NCBI GenBank assembly: GCA_022897995.1
Contig: GCA_022897995.1_4763.1
Length of the DNA stretch: 64,000 nucleotides
Strand: one strand, 5' to 3'
DNA from: a phage
Shown here: piece after piece, positions 1 through 64,000 of the stretch
How positions within the stretch are numbered: the stretch's first letter is position 1
Layout of the letters: each line of letters starts with the position of its first letter
Made by a program: the position numbers and the translations under genes
Notes under the pieces: model-generated
Told to the model about the DNA's origin: nothing
The model's database searches: none
What the model saw: the letters and a program-made list of their open reading frames with translations, nothing else

Positions 1-123
1 GTAGGCCGTTTTCGTGTATTCTCTTACACATCGCCAGATGGTAGTGTCTACAAATTTGGCTTAGATGAGAACGGAGAGAATGAAAATGAAAGTGTGGGAA
101 CTTTCATGAAATTTGAGTTATAA
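1..123 (+). CDS. 3' end of an unidentified upstream early gene (partial)
   Basis: Frame 1 is open from the window edge to TAA at 121-123; lies upstream of primase as in T4 early region. Confidence 0.3.
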   Translation, partial: VGRFRVFSYTSPDGSVYKFGLDENGENENESVGTFMKFEL

Positions 124-138
124 GAGGTTAATAACATC

Positions 139-693
139 ATGAAACGGTATTGTGATGAACATCCAGAAGAATGGAAAGACCTTGTTTATATGGGCGTATC
201 GTATCCAGAATATGAAATTAGTTCTTATGGTAAACTAAGAAATAAAGCCACTGGCAAGGTCAGATCAACTAAAATAACAAAAGGTTATGTCTCTTGTAAT
301 ATCAGAGATTACGCCAACAGAACAAAGTCAGGCAAGCCAAAGACCGTCGGCGTTTATATTCATAGGGCATTAGCAGAAGCATTTATACCAAATCCAAACA
401 ACTACCCTGTAGTAAATCACAAATTTGGTGATAAAAAAGATTTTGATCTGTATGGCCTTGAGTGGACAACACAAAGAGAAAATCTTATACACGCTAAAGA
501 AGAAGGATTGAACAAAAACTATGGAGAAACACACGGAAACGCAAAGTTAACTGACCATCAAGTAGAAGAGATCAGGTCTAAACAGGGTGTTGCGTCTGTA
601 AAAGAACTTGCTGTAATATACGGAGTGCACACGATAACCATAAGAAGAATATGGAAGAGTCAGACCAGAACATCACGATATAAAGAGAGGTGA
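139..693 (+). CDS. HNH homing endonuclease-like protein (Mob/HNH_3-like)
   Basis: 184 aa; motif NHKFGDKKDFDLYGLEWTTQRENLIHA typical of phage HNH homing endonucleases; C-terminal helix-turn-helix-like segment; RBS GAGG upstream. Confidence 0.65.
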   Translation: MKRYCDEHPEEWKDLVYMGVSYPEYEISSYGKLRNKATGKVRSTKITKGYVSCNIRDYANRTKSGKPKTVGVYIHRALAEAFIPNPNNYPVVNHKFGDKKDFDLYGLEWTTQRENLIHAKEEGLNKNYGETHGNAKLTDHQVEEIRSKQGVASVKELAVIYGVHTITIRRIWKSQTRTSRYKER

Positions 694-697
694 TATT

Positions 698-1726
698 ATG
701 ATATACTACGCAGATTGTGAGATTGCAGAGAAGGCGATATATGGTGAGAGAAACTTTAAACGCCTACACACTCAATCATTTACATTGGTATGCTCATGTC
801 CGATCTGCGGAGATTCCAAAAAGAATAGCACAATGGCGCGTTTCAGAATCTACACTTATAAAGACTCGTTACGTGCATCGTGTTTCAACTGTAACTATAA
901 TCAACCGTTAGGTGAATTTCTCAAACAGTATAAGCCGGACCTATTCAGGGAATGGCTTATGGAACGAAGGAAGGAACAAGGCGACCACAAGAACACCACG
1001 TTCAAGCCACTGAAAAAGGTAGAAAAGCCGGAGATTAAGAAAGTGCAAACATTGCCTTTCTGCGAGAGATTAGATACTCTTCCGGCTAATCATCCTATAA
1101 TAAAGTATGTCAGTGATCGCTGTATTCCTCACGATAAATGGGATCTTCTGTATTTCACGAGAGAATGGCAAAAGGTAGCAAATCACATTAAGGCGGATAC
1201 TTTCAAGAATCCACAACCTGAACCGCGTTTAGTGATTCCTATCTTTAACCGCGAGAACAAGATAGAATCCATTCAGGGGCGAGCATTGAGAAAGGATTAC
1301 GGAAAGACCAAATATATGACGATTAAAACTCATGAGTTAGCGAGTAAGGTCTATGGTCTTGAACGCGCCGATCCGAGTAAACCAGTGTATTTCTTAGAAG
1401 GTCCGATCGATTCATTGTTTATTGATAACGGGTGTGCAATTACTGGCGGTACTTTGGGATTAGATGAAATCCCTTTCCCAGACCAGCGAGTGTTTGTACT
1501 TGATGCGGAACCACGGTCTGCCGATACAATGCACCGACTGGAAAAGTTTATCAATGCAGGGGAAAAGATTGTTTTGTGGGACCGTTGCCCGTGGCATTCT
1601 AAAGACGTTAACGCCATGATTCAGGACGAGGGCGCTACACGCGACCAGATCATGGAATATATCAAAGAGAACACCGTACAAGGTCTGATGGCTAAAATGC
1701 GGTTTATGAAATATTGTAAATTTTAA
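698..1726 (+). CDS. 61: DNA primase (T4 gp61 homolog)
   Basis: 342 aa; zinc-ribbon CPICGDSKK...CFNCNYNQP and downstream blocks (PRLVIPIFN, YFLEGPIDSLFI, DVNAMIQDEGAT) match the T4 gp61 pattern as recalled. Confidence 0.9.
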   Translation: MIYYADCEIAEKAIYGERNFKRLHTQSFTLVCSCPICGDSKKNSTMARFRIYTYKDSLRASCFNCNYNQPLGEFLKQYKPDLFREWLMERRKEQGDHKNTTFKPLKKVEKPEIKKVQTLPFCERLDTLPANHPIIKYVSDRCIPHDKWDLLYFTREWQKVANHIKADTFKNPQPEPRLVIPIFNRENKIESIQGRALRKDYGKTKYMTIKTHELASKVYGLERADPSKPVYFLEGPIDSLFIDNGCAITGGTLGLDEIPFPDQRVFVLDAEPRSADTMHRLEKFINAGEKIVLWDRCPWHSKDVNAMIQDEGATRDQIMEYIKENTVQGLMAKMRFMKYCKF

Positions 1727-1734
1727 TTAATGAG

Positions 1735-2259
1735 GTGAATATGTCAGAATTTAATTCTTGTGCTGGTCTGGTTAACGAAAAAGATATTAACGCGGCTATC
1801 GCCGCATATCATCACGCGATTGCAGAAGGTAAAGATCCGTTTCAGGTGATGCTAGAAATGCAAACTGGTTTGCAGGTTGCACTATCCGAAAAATTTGATT
1901 GGGTCCCAAATCCAACTAAGCTAGAGACTTGCGGTGAAATGCTGGATTGGATGCAACGGATGGATGACGCTATCGCAGACGAAACACGAGAGCTTTACAC
2001 ATCGCTGGGTGGAATGTCCAATGGTAAAGATGCAAGTGCAATCTGGAAAATGTGGAAAAAGAACCACGGGGAAGCGCGAGCGCGTAAATTCTCTGAACTG
2101 TCACCAGAAGATCAGCTTGAAGTGAAATTTGAATTTGTGGACGCGATCCACTTCATTCTGTCAAAGATGATCCCGCTGGGTATTAACGCTCAAGAACTCT
2201 TTATTCTGTACTATCTGAAAAATGCTGAAAACTTCGCCCGTCAAGAACGCGGCTACTAA
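1735..2259 (+). CDS. 56: dCTP pyrophosphatase (T4 gp56 homolog, MazG-like)
   Basis: 174 aa; blocks KDPFQVMLEMQ, KLETCGEMLDWM, SPEDQLEVKFEFVD, LYYLKNAENFARQ match T4 dCTPase as recalled; position directly after gene 61. Confidence 0.85.
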   Translation: MNMSEFNSCAGLVNEKDINAAIAAYHHAIAEGKDPFQVMLEMQTGLQVALSEKFDWVPNPTKLETCGEMLDWMQRMDDAIADETRELYTSLGGMSNGKDASAIWKMWKKNHGEARARKFSELSPEDQLEVKFEFVDAIHFILSKMIPLGINAQELFILYYLKNAENFARQERGY

Positions 2260-2266
2260 AAATTAG

Positions 2267-2295
2267 TTGACGCTACTCTATAATGGTTTTATTAT
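2267..2295 (+). promoter_or_regulatory. Putative sigma70-type early promoter (TTGACG, 17 nt spacer, TATTAT)
   Basis: -35 TTGACG at 2267-2272, -10 TATTAT at 2290-2295; immediately followed by hairpin. Confidence 0.35.
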
Positions 2296-2327
2296 GCCTC
2301 CCGTCGAAAGATTGGAGGCTTTTTTAT
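2296..2327 (+). terminator. Rho-independent terminator-like hairpin after gene 56
   Basis: GCCTCC-loop-GGAGGC stem followed by TTTTTTATT; right arm contains GGAGG 10 nt before the ATG at 2329. Confidence 0.5.
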
Positions 2328-2328
2328 T

Positions 2329-2832
2329 ATGCAATTTACACCAGAAGAACTTAACATCATTGATGAAGTGATGAACTCTAAAGAAAATATCGATATGTCG
2401 ATCCTTAATGGATTGATTGAAAAGACTGAGCGGTTAGTGCATCATGAAGCCTTGTATCGCGGTGTGAGCAAAAGAGAAGGCCGTAAGCTGGATACCTTAA
2501 TTGTAGGTGATTCTTTCGTTGTAGAGCGTCCTATGAGCTTTACGCCACTGCAATCAACAGCAGAGGACTTTGCAACCGATGTTTATGCAACAGGAAAGAT
2601 TATTGCAATAAAACCTACCAAGCCTTGCATGAATTATTACGAACATGCTATTGACCGAGTGGTGTCTAAAGAGTATGACAATCCGACTACTCGACTGTCT
2701 TTGTATGCTATGTTGGCAGATGAGCGCGAGTGCATATACAAGACAGGGACGACCATGATCCTTGATGAGATCGAGGAAGTTTACGCGTGTAACGGCGATC
2801 TGATAGAGATTTACAAATTTTCTTTAATTTAA
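2329..2832 (+). CDS. Putative ADP-ribosyltransferase (ModA/ModB-like)
   Basis: 167 aa; candidate R-S-ExE triad (LYRG, SFT/QST, ERE); sits where modA/modB lie in T4 (between 56 and dda). Confidence 0.45.
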   Translation: MQFTPEELNIIDEVMNSKENIDMSILNGLIEKTERLVHHEALYRGVSKREGRKLDTLIVGDSFVVERPMSFTPLQSTAEDFATDVYATGKIIAIKPTKPCMNYYEHAIDRVVSKEYDNPTTRLSLYAMLADERECIYKTGTTMILDEIEEVYACNGDLIEIYKFSLI

Positions 2833-2835
2833 GTG

Positions 2836-2893
2836 TTGACAGCACAAACCAGATAGACAATAATACACACATACCAACTAAGGAGAATCAATT
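2836..2893 (+). promoter_or_regulatory. Early promoter cassette (TTGACA -35, ATAATA -10, conserved leader and RBS)
   Basis: TTGACA at 2836-2841; leader cacacataccaactaaggagaatcaatt shared with other cassettes; no stem-loop in this copy. Confidence 0.5.
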
Positions 2894-3649
2894 ATGAAAC
2901 TGTTTGCTTTTAAATCTAACGAAGAATTGGCGCTGGTTGTTTTCCGGCTGAACTCTATCATGGCTGGTGCTTCACGTCGCAACAAAGACTTCTCTATGAG
3001 CTTAGTCACTGTGCGTAACATTTACCGTCAGACTCATTGCGCCTATTCCGGTGAGGCTTTCGGTGAAGGTGATGATGGACTCTCCTTAGAGCGCATTGAT
3101 TGCAATCTAGGATATGTTGATGGCAATGTAATTCCGGTTAAACTGAAATACAATTCTTTCCGTGGCAATCACACTATCGAATCTCTTAAAGAGATCCAGG
3201 AACTAGGAACTAACGGTAAACTTTCTGATGATGAAATTGCCCTACGTGCGAAGTACATCGAGTGGATCGAACTTAACGAGAATCGCATCAAAAATCAGGA
3301 AATAGCAATCGAAGAAAAGAAGTTAGCAATCGAGCGCCACAAAAAGCACAACGAACCGGAGAAAGCAGAGGCAGCCGAGCGAGCGATTAAAAATACTCTC
3401 TTCCGTATGGAAGAACGTTATCAGAAAATTGCAGATCTCAAGCAAGCCCTTAGCGAAATCAACAAGAAAGAAGAAAAACTTAAGGCTATTGCAAACAATA
3501 CCGAAATCGTGCTAAAATATACCAGCGTTTTGATTGAATCTCTTTCTAAGTATGAGAACTTAACGCCAGCACAAAAAGAACGCGTGAAATACGGGCTTCC
3601 GATTGATGCGTCGTGGATTGAATTGATGAAAGCGAAGGTAGGTTTATAA
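2894..3649 (+). CDS. Hypothetical protein with coiled-coil C-terminal half
   Basis: 251 aa ORF with RBS AAGGAG; N-terminal SLERID...GNVIPV...NSFRGNH weakly His-Me-finger-like; K/E-rich C-terminal half. Confidence 0.4.
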   Translation: MKLFAFKSNEELALVVFRLNSIMAGASRRNKDFSMSLVTVRNIYRQTHCAYSGEAFGEGDDGLSLERIDCNLGYVDGNVIPVKLKYNSFRGNHTIESLKEIQELGTNGKLSDDEIALRAKYIEWIELNENRIKNQEIAIEEKKLAIERHKKHNEPEKAEAAERAIKNTLFRMEERYQKIADLKQALSEINKKEEKLKAIANNTEIVLKYTSVLIESLSKYENLTPAQKERVKYGLPIDASWIELMKAKVGL

Positions 3650-3963
3650 TGCATGTATTTGCTGTATGTTATCGTGATAAAGACGGATTCTTTCAATACT
3701 CAGTGGACGCGAAAGGTCGCGTCCTAACTTGCGAAACACATGATGCTGCGTTAGCGTCAATGTGTGATCAGATAGATTATTGTGAGAGTCTATTGGCGGG
3801 TGAACCGAAATACAAGGTTGTGCCTAAAAGAAAATTTGGTATAATCCGGTCTTCTGAAATTGTTCGGGATGGTATCGAATATAAAATTCCTGAATATGAA
3901 AAAGAACGGGTACGGCGAGAACTCAATACTATCTGTGTTCGCAAGGTGAGGATTTTAGGATAA
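3649..3963 (+). CDS. Hypothetical protein
   Basis: 104 aa ORF; start overlaps the preceding stop (TAATG); same-strand operon context. Confidence 0.35.
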   Translation: MHVFAVCYRDKDGFFQYSVDAKGRVLTCETHDAALASMCDQIDYCESLLAGEPKYKVVPKRKFGIIRSSEIVRDGIEYKIPEYEKERVRRELNTICVRKVRILG

Positions 3964-5354
3964 TGAGCAGAGTATTAACTTTCGATATGTTAACAGACGG
4001 GCAAAAACATGCTTTTGATGTTCTAATGAAACGCATTGAACAAAAGAAGCATACAACTGTCCGTGGTGCGGCGGGTACTGGTAAAACCGCAATGATGAAA
4101 TTCATTGTTCAGGAAATGGTCCGCCGTGGTGTAACTGGTGTGGTTTTGGCAACGCCTACCCACCAGGCTAAAAAAGTTTTGAGTAAAGCGGTAGGTCGTC
4201 AAGCATTTACTTTACATGCACTACTGCGACTAAACCCGACCAACTATGAAGATACTCAAGTATTTGAGCAAAAAGATACTCCTAAGCTAGATGATGTTCA
4301 GATCATCATTGTTGATGAAGCGAGTATGGTCGATAAGAAACTATTTGATATTCTCATGAAGAGTATCAACGGTCGAATTGTTATTATTGCCGTGGGTGAT
4401 CTGTACCAGTTACGACCAGTTGATCCGAGCGGTGCAACGTCGATCTCTCCTTTCTTCACCGATGAAAGGTTTCAGAATGTAGAACTTACAGAGATTAAAC
4501 GATCTAATGCGCCAATAATTGATGTGGCGACCGCTGTCCGTAATGGTAAATGGGTATTCGAAAAGCAGTGCGGTAACGAGGGTGTATTCCATAGCTCAAC
4601 TCTGCCGGAGTTTATGAAGCATTATTTCGAAACCGTTAAAACGCCGGAAGACCTTCTAGAAAACCGTATTCTGGCCTACACTAACAAGAGCGTCGAAAAA
4701 CTCAATGAAATTGTACGTAAGCGCGTTTATAACACCGATGAACCAGTGATTGTAGATGAAATTCTGGTTACTCAGGAACCATTGATCGAATATCTGCGAG
4801 ATGAACGCGGGAAGAAGATCCCCAATGTTATTTTTAACAATGGTGAGATGATCCGAGTTAAAGAGGTCATCCCGCGTGAATTTACATTACGTTGCACGGG
4901 GGTAGATCCGCAACCAGTTTTAGGCTATACTCTGAAAGTGGAAAGCGTCGATGATGACGAAGACAAAGAAATCCTAAATCAGAAAGTCGGTTTAGATGCG
5001 GTCGGAATCACTACAGATAAACCAGATTTAGTAGAAATCAACATTCTGACAGAACAACGTCAGAAGAACATTTTCTCTATCTATCTGAATACGGTCGCCG
5101 GACAATATCGCGAAATGAAGAAAGAGAATCCAAAATTTAAACCAGATTGGGATTCATTCTGGACGATGAAGCGTATGTTCTTGAATGTAAAAGCATTACC
5201 AGCTTGCACCATTCATAAGTCACAAGGGATCAGCGTAGACCGCGTGTTCCTGTATACTCCTTGCATGTGTACAGACAATGTTGACTTTGAATTGGCAATG
5301 CAGTTATTATATGTGGGTGTTACCCGTGCGAGGTATCGAGTAGACTATATTTGA
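3963..5354 (+). CDS. dda: Dda-like SF1 DNA helicase
   Basis: 463 aa; Walker A GAAGTGKT, IIVDEASMV, and C-terminal blocks (KRSNAPIIDVATAVRNGKW, LLYVGVTRARY) match T4 Dda as recalled. Confidence 0.9.
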   Translation: MSRVLTFDMLTDGQKHAFDVLMKRIEQKKHTTVRGAAGTGKTAMMKFIVQEMVRRGVTGVVLATPTHQAKKVLSKAVGRQAFTLHALLRLNPTNYEDTQVFEQKDTPKLDDVQIIIVDEASMVDKKLFDILMKSINGRIVIIAVGDLYQLRPVDPSGATSISPFFTDERFQNVELTEIKRSNAPIIDVATAVRNGKWVFEKQCGNEGVFHSSTLPEFMKHYFETVKTPEDLLENRILAYTNKSVEKLNEIVRKRVYNTDEPVIVDEILVTQEPLIEYLRDERGKKIPNVIFNNGEMIRVKEVIPREFTLRCTGVDPQPVLGYTLKVESVDDDEDKEILNQKVGLDAVGITTDKPDLVEINILTEQRQKNIFSIYLNTVAGQYREMKKENPKFKPDWDSFWTMKRMFLNVKALPACTIHKSQGISVDRVFLYTPCMCTDNVDFELAMQLLYVGVTRARYRVDYI

Positions 5355-5364
5355 GGAAATTATT

Positions 5365-5532
5365 ATGATTATGCGAAGTATCCCAGAATTTAATGATGTG
5401 ACGGTAAGCCGTCACAATGGAACTGTTACCATGTGCTTTAGATGGGGTCTATACGGCTGGAACGTGTCCGGCGATAGTGAAGCTGCATGTATCAATAAAA
5501 TGATCGAGCATTTCACTAAGCGAGGTTTTTGA
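5365..5532 (+). CDS. Small hypothetical protein (55 aa), paralog A
   Basis: ATG after Dda stop; ends ...AACINKMIEHFTKRGF; below ORF-track size cutoff. Confidence 0.3.
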   Translation: MIMRSIPEFNDVTVSRHNGTVTMCFRWGLYGWNVSGDSEAACINKMIEHFTKRGF

Positions 5533-5533
5533 T

Positions 5534-5710
5534 ATGGCTAATGAAGCTAGAAGAACGAAGGGTTTAGATACGCGGTGTAAGCCAAAAATGACAAACGAAC
5601 AGTTACAGGATTTTTTGGCTGTAGCTCTTAATTCGTCAAAAAAATCTCGTGACTACCAAGCTGAATGTATCAATAAAATCCCAGAACATTCCACTAAGCG
5701 AGGGTTTTGA
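5534..5710 (+). CDS. Small hypothetical protein (58 aa), paralog B
   Basis: Starts 2 nt after paralog A stop; ends ...AECINKIPEHSTKRGF; about 55 nt of the 3' end is a near-repeat of paralog A. Confidence 0.3.
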   Translation: MANEARRTKGLDTRCKPKMTNEQLQDFLAVALNSSKKSRDYQAECINKIPEHSTKRGF

Positions 5711-5711
5711 T

Positions 5712-5954
5712 ATGGTTGTTATTAATAATGTGGCTAATGTAATACATCTACAATCAATTGTCGCGTGGAACCGTCAAAAGATTCATTGTGACTATGCACA
5801 ACATGTAATGAATTTTAACAACAAAGTACGCGCATACATGGCAACGGAACGACTGTTAACCGATAATTACGGTAACGGGATTATTGATTGTAGCGGTTTC
5901 ATTCTGGATAAAAACGATCTGGAGTTGTTCCGGCATATCGCGGAGGATATTTAA
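5712..5954 (+). CDS. Hypothetical protein
   Basis: 80 aa from ATG 5712 (TGATATG junction like the two preceding small ORFs); the track ORF starts further upstream in the same frame. Confidence 0.35.
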   Translation: MVVINNVANVIHLQSIVAWNRQKIHCDYAQHVMNFNNKVRAYMATERLLTDNYGNGIIDCSGFILDKNDLELFRHIAEDI

Positions 5955-5955
5955 A

Positions 5956-6624
5956 ATGCTTCCAGTGGATTTAATGATTGACTTTGAAAGTTTAGGTTAT
6001 CCGCCTGATGGGGTGGTGATCAATATGGCGGCAATCGGGTTTAAAGAAGATCCGCACAATCCACCTACATTTAAAGAACTGGTTGACAATTCCTTTCTGG
6101 TAAAATTTGATATTCCTTCCCAGAAAGGTGTAAGGGTGTTTGATCATGGTGTGGTTGAATGGTGGAAGAATACCGCCTCAGAAGGCATGAGAAAGCAATT
6201 AATCACAAATGGTACGGAAGTATCAACTAAAGAAGGTTTAGCGCGTTTTAACGCATTCTGTGAATCTGTAGGAGTAGATCCGGTTAAATCCGTAATGTGG
6301 TCACGCGGTAATGCGTTTGATATTCCGTTACTAGTTGATATGATCCGCCGTGCACACAATACACGAGAGACGTTCAGCCTTGAACCTGTGCGATTCTGGA
6401 ATATCAGAGATGTTCGCACCGCCATTGAGCGTACATTGATGCATCGCGGGATGTGTGAGTGTCCGTTACCAATGGGTACGCTAGATGGTTTTATCGCACA
6501 TGATGCAATTCATGATTGCGCTCGCGATATTCTTATGCTAATCTATGCACAACGTTATGCTATGGGTCTGGAAGACCTACCAGAAAATCCAGATCCAAAT
6601 TCAGTTAAGAAACAAAGGGGATAA
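5956..6624 (+). CDS. dexA: Exonuclease A (DexA, DEDD 3'-5' exonuclease)
   Basis: 222 aa from ATG 5956; blocks IDFESLGY, VEWWKN, LLVDMIRR, LEPVRFWNIRDVRT, GTLDGFIAHDAIHDCA match T4 DexA as recalled. Confidence 0.8.
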   Translation: MLPVDLMIDFESLGYPPDGVVINMAAIGFKEDPHNPPTFKELVDNSFLVKFDIPSQKGVRVFDHGVVEWWKNTASEGMRKQLITNGTEVSTKEGLARFNAFCESVGVDPVKSVMWSRGNAFDIPLLVDMIRRAHNTRETFSLEPVRFWNIRDVRTAIERTLMHRGMCECPLPMGTLDGFIAHDAIHDCARDILMLIYAQRYAMGLEDLPENPDPNSVKKQRG

Positions 6625-6625
6625 T

Positions 6626-6799
6626 ATGCCATTATACGATTATTCTTGTGAAGAACACGGTCAATTTCAGAAAATCCGCAAAATTTCCGAGCGTGAAAAG
6701 GCAGAATGCCCTGAATGTGGTAAAGAATGCAAACAGGGATTAACTGCCCCGCGCGGGATTAATGGCGGGTACTATGATAAAAATGTGCGCGTGTCATGA
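6626..6799 (+). CDS. FmdB-family-like zinc-ribbon protein
   Basis: 57 aa from ATG 6626; MPLYDYSCEEHG...CPECG pattern typical of FmdB-type zinc ribbons. Confidence 0.45.
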   Translation: MPLYDYSCEEHGQFQKIRKISEREKAECPECGKECKQGLTAPRGINGGYYDKNVRVS

Positions 6800-6808
6800 G
6801 TCATATAC

Positions 6809-6836
6809 TTGACAATCACTCAATTTTTAATATGAT
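6809..6836 (+). promoter_or_regulatory. Putative early promoter upstream of gene 39
   Basis: TTGACA at 6809-6814, 16 nt spacer, TATGAT at 6831-6836. Confidence 0.4.
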
Positions 6837-6898
6837 TGTTGCAGCCGTCTTTGTGGCGGTTGCAGTAAGTTATGGTTATGTTATGAAGAGGTTTAATA

Positions 6899-8722
6899 AT
6901 GAGTGAGTTTCGCATTTTATCTGATCGTGAACATGTCCTTAAGCGTGCAGGAATGTATATAGGATCAACAACTTACGAAGAACATCAACGTTTCCTGTTC
7001 GGTAAATGGACAAAAATTTCATACGTTCCTGGACTGGTTAAAATCATTGATGAGATCATCGACAACTCTGTAGACGAGGCGATCCGCACTAACTTTGAAT
7101 TTGCCAATGTGATTAGCGTCGATATCCAAAACAATATTGTTACGGTAACAGACAATGGTCGCGGTATTCCTCAACATATGGTTACTACCCCAGAGGGCAC
7201 GCAGATTCCGCAACCTGTAGCCGCATGGACACGAACAAAAGCAGGGTCTAACTTTGATGATACCAATCGATTAACGCAAGGGATGAACGGTGTTGGGTCG
7301 TCGTTGTCAAATTTCTTTAGCGATTGGTTTACTGGTGTAACCTGTGACGGCGAAACAGAAATGACCGTTCAATGCACAAACGGTGCTGAAAATATCACAT
7401 GGTCATCAAAACCATCAAAATTGAAGGGAACGAAGGTTACATTTTGTCCAGACTTCGACCACTTCGAAGGTTATATGATGGACAACTCTGTTTTAGATAT
7501 TGTTCATGATCGTCTGCAATCATTGAGCGTAATATTTCCTAAGATCACGTTTAAGTTTAATGGTAAACGTATTGTTAGTAAGTTCAAGGATTATGCTAAA
7601 CTATACAATGATGATCCGTTTGTCATTGAAGATAAAAACTTTTCACTTGCCCTAGTTCCTGCGGTCGAGGGAGAAGGTTTTAAATCAGTATCCTTTGCTA
7701 ATGGTCTGTTTACCAAAAACGGGGGAACACACGTAGACTACGTGACAGATGATCTTTGTGAAGAGATTGTAAAACGAATCAAGAAAGAATATAAGGTTGA
7801 TGTTACTAAAGCTGCGGTTAAGTCTGGATTGACCTGTATTCTTATTGTTCGTGAATTGCCTAACCTTCGTTTTGATTCACAGACAAAAGAACGATTGACT
7901 AACCCGACTGGTGATATCAAGCGTCATATTGATCTTGATTTTAAAAAGCTGGCTAAAGTCATTGCGAAGAAAGAAAACATTATCATGCCTATTATTGCTG
8001 TAGTCCTGGCACGCAAAGAGGCAGCCGATAAAGCGGCAGCGACTAAGGCAGCAAAGGCAGCAAAACGGGCTAAGGTGGCAAAACACGTTAAAGCTAACCT
8101 TATTGGAACTGACGCAGAAACTACCCTGTTTTTGACGGAAGGTGATTCCGCGATCAACTATCTGATCTCTGTACGTGATCAAGATTTACATGGCGGTTTC
8201 CCGTTGCGAGGCAAAACTCTTACAACGTGGGAACAACCGGAGGCAAAGATCGTTAAGAACGCCGAAATTTTTAACATCATGGCGATCACTGGCTTGCAAT
8301 TTGGTGTTGATGCATTGGAAGTTATGCAATACAAAAATATTGCGATTATGACAGACGCTGATACTGACGGGATCGGGTCTATTAAACCTAGTCTGATCTC
8401 TTTCTTTGCACGTTGGCCTGAATTGTTCGAAGATGGACGAATCCGGTTTATCAAAACACCTATTATCATTGCTGAACCAAAGAAAGGTGATGATGTTCGA
8501 TGGTATTATGACCTAGAAGATTTCGAGAACGACCGAGATAATATCAAAGGTTACAACATTCGATATATCAAAGGTTTAGCATCGCTCACAGAATCCGACT
8601 ATCATCGCGTGATCAACGATCCTGTCATGGAGATCATCACGTTACCGGAAAACTATAAAGAGCTATTCGATTTGCTCTATAGTGAAGATGCAGATCAGCG
8701 CAAAATTTGGATGTGTAGCTAA
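6899..8722 (+). CDS. 39: DNA topoisomerase II large (GyrB-like ATPase) subunit, single-ORF gp39 with gp60-equivalent region
   Basis: 607 aa; GHKL ATPase N-terminus, Toprim-like IMTDADTDG; contiguous ORF with an Ala/Lys-rich linker; no bypass or split. Confidence 0.9.
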   Translation: MSEFRILSDREHVLKRAGMYIGSTTYEEHQRFLFGKWTKISYVPGLVKIIDEIIDNSVDEAIRTNFEFANVISVDIQNNIVTVTDNGRGIPQHMVTTPEGTQIPQPVAAWTRTKAGSNFDDTNRLTQGMNGVGSSLSNFFSDWFTGVTCDGETEMTVQCTNGAENITWSSKPSKLKGTKVTFCPDFDHFEGYMMDNSVLDIVHDRLQSLSVIFPKITFKFNGKRIVSKFKDYAKLYNDDPFVIEDKNFSLALVPAVEGEGFKSVSFANGLFTKNGGTHVDYVTDDLCEEIVKRIKKEYKVDVTKAAVKSGLTCILIVRELPNLRFDSQTKERLTNPTGDIKRHIDLDFKKLAKVIAKKENIIMPIIAVVLARKEAADKAAATKAAKAAKRAKVAKHVKANLIGTDAETTLFLTEGDSAINYLISVRDQDLHGGFPLRGKTLTTWEQPEAKIVKNAEIFNIMAITGLQFGVDALEVMQYKNIAIMTDADTDGIGSIKPSLISFFARWPELFEDGRIRFIKTPIIIAEPKKGDDVRWYYDLEDFENDRDNIKGYNIRYIKGLASLTESDYHRVINDPVMEIITLPENYKELFDLLYSEDADQRKIWMCS

Positions 8723-8728
8723 AAATAC

Positions 8729-8790
8729 TTGACATAAAAGGGAGATTCTCTATAATGGGAGTCTCCCTTTTCTTTTATGAGGATTAAACA
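8729..8790 (+). promoter_or_regulatory. PeSL-like promoter cassette overlapping the gene 39 terminator
   Basis: TTGACA 8729-8734, TATAAT 8751-8756 inside the loop of GGGAGA/TCTCCC stem, then T-run. Confidence 0.5.
8740..8776 (+). terminator. Rho-independent terminator after gene 39
   Basis: GGGAGA...TCTCCC hairpin followed by TTTTCTTTT. Confidence 0.5.
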
Positions 8791-9090
8791 ATGAGCAAAA
8801 AGAATAATATGATGATGAGTATGGCAAAGTTTATGGAAGCGGACCTGATCAAAAATACAGTACAACATGAACGCCAGCGAGAAGCCGCAGTGATTGCAGA
8901 ACAAGGTTTTCAGGTTATCCGCAATCCACCTAAAGACACGGTTAAATCGAAATACAGAGACGATCTGAAAGACCATGAAGTACGGGAACTGGTTAATGAT
9001 CTGCGTGACATTGCCATCAAATATCATGGTTATCAGTGCTTACGAGAACTGATTGCATCGCGAGTAATGGATGCCCTGAAAAAAGATTAA
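8791..9090 (+). CDS. Hypothetical protein
   Basis: 99 aa ORF downstream of promoter cassette with RBS GAGGA. Confidence 0.35.
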   Translation: MSKKNNMMMSMAKFMEADLIKNTVQHERQREAAVIAEQGFQVIRNPPKDTVKSKYRDDLKDHEVRELVNDLRDIAIKYHGYQCLRELIASRVMDALKKD

Positions 9091-9096
9091 AATCTG

Positions 9097-9155
9097 TTGA
9101 CACCGGATCGGGGATATATCATAATGTCCCCATCGAAAACAAAAGGTTGACTTAT
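9097..9155 (+). promoter_or_regulatory. PeSL-like promoter cassette
   Basis: TTGACA 9097-9102, CATAAT 9120-9125 between GGGGA and TCCCC arms, leader ccatcgaaaac. Confidence 0.5.
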
Positions 9156-9350
9156 ATGAAACCGTTTAAGAATGAAGAAACTCAAAAATTTTGTGAAAAA
9201 ATTGCAGAAATCTACTTGACAGGGAATAAGGAAAAAGCTAATATTATGTTCAAAGAGTCAGTTTCCATGATGAAAGTAGCACGCTGGGAACTGATCGCAA
9301 TGCAAGACCAAATTCGTTATCTAGTAACAAAGGAGAATCAAAATGCGTAA
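9156..9350 (+). CDS. Hypothetical protein
   Basis: 64 aa from ATG 9156 directly downstream of the cassette; track ORF begins upstream in frame. Confidence 0.3.
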   Translation: MKPFKNEETQKFCEKIAEIYLTGNKEKANIMFKESVSMMKVARWELIAMQDQIRYLVTKENQNA

Positions 9351-9537
9351 CCATTACATCGAACTGACAAGCCGTAGAGTTTCCGATCTGAAAGGCGTAA
9401 TTGCTTACTATGAAGAAGTCCTGAAAAACGAAATTGCCGAGTGGGAACGTAAAGAATACAGCAAGTGCTTAGAGAAAAGCCGCGCTGAACTGGTTGACGC
9501 AGAAGCCCATTTGCAATGGGTGATTGAAAATGTATAA
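9343..9537 (+). CDS. Hypothetical protein
   Basis: 64 aa ORF, start overlaps the preceding stop. Confidence 0.3.
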   Translation: MRNHYIELTSRRVSDLKGVIAYYEEVLKNEIAEWERKEYSKCLEKSRAELVDAEAHLQWVIENV

Positions 9538-9547
9538 GGAGTAGAAA

Positions 9548-9805
9548 ATGAATAGAAGTTTTGATTTTATTTTCGCCAAGTGTCATCGAGAAAAGAAATC
9601 GATGGACCTGTTTATGGAGTGTTTGAGGTATGAATATGCGCATCTTCGTAAACACAAAATTGATCCGCAAGTTTCCTACGAAAACATCAAGAAATATGCG
9701 AAAGAAGTGATTGACAACGATTGCACCGTGACATATAATGCGTTTATTGATTTATGGGCGTGGGATGTAATCTACGCAGAGATGGACAAAGAAGATTTTA
9801 ATTAA
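9548..9805 (+). CDS. Hypothetical protein
   Basis: 85 aa ORF with RBS AAGGAG. Confidence 0.3.
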   Translation: MNRSFDFIFAKCHREKKSMDLFMECLRYEYAHLRKHKIDPQVSYENIKKYAKEVIDNDCTVTYNAFIDLWAWDVIYAEMDKEDFN

Positions 9806-9819
9806 GTGAGGATTATATT

Positions 9820-11928
9820 ATGAAAATGCATATTGATAATGAAGAAGTATTTGGCAGTGACTTGAGCGGTGCGGTTGATTTTTCACTGAAAGCAAGTAGC
9901 AAGGCTTTTATGGTGCTTTCTAAGAACACTTATCAATATTGTGAGCGTGCTTGCGTCCGTGAGTATTCGTGCAATGCTACCGACACTCACAAAGAAGCCG
10001 GAACCTTAGATCGTCCGTTTGATATTCATTTACCGACTGCAATCGAACCGTATTTTTCTGTGCGTGATTATGGTACTGGTATTCCGTCTAAGAAAGAATT
10101 AGAACAACTGTTTACGGTTTACTTTGAATCAACCAAAGACCAGACTAATGATTATATCGGATCTTTTGGTTTGGGTGCGAAGTCTGCTTATAGCTATACC
10201 GACACCTTTACAATCGTAAACTACTACAATGGTCGCGCTTATGGCTTTACTGCATTTGTGCAAAACTCTATGCCGAAAATGGTGCAGATTTTCGACGAAC
10301 CGACCTATGAAGACAATGGTCTGAAAATCACTATTCCGGTGAAAGAAAAAGACATTCAGACATGGCATCGAGAAGCACAATTTGTACTGCGTCATTTTGG
10401 GGAACACAAACCTAATATCAATGCCATCGAAATTAATTATTTCCCTAGCTTTGATAATTATTATGTGTGTAATGGACGTGATAACGATTCCTATGTGGTA
10501 TATGCAATCATGGGTAAGATCCAGTATCCGATCCCGTATGAATATGTTCGCGGAACATGGTTAGAAGCTGTAAACCACCAGCACCAGACCATTTACATTA
10601 ATTTTGAGTTGGGTGATCTGGACCTTATGCCATCGCGTGAAGAAGTTCACTTGTCAATTGAGACTAAAGCGAACATCGAAAAACGCATTGCAGAAATCAA
10701 TGAAATGATGTTGGAAAAGGTTAAAGAGAAGATCGCCAACATTAAAACAGAGCGTAAACTTGCTCAATTTATGAGCGAGTATTCATCGACGCAACGCAAT
10801 ATTATTAGCAAGATGGGTAAGATCGGACAATGGGACGATCCGGTAGCAATCTATAATAAGTTTGTGAATGCGGGTAAATATTCGCCTAATGACGTAGAAG
10901 GTCAGGTGTATACTCTGTATCGTACTCGTCACACAATCAGTAAATTGCGACCTGCTTTCGTTAGCAGTCAATACAACATTACGCATTTTGTATGGATGCA
11001 TAAAGAAGATATTACGTGTCTTATTGATGATACCGATAAACCGAAACTGCGTGCACTGACTCTTAACGGCATGGTCCAGGAATATGGAATCAATAAAAAA
11101 GTACTGGTGTTCCGTCAGAACAACGAAAAACATATGGAGACTTTCGAGTACATCAAACAGTATTATGATGATTCTGAAATGACCGTGATTAAGGTATCAG
11201 AGGCCGATGATCTGCGTGCTAAAGCAGTTAAGCCGGAGAAGACCGAGCGTACACAACGTGAAGCTACTCCCAAGCTGCCTAACGTGTATATCATGGAAAA
11301 GATTGGTGACAGTTGGCATAAAACCAGCCATCACATGAAAGCGGCAGAGATTCGCGAGTTATCAGGCTTGCACATGTTCCGCGTAGGTGATGCATTCGAA
11401 AGCCGTAGCCGTCAATCGATCTATAATGAAAATACATTACATACGGCGCTTGACTACTTCGGGGTAACAAAGTATATTATTACTCGAAACGAGACACAAA
11501 AATATCTCGTTGACGAACAATTGGAATGTGCGCTAGAATTTGTTCGCGGTAAGCTGGCTGGTCTGGCTAAGAAGGTTAAGACCAATCATCTGGGGTATGG
11601 CGAATATCTGGGTGTGATCACTATGTTGTTTCATGACGATGAACTAGAACGCTGTGTTCCAGAATTTATTGACAGACTGTACGGTCGTCATTATAATAAA
11701 GAGGTTTCCAAGTTACTCCTTCATACTCGTTGGATTATGGACGAAGAAACTAAAAAGATTTGTGATGAAAAATTCACGGCAGCAAACGAACGAATTAAAG
11801 CAGTTTGTGCGAAGTTTAAAGAGAATAGCCCGTTACTGTATGATATTGTAGATAACTGGTATCGTATTCTGCATAACGACAAACGCGCACAAGACTTTAT
11901 GAAACTGGTTAAGAATGTTAAATTTTAA
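9820..11928 (+). CDS. rIIA: rIIA protein (GHKL ATPase-like, lysis inhibition/membrane integrity)
   Basis: 702 aa; GHKL-like block YGTGIPSKKELEQLFTVYFESTK...GSFGLGAKSAY; size and position before rIIB as in T4. Confidence 0.85.
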   Translation: MKMHIDNEEVFGSDLSGAVDFSLKASSKAFMVLSKNTYQYCERACVREYSCNATDTHKEAGTLDRPFDIHLPTAIEPYFSVRDYGTGIPSKKELEQLFTVYFESTKDQTNDYIGSFGLGAKSAYSYTDTFTIVNYYNGRAYGFTAFVQNSMPKMVQIFDEPTYEDNGLKITIPVKEKDIQTWHREAQFVLRHFGEHKPNINAIEINYFPSFDNYYVCNGRDNDSYVVYAIMGKIQYPIPYEYVRGTWLEAVNHQHQTIYINFELGDLDLMPSREEVHLSIETKANIEKRIAEINEMMLEKVKEKIANIKTERKLAQFMSEYSSTQRNIISKMGKIGQWDDPVAIYNKFVNAGKYSPNDVEGQVYTLYRTRHTISKLRPAFVSSQYNITHFVWMHKEDITCLIDDTDKPKLRALTLNGMVQEYGINKKVLVFRQNNEKHMETFEYIKQYYDDSEMTVIKVSEADDLRAKAVKPEKTERTQREATPKLPNVYIMEKIGDSWHKTSHHMKAAEIRELSGLHMFRVGDAFESRSRQSIYNENTLHTALDYFGVTKYIITRNETQKYLVDEQLECALEFVRGKLAGLAKKVKTNHLGYGEYLGVITMLFHDDELERCVPEFIDRLYGRHYNKEVSKLLLHTRWIMDEETKKICDEKFTAANERIKAVCAKFKENSPLLYDIVDNWYRILHNDKRAQDFMKLVKNVKF

Positions 11929-11939
11929 GAGGTGATATT

Positions 11940-12071
11940 ATGACTAAACTGACCGCTATCCAGAAAGAAACCATCCGTAAACAATACGCTCGCGGCTTGA
12001 CTAAAGGCGAACTGGCACGAATCTATAATGTGTCAGACCGCACAATCCGCAAGGTTGTAGAAGCAAAATAA
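11940..12071 (+). CDS. Small helix-turn-helix protein (43 aa)
   Basis: ATG 11940 after rIIA stop; GLTKGELARIYNVSDRTIRKVV resembles a classic HTH; below track cutoff. Confidence 0.35.
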   Translation: MTKLTAIQKETIRKQYARGLTKGELARIYNVSDRTIRKVVEAK

Positions 12072-12083
12072 TTCTGGTATAAT
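12055..12083 (+). promoter_or_regulatory. Putative promoter for rIIB
   Basis: TTGTAG 12055-12060, 17 nt spacer, TATAAT 12078-12083. Confidence 0.4.
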
Positions 12084-12133
12084 GATGTGAATCGGGCGGC
12101 GATAGTCGCCCAACTAATAGAGGAATGAATACT

Positions 12134-13126
12134 ATGACTAAAGCAAAAATCACCGTCTCTGACCGTAACGTTCAATGCCTGGATTCTGAAAAACAAATCA
12201 AACTGGCTAAACAGTGGGGCGAAGGTAAGTTTACTACCCGCGAAGCACTTGCGGCAGCATTTGGGGTATCTCGTCGTACTGCCTCCCGTGTATTACTGAT
12301 TCAGAAAGACGCAGTAGCGGAAGGTCGCAAGGCACTAGAAAAACGTAAAGCACGCCGTAAAACCAGTAAAGGAAAAGGCGGTGAACGCGCAAAAAAGCCC
12401 GTGACTACTTCCTCAAAAATCGTAGCAATAGCCTCAACTAAGTTTATTACTATTACATGTGGTGACATTGTTTATACTGCTGATCCGTCGCATGTTAACT
12501 TTAATGAAGCACTGGAAGCGATTAAACATAATGATTTCATCAAAGCTATTACGCTGATTGACATTAAGAAAGCGGTTGAAGTATATTATCACGGCGCTTT
12601 CCGTATCGAAAATGGTATTGTGTATTATCATAATATTGTTCTTGATAATAATCTGACTCGTCGAGTTGTGGAGTCGATTAAAGAGAATAAGCCATATACG
12701 CACTATCTGAACTTCTTTGAGAAGTGCAAGAAAAACCCTAGCCGTAAGGCCGTAGATCGTCTATTTGACTTCTTAGAGCACAACGACATTGAGATCGGGG
12801 AAGATGGTTGTTTCTATGCATGGAAACGTGTTGATGTTGATTATAAAGATTTCTTTACGCATACGTTTGATAATAGCCCAGGTCGCACGGTTAAAATGAA
12901 GCGTAAAGACGTGGACCCAGATGATGATCGCACTTGCTCTAATGGCCTCCACGTTGCAGCGAAACACTATATTCCGCACTATGGCGGTGGACGAGGCCGA
13001 ATCATTAAATGTAAAGTTGATCCGCGTCACGTTGTAAGTATCCCGAAAGATTATGCGAATGCCAAAATGCGCTGTCATCGTTACTATGTGGTTGAAGATG
13101 TAACCGAAGGTTTTAGCCATTACTAA
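12134..13126 (+). CDS. rIIB: rIIB protein
   Basis: C-terminal blocks AVDRLFDFLEHNDIEIGEDGCFYAWK, HTFDNSPGRTVKM, CSNGLHVA, YYVVEDVTEGFSHY match T4 rIIB as recalled; start ambiguous (ATG 12125 or 12134). Confidence 0.85.
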   Translation: MTKAKITVSDRNVQCLDSEKQIKLAKQWGEGKFTTREALAAAFGVSRRTASRVLLIQKDAVAEGRKALEKRKARRKTSKGKGGERAKKPVTTSSKIVAIASTKFITITCGDIVYTADPSHVNFNEALEAIKHNDFIKAITLIDIKKAVEVYYHGAFRIENGIVYYHNIVLDNNLTRRVVESIKENKPYTHYLNFFEKCKKNPSRKAVDRLFDFLEHNDIEIGEDGCFYAWKRVDVDYKDFFTHTFDNSPGRTVKMKRKDVDPDDDRTCSNGLHVAAKHYIPHYGGGRGRIIKCKVDPRHVVSIPKDYANAKMRCHRYYVVEDVTEGFSHY

Positions 13127-13140
13127 CAGAGGAATTAATT

Positions 13141-13467
13141 ATGGTTGATATGAAAGTTACTTGCGAAAGTGCACATGTTGAAGTTGAAAGTAGCCAATAT
13201 TCATTGCGTCCGTCCGGTCGCGTTACTGTGACTATGGATGATGTTGATTTGGTTAATAATGTTAGTGTTGAAGATATCGTTAATGAGTATGATCATAGCG
13301 AACTGCTAGACGCAATTCCTGAACATGTTGTGATCCAGCACGTAGTAAGCAATAATGATCCATCGACTTTCATTAAAGAATACGGCGCTGATGAAATGCT
13401 CGATGAAATTGGCGAAAAGATTGTTATTGCATGGCTTGAAAACAACGGTTATACTGTAGAACAATAA
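13141..13467 (+). CDS. Acidic hypothetical protein
   Basis: 108 aa, strongly D/E-rich; RBS GAGGAA. Confidence 0.4.
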   Translation: MVDMKVTCESAHVEVESSQYSLRPSGRVTVTMDDVDLVNNVSVEDIVNEYDHSELLDAIPEHVVIQHVVSNNDPSTFIKEYGADEMLDEIGEKIVIAWLENNGYTVEQ

Positions 13468-13474
13468 TCAACAT

Positions 13475-13498
13475 AGGCCGCTTTGCGCGGCCTTTCTT
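13475..13498 (+). terminator. Rho-independent terminator-like hairpin
   Basis: AGGCCGC-tttgc-GCGGCCT followed by TTCTT. Confidence 0.4.
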
Positions 13499-13512
13499 AG
13501 AGGGAATACATT

Positions 13513-13806
13513 ATGACGGTCACGGTTATTACCAAATACGACGACGAAAATGTGATTTACGGTGACGTGGTTGTTGTTCACGGTCGTAGCATGAAAGTTA
13601 CTGGTAATTGTAAAGATGGTGCTATTATTTGTGGTGAATTTGTGAGAACAGTCAATCCTATCACCGACGAACAAAAGCGAGTCATTATCAGAAAACTTAA
13701 AGACAGTGGATATTGTAACGTCGTGGTGATTCAAGAAAAAATTGAAGTAGGCCACTTATACACAAATCAGAAAACAATTCCGGTATCAATGGTTAAAGGC
13801 GGTTAA
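13513..13806 (+). CDS. Hypothetical protein
   Basis: 97 aa ORF with RBS GAGGGAA. Confidence 0.35.
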   Translation: MTVTVITKYDDENVIYGDVVVVHGRSMKVTGNCKDGAIICGEFVRTVNPITDEQKRVIIRKLKDSGYCNVVVIQEKIEVGHLYTNQKTIPVSMVKGG

Positions 13807-13808
13807 TA

Positions 13809-14171
13809 ATGCTAGGTCATTCTAAAATAGAAGATTGCTCATTCAGAGCAATGAAAGATGATTTTTCGGTCCTGTACGCGTCTATCCGAGAGTTGTTTGT
13901 AGATTTTAAGCAATTCAGAGAATACAAAGGCGTTAAGATGCGGGAGTGGGTATTCTGGCCTTTCTATATCATTACTCTGTTTTCTATGGTATTTTGTTTT
14001 GTCGGGATCTCTATCGCTAGTTTTGTCACTTGCGTTTTCCTGATTATCAGGTGTATCATGTTTGCTTTGATTGCTGCCCCGTTTATTGTGTCAATCCTTC
14101 CGTTAAAATGGCTATTGGATTGGGCTGATAAATCTGATAAAGTAAAGAATGTGATTTGTAAGCGTGTATGA
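13809..14171 (+). CDS. Predicted small membrane protein
   Basis: 120 aa; long hydrophobic stretch WVFWPFYIITLFSMVFCFVGISIASFVTCVFLIIRCIMFALIAAPFIVSILPL. Confidence 0.45.
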   Translation: MLGHSKIEDCSFRAMKDDFSVLYASIRELFVDFKQFREYKGVKMREWVFWPFYIITLFSMVFCFVGISIASFVTCVFLIIRCIMFALIAAPFIVSILPLKWLLDWADKSDKVKNVICKRV

Positions 14172-14178
14172 GGTGAAG

Positions 14179-15543
14179 ATGGATAAAATTAGTCAAATTG
14201 TAAACACATTTACTTACCGCAGCCTTGAAAGCATTGTACATAATGAAGCTAAGGAATATGCGATCTATTCTGCCGAGGAACGCGGGATTCCTCAATTAGT
14301 GGATGGGCTTAAACCAGTTCAACGCTTTGTTATGGAGTGCGCACTTCAAAAGAGTAAAGGCGACCGTAAGAAATTCCGTAAGATGGCAGATATTGGATCT
14401 GGTGTTGCTGAGTTGGGTTATCACCACGGGGAAACTAATGCCGTAGAAGCCGGATCACTCATGGCGAATACATGGAGCAATAATACTCCACTGCTTGACG
14501 GTCAAGGTAACTTCGGATCGCGTTTAGTCCAGAAAGCAGGTGCGGCACGTTATATCTTTGCTCGTGTTCATGAAAACTTCTTTAAAATCTATAAAGATAT
14601 GAATTGCGCACCTAAACACGAAGATCTGGAACACATCCCGCCAGTGTTCTACTTGCCAGTTGTGCCAATGGTATTGGCTAATGGTATTAGTGGTATTGCT
14701 ACAGGGTATAAAACTGACATTTTACCGCATTCACTGGAAAGCCTTATTGAATGCACAGAGCTAGCACTTGCCGGAAAACTGGATAAAGAACCTAGTGTTC
14801 AATTCCCGAAATTCACGGGTAAAGTTATCCCTCGTGATGACCGAGATGGTGTCATTCTTGAGGGTACATATGAACTAAACGGCAAGACTAAGCTGACAAT
14901 ATCAGAAGTTCCTTATAAGTTCGACCGTGAAGAATATGTAGCGGTACTGGATGCACTGGAAGAAAAAGATCTGATTGTCTCATATAATGACCGTTGCTCT
15001 AAGGATGGATTCAGATTTGAAGTAACACTGAAACGCGATTATTTCAAAAGCGAAGATGAATCCGCTCGACATGAGCAAATCATGAAGGATTTTAAACTAA
15101 CGCAGTTAGTAGCCCAGAATATCGTAGTAGTTAACGAACGTGGTTTAGTTGAAGTATTCGAGAAAGCTAGCGACCTGATCCGTCGATTCGTCGAAATCCG
15201 ATTAGGGTATGTCGATAAACGCATTGAATTGATGCAAGCGGAAACGCTGGAAGCATACAATTATGCAATGGCTAAAGCCGAATTTATCGATCGCGTAATT
15301 AAGGGCGAAATCGAGCTACAGGGCAAGAAAAAGGCCGAGGTAATGCAATCCATCAATGGACATGAAAAACTGCGTCCATACGCCGATAAGCTAGTTTCTA
15401 TGCCATTGTATAGCGTTACTCAAGAAGAGTATGATCGACTGGTCAAAGATGCCGATAAACATCATAGTGAATATGAGTATTGGACAAAGACGACCGCAAT
15501 GAAGGAATATAAGAAAGATCTTAAAGAACTTAAGAAGGGTTGA
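14179..15543 (+). CDS. 52: DNA topoisomerase II medium (GyrA-like) subunit gp52
   Basis: GLKPVQRFV, GYHHGE, LLDGQGNFGSR, YIFARV blocks match T4 gp52 as recalled; ATG 14179 with GAGGTGA RBS preferred over the GTG at 14164. Confidence 0.9.
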   Translation: MDKISQIVNTFTYRSLESIVHNEAKEYAIYSAEERGIPQLVDGLKPVQRFVMECALQKSKGDRKKFRKMADIGSGVAELGYHHGETNAVEAGSLMANTWSNNTPLLDGQGNFGSRLVQKAGAARYIFARVHENFFKIYKDMNCAPKHEDLEHIPPVFYLPVVPMVLANGISGIATGYKTDILPHSLESLIECTELALAGKLDKEPSVQFPKFTGKVIPRDDRDGVILEGTYELNGKTKLTISEVPYKFDREEYVAVLDALEEKDLIVSYNDRCSKDGFRFEVTLKRDYFKSEDESARHEQIMKDFKLTQLVAQNIVVVNERGLVEVFEKASDLIRRFVEIRLGYVDKRIELMQAETLEAYNYAMAKAEFIDRVIKGEIELQGKKKAEVMQSINGHEKLRPYADKLVSMPLYSVTQEEYDRLVKDADKHHSEYEYWTKTTAMKEYKKDLKELKKG

Positions 15544-15545
15544 TT

Positions 15546-15743
15546 ATGAAAGAATATCCAGAAGGCGGTTATATTGCATTTCTGTACAACAATAAAAAGA
15601 TTGTGCCAATTGTCGTTGAAACACTGGAAGAATCCAACCGGATCACCAGTGAATCTCTGAGCAAATTAGCAGAGATGACAAACACGCCAGAACACAGAGC
15701 AAAGATCGACAACTTGATGAAAGAATTATCAGAGAGGAAATAA
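15546..15743 (+). CDS. Hypothetical protein
   Basis: 65 aa from ATG 15546, 2 nt after gp52 stop. Confidence 0.35.
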   Translation: MKEYPEGGYIAFLYNNKKIVPIVVETLEESNRITSESLSKLAEMTNTPEHRAKIDNLMKELSERK

Positions 15744-15746
15744 ATT

Positions 15747-16142
15747 ATGACTGAACGACGCATCACTTCAAATGGTTTGGGTACTCATCATGCATGGATG
15801 GTTGACCCAGACAAAAATCCTTATAAACTTTACGACACAACGATTAAACCGTGGAATAATGGCGTATGGAAAACACCGCCCACAACAGCACCTATTATGA
15901 CAGACCCGAAACCGTTTAGCCCGATGGCGGAACCAGTACAGATTAAGCCGTTACCTTACCAGATAACGACGAATAGCATCGCCAACAAACAAGAAAATGA
16001 TATTGATATGATCTACGAGATGATTAAACTTTGGCGTGATGTTTATCTGGGTGTTCTATGCAACACAGATAAAAGTGCACATGCGGCAGCGGTACTTGCA
16101 TCTCATGCGGTAGACGAAGCCAAAAAGAAATTTAGTAAGTAA
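15747..16142 (+). CDS. Hypothetical protein
   Basis: 131 aa ORF with RBS GAGGAA. Confidence 0.4.
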   Translation: MTERRITSNGLGTHHAWMVDPDKNPYKLYDTTIKPWNNGVWKTPPTTAPIMTDPKPFSPMAEPVQIKPLPYQITTNSIANKQENDIDMIYEMIKLWRDVYLGVLCNTDKSAHAAAVLASHAVDEAKKKFSK

Positions 16143-16151
16143 CTGATTATT

Positions 16152-16182
16152 AAGCCGATCCGTGTGGTCGGCTTTTTTATTT
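16152..16182 (+). terminator. Rho-independent terminator
   Basis: AAGCCGATC-cgtgtg-GTCGGCTT hairpin followed by TTTTTATTTT; near-identical hairpin recurs on the minus strand at 26423-26445. Confidence 0.6.
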
Positions 16183-16192
16183 TAAAAAGTTG

Positions 16193-16254
16193 TTGACTTC
16201 CATAATCCATCATTGCATAATACACACCCATACCAAACGAAAGGAGAATCAAAG
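16193..16254 (+). promoter_or_regulatory. Early promoter cassette (TTGACT, CATAAT, conserved leader)
   Basis: TTGACT 16193-16198, 17 nt spacer, CATAAT 16216-16221, leader acacacccataccaaacgaaaggagaatcaa. Confidence 0.5.
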
Positions 16255-16527
16255 ATGAGCAACGAAAACAGCAAAGTGTTAGCAATTGCCGATAAAGTAG
16301 GTTACTGGAAATGTTGGGATGATATGGAGAAATTAGGCGGTCGATATCTCGATAACTTAGAGTTGCATTATTGCCAAGCGCGTAATGCAGAAGTTGCGGG
16401 AGTAGCAATTGAAGATATTCCGTCTAAGGTCTTCGGATTCTCTAAAGATGATACTTTAGAATATGTTTTCAAGGCTGTTATGGATCAAGCATGGGAAGAC
16501 GCAGAGACACGCGCTCTTGATTGGTGA
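16255..16527 (+). CDS. Hypothetical protein
   Basis: 90 aa from ATG 16255 at fixed distance from the cassette. Confidence 0.35.
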   Translation: MSNENSKVLAIADKVGYWKCWDDMEKLGGRYLDNLELHYCQARNAEVAGVAIEDIPSKVFGFSKDDTLEYVFKAVMDQAWEDAETRALDW

Positions 16528-16531
16528 TAAT

Positions 16532-16693
16532 ATGAACTGGTATAAAATTTGGAAAAATCAGGTGGAGGCTTATCTAGGGTATAAGCCCACCGACAAAGAA
16601 TTACTTGATGCAATGTACGAAGACGGCTTAAATCCGAAAGTAGCCGCGCAAGAATACGCGGAATGGGTGAAGGTCGAAAATAATTTAAAATAG
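16532..16693 (+). CDS. Hypothetical protein
   Basis: 53 aa from ATG 16532. Confidence 0.3.
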   Translation: MNWYKIWKNQVEAYLGYKPTDKELLDAMYEDGLNPKVAAQEYAEWVKVENNLK

Positions 16694-16696
16694 TTG

Positions 16697-16758
16697 TTGA
16701 CGTAAAGAAATGGGAGTAGTATTATACTCCCACACCGAAACGAAAGAAGGAGAATCAC
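16697..16758 (+). promoter_or_regulatory. PeSL-like promoter cassette
   Basis: TTGACG 16697-16702; GGGAGTA/TACTCCC 7 bp stem (16712-16731) with TATTAT -10 in the loop; conserved leader. Confidence 0.55.
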
Positions 16759-16971
16759 ATGAAATCTATTGAGCAAGTAGTAACAGAATTTATGAGCTAC
16801 GAAGGAAACCGCATCTTTGGACGTTCTCAAGTTCGCGAGATCGTAGAAGAAGTTGCGGGAGAGTTTGCGGAATCTGGTCACGTTATCACGCAAGAACGTA
16901 AAGAAGAAGCAGTAAGCCAGATCATGGCTATGCAGAAAATGCGTATTAATGCACGAGCGGGTAAAAATTAA
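16759..16971 (+). CDS. Hypothetical protein
   Basis: 70 aa ORF downstream of cassette. Confidence 0.35.
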   Translation: MKSIEQVVTEFMSYEGNRIFGRSQVREIVEEVAGEFAESGHVITQERKEEAVSQIMAMQKMRINARAGKN

Positions 16972-16978
16972 AAAGTAG

Positions 16979-17041
16979 TTGACACCGGATTATGGGAGTA
17001 GTAAGATACTCCCATCAAGACAAAACATTGAGGAATATATT
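16979..17041 (+). promoter_or_regulatory. PeSL-like promoter cassette
   Basis: TTGACA 16979-16984; GGGAGTA/TACTCCC stem 16994-17013 with TAAGAT in loop. Confidence 0.55.
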
Positions 17042-17842
17042 ATGAAAAACATTATCGCTGCTATCGTTCTTTCTGCTACTGCTTTCGGTGCTAATGCTGC
17101 GTCCTTTGATTGCGCTAAAGCTACTACCAAATCAGAGAAGTTTATTTGTGCTAATGAGTCAATCTCCGCACTGGATTCGAAACTTCATGAAGTATATGTT
17201 AAAGCTGTTAAGATTGATCCGTCTCTGAAACAAGAGCAACGCAACTGGAATAAAACTGTTCGTGATACAATGATCAATATCGGGCAGATTCAGCCACTGG
17301 AGGCTGTATATAACGCTCAAATCCAAAACTTGATGAATGTATTACCTAAAGAAGAAACCTCGTCAGAAAGCGATTCAGAGACTTCTGTGAAGGTTGAAGA
17401 AGAACAACCGAAACAGGAAGAAAAAGTGGTGGAAGAACAGAAGAAAGAAGAAAAAATCTCTGGATCTATCACTTACCAGTGCATTGCAAAATTTACATGG
17501 AAAATCATTGATGGTATTGAAACAGACAGCCGCAAAGATCCATTGTATGGAAACTCTACTTATGGCAACAAGGGCGGAAAGCTGAAAATGACCATGACCG
17601 AAGGTGAATTGTCTTCTTTCGTATATGTTGATGAGCGCGAAGTGTTTAAATCAAATCTGACACGCAGCAAACAATATAAAAATATGGTTGTTGGTATGAG
17701 CAAACCGGATGTAGCAGGATACTTCAACGAGTACAAAATGTGGGTAGGGGAAAACGATGAAATCCGCTTTGAAGTCATCGAGAAAGGTCGCATTAGCTAT
17801 GATTATGGTACTCAATATGTTTGCGAATATAAGAAGGGTTAA
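17042..17842 (+). CDS. Secreted protein with LprI/DUF1311-like N-terminal domain
   Basis: 266 aa from ATG 17042; signal peptide MKNIIAAIVLSATAFGANA; CAKATT..EKFICANESISALDSKL...QRNW pattern; acidic linker then C-terminal domain. Confidence 0.5.
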   Translation: MKNIIAAIVLSATAFGANAASFDCAKATTKSEKFICANESISALDSKLHEVYVKAVKIDPSLKQEQRNWNKTVRDTMINIGQIQPLEAVYNAQIQNLMNVLPKEETSSESDSETSVKVEEEQPKQEEKVVEEQKKEEKISGSITYQCIAKFTWKIIDGIETDSRKDPLYGNSTYGNKGGKLKMTMTEGELSSFVYVDEREVFKSNLTRSKQYKNMVVGMSKPDVAGYFNEYKMWVGENDEIRFEVIEKGRISYDYGTQYVCEYKKG

Positions 17843-18124
17843 ATGATGAAATTTAACAACATGAAGTTTAAAAAAGATTGGTGGGATGCTATGAGAGCTA
17901 ACGACCGAATCGGAATTGGAAAGGCAGAAAAGACAGTTGTTATTGTCAAGTATAAAGCGACGCAAGATCTTTTGATTAAGGAACTCATTCGAGCGGGTAA
18001 CTATCAAACACCGGAAGGTCTTATTGACATGATGGTTGATAACATGTATAGTGACGAACCACCAAACATTAAACAATATTACAAGCAGTATTACCGAAAG
18101 TGGCAGAAGTATAACCGAAAATAG
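17843..18124 (+). CDS. Hypothetical protein
   Basis: 93 aa ORF immediately after preceding stop. Confidence 0.35.
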   Translation: MMKFNNMKFKKDWWDAMRANDRIGIGKAEKTVVIVKYKATQDLLIKELIRAGNYQTPEGLIDMMVDNMYSDEPPNIKQYYKQYYRKWQKYNRK

Positions 18125-18147
18125 TTTGTTGACGTGAGGATTATATT

Positions 18148-18339
18148 ATGGTAATTTTTAATCGCGATGGTATCATAGTTCGGCAACACCCATTCCTTGA
18201 ATACTATCAGGTTGAACAATGGGGATACGGGGATTGCTCTCGATCATACGGTCAAAGCTGGGGATACCGTACAGTTTTTGAATCAACTAATATTAACAAA
18301 GTACGACAGAAAGTTTTAGAACTTCTTAACGATAAGTGA
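18148..18339 (+). CDS. Hypothetical protein
   Basis: 63 aa ORF with GAGGAttatattATG initiation context. Confidence 0.35.
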   Translation: MVIFNRDGIIVRQHPFLEYYQVEQWGYGDCSRSYGQSWGYRTVFESTNINKVRQKVLELLNDK

Positions 18340-18351
18340 GGATATTATATC

Positions 18352-18720
18352 ATGGAAATTCAAAACAATTACGAAAAATGTGTTATTATCAATGATTTGC
18401 AACGTCAATTGCATCATTACGAAACCGATTATAAAACAGCAACCAAAACCGGAAAGTTGAAAGTGTGGGAAGTCTGGTATAACCGAAACTATCTGGGAAG
18501 CATCCACAAACTTGATCGCAGTGATGTTTATACAATGCATGTGGGCGCGTGTGGCGAATCGGATGTAGCATCTAATTTCATGGAAGCACTTGCATTCTAT
18601 GTAGAATATCTGGTAGACTATATCGAGTTGGAAGAGGAAGTTGTAGAATTGCTTCCTCCACCGGAAGAAGCACCGGAAGCAACGATCCTGAAAGCATTAA
18701 AGAAAATCTTTGTTAAGTGA
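18352..18720 (+). CDS. Hypothetical protein
   Basis: 122 aa ORF with GAGGA RBS. Confidence 0.35.
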   Translation: MEIQNNYEKCVIINDLQRQLHHYETDYKTATKTGKLKVWEVWYNRNYLGSIHKLDRSDVYTMHVGACGESDVASNFMEALAFYVEYLVDYIELEEEVVELLPPPEEAPEATILKALKKIFVK

Positions 18721-18728
18721 GGTGAACT

Positions 18729-19061
18729 ATGAAAAATGTACTGATTGTGTGGGAACTGATTCCAGAAACTACTGAATTATACATGGTACAGGTTGACAAT
18801 AAAGAATTTGAAATTCTGAAACGCGTCAACTGCAAATATATTAACATTGATGACATGACCCCAGAAATGGACTATGTAAACTATGCTCTCATGCAGCCTA
18901 GTTGGATTATGGATGAAACTAAAGCAGACGCCGAATCGCTGGGTGTACCGGAAGAAGTATTAGCGAAATGGCATCAATTCAAAGTTGAGATAAAAGAGGG
19001 TGAACCTTTTATCCCTAGCGGTATGATCGACGCGGTGATCGTAACAGGTTTTCATCTGTAA
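18729..19061 (+). CDS. Hypothetical protein
   Basis: 110 aa ORF with GAGGTGA RBS. Confidence 0.35.
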   Translation: MKNVLIVWELIPETTELYMVQVDNKEFEILKRVNCKYINIDDMTPEMDYVNYALMQPSWIMDETKADAESLGVPEEVLAKWHQFKVEIKEGEPFIPSGMIDAVIVTGFHL

Positions 19062-19074
19062 GGACATTTATACA

Positions 19075-19407
19075 ATGTTTAATTATGACAAATATGAATC
19101 ATGGAAAGCATCCGAACTGAAAGAGGCAGCGCGGTTAATCACACCGCGTCTTTATCCGGTACTGTTTAGCGCCGATAAAGTAACAAGGGAAGTAAACGAG
19201 GCGCTATCGGTTTTAGGTTATCTAATCGATAAAGTAGAGAAAACATCGGTATTCACAAATAGTATAGAATATACCCGTTATCGAGTGTTTTTAGATTCCT
19301 TGCTCGTTGTTATTAAAGCACTAAATGATCATAACTACACCATGAACATGACGAAAATAATCGACGAAGCAAGAATTATGACAGAGAATATTTTCGGAAG
19401 ATTTTGA
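19075..19407 (+). CDS. Hypothetical protein (paralog of 19522-19836)
   Basis: 110 aa; C-terminal ...IIDEARIMTENIFGRF resembles ...IIDARKLAENVYGKFPE of the downstream ORF. Confidence 0.35.
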   Translation: MFNYDKYESWKASELKEAARLITPRLYPVLFSADKVTREVNEALSVLGYLIDKVEKTSVFTNSIEYTRYRVFLDSLLVVIKALNDHNYTMNMTKIIDEARIMTENIFGRF

Positions 19408-19409
19408 TT

Positions 19410-19529
19410 ATGAAAGATGATGAATCATTGAAAATTGCACTGGTTATGCTATTACAAGGTATAGAATTAGCAAACCACGAAAAAATGTTGATACAACAGC
19501 GTGAAATTATGAGAGGTGATTATGAGTGA
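19410..19529 (+). CDS. Small hypothetical protein (39 aa)
   Basis: ATG overlaps preceding stop (TGATTATG); below track cutoff. Confidence 0.25.
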   Translation: MKDDESLKIALVMLLQGIELANHEKMLIQQREIMRGDYE

Positions 19530-19836
19530 TATTAAAACCGATGAAGAAATGCAGGATATTGCAAAGGAATTAACCACCATCATGATCCGTCGCGGATCGT
19601 ATAATGCAAAAACCATTATCGATGAAGTCAATACAGCGGTTAAGGCAATCGAGAAAGTAAAGTCAGACGTTGCATTTGAAAGATACACATGGGAAGATAT
19701 TCGCAATCGAAGCCGCTATAATTTCTTTGTTGATTGTATTATGTCAATGACTGAACACTACGGGCATAGCATGAACGACATTATCATCGATGCGCGTAAA
19801 TTAGCAGAGAATGTTTACGGGAAGTTTCCAGAATGA
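19522..19836 (+). CDS. Hypothetical protein (paralog of 19075-19407)
   Basis: 104 aa from ATG 19522; shared C-terminal motif with upstream paralog. Confidence 0.35.
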   Translation: MSDIKTDEEMQDIAKELTTIMIRRGSYNAKTIIDEVNTAVKAIEKVKSDVAFERYTWEDIRNRSRYNFFVDCIMSMTEHYGHSMNDIIIDARKLAENVYGKFPE

Positions 19837-20081
19837 GATTAGAGCAAGCGATTGTTTATTTTGAGATGGGTTATGATATTGCTCGTGTAGAATGGGAAGA
19901 TGGTGATTTTGTACGATTGATCGATCTTCCAGAAACAGCTATTGCACTGGTCAAAGTAGAAAACGGCATACAACGCAATTACGCGTTTTCTGACGAAGAC
20001 AAACAAGCCGATGACTGGTACGCTACCTGTTTTCATCATACAGCGTCAAAATGTGATTCAGGGGCTTCTATGCGCCAATAA
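19833..20081 (+). CDS. Hypothetical protein
   Basis: 82 aa ORF, ATGA overlap with previous gene. Confidence 0.35.
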   Translation: MRLEQAIVYFEMGYDIARVEWEDGDFVRLIDLPETAIALVKVENGIQRNYAFSDEDKQADDWYATCFHHTASKCDSGASMRQ

Positions 20082-20085
20082 AAAA

Positions 20086-20116
20086 GAAGGGGAAGCCTTT
20101 CGGCTTCCCCTTTAAG
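20086..20116. terminator. Bidirectional terminator between converging early (+) and late (-) genes
   Basis: A-run, GAAGGGGAAGCC-tttc-GGCTTCCCCTT hairpin, T-run; between the stop at 20081 and the holin stop at 20117. Confidence 0.6.
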
Positions 20117-20773
20117 TTATCTAATCCTTCCGAGGATTCTGGCAGATTGATTGCAAAGAGTATCTAAATTCTCAATGTCAATATCCGGTTTATTCTTCCA
20201 TGCAATGGAGATACTACCAGAATAGACATTATCGAGATTGAATATAGGGCAAGAATACATAAACCCTATATCGATACTCTCTAATTTCTTTTCTCTTGAT
20301 GGAATATACTGGAAATCTTTATCGGTAAAATATGATTTACCTAAAAGATGCCTACGATATTCTTCACTCGTTTTATTGATAGGGAATCCGCCTAAATTTT
20401 TTTCATCGATTGTGTGCGGTAGCTTTCCTTCATACGCCACCAAATCAACAAAATAGTTTAGGTTTTTCGGACGAAAACTAAAAACAGCAGAAAAATCGGC
20501 ATCAGCCGATACATGAACTATCTGTAACTGCTCCTGTGCTGCATTATCAAAATTGCGGTCTTTCTCTACCTGGAGAACGTGAGCATAAGTCTCATAACGA
20601 GTCTCTTTATACAATGCAAATAACTCGTTTTTACTATAAACGACAAATGCTAATATAGACAACACGACGGCAGCAAAAACACGAAGTACGAGCAACTCCG
20701 TGCTTTTAGTTGTGAAAATAGCGCGCAGGACATTTGAGATAGCAAAGTCTTTCCCTTTTTCAGAAACTTGCAT
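20117..20773 (-). CDS. t: Holin (T4 gene t homolog)
   Basis: 218 aa, same length as T4 T; blocks QLQIVHVSADADFSAVFSFRPKNLNYFVDLVAYEGKLP and YSCPIFNLDNVYSGSI match T4 T as recalled. Confidence 0.85.
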   Translation of the reverse strand: MQVSEKGKDFAISNVLRAIFTTKSTELLVLRVFAAVVLSILAFVVYSKNELFALYKETRYETYAHVLQVEKDRNFDNAAQEQLQIVHVSADADFSAVFSFRPKNLNYFVDLVAYEGKLPHTIDEKNLGGFPINKTSEEYRRHLLGKSYFTDKDFQYIPSREKKLESIDIGFMYSCPIFNLDNVYSGSISIAWKNKPDIDIENLDTLCNQSARILGRIR

Positions 20774-20806
20774 ATAATGCCCTAAGATAACTATGACAGT
20801 GTACTC

Positions 20807-21046
20807 TTATTTAGGTAGTTGACTATCACTAGATTTATCTTGCTCGTTACTATCTTCTGACTGATCTTTATTAAACTCCTTATAAAGTTCTTCCACAAAA
20901 CGATCATCAATTGGCGTATTGGTATAAGCCGCAAGACGACGAGCGCAATAGAAGAAAATTTTAGTGAGCATCTTTTCACTAATTAACTTTGATAATAGTT
21001 TCATTCCGAAACTAGACAAAGCACCAATAACGATATTATAGACCAT
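20807..21046 (-). CDS. Small hypothetical protein between gene 38 and t
   Basis: 79 aa; strong RBS AAGGAG 8 nt upstream; N-terminal hydrophobic helix, acidic C-terminus. Confidence 0.4.
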   Translation of the reverse strand: MVYNIVIGALSSFGMKLLSKLISEKMLTKIFFYCARRLAAYTNTPIDDRFVEELYKEFNKDQSEDSNEQDKSSDSQLPK

Positions 21047-21109
21047 AGCCGTTTCTCCTTAGTAGTTCCCTTCCGTGGGAGTTTTCCTTAATTCTTTTTA
21101 TAATTACGT

Positions 21110-21889
21110 CTAAACAGCCGGTCCGTAAATAGCTCCGCGATTTATCCACGTTGGAGCAGACCCTATAACAGCATAACCAGCACCGCCGCCGTTATATTCT
21201 GTGCCGGTACCGTGAGTATTACATCTACCTCCTGCGGAGCCAACTTCGCCGCCATTCCCGCCTGTATATGCACTAAGAGACCCCTCACCGACAGATCCTG
21301 CACCCGGAGCGTAAATGGAGCCAGCGGTTGCACCAGAACTCATATGAGAGGAAGACCCGCCACCACCGAATGGGCGACCACCGCCACCACCAAATACTAG
21401 TCTACCCCTGTTACCGCCGCCACCGCCGCCACCGCCGCCAGCGATAGCACCGCCATTATTAATTCTTAGCCTCCCACCAATATCATTTTGAATACAATGA
21501 CCCCCAGATGAGCCAGGACTATTACTACCGCCATTACCGCCACGACCATACATCGTTACGCCGTGTATATTTAACTGAACATATTCATTTGGTGTATCCC
21601 CGTACATGAAGAATAAAGGAACATCTTTAGAATATGATACTAAATCACCTGTAATATTAAACACTATAGGTGTACTACCTGCCTCAAAGCATCTATCACG
21701 GAACCACTGACCATTGAAGTTATGGTCTGCTCCAAGTGTATGAATAATTTCTCGCGAGCGACCTGCAAATTGACTCATCCAGCAAGGAACACCCAATCTT
21801 AGTTGACCAGCCGCTTGACTCATCCACCGTTGTCCTGTTTCATTTGCGGCTGAACTTCCAATCCAACCGGGAACACCAACTACTGCCAT
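21110..21889 (-). CDS. 38: Long tail fibre adhesin gp38 (T2-type, glycine-rich motifs)
   Basis: 259 aa; several poly-Gly stretches separated by variable segments; directly downstream of gp37. Confidence 0.8.
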
Positions 21890-21925
21890 AATTTATACTC
21901 CAAAGGGGGCAATGCCCCCTTGTTG

Positions 21926-24694
21926 TTAGAATTTAAAATATTTACTAATTTTGCGAGCAATTTTAGTAAAGAAAGGAGTTTTCAATTCTTTAATTTCTTC
22001 ACTCATTTCCTGAATAGCCTTAATTAAAAGAGCATTCACTGCCGAGTTAGAAATTGTCAGAACGTCAGATCCATCAACTTCAACTTTCGATACAGCTTCC
22101 GGCAATTCTTTTTCAAGATCCTGAGCAATAATACCAGCTTCACGTTTAATCACACTACGATCTTTAATAGACTTAACTTTATCGTAAGTATAAACTTTCA
22201 GACGGCATACTTTTTCAAGTGCTCCGTTTTCTAACTCTTCTTTATTAATCTTAAGACGGTCATCAGAACGAATATAAACATCGTTAAAGTTACCATTACC
22301 AGGACAGTAAAAAGTACCATCATGATGGAACTCGAATACAGCTTGAGGATGACCAGCCGCTGGCGATGCCTCCGCAGATCCAACACGAATAATTGCTTGT
22401 CCCCAATTGTTAGGAACACGACGCATACCAAAATCGACGGCAGTTGTATATCCTTGATTGGTGATTAAACTTCTGCCTTTAATAATTGGGTAATAACTGT
22501 CTGGTCCAACATAGCCGTGGTCAACAAATATCGGCGCTTCTAATCCCCATTGGTCGTTCCAACTTCCAGATTGGCTAGCAGTCCAACGTTCACCATGAAC
22601 ATAGAATCGAACGTTATTGACATGAGTCATTTCGATGCCTTTTGGACTTAGTGCGATATCCCCCGCGTTTGTAATGTATATGGCAGCATTAGTAGCATAA
22701 CTATAGAACGCTAATCCATTATCAGCACCACCTTTACCGATATACCAGTTGTTATTATCAGCACAAGTACCCAACAAATATACCGACGAATCTCCCGTTT
22801 CAGCATTAATGGTAATAGCGTCAGAACCACGATTAACTTTCAGTTTCCCAAAGAATGTATTTTGAATGGTGTTATCACCTTTACGCTCAAATTCGGCTAA
22901 AAATCCTTTTGAGTCACGAAGACTTAAAACGTTATTTCGACCTATATTGCTTGCCCCCCAATGGACGATTTCCATATAGTCCATAGATTGACGAGAACCA
23001 GCTTTAAAGAAAAGATTGTCCTCAAGACGAGTGCTGCCATCAATTCCAAGATGCAAACAACGAGCGGTTTCAGTACCACCTAAATATAATCCACCGTCCG
23101 CAAAATTATAGCTGAATGGTCTGCGATTATTCCAACTACCAAAAGAATCTTTTAAATTGGTAGTAAGAATATGGAAATTAGAACCATCATTGCGTAACAT
23201 CAAACCATAGTTACCGCCTTTGACAGCCAAACGAGCATTTTCAGACAATGCAACTTCGCCATTCATTACAATTTTCTGGCCTTTACCACCAGAAATCTGT
23301 AATTCACCGTTTTCGAGCAAGTTTATCGAGTTTTGACCGTTATCGTTCCACCAAATAAAATCTTTGGTCTGACCATCACCGAAACCAAACCAGCCATTAC
23401 GAACATCTTGTCCAGTGCGATAATCCATAAAATTAAAATGGCTTGCTTCGTTTGGTCCTCGACGAATGTCAATACCGGCATTACCAACACCACCATCCAA
23501 CGTTAATCTCTTGACATGTAACCCGGTTACAGCCGAAAGCAATAATTCCTGACTTGTATCTTCGTATCCAGTAGCAAGACGATATGAGTTAGCATCAACT
23601 GTCTCATGCCAGATAGTGGCAGGAGCACAACTACGGAAGCGACGCAACATCTTTTTAGCATTTGTCGGTTGTTCGTTCAAATGCTCAATGTCATATTGGC
23701 CTTGAGAATTAGCACCAAAATTTAATGTCCCGTGGTTGCGATGAGTACTAAATGAAGTGATTGTATAAGCATCGAACTTTGTTTCAGCTTCCGGTAATTG
23801 ACCTCCTATAAATTGTGGTTTATCATATAAAGTCAGGTTAACATCAGGGCTAGTCTGGTATTCAGCCAACACAAATCCAGTATGACCGGAATAGCTACCG
23901 TATATATCATAAGAGTCACCACCAGTAGGAATAGCACAAAACTTCTGGTCTATATACCAGATGGTCATATAAGCGTTAAACACAACACCAACCGGATTTC
24001 CATTCCCGCTACGCAGAACCAATTCAATAATATTAGCTTGCCCGGTCTGTCCTACATTATAACCATTACCACCAACCAATCTAATTTTAGCACTACGCCC
24101 ATATTGTTGTGGTAGATATACTGTCGCGATTTTAAACCAACCGAACTCAATTCCAAAATCAAGTGTCTTTTGGAACATCCGATCTACTTCTTGTTTGCTG
24201 TACACATTCAATTCCGACGGACTAGGCTTATCACCTTCGTGATACATGCGATATGAATATGCCAATACACCATCAGCGTTATAACCATAGGTTTTTACAG
24301 TAGGAACAACGTTAGAACCATAAGTAAAATCCAACCCACGAGCATGATTTATACCGCTAGGATGGGGAATATGCAAAGCCAATGCTAGATGACCATCCAT
24401 ATCATTAGTACGAAATGCCCCAAATTTATCAAGATTTCGTGAGGTCGGGTCATCGAAATAGTTTGCGGTATTACTCCACACAAGGTCATCCACAACCACG
24501 CGGCCTCTTACATCAAAGCCTTTGTCATAAACAGGAGGGCAGCTTAAATTAACAATTTGCCCATCATCATTTTTTGTAAGCAGATATTGGTCTGCTAAGT
24601 TAATTGCCAACTCTCCCGGATTCATCGTACCAGCATCCGGTTTACGTCCGGCTGCGCTAGTGCGTTTAAACTGGATTCTGTTTAAATCTGCCAT
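21926..24694 (-). CDS. 37: Long tail fibre distal subunit gp37
   Basis: 922 aa; N-terminus MADLNRIQFKRTSAAG...GELAINL matches T4 gp37 N-terminus as recalled. Confidence 0.85.
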   Translation of the reverse strand: MADLNRIQFKRTSAAGRKPDAGTMNPGELAINLADQYLLTKNDDGQIVNLSCPPVYDKGFDVRGRVVVDDLVWSNTANYFDDPTSRNLDKFGAFRTNDMDGHLALALHIPHPSGINHARGLDFTYGSNVVPTVKTYGYNADGVLAYSYRMYHEGDKPSPSELNVYSKQEVDRMFQKTLDFGIEFGWFKIATVYLPQQYGRSAKIRLVGGNGYNVGQTGQANIIELVLRSGNGNPVGVVFNAYMTIWYIDQKFCAIPTGGDSYDIYGSYSGHTGFVLAEYQTSPDVNLTLYDKPQFIGGQLPEAETKFDAYTITSFSTHRNHGTLNFGANSQGQYDIEHLNEQPTNAKKMLRRFRSCAPATIWHETVDANSYRLATGYEDTSQELLLSAVTGLHVKRLTLDGGVGNAGIDIRRGPNEASHFNFMDYRTGQDVRNGWFGFGDGQTKDFIWWNDNGQNSINLLENGELQISGGKGQKIVMNGEVALSENARLAVKGGNYGLMLRNDGSNFHILTTNLKDSFGSWNNRRPFSYNFADGGLYLGGTETARCLHLGIDGSTRLEDNLFFKAGSRQSMDYMEIVHWGASNIGRNNVLSLRDSKGFLAEFERKGDNTIQNTFFGKLKVNRGSDAITINAETGDSSVYLLGTCADNNNWYIGKGGADNGLAFYSYATNAAIYITNAGDIALSPKGIEMTHVNNVRFYVHGERWTASQSGSWNDQWGLEAPIFVDHGYVGPDSYYPIIKGRSLITNQGYTTAVDFGMRRVPNNWGQAIIRVGSAEASPAAGHPQAVFEFHHDGTFYCPGNGNFNDVYIRSDDRLKINKEELENGALEKVCRLKVYTYDKVKSIKDRSVIKREAGIIAQDLEKELPEAVSKVEVDGSDVLTISNSAVNALLIKAIQEMSEEIKELKTPFFTKIARKISKYFKF

Positions 24695-24731
24695 TTTATA
24701 AAATCCTTAAACGGTTATTAGAATAATATTA

Positions 24732-24757
24732 TTTAGAAAAGCGGGGAGAATCCCCGC
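24732..24757 (-). terminator. Terminator-like hairpin between genes 36 and 37
   Basis: On minus strand GCGGGGA-ttc-TCCCCGC followed by TTTTC; same stem as the promoter cassette hairpin at 40712-40729. Confidence 0.4.
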
Positions 24758-24762
24758 TAAAA

Positions 24763-26253
24763 TTAGAAAGTACCAAAATCAATCACCGCATTAAGTGGAA
24801 CCGCGCCAACTTCGGCAGGGGTGGGTTTATGCCCTTCGTGGTAAAGTTCAAAGGTATCGGTGTCCTGAGTATTGTCACGGGATTTAACGAAAATAATTTT
24901 AGAATCATGTGTGATTCCTAGTTTCTCGTGCGCTTTAATATCACTAACACGATGAATCATTGCTGTACCATTTAAGCTATTAAGTCCAGCGTAGCAATTA
25001 TCACCATTATAGTTAGATTCTGTGGTATGAACGCCGTTCGCAGCAGGAACCGTCAAAGCGCCAGTCATGGTATCGCCAGTCACATTAACATAGCGAATAT
25101 CAGCCAATTTACGGTGATCTACATAGTTCCATGCAGTCCATGATTCATTAGAACACGAACGCCAGCACATCGGATGGTCAATAGATTCAGGATAATACAC
25201 CTGAACAATTCGACGAGTACCGACCGCATCTTCTGGGCGATATACCATCAAAACGCCGTTATAATAGCTATCAGACGGTTTATTAGTACCTGACCCAGCA
25301 TTTTCCACACGATAGATACCGCGATTAATAAGAGTGTTCCAATCAACGTTTCCAATGATGGTTGGATTTGCTACCATTGATTTTTTCTCAAAGTAGCTCA
25401 AACGAACCAATTCATTAGGACCAGCCGGATCGTTTGTCGCCAACATTCTAGGCGCTTGCAAGTTACCTTCCATAATATCACCAGCACGTTTAACCTGTGC
25501 ATCATTGGTGACATTGCCTAGTCCAACATCGGCTTTAGTTGGTTTATTGTTGGTGTGATAAAAACGACCTTCTCTGCCATTAACAAAAATGGTAGGCTCA
25601 TCTTTACTTCGGAAGACCAACGTATCAAGAACGTTGCCATAATAGATCTTAGTCGCATCAAAATTAATTAAATCACGCTCCCTTGCAATTAATTTCGAAT
25701 CAACCGATAGTTTAACAGTGACAGTGTTTAAATTATATGTTCCTGTGAGGGTATCACCGCGACGAGACACCAAATCTAAATCATTATTCGTTGGTTTATT
25801 AACAGGGCTATAGACGCGTTGACCTGTGTCTTTAATGGTTGTCCCTTCGATAGTCCCTTTAGTTTTAAAATCACCTGTGGTAGTGTCAATATAAGCCATG
25901 ATAACATCATCACGAGCATTAACAAAACCAATAGATTTCCACGAATGCAAACCCCAACTTACACCATCAAAGTTAGCCGCATCACTATTTCCTTTAAAGA
26001 TCCCGTTCTTTTTGGTTTCTCCACCGGATGCGCTACCTACGCTTAAACCTTCCTCAAAATGGACCAGTTTCTGAAATGTACCTCCTTCGGATGCACTAAC
26101 AGCATCAAAATCGGCAGCCGAAGGTTTATCAAAAGCGGTATAGATTTTATGACCTTTGTAGAAAAGCTGATCCCCCGCTGGCTGGATCGTCAAGTTTCCT
26201 TGCGTCCAAATGGGAGATCCGCCTACAGTAGATCCATGTTTCAAATCTGCCAT
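24763..26253 (-). CDS. 36: Long tail fibre protein gp36 (enlarged, 496 aa)
   Basis: N-terminus MADLKHGSTVGGSPIWTQGN...PAGD matches T4 gp36 N-terminus as recalled; much longer than the 221 aa T4 protein. Confidence 0.75.
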   Translation of the reverse strand: MADLKHGSTVGGSPIWTQGNLTIQPAGDQLFYKGHKIYTAFDKPSAADFDAVSASEGGTFQKLVHFEEGLSVGSASGGETKKNGIFKGNSDAANFDGVSWGLHSWKSIGFVNARDDVIMAYIDTTTGDFKTKGTIEGTTIKDTGQRVYSPVNKPTNNDLDLVSRRGDTLTGTYNLNTVTVKLSVDSKLIARERDLINFDATKIYYGNVLDTLVFRSKDEPTIFVNGREGRFYHTNNKPTKADVGLGNVTNDAQVKRAGDIMEGNLQAPRMLATNDPAGPNELVRLSYFEKKSMVANPTIIGNVDWNTLINRGIYRVENAGSGTNKPSDSYYNGVLMVYRPEDAVGTRRIVQVYYPESIDHPMCWRSCSNESWTAWNYVDHRKLADIRYVNVTGDTMTGALTVPAANGVHTTESNYNGDNCYAGLNSLNGTAMIHRVSDIKAHEKLGITHDSKIIFVKSRDNTQDTDTFELYHEGHKPTPAEVGAVPLNAVIDFGTF

Positions 26254-26286
26254 AAAGTAACCTCAAAAATTAGTTATAGTTCCGAG

Positions 26287-26294
26287 TATTTATA
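26287..26294 (-). promoter_or_regulatory. T4-type late promoter TATAAATA upstream of gene 36
   Basis: Reverse complement of tatttata at 26287-26294, about 33 nt upstream of the gene 36 ATG. Confidence 0.55.
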
Positions 26295-26409
26295 GAATGT
26301 TAACAAAATATCGCTTCGCGACGTGCCGTAGGCACTGACTATTTTTTAGCCGAAACAAATTTTCTATTATTCTAAAGATCTTTCTTCGTTTTGGTTATGT
26401 TTTAACCAA

Positions 26410-26445
26410 CTGTATAAAAATAAAGCCGACCACATGGATCGGCTT
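26410..26445 (-). terminator. Rho-independent terminator after gene 35
   Basis: On minus strand AAGCCGATCC-atgtg-GTCGGCTT followed by TATTTTTAT; near-identical to the plus-strand terminator at 16152-16182. Confidence 0.55.
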
Positions 26446-26455
26446 GTTAAAAATG

Positions 26456-27595
26456 TTAATCAACATCGAACTCTTTAAAGTTGTTGGATGTGATGTGTTT
26501 ATTATCTCTAGGCAGTTTAAGAAGACTCATTACAGGGTTAGTAAAATCACCGTTATCCTGAATATGAGTTGTTCTAACACCATTAACACCAAATGAAGTA
26601 GGACCAGTAGTTTTGACGACTCCACTGATCGGCGTTATTAGTATGTTTCTAACCTTAACAACACCTTCATTGGAGTTGGTTGGATATCTGATACAACCAG
26701 TTACTACACTATCAACTCCTTCCGGTACGGTATAGACGGCTTCAAACTTTTCCCATTGATCTTTCTGGCTGGCATTATAACGAACGCCAGTTTGATATTG
26801 TCCATCAGTGAAGTAGTTGTGATAGAAACGCGCTGTTACGTTGGCTGCGGCTGCGGCACTATCACGGAACAATTCAAAGGATATTGATAGTTTGTCACCT
26901 GCCTTTATGTTAAAATATTCAAGTGGTGCGCTGATCTCATCATGAGGCCATTGTATTAGCTCGAAATGTTCGGCATCTTCGCTAACATACTCGACCGGAT
27001 AATCTAAAAATCGTTGTGGTGTTCCTGTGACCGCAAGATCATCTATAGTATCATAGACTTTCTCAATCTGTATAGACGAATCTTGCCCTTCTCCGTGAGT
27101 TGCTTGCATACCTTCACAAACAATTTTACCCATTTTAGTAGAATAAATTGCTGCATACGATACACGAGGCATTTGCTGTAATAGAATATAATTAGGGAAA
27201 GACACAGATCCTAACTTAGCAAATATGCCATCACTTACAACATCTGCAAATAGTTCTCCATGTGATGCCATTGCGATAATATAATCACCTTTCAGTAAAG
27301 AAAGATAATCACGCATTGCCAATACAGCACCACGACCATAGAATACCTTTTCTTCGTGCAATTGTCCAGTTGGAGTAAGAACTTTAAAGTTTAGGCCAGT
27401 CTCATAGCCAGTCCCGACGATCTCCACTCCATTAAATCTAATCCTTGCTGGTTTGGAAGAATCCGCATTAGATCCGCGCACTTCCAGCTTATACATCACA
27501 GAGTTGTTTTCTGAAATGCTTGTAAATGTCGCGGAGTCTTCGTCGAAATGCGCAAACTTAATTCCAGTATTGCGTAATTCTATCTCTTGTGTCAT
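26456..27595 (-). CDS. 35: Long tail fibre hinge protein gp35
   Basis: 379 aa; size and position between 34 and 36 as in T4. Confidence 0.75.
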   Translation of the reverse strand: MTQEIELRNTGIKFAHFDEDSATFTSISENNSVMYKLEVRGSNADSSKPARIRFNGVEIVGTGYETGLNFKVLTPTGQLHEEKVFYGRGAVLAMRDYLSLLKGDYIIAMASHGELFADVVSDGIFAKLGSVSFPNYILLQQMPRVSYAAIYSTKMGKIVCEGMQATHGEGQDSSIQIEKVYDTIDDLAVTGTPQRFLDYPVEYVSEDAEHFELIQWPHDEISAPLEYFNIKAGDKLSISFELFRDSAAAAANVTARFYHNYFTDGQYQTGVRYNASQKDQWEKFEAVYTVPEGVDSVVTGCIRYPTNSNEGVVKVRNILITPISGVVKTTGPTSFGVNGVRTTHIQDNGDFTNPVMSLLKLPRDNKHITSNNFKEFDVD

Positions 27596-27630
27596 AATAA
27601 CCCCATAGGGGGCTTTCGCCCCCCTTTTAA

Positions 27631-30600
27631 TTAGTCTTCCCAGATAAAATCTACGGTACGAGTCAGATTATTGGCAATGATTTTAACATTACCAACCTTG
27701 ATCCAGTCACGAACCGTCATAGAGTTCATTAAACCACCTTCGGCAACAACTGCCCCGATTTCCTGAGCGGTAGGCTTGTTCTGTTTGGTGTAAATTTCGC
27801 CCCATGCGGTCCATTGACCATCTGTACCGGAACGGATATAATGCTTATGAGTACCATCAGGCGACCAGATTTGGGTAAGGCCGTTTTCATCAGTACCCCA
27901 TTGCATCAATGTACCATTTTTCTTTTCTGGGTAGGTTTCTTTGATGTTTTGGGTCGTTACTCGCATGTTCCAGAAGCCAATGTTACCAATTGCTGGTGCA
28001 GTAGTAGCGATCGCTTCATGCTTAACTGATACAATAGACGCGTTATCCATAATCAATTTACCAGTCATTGTATCGCCAGCATTCTTAACAAACTGACGGT
28101 TGAGAACTTCGTCTGCGTTTCCTGCGTGGACGATCTGATATTTCTGTCCTGCGATCTCTGTAGTCAGATTCTGATAACCTGCTTTGATGTTAACACTTCC
28201 ACCGTGACCGATATTCAACATACCATCAGGGGAACGAGTCATTGCCGGATTAGACTGATCAACAATGTATAAACCGCCTTGTTTCGCATACAGGTTACGA
28301 CCTGCAATAAAGTCTCGATATGCTGCCGCGTCGCCATTATGTTCCATAGCAAAGGCGTAATGCTCAACAGATCCAGAATCGTCAATCTTACAGAAAGCGA
28401 TAGCATCACTATTAACTGCTTGCGCCGTTCCAGTACCACCAACGATAAGAGACCATGAGTTTTCCATACCTTCTGACAAGGTTGTGCCATGCAGAGTAAT
28501 TCCGGTGTGACCATCAACTCCACGCTCGCCCAATACCAGATGACCATTACTCGGATCATCAGTTGAGTTCTTAGTCACAAAGAGAGTTTCAAAGGAACCG
28601 GATTTTAAGCACTCTAAATCGCCCTCTACGTTGACGTTTTTCTTAAAGGTGTAATTACTCTCGATGGTCTGGTCAATGTCTCTACGCGCCCATTTAGCGG
28701 CCTCTACGTTGCCCAACTTCAAACTATTCTGAGCGGTTGCCATCTTAGGTAAGAAATTAGCAAGTGTGTAGTTTAATCCTTTCGGAGTTACCGCAATCCC
28801 GTCATGCTGATATTCATCAAGCTCTTGAGTAGAACCTTGCAGATCGTCACCAACAAAACAGTTTTCTTGTGTTGCTACTTTCAGGAATCCGCGACGGGCT
28901 TCCGTTGCTTGCCATGTTTCTTCTGTCTGCGCAACATACTTGAAGTTTTTAGGCGAAATTGCTACGTTGTCCATAGTACCAGCGACGGTTTCGGCTTGAG
29001 TACCGACTCGGATAATACCTTCTTTACCCTCGGTGGCCTTTTTGCCTTGCAGCTTTTTAGGAGTAATGATCGTAGCGTCATCTTCTCCTGCGTCCGTAAG
29101 CTGACTAGTTGCAACTTTCGCGACGCCTTTTGTATCTTCGGTTGCATCAAGACCACTGATCATGATACCCTGCCACAAGTCACCAGTAAGGTTAAGTCCT
29201 TGAGTCGGATCTACTTTCAAACGCTGTGCGTTCTCAAAGAAGGTTTTAATCTTCAATGGGGTAGAAATGCGAGCGTCGTCACGACCTGCGTCGAACTCTT
29301 CTTGAGTTGCAATTTCTGCTAAACCATGTAAAGTTTCCGTAGCACGGCGAGTATGCAGTTTTTTAGGTGTGATAATATGTTTATCACTTTGGCCTAAGTT
29401 AGTTTCTTCCTGCGTAGCAATTTCAGCGATACCAGTACGGGATTCGGTAGCAGTACGCTTGGTTAACGTGCGAGTGGTGATCAGCAATGCATCTTGCGGG
29501 GTTGATTCAGTAGCCCCTTGCACTTCCGCGTCAGTTGCCAGATACCCAACACCACGAGAAGTTTCAGTAGCTTTAACTTCGTTGATGTTTTGCGGAGTAA
29601 CGATTTTAGCGTGGTCGTTGATGTTATAGATCCCCGTGCCAGCTTCACCCCTTCGAGCGGCAGCATTACCGCCTACCTGAACAATTTCAGCGATACCAGC
29701 AAGATCCTCGGACGCGCGACGTTCTTCTAACTTCTTAGGAGTGATTGCGCGAGTATCGTCTAAACCTTCGTTGGTTTCATGTTGAGTTGCAATTTCCATC
29801 ACACCACGACGGTCTTCGGTAGCAACACAGTCATTTAACTTTTTAGGTGTAACGATAACATCATCCAGGAAGTTGGAACCAGTATCTTGATGCGTTTCCG
29901 CTTGAGTTGCAATGCGAGCAATACCGCGTCGAGTTTCGTTGGCTGTTTTATTGGCCAGAACCTTTGGAGTCACCGCAACTTCGTCGCTAGGATCATCTTC
30001 ATGGTTTTTGTTTGTTTCATCCTGGTTAGCCAGTGCAATTACACCAACTCGATCTTTACGGGTAGGATCTACTCGTTCTACAATCGGGTGAGCATGTGCT
30101 ACCAACCAGTGTTTCTTACCGTCATCACCTTCTGAATAAGAGAACTCCAGATAAGGTACATAATCATTTGCAGCGTTGAAAGACAATTCAGACACTTCCG
30201 TCCATGTATCGGTCCCATTGAATGGGTACTCGCTACGCTTAGGAAACTGAACCATGTTTTTCTGCATAAGAATTTTTGTATCTTCTGCGGCGGTAATGAT
30301 TCGGCAGGTCTGGTTTCCGTGCATATACTGCATAGAAACTTGGATACGATCGCCAGGCTCGACGTTAGTCGGTAAGGTCAGAGTAACATCATGATCACCA
30401 AATACAGCAACATAGCTATTAGGAGATAGGCGAGTATCATCAATGATTGGATTCAAGCGAACCGACTGATCACCATCCCACACACGCCATAAGTTTTCCG
30501 GCTTGTCAAAGATGAATACACCATGACCGCTACGCTTACCAACAATTTCTTTTAACCCGAAAGTACCGATTGATTGTTCTTGCGCACCTTCATGCACTTT

Positions 30601-31371
30601 TACCGTAACATGGTTGGTTGCCGTCAATCCGTCAAGATCGGTAGTCTGGATCATATCACCGTTATTAGCAAACTTAGGAAGCATCAAAACGATGTTACCT
30701 AAAGAACTACGACGGAATACCTGATCACCGTTTTGCATCTGAATCGGATCAATAGATGGTTGTGCATATACCCCGCGCGGCTCTGTTCCCGTCTGGTAAA
30801 CGTGCCAGCGATTGCGAACAAAAATGAAGTAGTTCATTGCATAAGGGGTAGTACAATACCATTTGCGGTTGTTTACCACACCGTTATGATAGAACTCATG
30901 ACCAGCCGCAAGGAACGATAACTCATTAACACCGCACTTGCCACCGATATCTTTTACTGTTATAGTGTCGCCCTCTGCCGGATTAGTAGGCATTGAGAAT
31001 GTCAAGTTTGCAAACTGACAGTCCGCTGCGATATAATCACCGGACTTTAAAGGAGTATCGCCGGAAGTTGCTGCAACATAATCCCAACGTGGGTCCGTGC
31101 GCAGTGCTTGCCATTTAGTCGGGTCAAAGTCACCTGCTGGTTTTGCGATATCTTCTTTTGCATAATACGGGCGGTTTTGATATATTGTAGTTCCGTATTG
31201 ATCATAACCGCGAGTTGTGTCATACTGAGTAATACCATTATGGTAATTGAAAAATTCAACGTTGACCGCATCCGTTGATGTGTTTTTATCTGCGTATGCT
31301 ACATTGACGACCTTTTCATTACCAGCGTCAAAGCCAAATGTGGCCTTGAAATGTTGAGAAAAATCTGCCAT
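27631..31371 (-). CDS. 34: Long tail fibre proximal subunit gp34
   Basis: 1246 aa; KPAGDFDPTKWQALRTD and repeated TPKKL/ATE motifs as in T4 gp34. Confidence 0.85.
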   Translation of the reverse strand: MADFSQHFKATFGFDAGNEKVVNVAYADKNTSTDAVNVEFFNYHNGITQYDTTRGYDQYGTTIYQNRPYYAKEDIAKPAGDFDPTKWQALRTDPRWDYVAATSGDTPLKSGDYIAADCQFANLTFSMPTNPAEGDTITVKDIGGKCGVNELSFLAAGHEFYHNGVVNNRKWYCTTPYAMNYFIFVRNRWHVYQTGTEPRGVYAQPSIDPIQMQNGDQVFRRSSLGNIVLMLPKFANNGDMIQTTDLDGLTATNHVTVKVHEGAQEQSIGTFGLKEIVGKRSGHGVFIFDKPENLWRVWDGDQSVRLNPIIDDTRLSPNSYVAVFGDHDVTLTLPTNVEPGDRIQVSMQYMHGNQTCRIITAAEDTKILMQKNMVQFPKRSEYPFNGTDTWTEVSELSFNAANDYVPYLEFSYSEGDDGKKHWLVAHAHPIVERVDPTRKDRVGVIALANQDETNKNHEDDPSDEVAVTPKVLANKTANETRRGIARIATQAETHQDTGSNFLDDVIVTPKKLNDCVATEDRRGVMEIATQHETNEGLDDTRAITPKKLEERRASEDLAGIAEIVQVGGNAAARRGEAGTGIYNINDHAKIVTPQNINEVKATETSRGVGYLATDAEVQGATESTPQDALLITTRTLTKRTATESRTGIAEIATQEETNLGQSDKHIITPKKLHTRRATETLHGLAEIATQEEFDAGRDDARISTPLKIKTFFENAQRLKVDPTQGLNLTGDLWQGIMISGLDATEDTKGVAKVATSQLTDAGEDDATIITPKKLQGKKATEGKEGIIRVGTQAETVAGTMDNVAISPKNFKYVAQTEETWQATEARRGFLKVATQENCFVGDDLQGSTQELDEYQHDGIAVTPKGLNYTLANFLPKMATAQNSLKLGNVEAAKWARRDIDQTIESNYTFKKNVNVEGDLECLKSGSFETLFVTKNSTDDPSNGHLVLGERGVDGHTGITLHGTTLSEGMENSWSLIVGGTGTAQAVNSDAIAFCKIDDSGSVEHYAFAMEHNGDAAAYRDFIAGRNLYAKQGGLYIVDQSNPAMTRSPDGMLNIGHGGSVNIKAGYQNLTTEIAGQKYQIVHAGNADEVLNRQFVKNAGDTMTGKLIMDNASIVSVKHEAIATTAPAIGNIGFWNMRVTTQNIKETYPEKKNGTLMQWGTDENGLTQIWSPDGTHKHYIRSGTDGQWTAWGEIYTKQNKPTAQEIGAVVAEGGLMNSMTVRDWIKVGNVKIIANNLTRTVDFIWED

Positions 31372-31399
31372 TATTGGGTCTCCTTTTATAGTATGTTCA

Positions 31400-31407
31400 T
31401 ATTTATA
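31400..31407 (-). promoter_or_regulatory. T4-type late promoter TATAAATA upstream of gene 34
   Basis: Reverse complement of tatttata at 31400-31407, about 29 nt upstream of the gene 34 ATG (31371). Confidence 0.6.
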
Positions 31408-31443
31408 AAATAAGGCTTGATAGAAACAAAAGAGGATGATATT

Positions 31444-31629
31444 ATGGTTAAAGTTAATTTGTCAGACGGTGCAAAATGGGTAGTTGACAGAATCCCAGAT
31501 AAGGATTATAATCATTTCCGTGCCGAATTAAACAATGCTATTCTGCGAGTTATGGAGAAATACGGGTATGATCGTGAAGTATCTAGCTCGTTTGATGAGT
31601 CTGTTGTTGTGAGAGTGGAGAGAACTTAA
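31444..31629 (+). CDS. Hypothetical protein
   Basis: 61 aa from ATG 31444 with RBS AAGAGGA; track ORF starts at an upstream TTG. Confidence 0.35.
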   Translation: MVKVNLSDGAKWVVDRIPDKDYNHFRAELNNAILRVMEKYGYDREVSSSFDESVVVRVERT

Positions 31630-31631
31630 TT

Positions 31632-32579
31632 ATGACGTATAACCCGTTTACAAAAACTACCGCTACACTTAATGATTTTTTTGATGACCCAGAAGATAAA
31701 CTGCCGGAAGGTGTGCATTTGATTGATATGTCGCAGCTTATGATTGCTACTATCTCTCATACATTTAAGCCGGAAGATCCGATTAATGAAGGTATGATCC
31801 GTCATCTTATCCTTGACACCATGCGTTATAATATGACAAAATTCAAAGAGCAATACCCGATTACGGTACTTGCCTTTGACTCTAGCAAAGGTTACTGGCG
31901 ACGTGATATCGCACCTTATTACAAGCGTAACCGTAAGGAAAAGCGAGACGCAGATCCGCGTGATTGGGATATGATCTTTGCGGCGATCAATAAGATCACC
32001 GAAGAGTTTAAAGAGAACATGCCTTATCACGTTATTAAGGTTGACAAAGTTGAAGCGGATGATATAATCGCTGTGTTAACTAAAAAGTTTTCTGTAGAAG
32101 GTCGCCAGGTGCTAATCAACTCCGGCGATGGTGACTACACACAGTTACACAAATACAAAAATGTGAAACAGTGGGCGCCAGTACAGAAAGCATGGAAGAA
32201 GTGCAAATATGGTAGCCCATACAAAGACCTTATGGTAAAATGTGTTAAGGGTGACGCAAAAGACGGTGTAGCCTCTGTCAAATGTCGTAGTGATTTTATT
32301 ATCTCTCGACTGGAAGGGGAACGGGCTAAACCAGTTGCAACCAAATGGTTAGAGCAAATTTTCGATGCCGAAGATCCAAAGTCTTTGATGACAGAGGAAG
32401 AAGCACGACGCTTTGACGAAAACCGCGAACTTATTGATTTTGAATTTATTCCTGATAACATTGAGTATGAAATTTTGTTAGCATGGGAAAAATCTAAACC
32501 AGCACCACGCGGTAAAATTTATAACTATTTTGTAACAAATGCGTTAGTTAAAATGTTGCAGAAAATTGGTGAGTTCTAA
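31632..32579 (+). CDS. rnh: RNase H / 5'-3' flap exonuclease (T4 rnh homolog)
   Basis: 315 aa; FEN-family acidic blocks (LIDMSQL, VLAFDS, EADDIIAVL, INSGDGD); position before dsbA as in T4. Confidence 0.85.
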   Translation: MTYNPFTKTTATLNDFFDDPEDKLPEGVHLIDMSQLMIATISHTFKPEDPINEGMIRHLILDTMRYNMTKFKEQYPITVLAFDSSKGYWRRDIAPYYKRNRKEKRDADPRDWDMIFAAINKITEEFKENMPYHVIKVDKVEADDIIAVLTKKFSVEGRQVLINSGDGDYTQLHKYKNVKQWAPVQKAWKKCKYGSPYKDLMVKCVKGDAKDGVASVKCRSDFIISRLEGERAKPVATKWLEQIFDAEDPKSLMTEEEARRFDENRELIDFEFIPDNIEYEILLAWEKSKPAPRGKIYNYFVTNALVKMLQKIGEF

Positions 32580-32589
32580 GGGTTGACAC

Positions 32590-33186
32590 ATGAAAGAACT
32601 TGAATTAAAATACTATGCACACTCACAGGAAGGTGTAGAAACAATCCATGATGTGTGGGTAGCAATGTATGACGGGTACAATCTCGTAGACCGTGATAAC
32701 ATACTAAAACACGAATTTTATTATGATACAGAAGACCATGCATTACGCAAAAAAGGAATTTATGCACGACTTGACGTTTACAGGTCATTGGTCATGGTAA
32801 AAATTGGCGATAGTGAATCGGGACTCTTCAACCGAGAAGAAATTACTTTTTCAACAATGGATGATTTCTATCATTATGTTGATAGTCTGGGCGTTAACTC
32901 CGACCTTATTGTGCCTTTACTGCAAATAATGACACATCGCAAGTCATTGACTCTAGATATGGGTTGTGGTATAGTGGAAATGTGCAAAGACACTTTCTAT
33001 TATCGCAAAGTAGGCGAAAGAATGGGCGACGCTCACTATGAAATTGAGTTCGAGTTAAAATCGGGTGATGAAAAAGCACTTGACATTATCCGAGAAATGA
33101 TGCTAGAATATGTAGGTGATGACTTACGTCCTAGCGAAATATCAAAAGCTGAACGTGGTTTTCAATTAATGACTAAAGAGGGTTAA
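32590..33186 (+). CDS. CYTH-like domain protein (triphosphate tunnel metalloenzyme / CyaB-like fold)
   Basis: 198 aa; N-terminal ELELK (ExExK) motif, later HYEIEFELK, alternating charged beta-strand pattern; inserted between rnh and dsbA. Confidence 0.5.
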   Translation: MKELELKYYAHSQEGVETIHDVWVAMYDGYNLVDRDNILKHEFYYDTEDHALRKKGIYARLDVYRSLVMVKIGDSESGLFNREEITFSTMDDFYHYVDSLGVNSDLIVPLLQIMTHRKSLTLDMGCGIVEMCKDTFYYRKVGERMGDAHYEIEFELKSGDEKALDIIREMMLEYVGDDLRPSEISKAERGFQLMTKEG

Positions 33187-33190
33187 TATT

Positions 33191-33466
33191 ATGGCTGAAC
33201 AGAAAAAAGAAAAAGTAGTATTTGATGAAGCAGTACACGGAAATACCCTGGCACAACTGATTAAAGAAGCCAGCGATCAGAAAACCATTCAAGAAGCATA
33301 TGGCGATAAGATCAAAGAGATCAAACAGCGTGCTAAAGAAGAATTAGGCGTAGATGGTAAAATGTGGGGCATTCTGTTTAAACTGTATCACCAGCAACAG
33401 CGCGAAACCTTCGAAGCAGAACGCGACGAAGCGGTAGAACTCTATGATCGGGTGTTCAATGCTTAA
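33191..33466 (+). CDS. dsbA: Late-transcription dsDNA-binding protein DsbA-like
   Basis: 91 aa; position and size as T4 dsbA; blocks VVFDEAVHG, LIKEASD, AKEELGVDGKM, AVELYD match as recalled. Confidence 0.55.
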   Translation: MAEQKKEKVVFDEAVHGNTLAQLIKEASDQKTIQEAYGDKIKEIKQRAKEELGVDGKMWGILFKLYHQQQRETFEAERDEAVELYDRVFNA

Positions 33467-33713
33467 TGAACATGCGGTAAAAGCCGCGAATAAAACAGCA
33501 AACGGTCTTGCAATCGAAAAACTGGTTGTTGAAGAGGGATTGACTTATCTTGAAGCGACAACGCAGTTTGTAGAGGAAAACTCTATAGAATATGGTCACT
33601 ATCAGAAATATATTCCTGTGTCCATTATTGACAAGATCACACAAGAATGTATAGTAAATAGAACGCTCAGGAAGGGAGTGATCGACGAACCGACCAACAC
33701 TCTCGATATTTAA
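33459..33713 (+). CDS. 33: Putative late transcription coactivator gp33-like
   Basis: 84 aa from ATG 33459 overlapping dsbA end; assigned by position between dsbA and 59 only. Confidence 0.4.
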   Translation: MLNEHAVKAANKTANGLAIEKLVVEEGLTYLEATTQFVEENSIEYGHYQKYIPVSIIDKITQECIVNRTLRKGVIDEPTNTLDI

Positions 33714-33722
33714 GGGGTATGT

Positions 33723-34403
33723 ATGATCAGAAACCGTCTTCCTCCAGATCCAGATATGCGAATTAATGCTAAATCTGTGTATATGTTATATTGCATGATG
33801 AAAGCTCATATGAACGGGCGTTATGATTGCGTAAAATATAATTGGAGGATGCGGTTATCTGATGCCGCATTCAATAAACGCAGAGATAAGTATTATTTCG
33901 CAAAATTAGCGGAAAAGTACAATCTAAGAGAATTATACTTCCTATTCCTAAGCAATCTGGTAGCTAATACCGATGCATGGGTAGGTGAAATCACTGATGT
34001 TGACGCATACGGCTTTTATATGGAATACATAGGAAAGATAACCGATGCAGCAACAAGATTTGACGATGACGTTAAAAGTCTGGTATACTTCTCAGAGAAA
34101 CGCGGGGTTACTCTTAAAGAGCTAATTACATACAATCCCGCAACCGAAACTAGCGGTATATTTAAACTACTGCAAAATCGGATTATATCGTTTGAGTCGT
34201 TTATGTTGTTAGATAGCTTTCTAAATATAATCGACGAACACGACAAGGTAGCCAAAGACTTGATTTGGCAAACTTATAGTGTTAAAATGAAGGCGTACAA
34301 GAAACTACTTGTTATTGACGCCGCAAAAGCAAGAGCATTATTTGTTAAAGTAGTTAAAGAGTGTAAAGAAATATCTCAATTAAAAGCCGAAACAAATAGT
34401 TGA
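33723..34403 (+). CDS. 59: Helicase loader gp59
   Basis: 226 aa; blocks KSVYMLYCMMKAHMNGRYD, KYNWRMRLSDAAFNKRRDKYYF, LSNLVANTDAWVGEI, LLDSFLNIIDEHD match T4 gp59 as recalled. Confidence 0.85.
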   Translation: MIRNRLPPDPDMRINAKSVYMLYCMMKAHMNGRYDCVKYNWRMRLSDAAFNKRRDKYYFAKLAEKYNLRELYFLFLSNLVANTDAWVGEITDVDAYGFYMEYIGKITDAATRFDDDVKSLVYFSEKRGVTLKELITYNPATETSGIFKLLQNRIISFESFMLLDSFLNIIDEHDKVAKDLIWQTYSVKMKAYKKLLVIDAAKARALFVKVVKECKEISQLKAETNS

Positions 34404-34427
34404 CAAGTAAACTTAAATCTGTATAAT
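34400..34427 (+). promoter_or_regulatory. Strong promoter for gene 32 (TTGACA, 16 nt spacer, extended -10 TGTATAAT)
   Basis: TTGACA 34400-34405, TG at 34420-34421, TATAAT 34422-34427; overlaps the end of gene 59. Confidence 0.55.
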
Positions 34428-34463
34428 AGTCTAGTAAATTAATCAAAAGAAGGAATAGTGAAT

Positions 34464-35405
34464 ATGTTTAAACGCCAAGATTCTTCCAAACTGCAAGCTC
34501 AACTGGCCGCACTGAAAGGTGGCAACGGTTTCTCCAAAGAAGATCCGAAAGAGTGGAAGATTAAGACTGATGCAGCAGGTAACGGTGAAGCCCTGATTCG
34601 CTTCCTGCCGTCTAAGACAGAAGACGGTCTGCCGATTGTGAAACTGGTAAACCATTCCTTCAAAGTTAATGGAAAATGGTATTGGGAAAACTGCTCCAGC
34701 ACCCACGGTGATTTTGATTCTTGCCCTGTGTGCAAATATATTAACGAAAAAGACCTGTACAATACCGATAAAACAGAATGGCAACTGATTAAGCGTAAAG
34801 CGTCTTACTACGCAAACATTCTGGTACTGAAAGATCCTCAAGCACCAGAAAATGAAGGTAAGGTATTCAAATTCCGCTTCGGTCAGAAAATTTATGATAA
34901 GATCGTTGCGATGGTGAACGTGAATACCGACATGGGCGAAGTTCCGGTAGATGTAACTTGTGTGTTCTCTGGCGCTAACTTCCTCCTGAAAGCTAAGAAG
35001 GTTGATAAACACCAGAACTATGATGATTCTCGTTTCATGCAGCAATCACAGCTTCCGAAAATTGAAGACGAAGCATATCAGAAATATCTGATGGAAAACA
35101 TGGTTGATCTGGGTGAAATTGTAGCACCGAGCCAGTTTAAACCGTTTGATGAACTGGAAACCAAATTTAAGAAAACTATGGGCGTGTCTATGGTAGCGGG
35201 TGCTGCGGCTTCCAGTGCTGCGGCAGCGATTAACAGCCAGCTTGACGATTTTGATGCTCAGATGAATGCATTCGATGCTGGTATTACCGCAGCTAGCACG
35301 GCGGCAGATTCTTCCGCTGATGACCTGATGGCATCGCTGGATCTGGGTGGCGGTACTTCCTCCGCTTCTGATCTGGATGACCTGGATTCTCTGTTAGCGA
35401 TGTAA
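34464..35405 (+). CDS. 32: Single-stranded DNA-binding protein gp32
   Basis: 313 aa from ATG 34464; MFKRQ..., LIRFLPSK, zinc ligands in [13 protein letters not shown], acidic Ser/Asp-rich C-terminus; matches T4 gp32. Confidence 0.9.
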
Positions 35406-35416
35406 TGAATTTTACA

Positions 35417-35443
35417 GCCTCCCTTCGGGGAGGCTTTTTTATT
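35417..35443 (+). terminator. Rho-independent terminator after gene 32
   Basis: GCCTCCC-ttcg-GGGAGGC followed by TTTTTTATT. Confidence 0.65.
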
Positions 35444-35467
35444 GCCTAAAAATTTATGAAAAAGGTG

Positions 35468-35495
35468 TTGACATGTTGGCGAGGTAATGTATAAT
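35468..35495 (+). promoter_or_regulatory. Promoter (TTGACA, extended -10 TGTATAAT)
   Basis: TTGACA 35468-35473, 16 nt spacer, TATAAT 35490-35495. Confidence 0.5.
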
Positions 35496-35524
35496 GAACT
35501 AATCGAAACAACGGAGGATTAACA

Positions 35525-35854
35525 ATGTTTTTGAATGCTACCCTTTCCCAGAAAAGTGATAAAATCGAACTTCTGTATGTCATTGCTGATGTAGACGTAC
35601 AACGAAGAAATATAGATTTAAAAATTCACAAATATTATACTATGAGCGAATATCACGAAATCGAGATCCCACATAGTGTGTATCCCGCATTATTGTTAGG
35701 AAAAGGAAATCTAAGTGAATATTCTTTGAAAGTCATCAAAGATTCTAAATCAATGCTTGCTCATATGGAAAAAGATTTTCTTGATGAAGTTTCCGCGCTA
35801 GTTATTAAACTGAAAGAAGAAACAGCACCGCTTTTCATGGAACAAAAAGGTTGA
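35525..35854 (+). CDS. Hypothetical protein
   Basis: 109 aa ORF with RBS GGAGGA. Confidence 0.35.
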   Translation: MFLNATLSQKSDKIELLYVIADVDVQRRNIDLKIHKYYTMSEYHEIEIPHSVYPALLLGKGNLSEYSLKVIKDSKSMLAHMEKDFLDEVSALVIKLKEETAPLFMEQKG

Positions 35855-35878
35855 CTCCGAACACAGATGATGTATAAT
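35851..35878 (+). promoter_or_regulatory. Promoter (TTGACT, extended -10 TGTATAAT)
   Basis: TTGACT 35851-35856, 16 nt spacer, TATAAT 35873-35878. Confidence 0.5.
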
Positions 35879-35909
35879 ACAAACATCAAAACAAAGAGAG
35901 GATTATATT

Positions 35910-36239
35910 ATGTGGACAGTAGAACAAATCGTAGATGAAACAGTAAGTATTATCGCATGTGGCACTATTGAAGAATGCCTTAAAGCCGCTAACCGTGAAT
36001 GTATTACGGTTTATGAAGCCCGTCGCGGTGATGGTACTGTGTTAACAAGCGACTATCGATATGAACCAAAAATGATTACCTTTCGTTTTTGGGAAAATGG
36101 TGTTAATGTTGGGGTATCTCACTTAAAACGTTTTCGTGATTATTCTGACCGTTATTTCATCACACCGGATAACGGTCAAGAATTTAAGACAGCAATCACC
36201 GAAGAAAATGTAAACGAAAACTTCTTTAAACTGATTTGA
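35910..36239 (+). CDS. Hypothetical protein
   Basis: 109 aa ORF with GAGAGGAttatattATG context. Confidence 0.35.
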   Translation: MWTVEQIVDETVSIIACGTIEECLKAANRECITVYEARRGDGTVLTSDYRYEPKMITFRFWENGVNVGVSHLKRFRDYSDRYFITPDNGQEFKTAITEENVNENFFKLI

Positions 36240-36253
36240 CAGGAGATTATATT

Positions 36254-36823
36254 ATGATTCAATGTGTATTTGCGATTGGTGACACTAAAATGTCAGATGA
36301 AAATTGGGCGTTTGGTTTTAAAGGCGGTTTACCGTGGGGTCGTCCAATCAAAAAGGATATGGAAAACTTTAAAATCCGCACTATTGGCGAGGTTGATTTT
36401 GCTGCGGTAGTAATGGGACGTAATACCTTTGAAAGTCTGCCTAAAGCACTTTGGGGACGTTTGAATGTGGTTGTTAGCACCGATACCAGCAAGCCAGAAC
36501 CGAAAGCTAAAAACGGCGACCAACCTGATGTGTATACTGGAATTGAATTGAAGGATCTGTTAAAAGCCCTAGAGAAAACGCAAGGTTTGGTAAGTGTTAT
36601 CGGTGGACCTTCCCTGATTGAAAACGCAGTTGACTTTGCGGACCGTATTGTGTTAACGTATGTTCAACGTTCAGGGATCAACGATCCATTTGAATATGAT
36701 GTTGGTATCTCTAAGGAAATGATTCATGAATTATATTTTGACTTTGCAACAAAAGAAGAACATAATTACTTCCTTGATAATTACCTGATCAGCGAACAAA
36801 TTTTAGAACGTAAGAAGGTGTAA
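36254..36823 (+). CDS. frd: Dihydrofolate reductase (frd)
   Basis: 189 aa from ATG 36254; DHFR-like pattern (FAIGD, GLPWG, VVMGRNTFESLP, VIGGPSL); position before td as in T4. Confidence 0.8.
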   Translation: MIQCVFAIGDTKMSDENWAFGFKGGLPWGRPIKKDMENFKIRTIGEVDFAAVVMGRNTFESLPKALWGRLNVVVSTDTSKPEPKAKNGDQPDVYTGIELKDLLKALEKTQGLVSVIGGPSLIENAVDFADRIVLTYVQRSGINDPFEYDVGISKEMIHELYFDFATKEEHNYFLDNYLISEQILERKKV

Positions 36824-36824
36824 C

Positions 36825-36917
36825 ATGAAAATTCTGACAGATTATGAGTGCAAACATTGTGGTGGATCTTTGATGTTTGCTGGTAGTCGGTGTTTACACT
36901 GCGGACGGGAACAATAA
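36825..36917 (+). CDS. Tiny zinc-ribbon peptide (30 aa)
   Basis: CKHCGG...RCLHCG; ATG 2 nt after frd stop and TAATG overlap with next ORF. Confidence 0.25.
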   Translation: MKILTDYECKHCGGSLMFAGSRCLHCGREQ

Positions 36918-37180
36918 TGAAAATCAGTATTATTCGATTATGGTCGGCAACCAATGAAAACTACGCAGTAGCAGAAGATTTTTACGGGTTGCAATATCTC
37001 TATGATGAATCGAAAGCGTCATGGTTTCCTGTACAAGAAAATAGCGATATATCAAGACCTGTTACTGTATTCGGTCCAGACGATATTTTTATTAACATTA
37101 GCGAGACAGTAGCAAAACTGCGTAAGAAAGCAAAGAAAAAGGGGAAGTGGGATGAAAGAATATTTGAAACTGTTGCGTGA
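36917..37180 (+). CDS. Hypothetical protein
   Basis: 87 aa from ATG 36917; overlaps td start. Confidence 0.35.
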   Translation: MKISIIRLWSATNENYAVAEDFYGLQYLYDESKASWFPVQENSDISRPVTVFGPDDIFINISETVAKLRKKAKKKGKWDERIFETVA

Positions 37181-38384
37181 TGTTCTTGATAATGGCTGGC
37201 CTCGTGAAGACCGCACGGGGGTAGGTACGCTCTCTAAATTCGGCGCAGAGATGCGAATTGATTTAAGCAAGGGTTTCCCATTACTGACCACTAAAAAGAT
37301 GGCTACAGCCTCTGTAATTGGCGAATTGCTATGGTTTATGGAGGGATCACTTGACCGCCGTCGCTTACAGGAAATTACACGCGGTCAGTTTGACGAAGAA
37401 GCCTTCGACATTTGGCGTGGCAACTGTCTTGATATGAAAGAAAAGAATCCTTTGCGATTCAATGGTTATAATGTCGGCAATATGTATGGTATGGCGTGGC
37501 GACGCAAACCGATTCATCCACACGGTGAAATCAAAATTAAGCGCGTTAAGAGCAAATATACACATACATTTAAGCACCCGTGGGTAGAAGACTTTACGCC
37601 AACCAATGAAACAGAAGACCGTTTATGTGCTATCTGGCGTGGTATGCGTTATGAAGAGTTTGATTCTGAATATAATCTATTCTTAATAGCAGACCACTGG
37701 AAGACTCAATCTAATTTTGTTAATGATGCATATTGCTTGTGGGGATTCCAGGAATGGGTAGATGATGGTTATTTCGGTTATCTGCTTGATAGTGATTATC
37801 TGGGAGGGGATATTTTAGCGCCAGATACCACGATCTTTGCTAGTATGGACGTAGACACATCGAGCACTAAAGACGATGAAGAATATGTCTATCGCCCGAA
37901 GATTTGGGAAGACCAGTTACAAAACGTGATTGAACAAATTAAAAACAATCCAACGGATCGACGTATCATCATTGACTCATGGAACGTACAAGGAACACAT
38001 AATGCTGTATTGGGTGTATGTCATCCGTTCGTACAATTCTATGTCAATGAAGGTAAACTGTCTTGTATGTGGTTTCAGCGAAGCGTAGACAGCTTTTTGG
38101 GCTTGCCCTTTAACGTCGCCAGCTATGCGCTGTTAACTCACATCATAGCGAAAATGTGTGATCTTGAGGTAGGGGAACTGATTTTCTCTGGTGGAGATAC
38201 TCACATTTACAAAAACCATTTTGATCAAGTTATGGAACAGTTAAGCCGTGTTCCTTTTGATAAACCAACAATTGAGTTGCCGGAATTTAAATCTTTAGAT
38301 GAGGTATTGACAAAGACTCCGAAAGACTTTAAAATTCACAACTATCAAAGCCATCCAGCAATCACCGCTCAAATGGCAGTATAA
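37152..38384 (+). CDS. td: Thymidylate synthase (td) with large in-frame insertion
   Basis: 410 aa; N-terminal (DRTGVGT, FPLLTTKK) and C-terminal (DRRIIIDSWN, CHPFVQFYV, QRSVDSFLGLPFNVASYALLTHI, SGGDTHIY) ThyA blocks; about 130 aa between WRRK and IWEDQL has no ThyA counterpart. Confidence 0.85.
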   Translation: MKEYLKLLRDVLDNGWPREDRTGVGTLSKFGAEMRIDLSKGFPLLTTKKMATASVIGELLWFMEGSLDRRRLQEITRGQFDEEAFDIWRGNCLDMKEKNPLRFNGYNVGNMYGMAWRRKPIHPHGEIKIKRVKSKYTHTFKHPWVEDFTPTNETEDRLCAIWRGMRYEEFDSEYNLFLIADHWKTQSNFVNDAYCLWGFQEWVDDGYFGYLLDSDYLGGDILAPDTTIFASMDVDTSSTKDDEEYVYRPKIWEDQLQNVIEQIKNNPTDRRIIIDSWNVQGTHNAVLGVCHPFVQFYVNEGKLSCMWFQRSVDSFLGLPFNVASYALLTHIIAKMCDLEVGELIFSGGDTHIYKNHFDQVMEQLSRVPFDKPTIELPEFKSLDEVLTKTPKDFKIHNYQSHPAITAQMAV

Positions 38385-38452
38385 ACAAAGGGGGCGAAAG
38401 CCCCCAATATGGAGGATAAACTTGTTCCTGCTAAAATATGAAGTGAGGTAAT

Positions 38453-40696
38453 ATGATTAAAAATGTTGTTAAGTCTTCCGGTCTGACTGTTCCGTTTGAA
38501 AAAGAAAAAGTAATGAAAATTCTGGAAGCGGCAGCCGAAGGTCATAACGTTGATCCATATGAATTGTTTGATATGGTTGAACCACTTCTGACAGAAGGTA
38601 TGTCTACCAATGATATCCAGAAAGTATTGATTAAGGTCGCCGCAGATAACATTACTGTAGAAACACCTGATTATCAATATGTAGCAAGTAACCTTGCAAT
38701 GTTCGCGCTTCGTAAATCAGTATACGGTCAATTCCAACCTATTGATTTTTATAGCCATATTGAGCGTAATATTGCAACCGGAAAATATGATCGCGAAATT
38801 CTGCAAAAGTATTCCCGCGAAGAAGTGGAATATCTGGAGAAATTCATCGACCATAAACTTGATTTTAAAATGACCTATGCTGGTGCGATGCAGTTAAAAG
38901 AGAAATATCTTGTTCAGGATCGCAGCACTAAGAAAATCATTGAAACACCGCAATTTGCGTATATGCTGATCGGTATGTGCTTGCATCAAGAAGAGACAGA
39001 AAATCGACTTGAACATGTGATTGATTTTTATAATGCTGTTGCGAATAAGCAAATCTCTCTTCCTACTCCGATTATGGCGGGTGTGCGTACTCCAACACGA
39101 CAATTTAGTTCGTGTGTGGTGATTGAAAGTGATGACTCATTGCAGGGTATTAATGAAACCGCAAATGCAATCATCAAGTATATTAGCAAGCGTGCTGGTA
39201 TCGGTATCAACGCTGGCATGATTCGCGCGGAAGGATCTAAGATCGGGCATGGTGAAGTTCGTCATACTGGTGTTATCCCATTCTGGAAGCATTTTCAGAC
39301 TGCCGTTAAGTCATGCTCACAAGGCGGTATTCGTGGCGGGGCAGCGACTCTCTATTACCCAATGTGGCATTTAGAATTTGAAAGTCTTATTGTGTTGAAG
39401 AATAACAAAGGGGTAGAAGACAACCGCATTCGCCATCTTGATTACGGCGTACAGATTAATAACCTGATGGTAGAGCGATTCCTTAAACGGGATTACATTA
39501 CTCTGTTTAGTCCAGATGTTGCGGGTGGCTTGTTGTGGGATCTGTACTTCCGAGATGAGGAAGGTTTCCGCCAGCTTTACGAAAAACTGGAAAAAGATCC
39601 GAGTGTTCGTAAAACTCGTGTTAAAGCCGAAGACCTATTTTTAGCGGTGGCAATTGAACGTTTTAACACTGGTCGAATCTATCCGGCGTTCACAGACAAC
39701 ATGAACAATCACGGGGCGTTTATTCGCAATGTAGCACCGATTAAACAATCTAACCTGTGTTGTGAAATTGCACTTCCTACTAAACCGATGGGTCGTGATG
39801 ATTCAGAGATCAGCCTATGTACTTTGGCAGCATATGTTTTAGGTAATTTCGATATCGAAAATATGGAAGAAGTAGAACGCATTGCTATGGTTATGGTGCG
39901 TGCACTTGACAACCTGTTAGATTATCAGGATTATCCTGTAGAACAAGCTCTGACAGCCAAAAAACGTCGCTCTCTGGGTGTTGGTGTGACTAACTTTGCA
40001 TCATATCTGGCGGATAATTTCTTCACATATGAAGACGCTAACGAGTTTACGCATAAAACGTTTGAACGCTTGCAATATGCTCTGATTAAGGCTAGTGTGC
40101 AACTGGCTAAAGAGAAGGGTGCTTGCGAACTGATGCACGAAACACGTTATGGACGCGGTGAACTGCCTATCGACTGGTACAAAAAGACAGTAGATGAACT
40201 GGTTGATCCGGTGTATGAGATGGATTGGGAAGAACTGCGCGAAGACCTGAAAAAATATGGCATTCGTAACAGTACGCTTTCGGCGCTGATGCCTTGTGAG
40301 TCGTCTTCTCAGGTGTCTAACAGCACAAACGGTATTGAACCGCCTCGCGGGATTGTATCGGTTAAAGGATCGAAAGAAGGGCAATTTAATCAGGTTATTC
40401 CGAACGTAGAGAATAATGCTGATGTTATTGACTTGCTTTGGACACTGATCAAGAAAGGTAACAAGCCTTATCTGACACTGGCAGCGATCATGCAGAAGTT
40501 TGTCGATCAGGCGATTAGTTCCAATACATCCTACGATCCAAGCACTTATAAGACTGGTAAAGTCGATATTGCTGATGTATTAGATGATATGTTGTTTGCT
40601 CAATATTACGGCCTCAAGACACTGTATTACGCTAACGTGCGTGATGGTGCTGATGGTACGGAAGACGCTAGCGAATGTTCATCTTGCAAACTGTAA
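38453..40696 (+). CDS. nrdA: Ribonucleotide reductase large subunit NrdA
   Basis: 747 aa; ATP-cone N-terminus, class I RNR blocks (PDYQYVASNLAMFALRK, SNLCCEI, C-terminal CxxC); no intron. Confidence 0.9.
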   Translation: MIKNVVKSSGLTVPFEKEKVMKILEAAAEGHNVDPYELFDMVEPLLTEGMSTNDIQKVLIKVAADNITVETPDYQYVASNLAMFALRKSVYGQFQPIDFYSHIERNIATGKYDREILQKYSREEVEYLEKFIDHKLDFKMTYAGAMQLKEKYLVQDRSTKKIIETPQFAYMLIGMCLHQEETENRLEHVIDFYNAVANKQISLPTPIMAGVRTPTRQFSSCVVIESDDSLQGINETANAIIKYISKRAGIGINAGMIRAEGSKIGHGEVRHTGVIPFWKHFQTAVKSCSQGGIRGGAATLYYPMWHLEFESLIVLKNNKGVEDNRIRHLDYGVQINNLMVERFLKRDYITLFSPDVAGGLLWDLYFRDEEGFRQLYEKLEKDPSVRKTRVKAEDLFLAVAIERFNTGRIYPAFTDNMNNHGAFIRNVAPIKQSNLCCEIALPTKPMGRDDSEISLCTLAAYVLGNFDIENMEEVERIAMVMVRALDNLLDYQDYPVEQALTAKKRRSLGVGVTNFASYLADNFFTYEDANEFTHKTFERLQYALIKASVQLAKEKGACELMHETRYGRGELPIDWYKKTVDELVDPVYEMDWEELREDLKKYGIRNSTLSALMPCESSSQVSNSTNGIEPPRGIVSVKGSKEGQFNQVIPNVENNADVIDLLWTLIKKGNKPYLTLAAIMQKFVDQAISSNTSYDPSTYKTGKVDIADVLDDMLFAQYYGLKTLYYANVRDGADGTEDASECSSCKL

Positions 40697-40706
40697 AAAA
40701 TAAGTG

Positions 40707-40766
40707 TTGACGCGGGGAGAAATCCCCGCTATAATTCAACCATCAAAAACAAGTGAGGATTTTATT
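40707..40766 (+). promoter_or_regulatory. PeSL-like promoter cassette
   Basis: TTGACG 40707-40712; GCGGGGA-gaaa-TCCCCGC stem 40712-40729; TATAAT 40730-40735. Confidence 0.55.
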
Positions 40767-40934
40767 ATGACCAAATTAAAATGTGTTGCTGTAGATTTTG
40801 AGCTAGCTGATAGCTTTGTTGTCGGTGATGAATATGATGCTCGACATGATGGGGCTTGCTACTACGTTGAGGATGAATACGGCGTAGAATGGGCTATTCT
40901 TCCTGATGATAAATGCTTTGAGGTTGTCGAATAA
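40767..40934 (+). CDS. Small acidic hypothetical protein (55 aa)
   Basis: ATG 40767 with GTGAGGAttttattATG context downstream of cassette. Confidence 0.3.
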   Translation: MTKLKCVAVDFELADSFVVGDEYDARHDGACYYVEDEYGVEWAILPDDKCFEVVE

Positions 40935-41107
40935 TGGCTACTGTATGGTTATTGATTGCAATCAGCAATTCAATGTATAATTACGGAAATATGTCAAGCA
41001 TTGAATTTGCAACAAAGCAGGATTGCGTTAAAGCTCGCGAGATTATCCGCGAAGACAATAAACGCTTTATGAATCTGTACTGTGTTGAAAAGCAGAAGGT
41101 GAACTAA
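40934..41107 (+). CDS. Small protein, tandem paralog 1 (57 aa)
   Basis: MATVWLLIAISNS... hydrophobic N-terminus, two Cys; TAATG overlaps on both sides; below track cutoff. Confidence 0.35.
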   Translation: MATVWLLIAISNSMYNYGNMSSIEFATKQDCVKAREIIREDNKRFMNLYCVEKQKVN

Positions 41108-41274
41108 TGGCTACAATATGGTTATTGCTTTCCGTTAGCGTAGGCTCATATAATAAAGGAACTGTTACCAGCGTGGAGTTTTCATCACATCAAAGTTGTT
41201 TTGAAGCCGTGCAGGAATTGCAACAGGATAACGAAATAAAAAGAAATACTAAGTTCTTTTGTGTTAAAAAGTGA
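41107..41274 (+). CDS. Small protein, tandem paralog 2 (55 aa)
   Basis: MATIWLLLSVSVGS... same architecture as paralog 1. Confidence 0.35.
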   Translation: MATIWLLLSVSVGSYNKGTVTSVEFSSHQSCFEAVQELQQDNEIKRNTKFFCVKK

Positions 41275-41289
41275 TAGTGAGGTGAATTA

Positions 41290-42450
41290 ATGAGCGTATT
41301 TAACCGCGAACATGTTGATATTATGAACGAACCGATGTTTCTGGGTAGTGGGTTGGGTATCGCTCGCTATGATATTCAGCGTCATCAAGTATTTGAAGAA
41401 CTGATCGAAAAGCAATTGTCATTTTTCTGGCGTCCAGAAGAGATTTCACTTGCAACCGACCGCATACAATATCTTAATATGGGTGACGTTGAAAAGCGTT
41501 TCTTTACCGAAAACTTGAAGTATCAGACATTACTTGATTCTATTCAAGGTCGCGCACCGTCCGCAGCATTTGGTCCAATTGTATCTGATCCAACTCTCGA
41601 TACATGGTTGCAAACATGGACATTCAGCGAAACGATTCATAGCCGAAGCTATACACACATTATGCGTAACTGTTTCATTGACCCGGCTAGTGAGTTTGAC
41701 CAGATCATCGATAACCCCGCTATCATGAAGCGAGCGGAATCTATCGGGCAATATTATGATGATGTTCTTTATTGGATTCGTAAGTATGAGAATGCAAAAG
41801 AAGATCTCCGCTATTGGGAAGAACGAGACGACCAGACAGCATTAAATGATGCAAGAATATTTTTTGAAGATACAAAACGAGATCTGATGGCTTCGATTTA
41901 TCTGTGTGCACACTGCGTCAATGCACTGGAAGCAATCCGCTTTTATGTGTCCTTTGCATGTACTTTCAGCTTTGCCGAACGTGGTTTACTGGAAGGTAAC
42001 GCGAAGATCATGAAATTTATTGCGCGTGATGAACAACTTCATTTAAAAGGCACACAATACATTATTCGTCAATGGCAAACAGGGGCTGATGGTGATGAGT
42101 GGAAACAGATTGCGGAAGAACTTGAAGACGAAGCAACGAAAATCTTTCTGGATGTTGTCGAGCAAGAGAAAGAATGGGTAGATCACTTATTCGCAATGGG
42201 GGCAATTCCTAATCTGTCACCGGAAATTCTGAAAACCTATGTAGAATACCTGGCCGATTCCCGTATGCGTGCTGCCGGACTGAAAAGCCCGTTTAGTGTT
42301 CGTCGTCATCCGTTACCGTGGATGCGTAAATGGTTGAACTCTGACGAAGTACAGAATGCAGCGCAGGAAGTAGAGATTATGTATCTGGTATCTCAGGTTA
42401 ATACCGATTTAACAGACGATGACTACAACCGATTCGGGAAATATCTATGA
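41290..42450 (+). CDS. nrdB: Ribonucleotide reductase small subunit NrdB
   Basis: 386 aa; di-iron/tyrosyl radical fold blocks; uninterrupted (no intron). Confidence 0.9.
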   Translation: MSVFNREHVDIMNEPMFLGSGLGIARYDIQRHQVFEELIEKQLSFFWRPEEISLATDRIQYLNMGDVEKRFFTENLKYQTLLDSIQGRAPSAAFGPIVSDPTLDTWLQTWTFSETIHSRSYTHIMRNCFIDPASEFDQIIDNPAIMKRAESIGQYYDDVLYWIRKYENAKEDLRYWEERDDQTALNDARIFFEDTKRDLMASIYLCAHCVNALEAIRFYVSFACTFSFAERGLLEGNAKIMKFIARDEQLHLKGTQYIIRQWQTGADGDEWKQIAEELEDEATKIFLDVVEQEKEWVDHLFAMGAIPNLSPEILKTYVEYLADSRMRAAGLKSPFSVRRHPLPWMRKWLNSDEVQNAAQEVEIMYLVSQVNTDLTDDDYNRFGKYL

Positions 42451-42923
42451 TATATTTTGTCGATTTAGATTTTACGATCACAGATCCAACACATCGACTA
42501 GCAAAGATGCCAACCGAAAATCTTGATAAAGTCGAGTCATGGATCGAATATAACAAGGCATGTGGGGGAGATTCCCCCATTTACGATGTAATTCGTGTTA
42601 TTAATGCCCTTTCCGACAACGGGCATTTGATTTACATCCTCACCGGACGAAGTTCACATGCTTACATGGAAACGGTGGAATGGTTGATCGCTAATGATGT
42701 GTGTTTCGATAAAATCTTTATGAGAGGTCGCAATGATTCCCGTAAAGACTATCACATCAAATTAGAGGTAATTAAATCCTTTGATAAAGATGAAGTGGTG
42801 GGAGTATTCGAAGATAACCCAGAAGTGATTAAAGTTCTCCGAGAAAACGGCTATCGTGTCTTTGACGTAGGAAATCACAAAGATAAGACGCGAGCGGATA
42901 TTGCAAATCACGGTCATGATTAA
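42447..42923 (+). CDS. HAD-superfamily phosphatase-like protein
   Basis: 158 aa; N-terminal VDLDFTITD (DxDxT), later ILTGR and C-terminal Asp; resembles the phosphatase domain of polynucleotide kinase. Confidence 0.5.
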   Translation: MIYFVDLDFTITDPTHRLAKMPTENLDKVESWIEYNKACGGDSPIYDVIRVINALSDNGHLIYILTGRSSHAYMETVEWLIANDVCFDKIFMRGRNDSRKDYHIKLEVIKSFDKDEVVGVFEDNPEVIKVLRENGYRVFDVGNHKDKTRADIANHGHD

Positions 42924-42934
42924 TGTTTGTTCAA

Positions 42935-42960
42935 AGTCGCCCATAGTGGCGACTTTTTTG
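42935..42960 (+). terminator. Rho-independent terminator
   Basis: AGTCGCC-catagt-GGCGACT followed by TTTTTTG. Confidence 0.6.
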
Positions 42961-42970
42961 TTATTGGGTG

Positions 42971-43023
42971 TTGACAATCGGATCTTGCCATAGCATAATA
43001 CCCCCATCGAAACGGAGGAACAT
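42971..43023 (+). promoter_or_regulatory. Early promoter cassette (degenerate stem)
   Basis: TTGACA 42971-42976, 17 nt spacer, CATAAT 42994-42999, leader acccccatcgaaacggagga. Confidence 0.5.
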
Positions 43024-43242
43024 ATGGAAACAGAAGAACAAGTCATTGCATATTTTCATCGTAAAAAGATGAAACTTAGAATCGAAAAACAGTACATCAA
43101 TCACTATATTGACCGAGTCCACTTAACAAGTACACCTTACCTATTCCGGTTGATAAACCCTCGAAAACGGTGGGATAAGTTGGATAGAAACACAAAAATA
43201 ATTGATAAGCTCACCCAATGGTGGAATGAATACAACAAGTAA
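43024..43242 (+). CDS. Hypothetical protein
   Basis: 72 aa ORF downstream of cassette. Confidence 0.35.
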   Translation: METEEQVIAYFHRKKMKLRIEKQYINHYIDRVHLTSTPYLFRLINPRKRWDKLDRNTKIIDKLTQWWNEYNK

Positions 43243-43249
43243 AAAGTAG

Positions 43250-43311
43250 TTGACACTGAATAACGGGGGTAGTAATATACCCCCATCGAAAAGAAACAAA
43301 GGAGAATCAAA
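43250..43311 (+). promoter_or_regulatory. PeSL-like promoter cassette
   Basis: TTGACA 43250-43255; GGGGGTA/TACCCCC stem 43265-43284 with TAATAT in loop. Confidence 0.55.
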
Positions 43312-43530
43312 ATGAAATTTACTTGCACCGACTCTATCAGCAAACACTTTGTAGTAGGCGAAGTATACGAATCTACTACCATTCGCCAGCGTGACCTGAT
43401 GGGTCGCCTTTACAATCAGCCAATATTCATTATTGGCGAAGAATTGTTCTACATTGAAAACCGTCCGTGGGTTGCTTTCAATAAACGAGGGCGCAAGGTA
43501 GCAAAATTCGAACTTGTCATTAAAAAGTAG
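43312..43530 (+). CDS. Hypothetical protein
   Basis: 72 aa ORF downstream of cassette. Confidence 0.35.
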   Translation: MKFTCTDSISKHFVVGEVYESTTIRQRDLMGRLYNQPIFIIGEELFYIENRPWVAFNKRGRKVAKFELVIKK

Positions 43531-43600
43531 TTGACAGCATGAAACGGGGGTAGTAATATACCCCCATCGAAACGAAACTAACTTACTAAGGAGTATCAAG
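43531..43600 (+). promoter_or_regulatory. PeSL-like promoter cassette (near-duplicate of 43250-43311)
   Basis: TTGACA 43531-43536; GGGGGTA/TACCCCC stem 43546-43565. Confidence 0.55.
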
Positions 43601-43999
43601 ATGATTAAATTTCAAACTCGCAAAGACGTTCTGGACTTCGTTAAAGTTTTCGGTTACGCTGCATTGCAACATGCAATGGACAAAATGACCATCTCCCCAG
43701 ATCAGACTATGCTGATCCGTATGGTTAAAGCAACCGCCTACAAAAACGACATTACCCTCTCAGAAATCAACGACGGCAATACTGTCCGCGAGGTAATTGT
43801 TTCTTTCGAATCACCGAAAATTGGCGGTTTTCATACCACGATGTTAGGTGAAATCACTGTCACTGTATACGGGCAAGGTGGCGGAGTGTTTACCGTCAAA
43901 GAAGCAATGGAAAACGGAACACTGAACAAAGAAAAACTGGAATTTGTCCTGAAAATCATCAAGGAGCGTAACGAAGCTCGCGATATTCTGGAAAGTTAA
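43601..43999 (+). CDS. Hypothetical protein
   Basis: 132 aa ORF with RBS AAGGAG. Confidence 0.4.
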   Translation: MIKFQTRKDVLDFVKVFGYAALQHAMDKMTISPDQTMLIRMVKATAYKNDITLSEINDGNTVREVIVSFESPKIGGFHTTMLGEITVTVYGQGGGVFTVKEAMENGTLNKEKLEFVLKIIKERNEARDILES

Positions 44000-44006
44000 T
44001 AAGGTG

Positions 44007-44031
44007 GGCGGGAGAAATCCCGCCTTTGTTG
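44007..44031 (+). terminator. Rho-independent terminator-like hairpin
   Basis: GGCGGGA-gaaa-TCCCGCC followed by TTTGTTG. Confidence 0.45.
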
Positions 44032-44049
44032 TGACGTGAGGAAAGGATA

Positions 44050-44513
44050 ATGATTAATGAGCTAATAGAAAACTATGGATTCGTTAAATATTCATGTTTA
44101 GAGTGTAAAGATGGTGATGTGATTCTACCGCCTCAGAAGAACCGTTTAAATGTTCTTTACGCTATTGTGGTTGATGATGAACTGGTATATATATTGGTCA
44201 GACTGTTAATCTCAGAAAGCGGATCAATTATTACCGGACTAGCATTAACAGACAGACACCAACGGCGGATACTCGCAAGAGTAAGAATATTCATAAGGCG
44301 CTAGAGGAAGGGAAGACAGTAACATTCTATTACCGCCAGTGCTTTGAGTTATATATTGAGAATCCAACGGGTAAAGATATTATAAGCACTGCCGATATCG
44401 AAGAACCTGTTTTGATCACCAAATTTAAACCAGAATGGAACACAAATTATGTCAACAAAAGAAAACAACAAAAAAGTTTTAGCATTGTTCAAAAATCTGA
44501 TGGCACTATGTGA
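44050..44513 (+). pseudogene. denA: Endonuclease II (DenA)-like GIY-YIG nuclease gene interrupted by a frameshift in a (TA)4 tract
   Basis: Frame from ATG 44050 gives ...NVLYAIVVDDELVYI then stops at 44304; the +2 frame from 44190 continues YIGQTVNLRKRINYYR...FELYIENP to TGA 44511-44513; joint is tatatata at 44186-44193. Confidence 0.5.
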
Positions 44514-45618
44514 CGGATCTGATACGTTCTATTACAAAGATGAAATTACGGCGATGCAAACCCGTATGCGCATTTTTAGCTATCTGTACTTGAGCAAACC
44601 GGAAATGTGGAATAAACCAGATGCGTTAGAGTGTCGCGGGATCATGTTTGAAATCGATGATAAAGACCGACCAGTCCGCATTGCATCTCGTCCTATGGAG
44701 AAGTTTTTTAATTTAGGCGAGAATGACCGCGCTCGCTTTAAGCCGGAAGAGGTGGAAATGGTCATGGACAAAATGGACGGTAGTCTAGTAAGCACATACA
44801 TTGATAACGGCTATGTTCAGTTGAAGTCTAAAGCGGCATTGTACTCAAGCCAGGCAGAGAGAGCAAACGGTCTTCTGTATTCAGAGAAGTATGCGGAACT
44901 ACGTGCTAAGATCGCCGATATTGGATCTGATTATACTTTCAACTTTGAATATACAGCACCAAGCAACCGAATTGTTGTAGAATACAACGAACCGTCGCTG
45001 ACACTTCTGAATGTACGCCATAACGTCACAGGAGAGTATGTACCGCATCAAATTATATTCTCCGATGCAATCCTGCGTCCTCATTTGGTAAATGCGTTAC
45101 AGGTTGATTCAGCGCGTTTTAGCAATATTCTTGATGAAGTTCGGGTAGCGGAAGGTATCGAGGGAATTGTTGCACGAACCAAAGACGGTCAGATGTTCAA
45201 GGTGAAAAGTGAATGGTATATTGGTGTGCATAACATTAAAAACACATCGATGTTTCCTAATAACCTGATCTACTATGTAGTAGAAAGCGAAACCGATGAT
45301 TTGCGTGCTGCATATGAAGGTGAACCGGAAGCACTGGAACGAATCGAGCTATTCGAGGAAGCATTCAGGTCTATTCTTCGCAATGCCTTCACGACAGCAA
45401 CAGAATTTTATAACACACACGCGGGAGAAGACAGAAAGACATATGCATCCAATGCGACTATCGAATCACGTAAACATGGTGATGCACAAGCATATATTTT
45501 CATGTGTCTGATGATTGCATTTGATGGTCTTGATTATGACCGTATTCTGGCTTCAATGAAAACTTACTATATACGGAATTATAAGAAACTGATTCCGGCT
45601 GATAAGATTGATTGGTAA
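44449..45618 (+). CDS. rnlA: RNA ligase 1 (T4 gp63/RnlA homolog)
   Basis: 389 aa; ALECRGIMFE, RIASRPMEKFFNLGEN, KxDG ligase motif (DKMDGSLVS), RKTYAS; matches T4 Rnl1. Confidence 0.85.
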   Translation: MSTKENNKKVLALFKNLMALCDGSDTFYYKDEITAMQTRMRIFSYLYLSKPEMWNKPDALECRGIMFEIDDKDRPVRIASRPMEKFFNLGENDRARFKPEEVEMVMDKMDGSLVSTYIDNGYVQLKSKAALYSSQAERANGLLYSEKYAELRAKIADIGSDYTFNFEYTAPSNRIVVEYNEPSLTLLNVRHNVTGEYVPHQIIFSDAILRPHLVNALQVDSARFSNILDEVRVAEGIEGIVARTKDGQMFKVKSEWYIGVHNIKNTSMFPNNLIYYVVESETDDLRAAYEGEPEALERIELFEEAFRSILRNAFTTATEFYNTHAGEDRKTYASNATIESRKHGDAQAYIFMCLMIAFDGLDYDRILASMKTYYIRNYKKLIPADKIDW

Positions 45619-45624
45619 TAATAA

Positions 45625-45650
45625 GCGGGGCTTGCCCCGCCTTTTGTCGT
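45625..45650 (+). terminator. Terminator-like hairpin after RNA ligase
   Basis: GCGGGG-cttg-CCCCGC followed by CTTTTGT. Confidence 0.45.
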
Positions 45651-45660
45651 TGGGGGTAAT

Positions 45661-45984
45661 ATGTCAAAGCTGATATACATTGTTATCATATCTGTGTTGT
45701 TGGGGGTAGGTGGCAATATGTGGTGGGAAAATAAAAAGGAGGTGGACCGATTAAATCAGGAATTTACAGAGTATAAGAAAAAGACAGATGAGAAGATGAA
45801 GATTGTAGACTCTCTACAAAAGGAGATGTACGGGATAAGAACTAAGTTTGCGGAAGAACAAAACAAAGCAATGAAAGACGCTACACGAGGATATGTAGTA
45901 GCACAAAAACCTAAGTTGGTAGAGAAACAGCTTAATGATTCATTTAAGGAGTTTACCGAAGAATTAAAGGAGGCTACTAAATGA
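45661..45984 (+). CDS. Putative i-spanin (inner-membrane spanin subunit)
   Basis: 107 aa; N-terminal TM LIYIVIISVLLGVGG then coiled-coil; position matches T4 pseT.3. Confidence 0.5.
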   Translation: MSKLIYIVIISVLLGVGGNMWWENKKEVDRLNQEFTEYKKKTDEKMKIVDSLQKEMYGIRTKFAEEQNKAMKDATRGYVVAQKPKLVEKQLNDSFKEFTEELKEATK

Positions 45985-46433
45985 GCATAGAAATATTGCC
46001 TACGCAAGAGCAGATAAGCAATTTTAATCTGGTTGATTATCTGGGGATAGGTGCAAGCATTATTATCCTGATGGTGTTTTCAATTTTCGTGATACACTGG
46101 ATGTTTAAGAAAGCACATAAGAATTTTCAGACCGCCATAATCCATGTCTTCGCTGTACCTATTGTATTTGCTCTTTCTTCGTGTACAATGGACCATTATT
46201 CACAGGAACCGAAATTACATCCTCCACTACCAGCACCAATAGAAAAAGTTGACATTGACCTGAAAGTGGATACAATAGACGGTAAACCTAGAGTTTCTAT
46301 GTCGTGGGAGGACTCCCAAAAATTCAGAGTCTGGCTTGCGGATATCAAGAGATATACACTTGAAAGTAAGTTGATCATGTGTTATTATCGCAAAGAACTT
46401 AATGAGGAACGGTGCAAACCGAAGGAGAAATAA
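45981..46433 (+). CDS. Putative o-spanin (outer-membrane lipoprotein) with N-terminal extension
   Basis: 150 aa; internal lipoprotein signal MFKKAHKNFQTAIIHVFAVPIVFALSSC (lipobox LSSC, possible internal start near 46101) preceded by a hydrophobic segment; ATGA overlap with i-spanin. Confidence 0.45.
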   Translation: MSIEILPTQEQISNFNLVDYLGIGASIIILMVFSIFVIHWMFKKAHKNFQTAIIHVFAVPIVFALSSCTMDHYSQEPKLHPPLPAPIEKVDIDLKVDTIDGKPRVSMSWEDSQKFRVWLADIKRYTLESKLIMCYYRKELNEERCKPKEK

Positions 46434-47311
46434 TGCCGAAATGTGAAGTGATTTTAACCGTTGGTTGTTCTGGGTCCGGTAAAACTACATGGGCTATGGA
46501 AACATGTAAACGGTTTAGTAATTATCGTAATGTGAATCGTGATGACCTTCGTCTTATGTTGTTTGGTGTTGACTCGCATTTGAAATACAAGTATACTAAG
46601 GAAAAAGAAAAGCTGGTAGAGTCTATTCAGAGAATGATTGCTCGCGAGACTCTATCACGCGGATTGAGTATCATTATCTCTGATACCAACCTGAAAGAAA
46701 AACATCGTGTATTCTACAAAGAACTTGCAAAAGAATTTAACGCGGTGTATACTGAACAAGTGTTCAATGAATCATTTGAGACACTAAAGAAACGTAATTT
46801 CTATCGTGGAGAGAAAGCAATTCCACTTTCTCATTTGCGTAACCAATTTTATCTGATGCAGGAATATATGGGTCAAGAAGTATACAAACCGAATACCATG
46901 CTGCCAAAGGCAGTGATCTTTGATATTGATGGGACATTAGCGGATAAAGGCGGTCGTCATCCGTTTGACTGGACAAAGGTCAAAGAAGATAAACCGCGTC
47001 CGCAAGTGATCGAAATGCTTAAACTGTATCGTGACAATGGCTATCGTATCATTACGTGCTCAGGTCGTGAGGATGTTTGCGAGGAAGATACGCTGCAATG
47101 GTTGCGTGAACAAGGTATCGAACCTAGCGATCACTTCCAGCGTGAAACTAATGATCGACGTCCAGACCATGAGGTGAAGAAAGAGATCTTTTTCTCGGAA
47201 ATTGCACCGCGTTATCATGTTGTTTTGGCGGTAGATGACCGTGATCAAGTGGTTGACATGTACCGCACAATCGGTGTAGAATGTTTTCAGGTTAACTACG
47301 GAGACTTTTAA
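46433..47311 (+). CDS. pseT: Polynucleotide kinase / 3'-phosphatase (PseT)
   Basis: P-loop GCSGSGKTTW, HAD motif DIDGTL, C-terminal VDDRDQVVDMYRTIGVECFQV match T4 PseT; start ATG 46433 (TAATG overlap). Confidence 0.9.
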   Translation: MPKCEVILTVGCSGSGKTTWAMETCKRFSNYRNVNRDDLRLMLFGVDSHLKYKYTKEKEKLVESIQRMIARETLSRGLSIIISDTNLKEKHRVFYKELAKEFNAVYTEQVFNESFETLKKRNFYRGEKAIPLSHLRNQFYLMQEYMGQEVYKPNTMLPKAVIFDIDGTLADKGGRHPFDWTKVKEDKPRPQVIEMLKLYRDNGYRIITCSGREDVCEEDTLQWLREQGIEPSDHFQRETNDRRPDHEVKKEIFFSEIAPRYHVVLAVDDRDQVVDMYRTIGVECFQVNYGDF

Positions 47312-47514
47312 TGTTTAACGATAAACTCAAGCAATTAGGCGAAGCACTTGCTAAACGTGGTTTTAATGTTGACATTGAACCAGCACCAATTAACCCGTTT
47401 AGCAATGAGCGTCGTAGTGTATATGTCATTATGCGAAATGATCATGGTGTGAATACATTCAGTGTAAAACAGTATAGCGACGGATCGGTAGAATACTTTC
47501 GCGTATACGGTTAA
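47311..47514 (+). CDS. Hypothetical protein
   Basis: 67 aa ORF, TAATG overlap with pseT. Confidence 0.35.
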   Translation: MFNDKLKQLGEALAKRGFNVDIEPAPINPFSNERRSVYVIMRNDHGVNTFSVKQYSDGSVEYFRVYG

Positions 47515-47535
47515 TTATCTGGTGAGGATTATATT

Positions 47536-48042
47536 ATGTTGTCACAGACTTACATGCAGATCGCCTATCTGATCGCAAAGAACTCTAAATGTGTTTCGTG
47601 GAAGGTAGGCGCACTAATTGAAAAAGACGGGCGAATCATTTCTACTGGATTTAATGGCACTCCAGCAGGGCAAGTAAATTGTAGCTGTCATGCACATAAA
47701 AGCGGTTGGCTGGATGATGAAGGCAAAATGATCCCTGAAAAGCGACCGGAGCATAGCGCATGGTCACAGAAAAACGAGATCCACGCTGAATTAAATGCTA
47801 TTTTGTTTGCTGCCCGTAGCGGTGTATCGATTGAAGGCGCTAGTATGTGGTGTACTGCTTCACCGTGTCCAGATTGCGCTAAAGCAATTGCAAACAGTGG
47901 AATTAAACATCTATACTATTGCGATACATACGACCGAAATGGTGGGCGTGATTGGGCTGATATTTTGGATAAAGCCGACATTACGGTTACGCGTATTCCA
48001 AAAGCCTTATTGACTGATTTGAAGGGTATTGATAATGACTGA
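47536..48042 (+). CDS. cd: dCMP deaminase (cd)
   Basis: 168 aa; zinc-binding HAE...PCPDC cytidine/dCMP deaminase motifs. Confidence 0.85.
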   Translation: MLSQTYMQIAYLIAKNSKCVSWKVGALIEKDGRIISTGFNGTPAGQVNCSCHAHKSGWLDDEGKMIPEKRPEHSAWSQKNEIHAELNAILFAARSGVSIEGASMWCTASPCPDCAKAIANSGIKHLYYCDTYDRNGGRDWADILDKADITVTRIPKALLTDLKGIDND

Positions 48043-48349
48043 ACAAATTGATAATATCGCACTTCGTGAAGCACTCAAGAAAATGTTTTCGGTCGGTACT
48101 CACTCTTTGCAGTTTACTAAGAAAGATGGTACTGTCCGCGAGATGATCGCCACGCGAGATCCGGCACTGATGCCGTTTGAAACATACGAAAAGTGGTTAG
48201 TTCCGAATGTTGAAAAACCGCGTAAAGAATCAGAAACATCTTTGCCAGTATATGAAATTGCGGTTGAAGGTTTTCGTAGCTTCGGGCTTGATAGTCTGAT
48301 TCATGTAGACGGGCGGACTCCAGCGCAGATCATCGAAATTTATAAATAA
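48035..48349 (+). CDS. Hypothetical protein
   Basis: 104 aa from ATG 48035 overlapping cd stop. Confidence 0.35.
   Translation: MTEQIDNIALREALKKMFSVGTHSLQFTKKDGTVREMIATRDPALMPFETYEKWLVPNVEKPRKESETSLPVYEIAVEGFRSFGLDSLIHVDGRTPAQIIEIYK
48341..48348 (+). promoter_or_regulatory. T4-type late promoter TATAAATA upstream of gene 31
   Basis: Exact TATAAATA at 48341-48348, about 42 nt upstream of the ATG at 48391. Confidence 0.5.
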
Positions 48350-48390
48350 TTCATCATTAAACTGTATTGATTTGAAGAGGTAATAAAATT

Positions 48391-48714
48391 ATGACCGTTA
48401 AAACTCCTAAAGCACTTGGTGACTATGTGATCATTGAAGCTAAAGCAGAAAGCGCAGGGACCGAAGTTAAAAGCTCTATGGGTATCATTATTGAGCAAAA
48501 GCGCACTATGGGCGAGATTCCGCTGGTAGGTAAGATTATTGATATTGGTGAAACTGTAGATAAAGAATTGCTGGGTAAAATTGTTCTACTGCCACATGGC
48601 AAGATGAATAAAGTTCCTCATCCAGACGTTATTAACGGCGTTAAGAAGGAAGAAGAGATCGACCTGAAATGGACTGTAACGCACAAACAGAATATTGTGG
48701 TAGTTTACGGTTAA
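48391..48714 (+). CDS. 31: Putative co-chaperonin gp31 (GroES-like)
   Basis: 107 aa; size and position between cd and ligase as in T4; GroES-like beta-rich pattern; assigned mainly by synteny. Confidence 0.5.
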   Translation: MTVKTPKALGDYVIIEAKAESAGTEVKSSMGIIIEQKRTMGEIPLVGKIIDIGETVDKELLGKIVLLPHGKMNKVPHPDVINGVKKEEEIDLKWTVTHKQNIVVVYG

Positions 48715-48725
48715 TGATTTTAAAC

Positions 48726-48752
48726 GGCGGGAAATAATCCCGCCTATATTTT
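48726..48752 (+). terminator. Terminator-like hairpin
   Basis: GGCGGGA-aataa-TCCCGCC followed by TATATTTTGG. Confidence 0.4.
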
Positions 48753-48796
48753 GGCTATATGATTTTGTAAGTTATTGATTATTAAGGAATTTTATT

Positions 48797-48961
48797 ATGA
48801 AAACTATGAATGTAAACATCCACGAAATCCATACCGAAGTATTCACCGAAGAAGACCAGTTTGGTGTATGGGTAAATCCTCATTCGATTACTATCGATAT
48901 TCCTCATGACGATTATGATCCGTTCTCTCTGATTAGCGAGATTAGTTTCAATGACTTCTGA
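48797..48961 (+). CDS. Small acidic hypothetical protein (54 aa)
   Basis: ATG 48797; below track cutoff; overlaps start of next gene. Confidence 0.3.
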   Translation: MKTMNVNIHEIHTEVFTEEDQFGVWVNPHSITIDIPHDDYDPFSLISEISFNDF

Positions 48962-49430
48962 AATTGATATCTATGCGGGTGGACCTTATCCATCGGGTGA
49001 ATTGAGCAACTTCAATAAAAGACCATTCCGTCTATTTGGTTGCGATATTAACAGCACAGAAGGATTTTTACAGGGATTAAGATTCAAGAATCCAGAAAAG
49101 CAAAGAGAAATCTTTTTGATGCACGGTGGCAAAGCAAAAAGAACCGGAAGAACTGAAAAGATTGAGAATCACATGCTATATTTTCAGGGTCGCCCGATTC
49201 ATCGAATGAGTGAGCATTATTACAGACTGGTACATCTGGCATTTGTTACGATGGCACGGAATAACCCAGAATTTTGTAAAGCATTACTCGCTACCGGAAA
49301 TAAGAAATTACGTCATAGCATAGGTGGAACTGATCCGTTAAAGACTATATTGACCGAATCAGAATTTTGTAGTATCCTCAATGATATTCGTGAACGTTTA
49401 ACAAAACGAGGTGAAAATGTCAATTCTTAA
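48951..49430 (+). CDS. NADAR/YbiA-like domain protein (DUF1768-like)
   Basis: 159 aa; LSNF...PF, STEGFLQGLRF, GRTEK, ALLATGNKKL resemble NADAR family blocks. Confidence 0.5.
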   Translation: MTSEIDIYAGGPYPSGELSNFNKRPFRLFGCDINSTEGFLQGLRFKNPEKQREIFLMHGGKAKRTGRTEKIENHMLYFQGRPIHRMSEHYYRLVHLAFVTMARNNPEFCKALLATGNKKLRHSIGGTDPLKTILTESEFCSILNDIRERLTKRGENVNS

Positions 49431-50913
49431 TATCATTAACCAGCTTGCAGCAACAGACAAAACATCGCTGAAAGAAAAGATTCTGAAAGAATCTGCAAGC
49501 AATGAAACGCTGAAAGAATGCTTTTATCTGGCATATTGCAAACAGGTTACGTTTGGCGTAAAGAAATACGATAAACCATCGCGCTATTCGTCTGTATTGT
49601 CTTTATCCGGTGCATTACAAGTCTTTAAAAATAAACTTGCCACGCGTCAAGTAACTGGTAATGCTGCATTACAGCTAGTTACCGATACTCTGACTTGCTT
49701 GTCAGAAGACGATGCTAAAGTTGCAATGATGGTATTGAATCGAGACCTAGAATGCGGTTGTTCCGCTACCACCGCAAACAAGGTATGGAAGAAACTGATC
49801 CCCCAGCAACCATGCCACCTTGCATCGTCATATTCTGATAAGGCTATTGCTAATATCAAATATCCGGCGTATGCACAGCTTAAAAGCGATGGCGCTCGTG
49901 GTATGGCTGATATTGACGGGGAAACATTAGCAATCTATACCCGTTCAGGTAATATCTATCAGGGACTTGATGATTTGTTTTCTGTTTTAGAGCGTCTACG
50001 AGGCCGTGGAATTGTTCTAGATGGCGAATTGGTATATATGCCTACCCTTTCGCAAACACCAGCGCAGAACTTCGTTGAGAGCGTTTATGATGGTACTCTG
50101 TCATGGATATTTGAAGAAGAGGAAATGCCATTAACGCCAGTAGCGGAAGCAGTGAAAGAATCCGTTGTTGCAGATCGTCAGACCGGAAATGGTATCCTCA
50201 ACAAATCACTGAAAGGAACTATTCCAAAAGAAGAAGCCCAATGTATTGTTTACACTGTCTGGGATGTTATCGACCGTGATGTGTATTACGGAAACGAGAA
50301 AGCAACGAAGCAATATAAAGATCGATTCGAAGAACTAAAACAGATTGTTGAAGAACTTAACGATCCTCGTGTGCAGATAATCGAAAATACTGTAGTTAAC
50401 AATATCGATGAAGCTCGCGAAGTATATCATCGCTATGTAAACATGGGCTTAGAAGGTATTATCCTTAAAAATTTACATGGTGTATTTGAAGATCGTCGCA
50501 GTAAAGATCAGGTTAAATTTAAAGAAGTGATTGACTTCGACGCGGAAATTGTTGATGTATATCCGCATAGTAAAGATCCTAATAAGGTAGGCGGTTTTAC
50601 TGTCCGTAGTGCGTGCGGACGAATGATGACTAACACCGGGTCGGGATTGACAGACACCACAACCGAAAAAGGTGATGATGGTATCGAACGTGTGATTCCG
50701 TTAGATCGTCGAAATGAACTCGACCGAGAAATGTTATGGGCTGACCGTCATAACCTGATTGGAAAAGTCATTGAGATGACATGCAACGGGTATATCCGCA
50801 GCAAATCACGTAAAGAAGATGAACCGGAGTTCTCTTTATTTCTCCCGATCATCAAACGTATTCGCTACGACAAGACCACTGCAAATACAGTAAAAGAGGT
50901 ATTCGATGTGTGA
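49417..50913 (+). CDS. 30: ATP-dependent DNA ligase gp30
   Basis: Adenylation motif KSDGAR, LDGELVY, EGIILK, and C-terminal blocks match T4 DNA ligase as recalled; ATG 49417 preferred over GTG 49411. Confidence 0.9.
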   Translation: MSILNIINQLAATDKTSLKEKILKESASNETLKECFYLAYCKQVTFGVKKYDKPSRYSSVLSLSGALQVFKNKLATRQVTGNAALQLVTDTLTCLSEDDAKVAMMVLNRDLECGCSATTANKVWKKLIPQQPCHLASSYSDKAIANIKYPAYAQLKSDGARGMADIDGETLAIYTRSGNIYQGLDDLFSVLERLRGRGIVLDGELVYMPTLSQTPAQNFVESVYDGTLSWIFEEEEMPLTPVAEAVKESVVADRQTGNGILNKSLKGTIPKEEAQCIVYTVWDVIDRDVYYGNEKATKQYKDRFEELKQIVEELNDPRVQIIENTVVNNIDEAREVYHRYVNMGLEGIILKNLHGVFEDRRSKDQVKFKEVIDFDAEIVDVYPHSKDPNKVGGFTVRSACGRMMTNTGSGLTDTTTEKGDDGIERVIPLDRRNELDREMLWADRHNLIGKVIEMTCNGYIRSKSRKEDEPEFSLFLPIIKRIRYDKTTANTVKEVFDV

Positions 50914-51382
50914 TAATGAAGGGGCGAAAGCCCCTAAACCTAAAAAATTGTCAAAGAAAGAGCAACGCCAGATCCTGAAAATGAAATACGGTGGACGTTG
51001 TGCCTATTGTGGCGAGGAACTAGGGGATCGCTGGCACGCAGACCACATCAAACCAGTATTGCGACGCTCAAAAGTAGTCTATGATGAAAATGGACGAATT
51101 GCCCGTAATGATGATGGATCGTGGAAGTATAAGGTTGTAGGAATGCATAAACCGGAGCACGATATACTTGATAACATGAATCCGGCTTGTGTGCAATGCA
51201 ATCTTTACAAAAGCTGTATGGGCTTAGAATACTGGCGTAAGTGTATACGCGAGAACTTCCAGAAGTACATTCAACGTAACATGGGATTACGTGCGGCTAA
51301 ACGCTTTGGCTTGCTTTCAATCCACGATCAACCAGTAGAATTTTATTTCGAAAAGTACGAGCGCGAGCATCAAGAAAAATAA
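50906..51382 (+). CDS. HNH endonuclease
   Basis: 158 aa; CAYCGEELGDRWHADHIKP...NMNPACVQCN gives the CxxC...HxDH...N...CxxCN HNH pattern; overlaps ligase stop by 8 nt. Confidence 0.65.
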   Translation: MCDNEGAKAPKPKKLSKKEQRQILKMKYGGRCAYCGEELGDRWHADHIKPVLRRSKVVYDENGRIARNDDGSWKYKVVGMHKPEHDILDNMNPACVQCNLYKSCMGLEYWRKCIRENFQKYIQRNMGLRAAKRFGLLSIHDQPVEFYFEKYEREHQEK

Positions 51383-51396
51383 TTCAAAAAAAGTTG

Positions 51397-51459
51397 TTGA
51401 CAGGGGATCACCGATCCCCTATACTACACACATACCGAAACGAACTAGGAGAATCAATT
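51397..51459 (+). promoter_or_regulatory. PeSL-like promoter cassette
   Basis: TTGACA 51397-51402; perfect GGGGATC-acc-GATCCCC hairpin fills the spacer; TATACT 51420-51425; conserved leader. Confidence 0.6.
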
Positions 51460-51639
51460 ATGAACTTCAACGAAATCATCGCTAAAATCCGCTACAACGA
51501 AGAAACCATTGAACTGATGCAAAACAATATCACCAATGGTTATATGATTGCAGCGTCACAAGAAATCATTGATTTGACAGTAGCAGAAAATGCTCAGTTG
51601 AAACATCAACTTTCAACGGCTGGCGTGATTGTTATGTAA
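51460..51639 (+). CDS. Small hypothetical protein (59 aa)
   Basis: ATG 51460 at fixed distance from cassette. Confidence 0.3.
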   Translation: MNFNEIIAKIRYNEETIELMQNNITNGYMIAASQEIIDLTVAENAQLKHQLSTAGVIVM

Positions 51640-51656
51640 TAAAGAGAGGTGACTAA

Positions 51657-51989
51657 ATGGCAAAAGTTCAGGTAGGCGAGGTCTTCAAAATGGAAGACCA
51701 TACCGTAGAAGAGATGAAAGGCGCAGTATTGAAAGTAATTAATTCAATGTGGCGTAGTGTTCTTTACATCAACTTTATCGACGGTGATGTGTGGTGGGCT
51801 AGTGATAACGTTAAATGGGGCGTTAAATGGGACGAAGAAGGCAATATGGTCATCAAGTTCTACAAAGGTCATACTCACTGGTTAGGAACAGAGGATGTTG
51901 TAGAAGTTCTGGCGGTTGATGTTATGCCAGGAGAGATCGAAAGTCTTAGCGGAACCGCAAAAGAAGCATTGACACGCCATTTCGTGTGA
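51657..51989 (+). CDS. Hypothetical protein
   Basis: 110 aa ORF with RBS GAGAGGTGA. Confidence 0.35.
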   Translation: MAKVQVGEVFKMEDHTVEEMKGAVLKVINSMWRSVLYINFIDGDVWWASDNVKWGVKWDEEGNMVIKFYKGHTHWLGTEDVVEVLAVDVMPGEIESLSGTAKEALTRHFV

Positions 51990-52046
51990 TGTAATATAAC
52001 AATCATCGGGAGGGGCAATACTCTCCCACAAATTGAGGATAATATT

Positions 52047-52355
52047 ATGGAACGTACCAATTTGTTTGTAACCGAACCTTTCGTTGAAGGCAACAAGAAC
52101 CTTGCTAATACGGTTATTCTTTACGAAGATTGGATCTTTTACATTGACGAGAATTTAGACGTATATTGTCGTCCAACTCCAAATGACTCATTCTATATCG
52201 AAGAAAACGATACACATAATCATTGGTATAACGGAAACGACGAAACAGACCTTGCTATTGTTCTCGAATCAGGTGTAGAATCGGAACATGCAGATGAAGT
52301 AGCGGATAAATTTGTACAATACGCATATAAAGATAAAGATGAGGATGAAGAATAA
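52047..52355 (+). CDS. Acidic hypothetical protein
   Basis: 102 aa, highly D/E-rich with poly-acidic C-terminus. Confidence 0.35.
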   Translation: MERTNLFVTEPFVEGNKNLANTVILYEDWIFYIDENLDVYCRPTPNDSFYIEENDTHNHWYNGNDETDLAIVLESGVESEHADEVADKFVQYAYKDKDEDEE

Positions 52356-52362
52356 AAAGTTG

Positions 52363-52425
52363 TTGACAGGGGATCGGTGATCCCCTATACTACACACATA
52401 CCAACGAGATATAGGAGAATCAAAA
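52363..52425 (+). promoter_or_regulatory. PeSL-like promoter cassette
   Basis: TTGACA 52363-52368; GGGGATC-ggt-GATCCCC hairpin; TATACT 52386-52391. Confidence 0.6.
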
Positions 52426-52593
52426 ATGTTCCAGACTAAAGCAGAATGCGAAGCATACATTGTAGCAAACCACGGTGAAGACTACCTGAAATTCGATATC
52501 GTAGTAGCACAGAAGATCACCGGAATGGTTGCAAAATATCTGGGTGTTAAAGAAGGTTACTATCCAAGCAACGCACCAGAAATTAACAAATAA
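52426..52593 (+). CDS. Small hypothetical protein (55 aa)
   Basis: ATG 52426 downstream of cassette; below track cutoff. Confidence 0.3.
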   Translation: MFQTKAECEAYIVANHGEDYLKFDIVVAQKITGMVAKYLGVKEGYYPSNAPEINK

Positions 52594-52607
52594 TTTTATA
52601 AAAAGTG

Positions 52608-52676
52608 TTGACAGGGGAGACACCCTCCCCTATAATATACACATCGAAACGAGATACCAATTAGGAGAATCAAACA
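52608..52676 (+). promoter_or_regulatory. PeSL-like promoter cassette
   Basis: TTGACA 52608-52613; GGGGAG-acacc-CTCCCC hairpin; TATAAT 52631-52636. Confidence 0.6.
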
Positions 52677-52928
52677 ATGGCTAACATCGAAACCGCAAAG
52701 AAAATCGCTAAAGACCTGAACGTTAAAGGCTTCCGTAAACTGAAATTACAGCGTGTACGCTACACCATCGGCAAACAGTGCTCTTTCATGAGCGAAGAAG
52801 TTGCTAACAGCCTCATCGATAACCTGATCGCGGCTGGCTGGGAAGTTACGGATCTGAAAACTTGCAGCGAACTGGCTAACAAAGGTCTTTTAGATTCTGT
52901 TACTATCAAACCAATGGGGGCAGCGTGA
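52677..52928 (+). CDS. Hypothetical protein
   Basis: 83 aa ORF downstream of cassette. Confidence 0.35.
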   Translation: MANIETAKKIAKDLNVKGFRKLKLQRVRYTIGKQCSFMSEEVANSLIDNLIAAGWEVTDLKTCSELANKGLLDSVTIKPMGAA

Positions 52929-53641
52929 AACAAAAATTAATATTCTGCAACTTTGACGGATCGGGGATAATGGGGCTAGAATGGGCTAAAGCAGGTCATA
53001 AGGTGATCTGCTTTAATGCTGACGATGGCGACCACGGTACATACAAAAAGTATAATACCAGATTTGAACATCCAAACATTACCTATGTAAACACATGGAT
53101 TGATTTGAACTGGCTGGAAAGAGCAATGGACCTTGAATGGGGGAAACCGGATATTATCTTTGCATTCCCACCGTGCACAAATTTAGCTGTTAGTGGCGCT
53201 GCACACTTTGAACGAAAGAAACGAGAGCAAGGACCATTGATTCAAGTTCATGATGTGAGGGCAGCTAAAATAACCGCTTATTTGGGTGAATGGCTAGGAG
53301 TTCCCTACATGATAGAGAATCCTGTAAGCGTTATCTCTAGCATGTGGCGTAAGCCTGATTACATGTTCCATCCGTGGGAATATGGTGGTTATTTGCCGGA
53401 AGATGATAAACATCCTACGTTTCCTGAGTATATCGCCGCCCGTGATATGTACCCGAAAAAGACTTGCTTATGGACCGGACAAGGCTTTATAATGCCAGAA
53501 AAGAAACCGTTGCCGATTAATAAAGGGTACAGTAAACAGCATTCTAAGCTAGGCGGGAAAGGAACCAGAACAAAGACTATCAGGTCACTTACCCCGCGAG
53601 GATTTGCAAAGGCAGTATTTGAAGCCAATAAGGATCTATAA
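52925..53641 (+). CDS. Truncated DNA C5-cytosine methyltransferase-like protein
   Basis: 238 aa (GTG start overlapping previous stop); motif I-like FDGSGIMG, motif IV-like FAFPPCTNLAVSG (catalytic Cys), motif VI-like MIENPV; no target-recognition domain. Confidence 0.45.
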   Translation: MKQKLIFCNFDGSGIMGLEWAKAGHKVICFNADDGDHGTYKKYNTRFEHPNITYVNTWIDLNWLERAMDLEWGKPDIIFAFPPCTNLAVSGAAHFERKKREQGPLIQVHDVRAAKITAYLGEWLGVPYMIENPVSVISSMWRKPDYMFHPWEYGGYLPEDDKHPTFPEYIAARDMYPKKTCLWTGQGFIMPEKKPLPINKGYSKQHSKLGGKGTRTKTIRSLTPRGFAKAVFEANKDL

Positions 53642-53970
53642 TGAGATTGTTTAAGTATTCTCTAACGTCAAATTACGATAAACAAGGTCATTGCATCCGT
53701 TGCCCTAATTGCCATAGCCATAACATTGAAAGCAAGATCACCGATCATATTGATGGACTTTGGTCGCCAGCAAGCGAGATAGAATACTATTGCGCTGATT
53801 GTGGAATTGTAGTAGCATATTGGGCATACGGATCATATGATCCTTACTTCCAGATGGGAGAGCGTTCAATCCCTGCTCTTATCTGGAGAATTAAGAACAA
53901 TATCCGGCATTCATGGGATGAGTTCTTAAAAGATATTGATTTACGTGATGATCCATTCAGGAGACTATAA
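53641..53970 (+). CDS. Zinc-ribbon protein
   Basis: 109 aa; CIRCPNC...CADCG four-Cys pattern; ATGA overlap with preceding gene. Confidence 0.35.
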   Translation: MRLFKYSLTSNYDKQGHCIRCPNCHSHNIESKITDHIDGLWSPASEIEYYCADCGIVVAYWAYGSYDPYFQMGERSIPALIWRIKNNIRHSWDEFLKDIDLRDDPFRRL

Positions 53971-53971
53971 C

Positions 53972-54487
53972 ATGAACAGATTAACGCCTAAACGCCGTTA
54001 CTATACCAATACTAAAAACTTTGTCATCTCTGTTTATGAGGCGTGGTTAGAAGATGGATATATCAACATGAACCCAGATTATCAGCGTCCTTTAGTATGG
54101 GACACCGAAAACAAACGTATGTTTATCGAAAACCTGATTAATGATTTTCCGGTTGGTGCTATCGCAATGGCTAAGATTGATGATGGCTCTCGCTATGAGA
54201 TCGAAATCGTGGACGGTAAACAGCGTTTAAACGCAATATTCTCTTTCATGAAGGATGAGTTTAGCATTGCTGGTAATGATGATTCTATGCTGTATTACAG
54301 CGATTTTACGCCAGCAGAAAAGCGACGTTTCCGAAATCTCGGACTACCAGCGATCATGATGGAAGAGAGCACACGAGAAGACCGATTAGAGTATTTCTAC
54401 AAAACAAACTTTTTCGGTGTGCCTCAATCGGAAGAACATCGCCAGCACGTAATTGCCCTATTGCAAGATGAGCAATTAAAAAAATAA
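53972..54487 (+). CDS. DUF262/ParB-like nuclease domain protein
   Basis: 171 aa from ATG 53972; NPDYQRPLVW...FPVGAIAM...IVDGKQRLNAIFSF resembles the DUF262 N-terminal domain of GmrSD-type enzymes. Confidence 0.45.
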   Translation: MNRLTPKRRYYTNTKNFVISVYEAWLEDGYINMNPDYQRPLVWDTENKRMFIENLINDFPVGAIAMAKIDDGSRYEIEIVDGKQRLNAIFSFMKDEFSIAGNDDSMLYYSDFTPAEKRRFRNLGLPAIMMEESTREDRLEYFYKTNFFGVPQSEEHRQHVIALLQDEQLKK

Positions 54488-54498
54488 CTAAAAAGTTG

Positions 54499-54563
54499 TT
54501 GACATAACAGAGGGTGTATATCATAATACACCCATACCGAAACGAACTACTAAGGAGTATCAA
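54499..54563 (+). promoter_or_regulatory. PeSL-like promoter cassette
   Basis: TTGACA 54499-54504; GGGTGTAT/ATACACCC 8 bp stem 54512-54533 with CATAAT in loop. Confidence 0.55.
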
Positions 54564-54776
54564 ATGGCTAACATCGAAATCATCATTACCGACGTAACTT
54601 ATGACCGCATCAACGAAATCGGTACTGCATTACTGGAAGATGGAACAACTCGTACCATCAACTACGCAGAATACGTTGAAATGCGCGGTTGGATTAAACG
54701 AGTAGGAAAATATATCCTGATTGAAAAAGACTATTCAGGATACACCTTAGAGCAATTGCTTGATGGTGCATTATAA
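54564..54776 (+). CDS. Hypothetical protein
   Basis: 70 aa ORF downstream of cassette. Confidence 0.35.
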   Translation: MANIEIIITDVTYDRINEIGTALLEDGTTRTINYAEYVEMRGWIKRVGKYILIEKDYSGYTLEQLLDGAL

Positions 54777-54781
54777 TAAAA

Positions 54782-54804
54782 AGGGGGCGTTAAGCCCCTT
54801 TTTC
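54782..54804. terminator. Terminator-like hairpin
   Basis: A-run, GGGGC-gttaa-GCCCC, T-run. Confidence 0.45.
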
Positions 54805-54844
54805 ATAAATATAGGTTTATAGGTTATCAACTAGAGGATATAAA

Positions 54845-56896
54845 ATGTTTAACTTAGAAATCGACGATCTAATGATTGAATCTTTCGAGAAATGGCTGTT
54901 GACGGAAGAGGAAGAAAACTTTGGCAGTATTGCTCCGGTACAGTGCTTAAAGCCTAAGCAGAATCCTAAACAGCTTTTTGCAGTACAGACACGCGATAAA
55001 GATGTGATTGTCCGTCTTTGCAACTTCACCAACAAAACACCTAAAATTGTTCGTATGGGTGACAAGACCGCACATGTTGTACTGTGCGAAATGAACAAAA
55101 GCGGTCGTATTGTACAGCTTAAAAATGGTCTAGGCGATAACCCGATTGCAGTTATGGCAAGTGCTTTTGATGTGGTTATGGAAACAGCCCGTAAAGCGCA
55201 ATTAGACGCTGTTATGTTCCGTTTTAACGTATCCCGCATGAAAGGTAAGACCGAACTGGTTAAGCGCGTTATAGAGCGTTTGGTGCGTCGTACACCGAAG
55301 TTCGAAGTATTCCAGCAGGAAGTAATGACCAGCAAAAAGATCGCTTTGGTTGTTGTCAAGCGTCGCGGGATGGCGATTGATAAGATTAAAGGGATTAAAC
55401 TTGATGATTCCCTGTTCACTAAAGTAGAAAGTGATTTAGGTGATCGCTGGGTATCTAAGGCTACTGGCGAATCTCTGACTAAAGATGAAGCGTATGCGGC
55501 TAGCCTTGCATCAGAAGAAGAACGAAACGCGGAAGCGGAACAACGTGTAGCGGCTAAATCTCGTTTGACTAAAGAAGAAATGCTGAAAACTCAAGCGACC
55601 TATAACAGCGACTATGTGAATCATCCAGAAAAAATTAATCTTAAACCGGAAGAAGATATCACCGAAGCCGAACCTAAGAAACAGTTTAATACTCTGATTG
55701 ATCGTCAAGCCTTAGAACGTTCAACCGCTCGTTCTCTGAATGACTGGACAAGTGATATTATCACTCGCTATGGTTTCATGCGTACTATTTTTGAAAGCGA
55801 AGCCGATGCAAAATACGCAGTAAGCGAACTGGTAAAAGTTCAGGACCAATATGATCCGTTGTCTGCGGAAGTTATCGCAGCATCAATCAAACGCTTAAAA
55901 GAAATCATGAATGAAGAAGTGTTTGAAAACAAGATCACCGCCCTAGCAATGGATCGAGTAGACCAGTCTATGCCAGCAGATGTAAAGGCTGAAATGTTGC
56001 GTAGTCACATCACGCAGATTAAAACCGATGCCCTACGTAATGTTGCTTCCGGTATGTTTGAAGCAATTGCTAGCAACATGGGTGAAATGATGGCAGATAT
56101 TGATCTTGATCTGCCGGGCGCGGAAGGTTTTGTGTTGAGCGAGTATGCCGATGCAGCATACATCAATATGAACAACTTCCTAACCGACCGTAAGCTGGAA
56201 GAGTTTGACGGCATCGCAGATCCAGAAGAATTGGTCAAGATGTGCGATGCACTGGATAATGCCTTCTCTAACTATGGCGTTAAACTTGATCCGGGTACTA
56301 TTCTGTATCGTGGTATGGACTTCCGGTCTCAAATGTGGGAAACTGCACGTAAGCAAAAAGCGTTTTACTTTAAAAACTATGTGAGCACTTCCCTTGCACC
56401 TAACATTTTTGGCGGCTGGAATGCAAACGTGGCTAGTGCCGTTGCTGGTGTTGATTCTATGGCTGGATCTCGCGGTGAAGGTGGCGCTAATGTTGCTTTC
56501 TCCATTGCTGGCGCGGAAAACATCCCTGTATTGCCAGTAGGTAACAAGGCATTTGCTTACAAAGAATGCGAGATTTTACTTCCTCGCGGCGTTGTGTTAT
56601 CCTTTGATACGGTAACTCGTGCCACGGCATCGACGGATTCACAAGAAACTTATTACATTGAGGCACATATTATGAACAAAAATGAACTGGCAGCATTACA
56701 AGAATCTGGCGAGATGATCGCGGACGGTGATGCATTCATCCGTGAAGGTGTTGTTAAACCTGCTTCTGACCTGTCTTTCTCCAGCTTTATTACCGAAGCT
56801 AAAACCGAACGTAAGAAAGCAGATAAGGCAACTCTACGTCAGCTTATCGCTGATCTGGTATCTGTAGACGCAATGCCAGATAAATTTAAAATGTAA
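54845..56896 (+). CDS. alt: ADP-ribosyltransferase Alt
   Basis: 683 aa (T4 Alt is 682); ART triad LYRG...FYFKNYVSTSLAPNIFGGW...ECEILLPRG; position between 30 and the baseplate block. Confidence 0.85.
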   Translation: MFNLEIDDLMIESFEKWLLTEEEENFGSIAPVQCLKPKQNPKQLFAVQTRDKDVIVRLCNFTNKTPKIVRMGDKTAHVVLCEMNKSGRIVQLKNGLGDNPIAVMASAFDVVMETARKAQLDAVMFRFNVSRMKGKTELVKRVIERLVRRTPKFEVFQQEVMTSKKIALVVVKRRGMAIDKIKGIKLDDSLFTKVESDLGDRWVSKATGESLTKDEAYAASLASEEERNAEAEQRVAAKSRLTKEEMLKTQATYNSDYVNHPEKINLKPEEDITEAEPKKQFNTLIDRQALERSTARSLNDWTSDIITRYGFMRTIFESEADAKYAVSELVKVQDQYDPLSAEVIAASIKRLKEIMNEEVFENKITALAMDRVDQSMPADVKAEMLRSHITQIKTDALRNVASGMFEAIASNMGEMMADIDLDLPGAEGFVLSEYADAAYINMNNFLTDRKLEEFDGIADPEELVKMCDALDNAFSNYGVKLDPGTILYRGMDFRSQMWETARKQKAFYFKNYVSTSLAPNIFGGWNANVASAVAGVDSMAGSRGEGGANVAFSIAGAENIPVLPVGNKAFAYKECEILLPRGVVLSFDTVTRATASTDSQETYYIEAHIMNKNELAALQESGEMIADGDAFIREGVVKPASDLSFSSFITEAKTERKKADKATLRQLIADLVSVDAMPDKFKM

Positions 56897-56913
56897 TTTT
56901 TAAGAAATAATGG

Positions 56914-56974
56914 TTGACTCAAACGGGGACTAGTTTTATACTAGCCCCGTTTTCTGTTATATGGGAGGTTTAAA
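56914..56974 (+). promoter_or_regulatory. PeSL-like promoter cassette
   Basis: TTGACT 56914-56919; ACGGGGACTAG/CTAGCCCCGT stem; TATACT 56937-56942. Confidence 0.5.
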
Positions 56975-57799
56975 ATGTTCAAACAATTACAGGATTTTCG
57001 TCTTTCAGAAGAATCACGCGAATCAATGATGGAACGTATGGATAATTACATAGAAACATATGGCATTGAGGGGATTAATGGTTACATGATCACTGAGATG
57101 ATCAGCGATCAGATTAATTTTGATGATTATGTGAAGATTATCCGCTTCCTTGAGCGTGAGACACAAGATTATGGATTTGTCAAGAAAATCATTAATGTGA
57201 TGTATGAAGTACACTCCGAAGATTTTGGAGATAATGTATTCAAACATTACAAACATAACAACATAACCCCAGCAGAATATAATGCAATCTGTGATTATGT
57301 GTCTGAACAATACGAATGGGTAAATGGTGCTCTCTTAGGGGAAGAAGACATGACCGACGAGATATCAGAAATTGTTGATTTGATGGATTGTGTCATGGAT
57401 AAAACCGAAAAGTTAAACGGTACTCTTTATCGCGGTCAACATCTTGACATTCAGACAATAGAGCGTATTATTGAAGATAAGGAATTTACCTTTAAAAACT
57501 TTGTGTCAACCAGCATGACACCAATCATCTTTGGAGGCTGGCTTTCAAATAGCACTAGCCTTTATTGTGAGAATCGATATGAATCCATGACCGGAAAGAT
57601 GCAACATTCTTGTAATGTATCATGGGTAATTGACGTAAAAGATCATAAAGGTTTTGTTGTTGGATCAATTGCATGGAATCCTTGCGAATGTGAAGTAATT
57701 TTACCGCGCGGGACTTGCATAAAGGTAAACGACGTAGTAGAATCCTTCGGCGATGAGAATCGTAGACAATTTACAATTTTCGGTGAGGTGACTAAATGA
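56975..57799 (+). CDS. Short Alt-like ADP-ribosyltransferase paralog
   Basis: 274 aa; LYRGQHLD...FTFKNFVSTSMTPIIFGGW...CECEVILPRG parallel the catalytic motifs of Alt but without its long N-terminal region. Confidence 0.6.
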   Translation: MFKQLQDFRLSEESRESMMERMDNYIETYGIEGINGYMITEMISDQINFDDYVKIIRFLERETQDYGFVKKIINVMYEVHSEDFGDNVFKHYKHNNITPAEYNAICDYVSEQYEWVNGALLGEEDMTDEISEIVDLMDCVMDKTEKLNGTLYRGQHLDIQTIERIIEDKEFTFKNFVSTSMTPIIFGGWLSNSTSLYCENRYESMTGKMQHSCNVSWVIDVKDHKGFVVGSIAWNPCECEVILPRGTCIKVNDVVESFGDENRRQFTIFGEVTK

Positions 57800-58281
57800 A
57801 AATGATTAAACTGATTGGTCTTGCGGCTGCATTCATGCTTACTGGTTGTGCTAACATGGAAGCTATGATGAATGCTAAATCAGATCCGGTTTTCTTGCTT
57901 CGTGAATGTAAAGCAGCATATGCAAGCGATGACCAGATCGAATCGTGCTTTATTTCTAAAATGGAACGTCGAGACGTGGATCGCGTTAAAGTTGGTTTAG
58001 CACCACAAACGCAGATGTTCAAAGATGCGATCAAAGAAGCGCGGGAAGAGAAAGCACGAGAAGAAAAGAAGCGTCAAGAAGAATTGCGCAAACAGAAAGA
58101 AGAGTCTATACAACTTGAGAAGATGAAAGCAAGGGATCGTTGTATTATCATGTCTGACATGCAGATAGAGCAAGAAGCAAGAAAAGCAGCATTAAACGGT
58201 GATTATGACCGTTATGAAGAACTTAACAGCGCAGAATTTCAAGCTAAGGCACTAAAATATTGCAATGATTTAGCAAAATAA
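57796..58281 (+). CDS. Predicted lipoprotein with coiled-coil region
   Basis: 161 aa; signal peptide with lipobox LTGC; K/E-rich coiled-coil central segment. Confidence 0.5.
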   Translation: MKMIKLIGLAAAFMLTGCANMEAMMNAKSDPVFLLRECKAAYASDDQIESCFISKMERRDVDRVKVGLAPQTQMFKDAIKEAREEKAREEKKRQEELRKQKEESIQLEKMKARDRCIIMSDMQIEQEARKAALNGDYDRYEELNSAEFQAKALKYCNDLAK

Positions 58282-58309
58282 AAAGGCGGGGATAATCCCC
58301 GCCTTTCGC
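58280..58309. terminator. Bidirectional terminator between lipoprotein gene (+) and baseplate gene 54 (-)
   Basis: AAAAA, GGCGGGG-ataat-CCCCGCC hairpin, TTTCGC; flanked by converging stops. Confidence 0.6.
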
Positions 58310-58312
58310 TTA

Positions 58313-59245
58313 TCAGAACCAGTTAGTGACAGTATTCACCACACGCCCACCAACGCCATTTAGACGCGATAAAGCATTACCAGCAGCAGATAACCCACTA
58401 TCAAGTAAATTGTTGCCGAAAGTGTTTGTTATTGCGTTTATTGCCTTATCCTCAATCCATTCTCGCGCAGCTTGCTCTCCTACAGCACCAGTTTGCATAG
58501 AACGATATGCAAAAGTAACATCGAATGTTGTGATTTCATTATTGTTTTCATAGGTTAATTCCGGTGCACTCACACCAACAGGAACACAACCATTAAACAT
58601 CATGATCGTGTGAGGTACTCCCATTCGGTTATGTAAGTTGACCTGAATATCTGCTTCAACGTCAACAGGAAGCGCACGAAGCCCTGTAACGGGGTCTTCT
58701 ACTGAGTTAACCCAATCCTGCATTGCTCTATAGTTTGATGCGCTAGAGTCCATTCTAAAGCTCAATACAAGCGGATCAAAATCACGTCCGGTAATTCGAA
58801 TGTTTGGCGCATTGTGGTTACGGTCCATTTCATAACTCAATCTGTTTTCTGGAACCTTAACAGCATACACCAGAAGACCGCTTGTCTTATATGCCATATT
58901 GAACCAGTCAAGCGCATATGTACCAACATCAAATTGCCCCAGAAGAGATTGAACTACGCGGGATGACATTGCACCTAAAAGATACTTTTTGACACCGGAT
59001 GAATCAACAGCACGCCTAACACCCTGTACAGCAAGATTTGTTAATGCGTCCGTATAATCACCGCGAGTAATCCCGAAATAGTCATTTAATGCATTTGGTA
59101 TAATATCATATACCGCACCACCCATACTTTCTAGGATCGCTTGTGTCTTATTACTTGGAGTGGTGGCAAATGCCACGCTGAATAAGTTAGATCGCTGAAA
59201 GTCAAGGTTAGCGGCTTGTTCGTTAAAATCATTTAAATCAAACAT
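58313..59245 (-). CDS. 54: Baseplate tail-tube initiator gp54
   Basis: 310 aa; size and order (54-48-29-28-27-51) as in T4. Confidence 0.7.
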   Translation of the reverse strand: MFDLNDFNEQAANLDFQRSNLFSVAFATTPSNKTQAILESMGGAVYDIIPNALNDYFGITRGDYTDALTNLAVQGVRRAVDSSGVKKYLLGAMSSRVVQSLLGQFDVGTYALDWFNMAYKTSGLLVYAVKVPENRLSYEMDRNHNAPNIRITGRDFDPLVLSFRMDSSASNYRAMQDWVNSVEDPVTGLRALPVDVEADIQVNLHNRMGVPHTIMMFNGCVPVGVSAPELTYENNNEITTFDVTFAYRSMQTGAVGEQAAREWIEDKAINAITNTFGNNLLDSGLSAAGNALSRLNGVGGRVVNTVTNWF

Positions 59246-60303
59246 TATACCGCACTCCCAAATATAGTACCACGGGAAAGTGTCAAGATCTCTCTAAATG
59301 ATACTTCCAGAACAAATGTACTAGGCAAGTTAGGAGAAATAGCAAGACCATTAAACTTACCATCAGGCGACTTGTCCAGACGTACACTTGAGATCTGAGC
59401 GGGACCAAATGCATCGCTACGCCCTTCAAATGATGTACGCTTACCGAAGTTAGAGATCATCCATATTGTCGGGTTAGATACAGTAATTACGTTTGATAGA
59501 AAATCGGTGATCCCTTCAAACAGAGTATCATTTCTCTTCGCTTCCTCTGGAGTGGATTTTCTCAATAGTGTATTTTTATACCACGCATCAACTTCCGCTT
59601 TTAATTCTTTTGCGGTGCTGGAAATACCACTAGAACCATAAGACAATTCTAAAAACGTTTCGTATATGATCAGAATATTGCGAAGGTCTTCAATACTACG
59701 TGGGGTTAGATGCCATACGTAGTTTTTAGTTCGTGCGTCAGCACCCGCATACATGCTTCGCGCAGTATTATAAATCTGTTCACCGTGATCGGCAAGGTAT
59801 CCACCAGTAATACTTTCGATACCACCAAAAACGGCAGTAGATGCCATATTAGAAAGAGCACCGCCTAAAGTACCACCGCCACGAGAAATAACAGATTCAC
59901 CAACATCATTAAACTTATGGCTAGCAGCGTCAACGTCAGATTGACTACGAGGAAGAAGAATATTAGCAATTGCCTCGCGGTCAAATGCAGCATTTCTCCC
60001 TCCCAAATTTAAATCAAAACCAGCGATATTAACACTACCACCAAAACCGCTAGCAACATTTTTCTTTTTCCTGAAATCACGCAGCGATCCAGTAGTACGA
60101 GATGTGTAATCGTATGCAGTGAATAACAGACCATTATTATATAAGTCGTTGATATAATAACCGCTAGCATCATTGCCGCTAGCACGTTCAGCGGGGAATT
60201 GAGCGGTTAATGTTTTCCCTTTATTTTTTGAGGTAAAACCAGCGGAGGTTTTAACCCCCGCTTTAAAGCTATCAACGGCATCATTGATAACACTAATTTT
60301 CAT
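59245..60303 (-). CDS. 48: Baseplate tail-tube cap gp48
   Basis: 352 aa; synteny and size as in T4. Confidence 0.7.
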   Translation of the reverse strand: MKISVINDAVDSFKAGVKTSAGFTSKNKGKTLTAQFPAERASGNDASGYYINDLYNNGLLFTAYDYTSRTTGSLRDFRKKKNVASGFGGSVNIAGFDLNLGGRNAAFDREAIANILLPRSQSDVDAASHKFNDVGESVISRGGGTLGGALSNMASTAVFGGIESITGGYLADHGEQIYNTARSMYAGADARTKNYVWHLTPRSIEDLRNILIIYETFLELSYGSSGISSTAKELKAEVDAWYKNTLLRKSTPEEAKRNDTLFEGITDFLSNVITVSNPTIWMISNFGKRTSFEGRSDAFGPAQISSVRLDKSPDGKFNGLAISPNLPSTFVLEVSFREILTLSRGTIFGSAV

Positions 60304-62036
60304 TAAAAGTTCCCCATATTAATTGTACCGGGGGCATCAATTCTAGTTGTTGGTGCACCCTGTTTAATAGTTCTATTGTTTGTTACAATTTGTGTATTAT
60401 TTACGTTTGAGGTCTGATTTGTCGTTTGTTGCTTGATTGCAGCTTGTTTCTGCATTTGTTCAGTACGTTCCGCTTGTTTTGCTGTTTCCGTTTCAGTTGC
60501 CGGAACTGGCTGTGTTTGCACAACACCCTTAGTTTTATCAGCATACATCTCATCAAATTTTTCAATAAGACGCTCTAACTGAGAACGATCACTTTCAACT
60601 AATGTAGGATCTTGAACTTGCTCACGGTAAACATCAATATCCTTTTTCAACTCTCCAATTTTTTCTTTGTCATAGTCACCGCTCAAGTTCTCCATAACTT
60701 CATTAATATTATTGATCGCGCCCTCGCTTTTAATTCTAAGTTTACGACTAGCAGATCGTTGTTCAGCAGAAACAGACTCATATTCCCCGCGTTTTAATTC
60801 TTCTTGTCTTTTCTCTGCGTCAACATCCTTTTGATCTCGCCAACCCAGACTAACAAGACCTTCGTTAACTTTATCCTTAATAGAATCACCGATAGCTTCG
60901 CCAATATCACGGGCTTTTCCGGTCCACCCTGTGCGCTCTCCATACTTGTCTTCTTCGTGTTCAGACTCGACCTTATCCATTAATTCGAGTTCTCTTTCAT
61001 TTGGCGTATAGCCTTGAGCGACAGCAGATTTTAAAGCACCATATTCTAACTTATCGGCATAATCACCCATACCAGGGATCATGCGAAGAATTTTAGCAAT
61101 ACCAGTAGTGATAATTCGATCAAGTTGGATAAAGGTTTTATAGAATGCATCACCAATACCCATAACAAGAGATTTAATTAATTCTCCATATTCGCCTTTA
61201 GACCAATAATCTCGAACTTGACGAATAGTTGTTAGAATATCACTAATTGGTCCAGCCCATTCTCCGGCCTTATCCATAAATTCATCAAATTTTGTTTCGA
61301 ATAAATCACTCCAATATCTGAAATGAATCATAAGGGTATCAATGGCAAAAACAATACCCATCAAAATAGCGCCCCATTTTGCGGCTTCTGCCATAGCGGT
61401 CAAGGTGATCTTAAATAACATCCCTAAGACCTTATTAGAGATACCTATGGTTTCTTTAAATCCTCCACGAACAACTTTAAGAAGATTTTCCATAGAATCC
61501 GCATTGCGCTTATCTGCGGCGTTCTTTTTCTTCCGTTCCTCAACATCTGGTTTTTTCTTTGGAAGACCTTGATAGTTGTCATTATTAGGATGTTCCGGTA
61601 CAGTAGGCAAAACTGGCTGAGGTGATGGCATTGTTTGCGGTTGTTCCGGTTTTTTCAGTGCTTCTTCAATCGCACCAATACCGCTAGCCATTTTACTGAC
61701 AACACCAAATCTACGTTCCATCATAACACCAAAACCACGTAATTTCTCATTCATCTGAGAAGAGAAATTATTGAGTTTTTGCAATTCTTCATATGTTTTT
61801 TGGGTATTGCCAGCGGTAGATTGTGTATTCTCTGCCGTCAATTCATTGGCTGCGGTGTTATCCTCTACAGCACCAACAACTTCATTAGATTTTTGTTCTA
61901 CTGTCTCCGCCACCAATTCGGTAGCGGCTTGCAAATTATCAATAGAATCAAGTTTATCTAATTTGTTAAGTTTATCAATCGGGTTTTCTTCCGCTTCCTT
62001 GCGCATCCCGCGAAATGATGTTAATGCGTCATTCAT
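60303..62036 (-). CDS. 29: Baseplate hub / tail length determinator gp29
   Basis: 577 aa (T4 590); synteny. Confidence 0.7.
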   Translation of the reverse strand: MNDALTSFRGMRKEAEENPIDKLNKLDKLDSIDNLQAATELVAETVEQKSNEVVGAVEDNTAANELTAENTQSTAGNTQKTYEELQKLNNFSSQMNEKLRGFGVMMERRFGVVSKMASGIGAIEEALKKPEQPQTMPSPQPVLPTVPEHPNNDNYQGLPKKKPDVEERKKKNAADKRNADSMENLLKVVRGGFKETIGISNKVLGMLFKITLTAMAEAAKWGAILMGIVFAIDTLMIHFRYWSDLFETKFDEFMDKAGEWAGPISDILTTIRQVRDYWSKGEYGELIKSLVMGIGDAFYKTFIQLDRIITTGIAKILRMIPGMGDYADKLEYGALKSAVAQGYTPNERELELMDKVESEHEEDKYGERTGWTGKARDIGEAIGDSIKDKVNEGLVSLGWRDQKDVDAEKRQEELKRGEYESVSAEQRSASRKLRIKSEGAINNINEVMENLSGDYDKEKIGELKKDIDVYREQVQDPTLVESDRSQLERLIEKFDEMYADKTKGVVQTQPVPATETETAKQAERTEQMQKQAAIKQQTTNQTSNVNNTQIVTNNRTIKQGAPTTRIDAPGTINMGNF

Positions 62037-62551
62037 GATAGGCGATCCAATATGTTAATTCCACCATAGATAGTACCTTCCGGTGTATCCAGTGCAATAG
62101 TTTTTCTTAATCCTGTAGCCCAATCCATAATAAAAGCTGGGAAATCATGGAAGTCTACGCTAGGATCGTGATAATGATGACTCAAGAAATCAGCGTCATC
62201 GATAATAGGGTCAGAAGTATACATTGGATTTTTAAATTTAAAGACTTTACCATTTAAAGTAAATTCAGTCTCTGTACAAATATACACATCAGACAGCTTA
62301 AGACCATCTTTTTCTTCCAGACACTTACCATTAAACGCACAAAGGTTAAGCATAACCAATTCAGACTCGGCAGCGTTTAACCCAGGACAGATTGAATCAA
62401 GAAGAATCTTTAATGTTTCATCACAGCTACGAACATCTTTTAATAATCGATGTTGCTTAATCCCCATTTTTGGGATCTTGATATGTTTCCCGTTTATCTC
62501 TAATTTTTTTACAGGAACAACAAATTTTAACATAGGTTTAGTTTCTGTCAT
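62033..62551 (-). CDS. 28: Baseplate distal hub subunit gp28
   Basis: 172 aa (T4 177); synteny. Confidence 0.65.
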   Translation of the reverse strand: MTETKPMLKFVVPVKKLEINGKHIKIPKMGIKQHRLLKDVRSCDETLKILLDSICPGLNAAESELVMLNLCAFNGKCLEEKDGLKLSDVYICTETEFTLNGKVFKFKNPMYTSDPIIDDADFLSHHYHDPSVDFHDFPAFIMDWATGLRKTIALDTPEGTIYGGINILDRLS

Positions 62552-63660
62552 TATATCTTACCTTCAAATTTGACTTCCTGTAATTCTTCGCTGTTACCGA
62601 TCATATACAGGTGAGTTAATGATTGCTCTCGGCTAATTTCATGCACAACTTCGTCAACAATAAAATCATTGCGTGCTTGTTGTTTCTCATCAAAGAATCG
62701 AATAACCATACCGGGGCGCAACGAAAAATTACCGTGACACACGGCGGTAGCATACGAATCATATTGTTCTATTGTGGCAAGTTTAGAACCTTCCAAAAAC
62801 GCATTCTTATAAGTTAAATCGCCGTAAGCGCCACCATGAGCAAAGTGTGCAATATTATCCCCATTACCAACAACAATTTTATTATACTGCTTAGTAACAA
62901 AATCAATAGTTGTGTATGTCACATTGCTAAATGAATTTTTAACTTTAGCATTGCTCTTAGTCTGCCACTCGAAATTAAAAACCATCAGATTAGGCGACAT
63001 ATCAATAAATTGCCCCATGAGTCTAGGCTCACAGATTATAGCTGGTATTGGCTCATTTTTTAATATTGTATCGTGTCCAGCGATCGTTATACCATCAAAA
63101 TCTTCCCAGCAATACACGAAAGACTCGGTTTCTACGCTTTGCCCGTATGCCCTCACAAAATCCATATAGTCATTTATGGTACTAACCCACGGACAGCGAG
63201 GAATAACAACGTTATCACCCTTTATAGTAGGTTTCCATAAAGGAACTTCCTTATAGATGGCATCAATCATGCTAGTTACGTTATTAACAGCGTTATTTGT
63301 CAATGAGCGAGAAAATTTAAGGTTTAGTGTTTCGTGATAGCTCTTTAACTGGAATGTTAAAATGTTGTCAGATTTTTGGTCAATTGTTACATTACTATGA
63401 GAGATCCCATAGATTCGGTTGAAAACTTCATCTGTATTAGCAGTGGATAGCGAAATCTGAATGATCTCTCTCCCGTTTAATTTTGTATGCATCGCCTTAT
63501 TATCATAGAATTGCAACAATCCTTCGTTCACCCCACGAATCGAATCACGCAGAGTCATTGTAACAAAGGTAGCACCCAATTCTATAAAGCGATGATTTAG
63601 AAACGCCTCATAATCCTGATAAAGTTTTATTGAGACATTAGGAAACCCCGTTCTTTGCAT
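62551..63660 (-). CDS. 27: Baseplate hub subunit gp27
   Basis: 369 aa; N-terminus MQRTGFPNVSIKLYQDY...NEGLLQFYD resembles T4 gp27 N-terminus as recalled. Confidence 0.75.
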   Translation of the reverse strand: MQRTGFPNVSIKLYQDYEAFLNHRFIELGATFVTMTLRDSIRGVNEGLLQFYDNKAMHTKLNGREIIQISLSTANTDEVFNRIYGISHSNVTIDQKSDNILTFQLKSYHETLNLKFSRSLTNNAVNNVTSMIDAIYKEVPLWKPTIKGDNVVIPRCPWVSTINDYMDFVRAYGQSVETESFVYCWEDFDGITIAGHDTILKNEPIPAIICEPRLMGQFIDMSPNLMVFNFEWQTKSNAKVKNSFSNVTYTTIDFVTKQYNKIVVGNGDNIAHFAHGGAYGDLTYKNAFLEGSKLATIEQYDSYATAVCHGNFSLRPGMVIRFFDEKQQARNDFIVDEVVHEISREQSLTHLYMIGNSEELQEVKFEGKI

Positions 63661-64000
63661 TGTTTGCCTCTTTTACGTCTTTCTCGACCAGTGTCAGTGC
63701 AATGTTTCTCTCGACTGGTAACATATCCATAAGATCACTGATAGAATAATTTGATTTTGCCAATAGATGGTTTATTCGATAAAAGATGAATAACTCATCT
63801 GGATTCAACAACAATTTGAATAATGGAAGAAGACCTATGTATTTCAGGTCATGACTTTCACAACAAGATATCTTTTGTTCGATCTTGATTGTGTGCATCT
63901 GCTTAACAACTTCTTCAAATTCAGCAAATGAGATTGAATCGATAACCTGTTCTCTAACTTCTTCCGGTAATTCAGTCCATAGATAATCATTAATACCATC
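63638..64000 (-). CDS. 51: Baseplate hub assembly catalyst gp51 (partial, 5' end beyond window)
   Basis: Reading frame is open from the window edge (no stop between 64000 and 63899) to the stop at 63638; position upstream of gene 27 as in T4. Confidence 0.45.
   Translation of the reverse strand, partial: DGINDYLWTELPEEVREQVIDSISFAEFEEVVKQMHTIKIEQKISCCESHDLKYIGLLPLFKLLLNPDELFIFYRINHLLAKSNYSISDLMDMLPVERNIALTLVEKDVKEANNAKNGVS

Follow-up and report, generated by a model that had tools for sequence, protein, structure and literature searches.

PeSL elements, composite promoter/stem-loop repeats that bound ORFan cassettes in phages RB49 and phi1, have been described together with their role in modular shuffling (Arbiol et al. 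2010, PMC2839356). A compact cytosine methylase has been studied in phage K42, a KarlJaspers-like member of the Drexlerviridae: K42 Dcm is the trigger of retron Ec86/Eco1 and raises 5mC on msDNA, as measured by LC-MS, its catalytic mutant has no effect, and phages without the gene escape the retron (bioRxiv 10.1101/2023.08.16.553469). DUF262 domains with YQR and DG(K/Q)QR motifs form the N-terminal part of GmrSD, BrxU and SspE, which also possess a C-terminal His-Me (DUF1524/HNH) nuclease domain. A cytosine methylase encoded by a phage sets off Dazbog, a defense with DUF262 in its first gene (10.1101/2022.08.27.505566).

Here, we analyze a 64,000-nucleotide stretch of phage DNA (the window) in which the same PeSL repeats bound a block encoding a Dcm-like methyltransferase (ORF1), a zinc-ribbon protein (ORF2), and a DUF262 protein (ORF3). 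The region is probably an early accessory cassette of four co-transcribed, translationally coupled, and functionally independent genes, with ORF1 acting as an orphan C5-cytosine methyltransferase.

A PeSL-bounded cassette in an RB49-like phage

The source phage is an RB49-like (Krischvirus) T4-like coliphage, and the window belongs with the Krischvirus RB49/JSE/Phi1 group, at 96-97% nucleotide identity. The block is located in the hyperplastic region flanked by gene 30 (ligase) and alt, which also harbors ORFan192 (PMC2839356); the genes lie outside the T4 core, as an earlier note on this DNA had proposed. The three ORFs described in that note are all present on the + strand with their motifs, and the block is composed of the following features:

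52599..52660, + strand: PeSL regulatory cassette, predicted to serve the four-gene unit as early promoter and to terminate upstream transcription (12/12 sigma-70 consensus at 52608-52636)
52677..52928, + strand: 83-aa ORF (= RB49p190), which opens the unit (phrog_14908, E 6.5e-58; no Pfam family)
52925..53641, + strand: ORF1, compact Dcm-like C5-cytosine DNA methyltransferase (= RB49p189), 238 aa
53641..53970, + strand: ORF2, 109-aa zinc-ribbon protein (= RB49p188; phrog_2993, E 9.5e-34)
53972..54487, + strand: ORF3, stand-alone mini-DUF262/ParB-Srx-fold protein (= RB49p187), 171 aa from ATG (PF03235, E 4.2e-20)
54490..54564, + strand: next PeSL cassette, closing the four-gene unit (11/12 promoter match at 54499-54527; repeat family D1/D3)

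The PeSL at 52599 is composed of an A-rich tract, a -35 TTGACA, a -10 TATAAT, and a conserved leader, with a GC stem-loop (GGGGAG..CTCCCC) positioned within the promoter spacer. The PeSL pattern matches four times in the window against 0.01 expected, and the element belongs to a repeat family with copies at 51388, 52354, and 54490. The element at 54490, the same in RB49 and kaaroe, opens the following unit, which comprises a 70-aa ORF and then alt. No PeSL is present between the 52599 and 54490 elements, an arrangement identical to that of RB49. The 83-aa ORF, ORF1, ORF2, and ORF3 form one cassette bounded by PeSL elements, known shuffling units of RB49-type genomes, and we infer that it is expressed early. 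Whereas the cassettes described previously are typically single ORFans (PMC2839356), this one contains four genes, two with recognizable domains. The RB49p186 cassette, its neighbor in RB49, is cleanly absent here.

The stop codon of the 83-aa ORF overlaps the GTG start of ORF1; among the ORF1-family and ORF3-family loci examined, this first gene occurs only in Krischvirus. An Rfam scan of 51300-55000 returned no RNA family. Reverse-strand ORFs of the region are short and nested within coding genes.

ORF1, a compact Dcm-like cytosine methyltransferase

ORF1 contains motif I (FDGSG, residues 10-14), motif IV (FAFPPC, with Cys84), and motif VI (IENPV, 130-134). FDGSG, PPC, and ENP are invariant in 41/41 homologs, with F10, G12, S13, and G14 conserved in motif I, P82-P83-C84-T85 in motif IV, and E131-N132-P133, an ENP variant of ENV, in motif VI. 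Alignment by hhalign places the motif I loop on FAGLGG of M.HhaI and Cys84 on its catalytic Cys81, ending after motif IV. The match to phrog_757, 'DNA methyltransferase', covers residues 1-237 (E 1.3e-90), and the RefSeq name of the RB49 counterpart is likewise 'DNA methyltransferase'. Against Pfam PF00145, ORF1 scores 13.5 bits, under the cut-off of 22, over residues 10-100 only (the N-terminal third). An NCBIfam search matched neither ORF1 nor ORF3, and PDB sequence searches returned nothing relevant, whether run with the single ORF1 sequence or with a profile of 41 sequences. The link to C5-cytosine DNA methyltransferases came only from fold comparison, in which the catalytic domain agrees with theirs. 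Because the Pfam score is sub-threshold and NCBIfam and PDB sequence searches gave no match, membership of ORF1 in the classical family rests on structure and motifs. Significant profile matches nevertheless exist for both proteins that the earlier note had assigned to families, phrog_757 for ORF1 and PF03235 for ORF3, with PF00145 falling short, and the motif matches of both lie far above chance level.

Compared with canonical C5-methylases (PF00145: M.HhaI, E. coli Dcm, and the catalytic domain of DNMT3A/3B), ORF1 is ~90 residues shorter than M.HhaI, has Thr rather than Gln after the catalytic Cys, lacks a recognizable motif VIII (QxRxR), and has motifs IX and X apparently merged in one C-terminal RSLTPRGFAxAV helix. 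Past motif VI, a conserved WRKP (R142) is followed by a ~70-residue insert and this single terminal segment, whose RSLTPR is invariant or nearly so in the homolog alignment; the C-terminus reads RSLTPRGFAKAV. The insert (roughly 141-215) is highly conserved, occupies the position of the target-recognition domain (TRD), and is about as large as the minimal TRD found in DNMT3 enzymes. Given this insert, the earlier statement that ORF1 has no TRD holds only in part.

Homologs of ORF1 were counted in 7328 clusters and 1525 phage records, with 1174 representatives at 50% identity; almost all are between 200 and 260 aa long. At 238 aa, ORF1 has the usual length of its family, and its description as truncated was mistaken. 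A truncated pseudogene was rejected on the basis of thousands of same-length homologs, invariant catalytic motifs, and a GTG start that fits the homolog N-termini.

The family has an experimentally studied member. ORF1 shares 56% identity (E 5e-92) with SECphi27 gp14 (711 bp, 236 aa), in which Cys82, Glu128, Lys175, and Lys176 are the exact positions mutated in K42 Dcm; these residues (C82/E128/K175-176) correspond to C84/E131/K177-178 of ORF1, all four conserved. K42 Dcm and ORF1 belong to the same family (BASEL 'Dcm-like C5 cytosine methyltransferase', phrog_757), have the same compact size (236 versus 238 aa), and are both encoded by orphan genes of the early or replication region. They differ in context: K42 is a T1-like siphovirus, whereas ORF1 is found in a T4-like myovirus and shares its PeSL cassette with genes unrelated to it. 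Its structure, together with its homology to a phage Dcm of demonstrated activity, supports ORF1 as C5-cytosine-methyltransferase-like, in line with the first assignment. Though small, ORF1 is a complete cytosine DNA methylase from a family common among phages, and it is presumably active in this phage.

The best reading for ORF1 is a DNA-modification/anti-restriction role. SAM would be bound via the FDGSG loop, Cys84 of the PPC motif would attack C6 of a flipped-out cytosine with Glu131 of ENP assisting, and the short conserved insert would replace the large target-recognition domain. Produced early in infection, ORF1 would mark a limited number of sites that probably resemble CCWGG, a specificity assumed for the compact Dcm family from the name 'Dcm' and msDNA mutagenesis. 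This marking may protect phage DNA against EcoRII-type restriction enzymes, which are 5mC-sensitive, and so add to the strong restriction-site avoidance of a cytosine-unmodified genome. The 64-kb window contains zero EcoRI, HindIII, and TCCGGA sites, and 22 CCWGG sites against 66 expected; this threefold depletion argues that any protection by ORF1 is incomplete. The price of marking could be exposure to cytosine-methylation-sensing defenses, such as retron Ec86.

E. coli B is a routine host of RB49-type phages. BL21(DE3), a derivative of the E. coli B lineage, has a native retron Ec86 (bioRxiv 10.1101/2023.08.16.553469), and growth on this lineage would be unexpected were ORF1 a strong Ec86 trigger.

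It is quite unlikely that ORF1 is, in this phage, something other than a DNA cytosine methylase, such as a silent SAM-binding protein, a DNMT2-type RNA m5C methyltransferase, or an other-group C5 transferase. Such a protein would fit the Pfam score under threshold, the detection of only motifs I-IV by sequence, the cutting of RB49 DNA by HpaII and NheI (PMC4041780), and HPLC/MS of Krischvirus TB34 DNA, which revealed no modified nucleoside (PMC13390438). However, the whole family retains the catalytic Cys, the Glu, and the SAM loop unchanged, and a homolog with the same residues makes 5mC on DNA in vivo. The missing 5mC in HPLC may be accounted for by low site density: methylation at CCWGG alone would involve just 0.17% of cytosines, as computed, and might escape HPLC/MS.

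Krischvirus SAP has been reported with unexplained glucosyl-hydroxymethylcytosine (PMC13390438). ORF1 was rejected as its source, since the near-identical TB34 is unmodified, the SAP profile is that of the co-studied Tequatrovirus phages (PMC13390438), and a site-specific methylase is unable to replace all cytosines.

The zinc-ribbon and mini-DUF262 proteins

ORF2 possesses two cysteine pairs, Cys21-x2-Cys24 and Cys51-x2-Cys54, plus a fifth, Cys18, confirming the zinc ribbon recognized earlier; its match to Pfam Zn_Ribbon_TF is sub-threshold (21.9 bits, cut-off 29). Homologs are present in 9g-like, JenP1-like, and FelixO1-like phages, where they do not adjoin methylase or DUF262 genes.

ORF3 matches Pfam PF03235 (GmrSD_N) well above the cut-off of 33.2 bits, with a score of 73.1 bits (about E 4e-20). 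Its motifs YQR (37-39, in YQRPLVW), DGKQRL (81-86, in VDGKQRL), and GVPQSEEH (149-156) are invariant across the family, and two PADLOC defense models, NsnA (E 1e-20) and PD-T4-2_A, match the protein. Foldseek searches with the AF2 model (pLDDT 84.8) revealed BrxU as the best match, followed by ParB/Noc CTPase domains. The fold is that of the N-terminal domains of the ParB/Noc/KorB CTPases (ParB/Srx superfamily; Foldseek probability 0.99-1.0, TM about 0.45), with a basic nucleotide-binding motif at an equivalent position, but ORF3 lacks their HTH DNA-binding and dimerization domains and shares only 11-15% identity with them.

Family members are stand-alone proteins of 165-195 aa, with any extensions N-terminal only. 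ORF3 itself ends at residue 171, directly after the DUF262 core, and neither it nor any family member carries a DUF1524/HNH nuclease domain or a C-terminal extension. In contrast to GmrSD, BrxU, and SspE, with which it shares the YQR and DG(K/Q)QR motifs, ORF3 is phage-encoded and less than one-third of their length. ORF3 is thus a genuine stand-alone mini-DUF262/ParB-like domain; because the His-Me nuclease domain is missing, it is neither a GmrSD enzyme nor a restriction enzyme and is unable to cut DNA by the known GmrSD-type mechanism. The DUF262 assignment of the earlier note holds, and the resemblance to GmrSD-type nucleases extends to the N-terminal half only. The one truly uncharacterized element is the mini-DUF262. 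As a predicted nucleotide-binding ParB/DUF262 domain without a nuclease, ORF3 would most plausibly bind an NTP together with either DNA or a DUF262-type protein of the host, and it may serve as an anti-defense factor.

A split modification-dependent nuclease, formed by ORF3 alone or with ORF2 and directed against competing T-even phages, whose DNA is hydroxymethylated or glucosylated, is highly improbable. In GmrSD-type enzymes, DUF262 forms the sensor/NTPase half, the PADLOC matches would suit such a role, and the phage's own DNA would be immune, RB49 DNA being without hmC (PMC4041780). The nuclease half, however, is absent from the entire ORF3 family, and ORF2 is never linked to ORF3 elsewhere. 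ORF2 was rejected as the missing half of a split GmrSD: searches of Pfam, NCBIfam, PHROGs, and PADLOC gave it no nuclease profile match, and ORF2 and ORF3 have unrelated distributions among phages.

Linkage of the genes and readings of the cassette

The earlier note took the co-occurrence of the three genes to suggest a joint function. Tblastn searches with ORF2 and ORF3 revealed homologs within 6 kb at 0/81 ORF1 loci outside Krischvirus, and searches with 41 ORF1-family members and ORF2 revealed homologs within 5 kb at 0/53 ORF3 loci outside Krischvirus. The three families have separate phage distributions. ORF1 homologs elsewhere usually neighbor helicase and HNH genes, and in RB43, Slopekvirus, and ST64B the genes next to ORF3 homologs are unrelated; neighbor clustering recovered lineage synteny only, with nothing common across lineages near ORF3 homologs. 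RB49 and kaaroe have additional ORFs lying between the three genes. A three-gene functional module was rejected on the two negative tblastn tests: methylase, zinc ribbon, and DUF262 do not form a conserved module, and the proposal of joint function fails.

Within Krischvirus, ORF1, ORF2, and ORF3 are kept together and tightly coupled in about 57 records, which leaves room for a lineage-specific functional link. Such a system, in which ORF1 would methylate phage cytosines and ORF3, perhaps with ORF2, would shield the 5mC DNA from GmrSD/BrxU and Dazbog as a decoy or dominant-negative partner, is unlikely. It draws on the co-transcription of the three genes from a single PeSL promoter, on their start and stop codons, which overlap or abut, on the sensing of modified cytosine by host DUF262 systems, with BrxU matching ORF3 best in structure, and on the activation of Dazbog by a phage cytosine methylase (10.1101/2022.08.27.505566). 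Two more cytosine-unmodified T4-like clades with mini-DUF262 also have a canonical C5-methylase elsewhere in the genome, namely RB43 ORF127c (PMC1524935) and the Dcm of KP15/KP27 (PMC5219037, PMC3620542). Against it stand the lack of neighborhood linkage outside Krischvirus, the inserted ORFs, and ST64B, which has mini-DUF262 without an annotated methylase; moreover, most of the 1525 mini-Dcm phages have no DUF262 gene, the mini-DUF262 gene occurring in 306 phage records, mostly of other groups. A further proposal is rather improbable as well: the ORF3 family would be a new class of phage anti-defense factor, a nuclease-less mimic of the GmrSD/BrxU/Dazbog sensor domain that poisons or out-competes those enzymes, so that hmC-free, cytosine-methylating T4-like phages (Krischvirus, RB43-like, and KP15-like) keep their C5-methylase unrestricted.

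The likeliest reading is that ORF1 serves as an orphan anti-restriction methylase, with ORF2 and ORF3 each an independent accessory gene. The locus is an ordinary one, mostly annotated already, with a methylase named in RefSeq for RB49 and no new modification system; the gene trio is a lineage-specific juxtaposition at a known shuffling hot-spot. Phage therapy makes use of RB49-like phages, whose DNA is usually described as unmodified. If functional early, ORF1 would alter sensitivity to EcoRII-type restriction, retron Ec86, and 5mC-dependent defenses. The compact Dcm-like family is present in about 3% of sequenced phages, and the mini-DUF262 family in about 300 phage genomes.

Locus organization

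The window belongs to a Krischvirus and is 96-97% identical at the nucleotide level to JSE, RB49 and Phi1. Between gene 30 (DNA ligase, 49411-50913) and alt lie three plus-strand genes, the counterparts of RB49p189, p188 and p187, exactly where the earlier note had placed them.

52925-53641, + strand: ORF1, Dcm-like methylase gene, 238 aa; GTG start overlapping the stop of the upstream 83-aa ORF
53641-53970, + strand: ORF2, zinc-ribbon gene, 109 aa; ATG overlapping the ORF1 stop
53972-54487, + strand: ORF3, mini-DUF262 gene, 171 aa counted from its ATG

A 158-aa HNH endonuclease ORF (50906-51382; Pfam HNH E 5e-6; phrog_2118) overlaps the end of the ligase gene and is the counterpart of RB49 ORFan192, which forms encapsidated PeSL mini-circles (Arbiol et al., PMC2839356). 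On the other side lie two consecutive Alt-like ADP-ribosyltransferase genes, the full-length alt (54845-56896) and a 274-aa paralog (56975-57799) that resembles the Alt C-terminal domain; the motif FKNYVSTS / FKNFVSTS is common to both.

ORF1, a compact Dcm-like methylase

By homology we identify ORF1 as a C5-cytosine methyltransferase of the compact Dcm-like type, full-length and a new member of an already annotated family: RB49p189 is named 'DNA methyltransferase' in RefSeq, and other records call the homolog 'Dcm' or 'putative C-5 cytosine DNA methylase'. The C5-methyltransferase-like motifs are confirmed as FDGSG (residues 10-14), FAFPPC with Cys84, and IENPV (130-134). Profile searches support the assignment in PHROGs, where the full length matches phrog_757 'DNA methyltransferase' (E 1.3e-90), but not in Pfam, where PF00145 matches the N-terminal part only at 13.5 bits, below the cut-off of 22, or in NCBIfam, which returned no match. 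The family comprises 7328 clusters at 90% identity and 1174 representatives at 50%, with homologs in 1525 of 50,697 phage records, T1-like, HK578-like, rV5-like and phiKO2-like phages among them. Because nearly all members measure 200-260 aa, 238 aa is the native family size, and the earlier description of ORF1 as truncated is wrong.

A 41-member alignment reveals invariant F10, G12-S13-G14, P82-P83-C84-T85 and E131-N132-P133, most positions of LGGK..TK.IRSLTPR being invariant as well. Conservation is also high along a ~70-residue stretch between 141 and 215, which stands at the place of the target-recognition domain that ORF1 was said to lack, so that statement holds only in part. DNMT3A is the first-ranked Foldseek match, and alignment of the ORF1 profile with the M.HhaI sequence (checked against 10mh) pairs FDGSG with FAGLGG, and Cys84 with the catalytic Cys81. 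PDB sequence searches with ORF1 found nothing; we therefore read the family as a divergent, compact branch of C5-methylases. In unrelated phages, a compact Dcm-like gene is often found within 1-2 kb of HNH/AP2-type homing endonuclease genes and adjoining an SNF2-like helicase (L003, L004, L086 and ~23 IMG/VR loci), a hint that it moves together with mobile endonuclease cassettes.

An experimentally studied homolog is the 711-bp dcm of K42, a KarlJaspers-like drexlervirus, examined in a retron Ec86 preprint (10.1101/2023.08.16.553469). There, dcm was lost or disrupted in phage mutants escaping Ec86, and K42 Dcm expression increased 5-methylcytosine on msDNA (LC-MS); neither effect was seen with a C82A/E128A/K175A/K176A mutant. 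In that study K42 Dcm was modelled on DNMT3A, and the CCWGG specificity claimed for it was deduced from the name and msDNA mutagenesis rather than mapped. SECphi27 gp14 (711 bp, 236 aa; DNA 95.8% identical to the BASEL FritzSarasin 'Dcm-like' gene) carries Cys82, Glu128, Lys175 and Lys176 at the exact positions mutated in K42 Dcm. ORF1 shares 56% identity with gp14 (E 5e-92) and has the equivalent Cys84, Glu131 and Lys177/178; this match and these residues place it, by sequence, in a family with a demonstrated 5mC-forming member.

HpaII and NheI cut RB49 DNA (PMC4041780), and HPLC/MS of Krischvirus TB34 detected no modified nucleoside (PMC13390438). The window holds 22 CCWGG sites against 66 expected; methylation of them all would modify a computed 0.17% of cytosines, a fraction that bulk analysis, at the detection limit we infer, could plausibly miss. 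Restriction-site avoidance in the genome is strong and general: AAGCTT (HindIII), GAATTC (EcoRI) and TCCGGA have zero sites in 64 kb (15-25 expected each), CCSGG (11 versus 36 expected) and GGCC (31 versus 79) are depleted about threefold, and GATC is undepleted (341 versus 338). A site-limited methylase would complement such avoidance, and ORF1 is most likely an orphan anti-restriction enzyme.

A role as a strong Ec86 trigger fits awkwardly with growth on E. coli B, the routine propagation host of RB49-type phages (PMC4041780 among sources), whose derivative BL21(DE3) has retron Ec86 as a native element (10.1101/2023.08.16.553469). DNA modification is reported for Krischvirus SAP (OZ034687.1; hit H27), whose ORF1 is 98.7% identical: SAP DNA carries hmC and gentiobiosyl-hmC, with no known pathway genes, and the 99.96%-identical TB34 is unmodified (PMC13390438). 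Since seven Tequatrovirus phages studied alongside have the same profile as SAP (PMC13390438), a mixed stock seems a more likely cause than the ORF1 methylase.

ORF3 and ORF2

The DUF262 assignment of ORF3 is borne out by YQRPLVW, VDGKQRL and a PF03235 match of 73.1 bits (Pfam cut-off 33.2); PADLOC adds matches to its models NsnA and PD-T4-2_A. A structure model built from a shallow alignment (pLDDT 84.8, best of five) has BrxU as its best structural match, followed by ParB/Noc/KorB CTPase N-domains. Family proteins at 55 viral loci are stand-alone (165-195 aa), a few with N-terminal extensions and none with a C-terminal nuclease. Because that nuclease defines GmrSD enzymes, the GmrSD-type reading fails, and ORF3 is a nuclease-less mini-DUF262 protein. 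The 306 phage records with homologs (35-39% identity) are chiefly those of other hmC-free T4-like phages (RB43-like, Slopekvirus/KP15-like, Cronobacter and Enterobacter phages), plus temperate ST64B. YQR, VW, DGKQRL and the C-terminal GVPQSEEH are invariant across the family. GVPQSEEH (window 54416-54439) defines the mini-DUF262 subfamily; it is probably the third conserved DUF262 motif, its proximity to DGKQRL probably reflecting loss of the Pfam model's long insert.

ORF2 has the expected four-Cys zinc ribbon (CxxC...CxxC, Cys21/24 and Cys51/54) and a fifth cysteine, Cys18. It matches phrog_2993 (PHROGs), with a sub-threshold TFIIB-type zinc-ribbon match in Pfam, a match that RB49ORF188c had been credited with by 2006 (PMC1524935). 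Homologs are found in 9g-like, JenP1-like and FelixO1-like phages.

A PeSL-bounded cassette

The earlier note took co-occurrence of the trio to suggest a DNA (or nucleotide) modification or anti-restriction function. Outside Krischvirus, ORF2 or ORF3 homologs accompany ORF1 homologs at 0/81 loci (+/- 6 kb), and ORF1-family members (41 queries) or ORF2 accompany ORF3 homologs at 0/53 (+/- 5 kb). A helicase usually adjoins ORF1 homologs, often with HNH endonucleases nearby; in RB43, Slopekvirus and ST64B, unrelated neighbours surround the ORF3 homologs. Spacing is variable even within Krischvirus, RB49 having an extra gene, p189.1, before ORF1. We therefore reject a three-gene module. A proposal that DUF262 protects methylated phage DNA has low probability and stays alive because of a weak, phylogenetically confounded genome-level association with C5-methylases: RB43 and KP15/KP27 carry a mini-DUF262 plus a canonical-size C5-methylase elsewhere in the genome. 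ST64B has the DUF262 gene with no annotated methylase. Host DUF262-containing systems, Dazbog (10.1101/2022.08.27.505566) and BrxU, sense cytosine modification.

Adjacency of the trio is instead a Krischvirus-specific feature of an early cassette bounded by PeSLs (promoter-early stem-loops), not a conserved system. A repeat search revealed this composite element. It combines an A-rich tract, TTGACA and TATAAT/TATACT boxes whose spacer holds a GC stem-loop, and a conserved leader that includes a Shine-Dalgarno site, AGGAG.

51388-51462: PeSL copy
52354-52428: PeSL copy
52588/52599-52660: PeSL copy
54490-54564: PeSL copy
near 40706-40733: weaker PeSL copy

The pattern matches four times in the window, where chance would give 0.01 matches, and the promoters score 11-12 of 12 in a promoter scan. 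PeSL cassettes are reported in RB49 and phi1, where the elements serve both as strong early promoters and as terminators and mediate modular ORFan shuffling in hyperplastic regions (PMC2839356). Since the 83-aa ORF and ORF1-3 form one block, delimited by the PeSLs at 52599 and 54490 and free of internal copies, they probably constitute one predicted early transcription unit; the block arrangement in RB49 is identical. Co-transcription here reflects cassette history, not shared function.

The stems at 51402-51420 and 52368-52386, in two PeSL copies, are mutually complementary. Near-identical phages differ at the cassette level: the RB49p186 cassette (PeSL plus 59-aa ORF; L001, the RB49 locus, 6132-6453) is cleanly absent from the window, compared at 54487-54564, as is RB49p189.1. 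In kaaroe (L002 4616-4795), a further ORF of 59 aa separates the zinc-ribbon gene from the DUF262 gene. Identical 17-nt start regions (52676-52692 and 54563-54579) occur in the 83-aa ORF and in the 70-aa ORF before alt, each the first gene after its own PeSL, and both proteins begin with MANIE; homology of the PeSLs therefore reaches into coding sequence, as expected if inter-PeSL recombination swaps cassettes.

Follow-up and report, generated by a model that had tools for sequence, protein, structure and literature searches.

The window, by which we mean the whole 64,000-nucleotide stretch that was analysed, belongs to a Krischvirus of the RB49/Phi1/JSE/GEC-3S type (97-98% nucleotide identity), and we confirmed three real ADP-ribosyltransferase (ART) genes in it: alt, a short Alt-derived ART gene, and one gene for a ModB-like enzyme. 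The original prediction of two neighbouring Alt-type ARTs held, with open reading frames exactly at 54,845-56,896 (683 aa) and 56,975-57,799 (274 aa). The features of this locus are:

54,779 to 54,803, plus strand: intrinsic terminator hairpin AAAAGGGGGCGTTAAGCCCCTTTTT, located by terminator scan and RNA folding, closing the upstream early unit just before alt
54,804 to 54,811, plus strand: late-promoter-like box CATAAATA, 33 nt 5' of the alt ATG, matching T4 TATAAATA at 7 of 8 positions
54,845 to 56,896, plus strand: alt, full-length Alt ADP-ribosyltransferase, 683 aa
56,914 to 56,942, plus strand: early promoter of the sigma-70 type, TTGACT-17-TATACT, preceded by A/T-rich sequence; it supplies the promoter of a PeSL promoter/stem-loop cassette and is annotated as a promoter in GEC-3S
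56,921 to 56,952, plus strand: PeSL stem-loop AAACGGGGACTAG...CTAGCCCCGTTT (RNA fold), then TTCTGTT; putative attenuator or terminator for transcripts leaving alt
56,975 to 57,799, plus strand: short Alt-derived ADP-ribosyltransferase, 274 aa, RB49ORF183c homolog, phrog_15144 (BLASTP, PF03496, alignment, AF2)
57,796 to 58,281, plus strand: predicted lipoprotein, 161 aa, with signal peptide and lipobox LTGC, phrog_16112; second gene of the early unit
58,281 to 58,307, no strand assigned: bidirectional terminator separating the ART-lipoprotein unit from late gene 54, which runs convergently; GEC-3S has it annotated on both strands

The 683-aa protein fits Alt proper in its full-length match to phrog_802 (residues 16-683, E=6.7e-181), its catalytic motifs, the terminator and late-type box ahead of it, and the adjoining genes 54/48. 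It scores 37.3 bits against Pfam PF03496 (gathering score 23.4) and is laid out as an N-terminal alpha/beta domain, a helical region, the ART core and a C-terminal tail ending in KFKM. The motifs read ILYRGM, FYFKNYVSTSLAPNIFGGW and KECEILLPRG, with R489, S514-T-S516 and E574/E576 as catalytic residues. It is a full-length ortholog of T4 Alt (gpAlt, 682 aa, phrog_802), with the same terminator and late-box layout upstream. Ahead of alt, a terminator and a NATAAATA box occur not only in the window but also in T4 and in a diverged metagenomic relative, L003; at the place of the window's box stand TATAAATA in T4 and AATAAATA in L003. The conserved upstream terminator was listed by Nolan et al. 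(2006). We infer that the CATAAATA box is used as a late promoter.

Pairwise comparison of the two Alt-like proteins, proposed as a check, gave a BLASTP match of 37% identity over 109 aa (E=1e-16), far beyond chance. The catalytic motifs quoted in the original prediction are present in both proteins, and in the short one they read TLYRGQ, FTFKNFVSTSMTPIIFGGW and CECEVILPRG, with a catalytic set of R153, S178-T179-S180 and E238-C-E240. Lack of the Arg or of the ExE in the short open reading frame had been named beforehand as the refuting observation. Instead, the catalytic Arg, the STS and both Glu of the ExE are invariant in an alignment of 11 sequences (A1) that combines short forms with full-length Alts, among them T4 Alt, and the catalytic residues of the short form are likewise invariant across homologs down to 41-49% identity. 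In T4 Alt, activity was abolished by mutating the later of the two ExE glutamates ('E577A'; PMC11404850); placed by motif position only, this residue corresponds to E576 in the T4 strain compared and to E240 in the short protein.

The short protein scores 58.6 bits against PF03496 (gathering score 23.4), with residues 82-266 aligned to positions 2-187 of the 196-position profile. A sequence search of solved structures returned only marginal matches for it (Tre1 at E=0.058, SpvB and Vis), and NCBIfam gave no match for any of the four proteins searched. Its AF2 model (pLDDT 81.9, pTM 0.81) was matched by Foldseek against the PDB to Vis (4xzk, E=6e-11) and C3bot2 (2e-10), and further to Certhrax, CDTa, iota and Tre1, all with probability 1.00. 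The model thus predicts a C3/VIP2-like ART fold, which together with the R-S-ExE set is common to T4 Alt and the short protein. The R-S-E ART toxins of PF03496 (C3 exoenzymes, Vis, Certhrax, iota/CDTa/VIP2, Tre1) have the same fold and active-site motifs at 12-20% identity; they are secreted toxins or type VI secretion (T6SS) effectors and not early proteins of a phage. In C3 enzymes the motif is QxE and the target asparagine; the short protein has ExE.

By HMM mapping the short protein spans Alt residues ~323-611, or positions 332-602 of phrog_802, and its best family is phrog_15144, not phrog_802. The long N-terminal part of Alt is indeed missing, as had been noted: the short protein begins at the equivalent of Alt residue ~323-332, and the N-terminal region of ~320 aa, with its nearly invariant G87, P100, R126 and G134, is absent. 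It also lacks the conserved C-terminal ~75 residues of Alt, a point that the earlier reading did not contain. In the alignment the short forms end 8-12 residues past the last core strand and have no DGD...ETG...P-KF tail. The description as a stand-alone catalytic domain is nearly accurate: besides the ART core (82-266), the protein carries ~80 N-terminal helical residues that can also be aligned with Alt. Compared with T4 Alt, the short protein differs in the loss of both termini and in having an early-type rather than a late-type promoter.

The short ART and its tie to alt are already known, and the window adds one more Krischvirus isolate. RB49ORF183c (NC_005066, 111492-112313; 'ADP-ribosyltransferase' in RefSeq/PHROG, phrog_15144) is the same gene, with 98.5% amino acid identity and the same neighbours, and Nolan et al. 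(2006) described it as a paralogous duplication of the adjoining alt; beyond that paper we found nothing on RB49ORF183c in the searchable literature. The gene is present at at least 97% identity in 59 of 59 Krischvirus records. Its dN/dS is 0.069, against 0.044 for alt, so it is under purifying selection. L003 has the same succession of Alt, short ART, lipoprotein and gene 54, at protein identities of 46% for Alt, 49% for the short ART and 38% for the lipoprotein. In the tree the short forms make up a clade of their own (bootstrap 100/100) that branches outside all full-length Alts; in 1 of 100 replicates it groups with the Alts of Krischvirus. A recent tandem duplication of the neighbouring alt is rejected by this tree, and the sequences indicate that the short gene is an old, functional derivative of alt. 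The protein database also contains a variant truncated to 76 aa (P0010), which may mean that the gene is dispensable in some isolates or that the record is in error.

The promoter cassette predicted between the two genes proved to be real, with TTGACT-17-TATACT overlapping a GGGG...CCCC hairpin that folds at -21.7 kcal/mol (z=-2.8). In RB49/phi1, where the PeSL class was described, experiments showed that such elements serve as strong early promoters and as terminators (PMC2839356). The promoter of the short gene is one of 20 of its kind in the window, all on the early (+) strand and 0 on the other. No TATAAATA-like box lies upstream of the short gene; the sigma-70 PeSL stands in its place, and L003 has a counterpart, TTGACA-17-TATACT, with an equivalent hairpin ahead of its own short gene. 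The short gene also has its own ribosome-binding site. The ATG of the lipoprotein gene overlaps the ART stop codon (ATGA), an arrangement for translational coupling, and the two genes are predicted to be co-transcribed.

A third candidate ART had been placed in the modA/modB position, and its region of the window contains:

1,735 to 2,259: gene 56 homolog (ORF list, PHROG)
2,329 to 2,832, plus strand: ADP-ribosyltransferase of the ModB/ModA type, 167 aa, catalytic residues R44, S70 and E132-C-E134 (phrog_832, E=1e-20)
2,894 to 3,649: srd (ORF list, PHROG)
3,963 to 5,354: dda (ORF list, PHROG)

This placement was borne out, as a homolog of ModB/ModA lies between the gene 56 homolog and srd, upstream of dda. 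BLASTP matched the 167-aa protein to T4 ModB with 33% identity over 113 aa (E=8e-11) and to T4 ModA with 23% over 159 aa (E=2e-6). R44, S70, E132 and E134 are invariant in a separate alignment (A3), in register with R72 and E163/E165 of ModA and with R73 and E171/E173 of ModB. The genes run 61, 56, mod, srd, an open reading frame, dda in the window and modB, modA, srd in T4; relative to T4 ModA/ModB (200 and 207 aa) the gene thus occupies the same genomic slot and keeps the R, S and ExE. Two stretches of the T4 Mod proteins have no counterpart in the 167-aa protein, ~30 residues at the N-terminus and an insertion of ~12 residues, and by tblastn there is one mod-type gene in Krischvirus records against two in T4. 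The homolog is annotated as modB in RB49 and ECD7, and Pfam PF26816 is precomputed on homologs; the 167-aa protein itself gave no match in the local Pfam copy, in NCBIfam or in a sequence search of solved structures. Structure prediction covered the two Alt-type proteins, and the 167-aa protein is assigned to the ADP-ribosyltransferases by its sequence. The short Alt-like ART resembles ModA/ModB only as a small, predicted early, non-packaged ART, their homology being that of a shared superfamily.

We consider it probable, with some reserve, that the 274-aa gene encodes an active, early-made, non-packaged arginine ADP-ribosyltransferase acting in the Mod time window. The phage would then use three NAD+-dependent R-S-ExE (cholera-toxin/C3-like) ARTs at different times of infection. 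Alt, behind its late-type promoter, would presumably enter the phage head, as T4 Alt does, and be injected when the next cell is infected. The short gene, an old alt derivative reduced to the helical region plus the catalytic core, would be expressed early because a strong sigma-70 promoter/stem-loop cassette of its own precedes it, so that the short ART and the lipoprotein would appear de novo in the first minutes of infection, the ART probably remaining outside the virion. It would likely mono-ADP-ribosylate arginines of host cytoplasmic proteins in the same window as the ModB-like enzyme. A precedent exists in T4, where injected Alt and early ModA/ModB share the labour (PMC10468400). We infer the enzymatic activity, arginine specificity, early timing, absence from the virion and target, and the loss of the Alt terminal domains is suggestive of non-packaging. 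The searchable literature yielded no expression, virion-proteome or enzymatic data on the short ART gene, and no virion proteomics or transcriptomics of RB49-like phages. The short ART may have a distinct target, as originally proposed; the only pointers are its different expression class and the loop after the STS (185-196), which is family-specific and modelled with low confidence.

If the short ART were instead a second packaged internal head protein, injected like Alt, then two ARTs would be present at time zero. The gene derives from alt and is its neighbour, on the border of the late baseplate cluster, and the PeSL hairpin is possibly leaky, allowing some late read-through expression from the alt promoter. 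The N-terminal RLSE12 resembles the (L/I)xE prohead-protease site, with similar triplets in the first 13 residues of P0003, P0004, P0005 and P0012; most short forms have, within this stretch, an (L/I)-x-E triplet reminiscent of the site cut by the T4 prohead protease, which fits packaging equally well. Such triplets are, however, common in acidic helices, and the N-terminal sequence of the short forms is not conserved across the family. A Krischvirus consensus for capsid targeting or cleavage was sought from the RB49 internal-protein (ip) genes, but none are annotated within 1-86 kb, and the too-common (L/I)xE triplets were not counted as evidence. Since the N-terminal domain and C-terminal tail of all full-length Alts are missing, and since the dedicated early promoter and insulating hairpin are kept in a relative with 49% protein identity, we regard packaging as unlikely.

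Other readings of the short gene fared less well. A different substrate, such as a nucleic acid, a small molecule, or an acceptor for NAD-capped RNA as donor (RNAylation like that of ModB), is improbable in our estimation: the closest matches by structure are toxins directed at proteins or at arginine, there is no sequence hint of nucleic-acid binding, and arginine is the residue modified by those ExE enzymes of the Alt/C3/Vis group whose targets are known. In its favour stand the family-specific 185-196 loop, modelled with low confidence, and the transfer of NAD-RNA by T4 ModB, also an R-S-ExE enzyme, and weakly by Alt (PMC10468400). Least probable by far is that the open reading frame is a decaying remnant without enzymatic role. 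Duplications at the alt locus near genes 54/48, as in Krischvirus, are seen in the tandem full-length Alt-like genes of T2, in alt.-1/alt.-2 of T4 and in ORF187c/188c of 44RR, and the T4 annotation calls alt.-1/alt.-2 an old partial alt duplication; the 76-aa variant could be read in the same way. Yet what T4 has is a copy of the beginning of alt, without the ART core, and both T2 copies are full length, whereas the Krischvirus copy consists of the catalytic half alone and has acquired a PeSL promoter. The dN/dS of 0.069, the invariant catalytic residues, the confident fold prediction and the gene's own promoter and ribosome-binding site all argue against decay.

An extension of the early, non-packaged reading, which we hold to be possible but rather doubtful, is that Krischviruses, with their single Mod-type gene, rebuilt the three-enzyme ADP-ribosylation programme of T4 out of other components. 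The ancient, early, PeSL-driven catalytic-half copy would substitute for ModA, completing the modification of RNA polymerase alpha, or would act on a new host target, for example a defence protein, with the envelope lipoprotein as its partner in a conserved two-gene early module. As a discovery the short gene carries little weight, because both it and its kinship with alt are recorded in Nolan et al. (2006), RefSeq and PHROG; the finding is correct but ordinary, since all three genes were already annotated and noted in 2006. A late-type full-length Alt and an early-type catalytic-half copy in one phage offer a natural experiment that could tell the packaging parts of Alt from the catalytic ones, and the same contrast could show in what way ADP-ribosylation is distributed across the infection cycle in relatives of the T-even phages.

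A toxin-immunity pair of ART and lipoprotein was set aside, as a periplasmic or outer-membrane lipoprotein would be unable to neutralise a cytoplasmic ART; profile matching with Pfam and PHROG detected no ADP-ribosylhydrolase or macro domain, which also speaks against such a pair. The lipoprotein belongs to a family of unknown function (phrog_16112), is annotated as 'putative lipoprotein' in phage W115, and has a homolog in the same position in L003 (38% identity, E=2e-30).

A nucleotide comparison of positions 54500-58400 returned 59 phage records that matched over the full length at 95-99% identity. All 59 were RB49-type phages (Krischvirus: RB49, Phi1, JSE, GEC-3S and others), and region 600-5400 likewise matched phages of this type. 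The arbitrary start point of the RB49 record falls inside the window; in that record modB lies at 8917-9420 and the short ADP-ribosyltransferase (ART) gene at 111492-112313. The ORF list placed three ART genes at the coordinates that the original prediction had assigned to them. The genes and signals considered here are:

2329-2832: third ART, 167 aa
54779-54803: terminator hairpin upstream of alt
54804-54811: CATAAATA, directly after the terminator hairpin
54845-56896: alt, 683 aa
56914-56942: promoter TTGACT-17-TATACT in the interval from alt to the short gene, with an A/T-rich stretch on its upstream side
56921-56952: hairpin AAACGGGGACTAG/CTAGCCCCGTTT, interlaced with this promoter (-21.7 kcal/mol, z=-2.8)
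56975-57799: short ART, 274 aa
57796-58281, plus strand: predicted lipoprotein, 161 aa, its start overlapping the short-ART stop (ATGA), with lipoprotein signal MKMIKLIGLAAAFMLTGC

Both Alt-type proteins exceeded the gathering score of Pfam PF03496 (ADP-ribosyltransferase exoenzyme), and BLASTP aligned them at 37% identity over 109 residues (E=1e-16). Among PHROGs families, the window Alt belonged to phrog_802 (Alt-like, E=6.7e-181) and the short ART to phrog_15144 ('ADP-ribosyltransferase', E=1.5e-196, full length), the latter also matching positions 332-602 of the 674-position Alt profile. We aligned the short form and five stand-alone homologs (database proteins P0002-P0006) with two longer homologs (P0007, P0008) and the C-terminal halves of the window Alt, T4 Alt and a metagenomic Alt. 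Y152-R153, S178-T179-S180, E238 and E240 of the short ART were invariant throughout. The alignment therefore did not turn up the loss of the conserved Arg or Glu-x-Glu that the original prediction had named as evidence against itself, and the catalytic region of Alt is retained as proposed. In T4 Alt, the 'E577A' substitution at the second Glu of ExE abolished activity (PMC11404850); going by motif position, this residue appears to correspond to E576 of the T4 strain used here, a Glu that shares its alignment column with E240 of the short ART.

The short ART corresponds to Alt residues ~323-611. The long N-terminal part expected to be absent is indeed missing (~320 residues), a region well conserved in 56 full-length Alts with G87, P100, R126 and G134 nearly invariant; the C-terminal ~75-residue tail (DGD...P-KF) is missing as well. 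An AlphaFold2 model built on a nine-sequence alignment was confident (mean pLDDT 81.9, pTM 0.81) and showed seven helices (12-143) followed by a beta core (150-272), with a single low-confidence loop (185-196) directly after the STS motif. A Foldseek comparison of this model with the PDB returned Vis, C3bot, Certhrax, CDTa, iota toxin and Tre1 (probability 1.00, E down to 6e-11). In the AlphaFold model of full-length Alt (pLDDT 85.4), an N-terminal helix (residues 4-20) leads through disordered residues 21-25 into an alpha/beta domain (about 30-205); a long helical region comes next, and then the ART core (487-609) and a helical tail. Within residues 1-27 of this protein (54845-54925), the Glu of L19-T20-E21 is nearly invariant in the 56 full-length Alts and, with L19 two residues before it, forms an (L/I)-x-E triplet. 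We regard it as a candidate site of propeptide cleavage in the Krischvirus Alt; the triplet is like I4-T5-E6, where the prohead protease is presumed to cut T4 Alt.

We considered whether the short ART was a recent copy of the adjoining alt, and rejected this. In a neighbour-joining tree of the region common to short forms and Alts (100 bootstrap replicates), the stand-alone forms of 271-288 aa were monophyletic in 100/100 replicates and the Krischvirus and metagenomic-relative Alts paired in 99/100, while these two groups joined in 1/100 only. When 1.8 billion representatives were scanned exhaustively with HMMER, no more than a handful of clusters were stand-alone, and almost every other relative was an Alt of 600-710 aa; in cultured phages, close short-ART matches (E <= 1e-40) were confined to the 59 Krischvirus records. 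The diverged metagenomic contig L003 encodes a short-ART homolog (49% identity) in the order Alt (46% identity), short ART, a 159-aa protein 38% identical to the window 161-aa ORF, and then convergent genes 54 and 48. Against GEC-3S, the short gene had a dN/dS of 0.069, compared with 0.044 in alt and 0.125 in the gene downstream. The kept gene order and the ratio of 0.069 indicate that the short gene is old, maintained and under purifying selection.

Other truncated relatives were also seen. P0007 (415 aa), P0008 (316 aa) and P0032 (380 aa) lack the N-terminal domain and keep a DGD…KF-type C-terminal tail, and P0012 (264 aa) is a stand-alone form clustering with the short clade (bootstrap 92/100), so Alt has been trimmed in several ways in T-even-like phages. 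The 76-aa P0010 shares 96% identity with short-ART residues 1-72 (counterpart 56975-57190), after which the two sequences part (…VKKIKKKF). Either some assembly contains a frameshifted or truncated allele, or this record reflects a sequencing error; if the allele is real, the short gene is dispensable in that isolate.

The terminator-then-box layout upstream of alt recurs at T4 alt, with the canonical late box TATAAATA, and at L003 alt, with AATAAATA; a conserved terminator at this place was also listed by Nolan et al. The promoter cassette anticipated between alt and the short gene was found at 56914-56952, and L003 carries an equivalent TTGACA-17-TATACT with a GGGG/CCCC hairpin. By its sequence we assign this element to the PeSL ('promoter-early stem-loop') cassettes of RB49 and phi1, which have been shown to be strong sigma-70 promoters with stem-loops that are efficient terminators (PMC2839356). 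A simple pattern scan for TTGAC(A/T)-N16-18-NATANT gave 20 matches in the window, all on the plus strand and 0 on the minus strand, including 51397, 52363, 52608, 54499 and 56914; several have a GGGG...CCCC hairpin between the hexamers, as in the PeSL cassettes of Arbiol et al. 2010, and the three at 51397-52608 are near-identical.

T4 Alt is loaded into heads and injected (PMC10468400; PMC9503650), and by analogy alt would be a late gene whose product enters heads and is then injected. The short gene would be insulated from the alt transcript, and host RNA polymerase would transcribe it as soon as infection begins. The protein newly made in this way would be an ExE-type (arginine-directed) mono-ADP-ribosyltransferase of the cytoplasm, probably active at the same time as the one Mod-type enzyme of the phage. 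The main alternative, which we consider less likely, is that the short ART is packaged like Alt: most family members carry an (L/I)xE triplet near the N-terminus, but the Alt-specific domains are missing and the early promoter is conserved, both of which argue against packaging. A literature search found no Krischvirus virion proteome. That this Alt-derived early enzyme replaces ModA or has a new host target seems to us unlikely, and would be of moderate interest if true.

The original observation is confirmed and its interpretation supported; the gene and its relationship to alt were already known. Nolan et al. 2006 regarded RB49ORF183c, 44RRORF188c and T4 alt.-1/alt.-2 as apparent paralogous duplications of alt, and RefSeq names the short gene 'ADP-ribosyltransferase' in RB49, Phi1, JSE and GEC-3S and the 167-aa gene 'modB'. 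In phage T2 (L009, 1-3834) a tandem pair of full-length Alt-like genes lies upstream of genes 54/48, whereas T4 retains only the alt.-1/alt.-2 remnants of a duplication of the first part of alt. Every element was therefore on record. We found no statement elsewhere of the short form's loss of both termini or deep branching, or of its conserved PeSL promoter or coupling to a lipoprotein gene; these four points are refinements and not a new kind of system.

The third ART, proposed to occupy the modA/modB position, is a ModB/ModA homolog lying between the gene 56 homolog and srd, the same place as modB, modA in T4. It had zero matches in a local copy of Pfam and in NCBIfam, and belonged to phrog_832 (E=1e-20), with E=8e-11 to T4 ModB and E=2e-6 to T4 ModA. 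Its R44, S70 and E132/E134 align with ModA R72, E163/E165 and ModB R73, E171/E173, and relative to both it is shorter by ~30 N-terminal residues and one internal insertion. By tblastn, one mod-type gene was detected in each Krischvirus record.

Downstream, the 161-aa ORF (phrog_16112) is translationally coupled to the short ART, with the same position in the relative sharing 38% identity, and has a lipobox LTGC, four more Cys and a Lys/Glu-rich middle. A bidirectional terminator separates this two-gene unit from gene 54. The lipoprotein may be an early envelope or exclusion protein. Cor superinfection-exclusion lipoproteins show weak similarity to its N-terminus, in the signal peptide only (E=0.0077). 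Close to the alt region on its upstream side, the plus-strand gene 53936-54487 follows a DNA methyltransferase-like gene (52925-53641) and encodes 183 aa with an N-terminal DUF262/GmrSD_N (ParB-like) domain alone (PF03235, E=5e-20).
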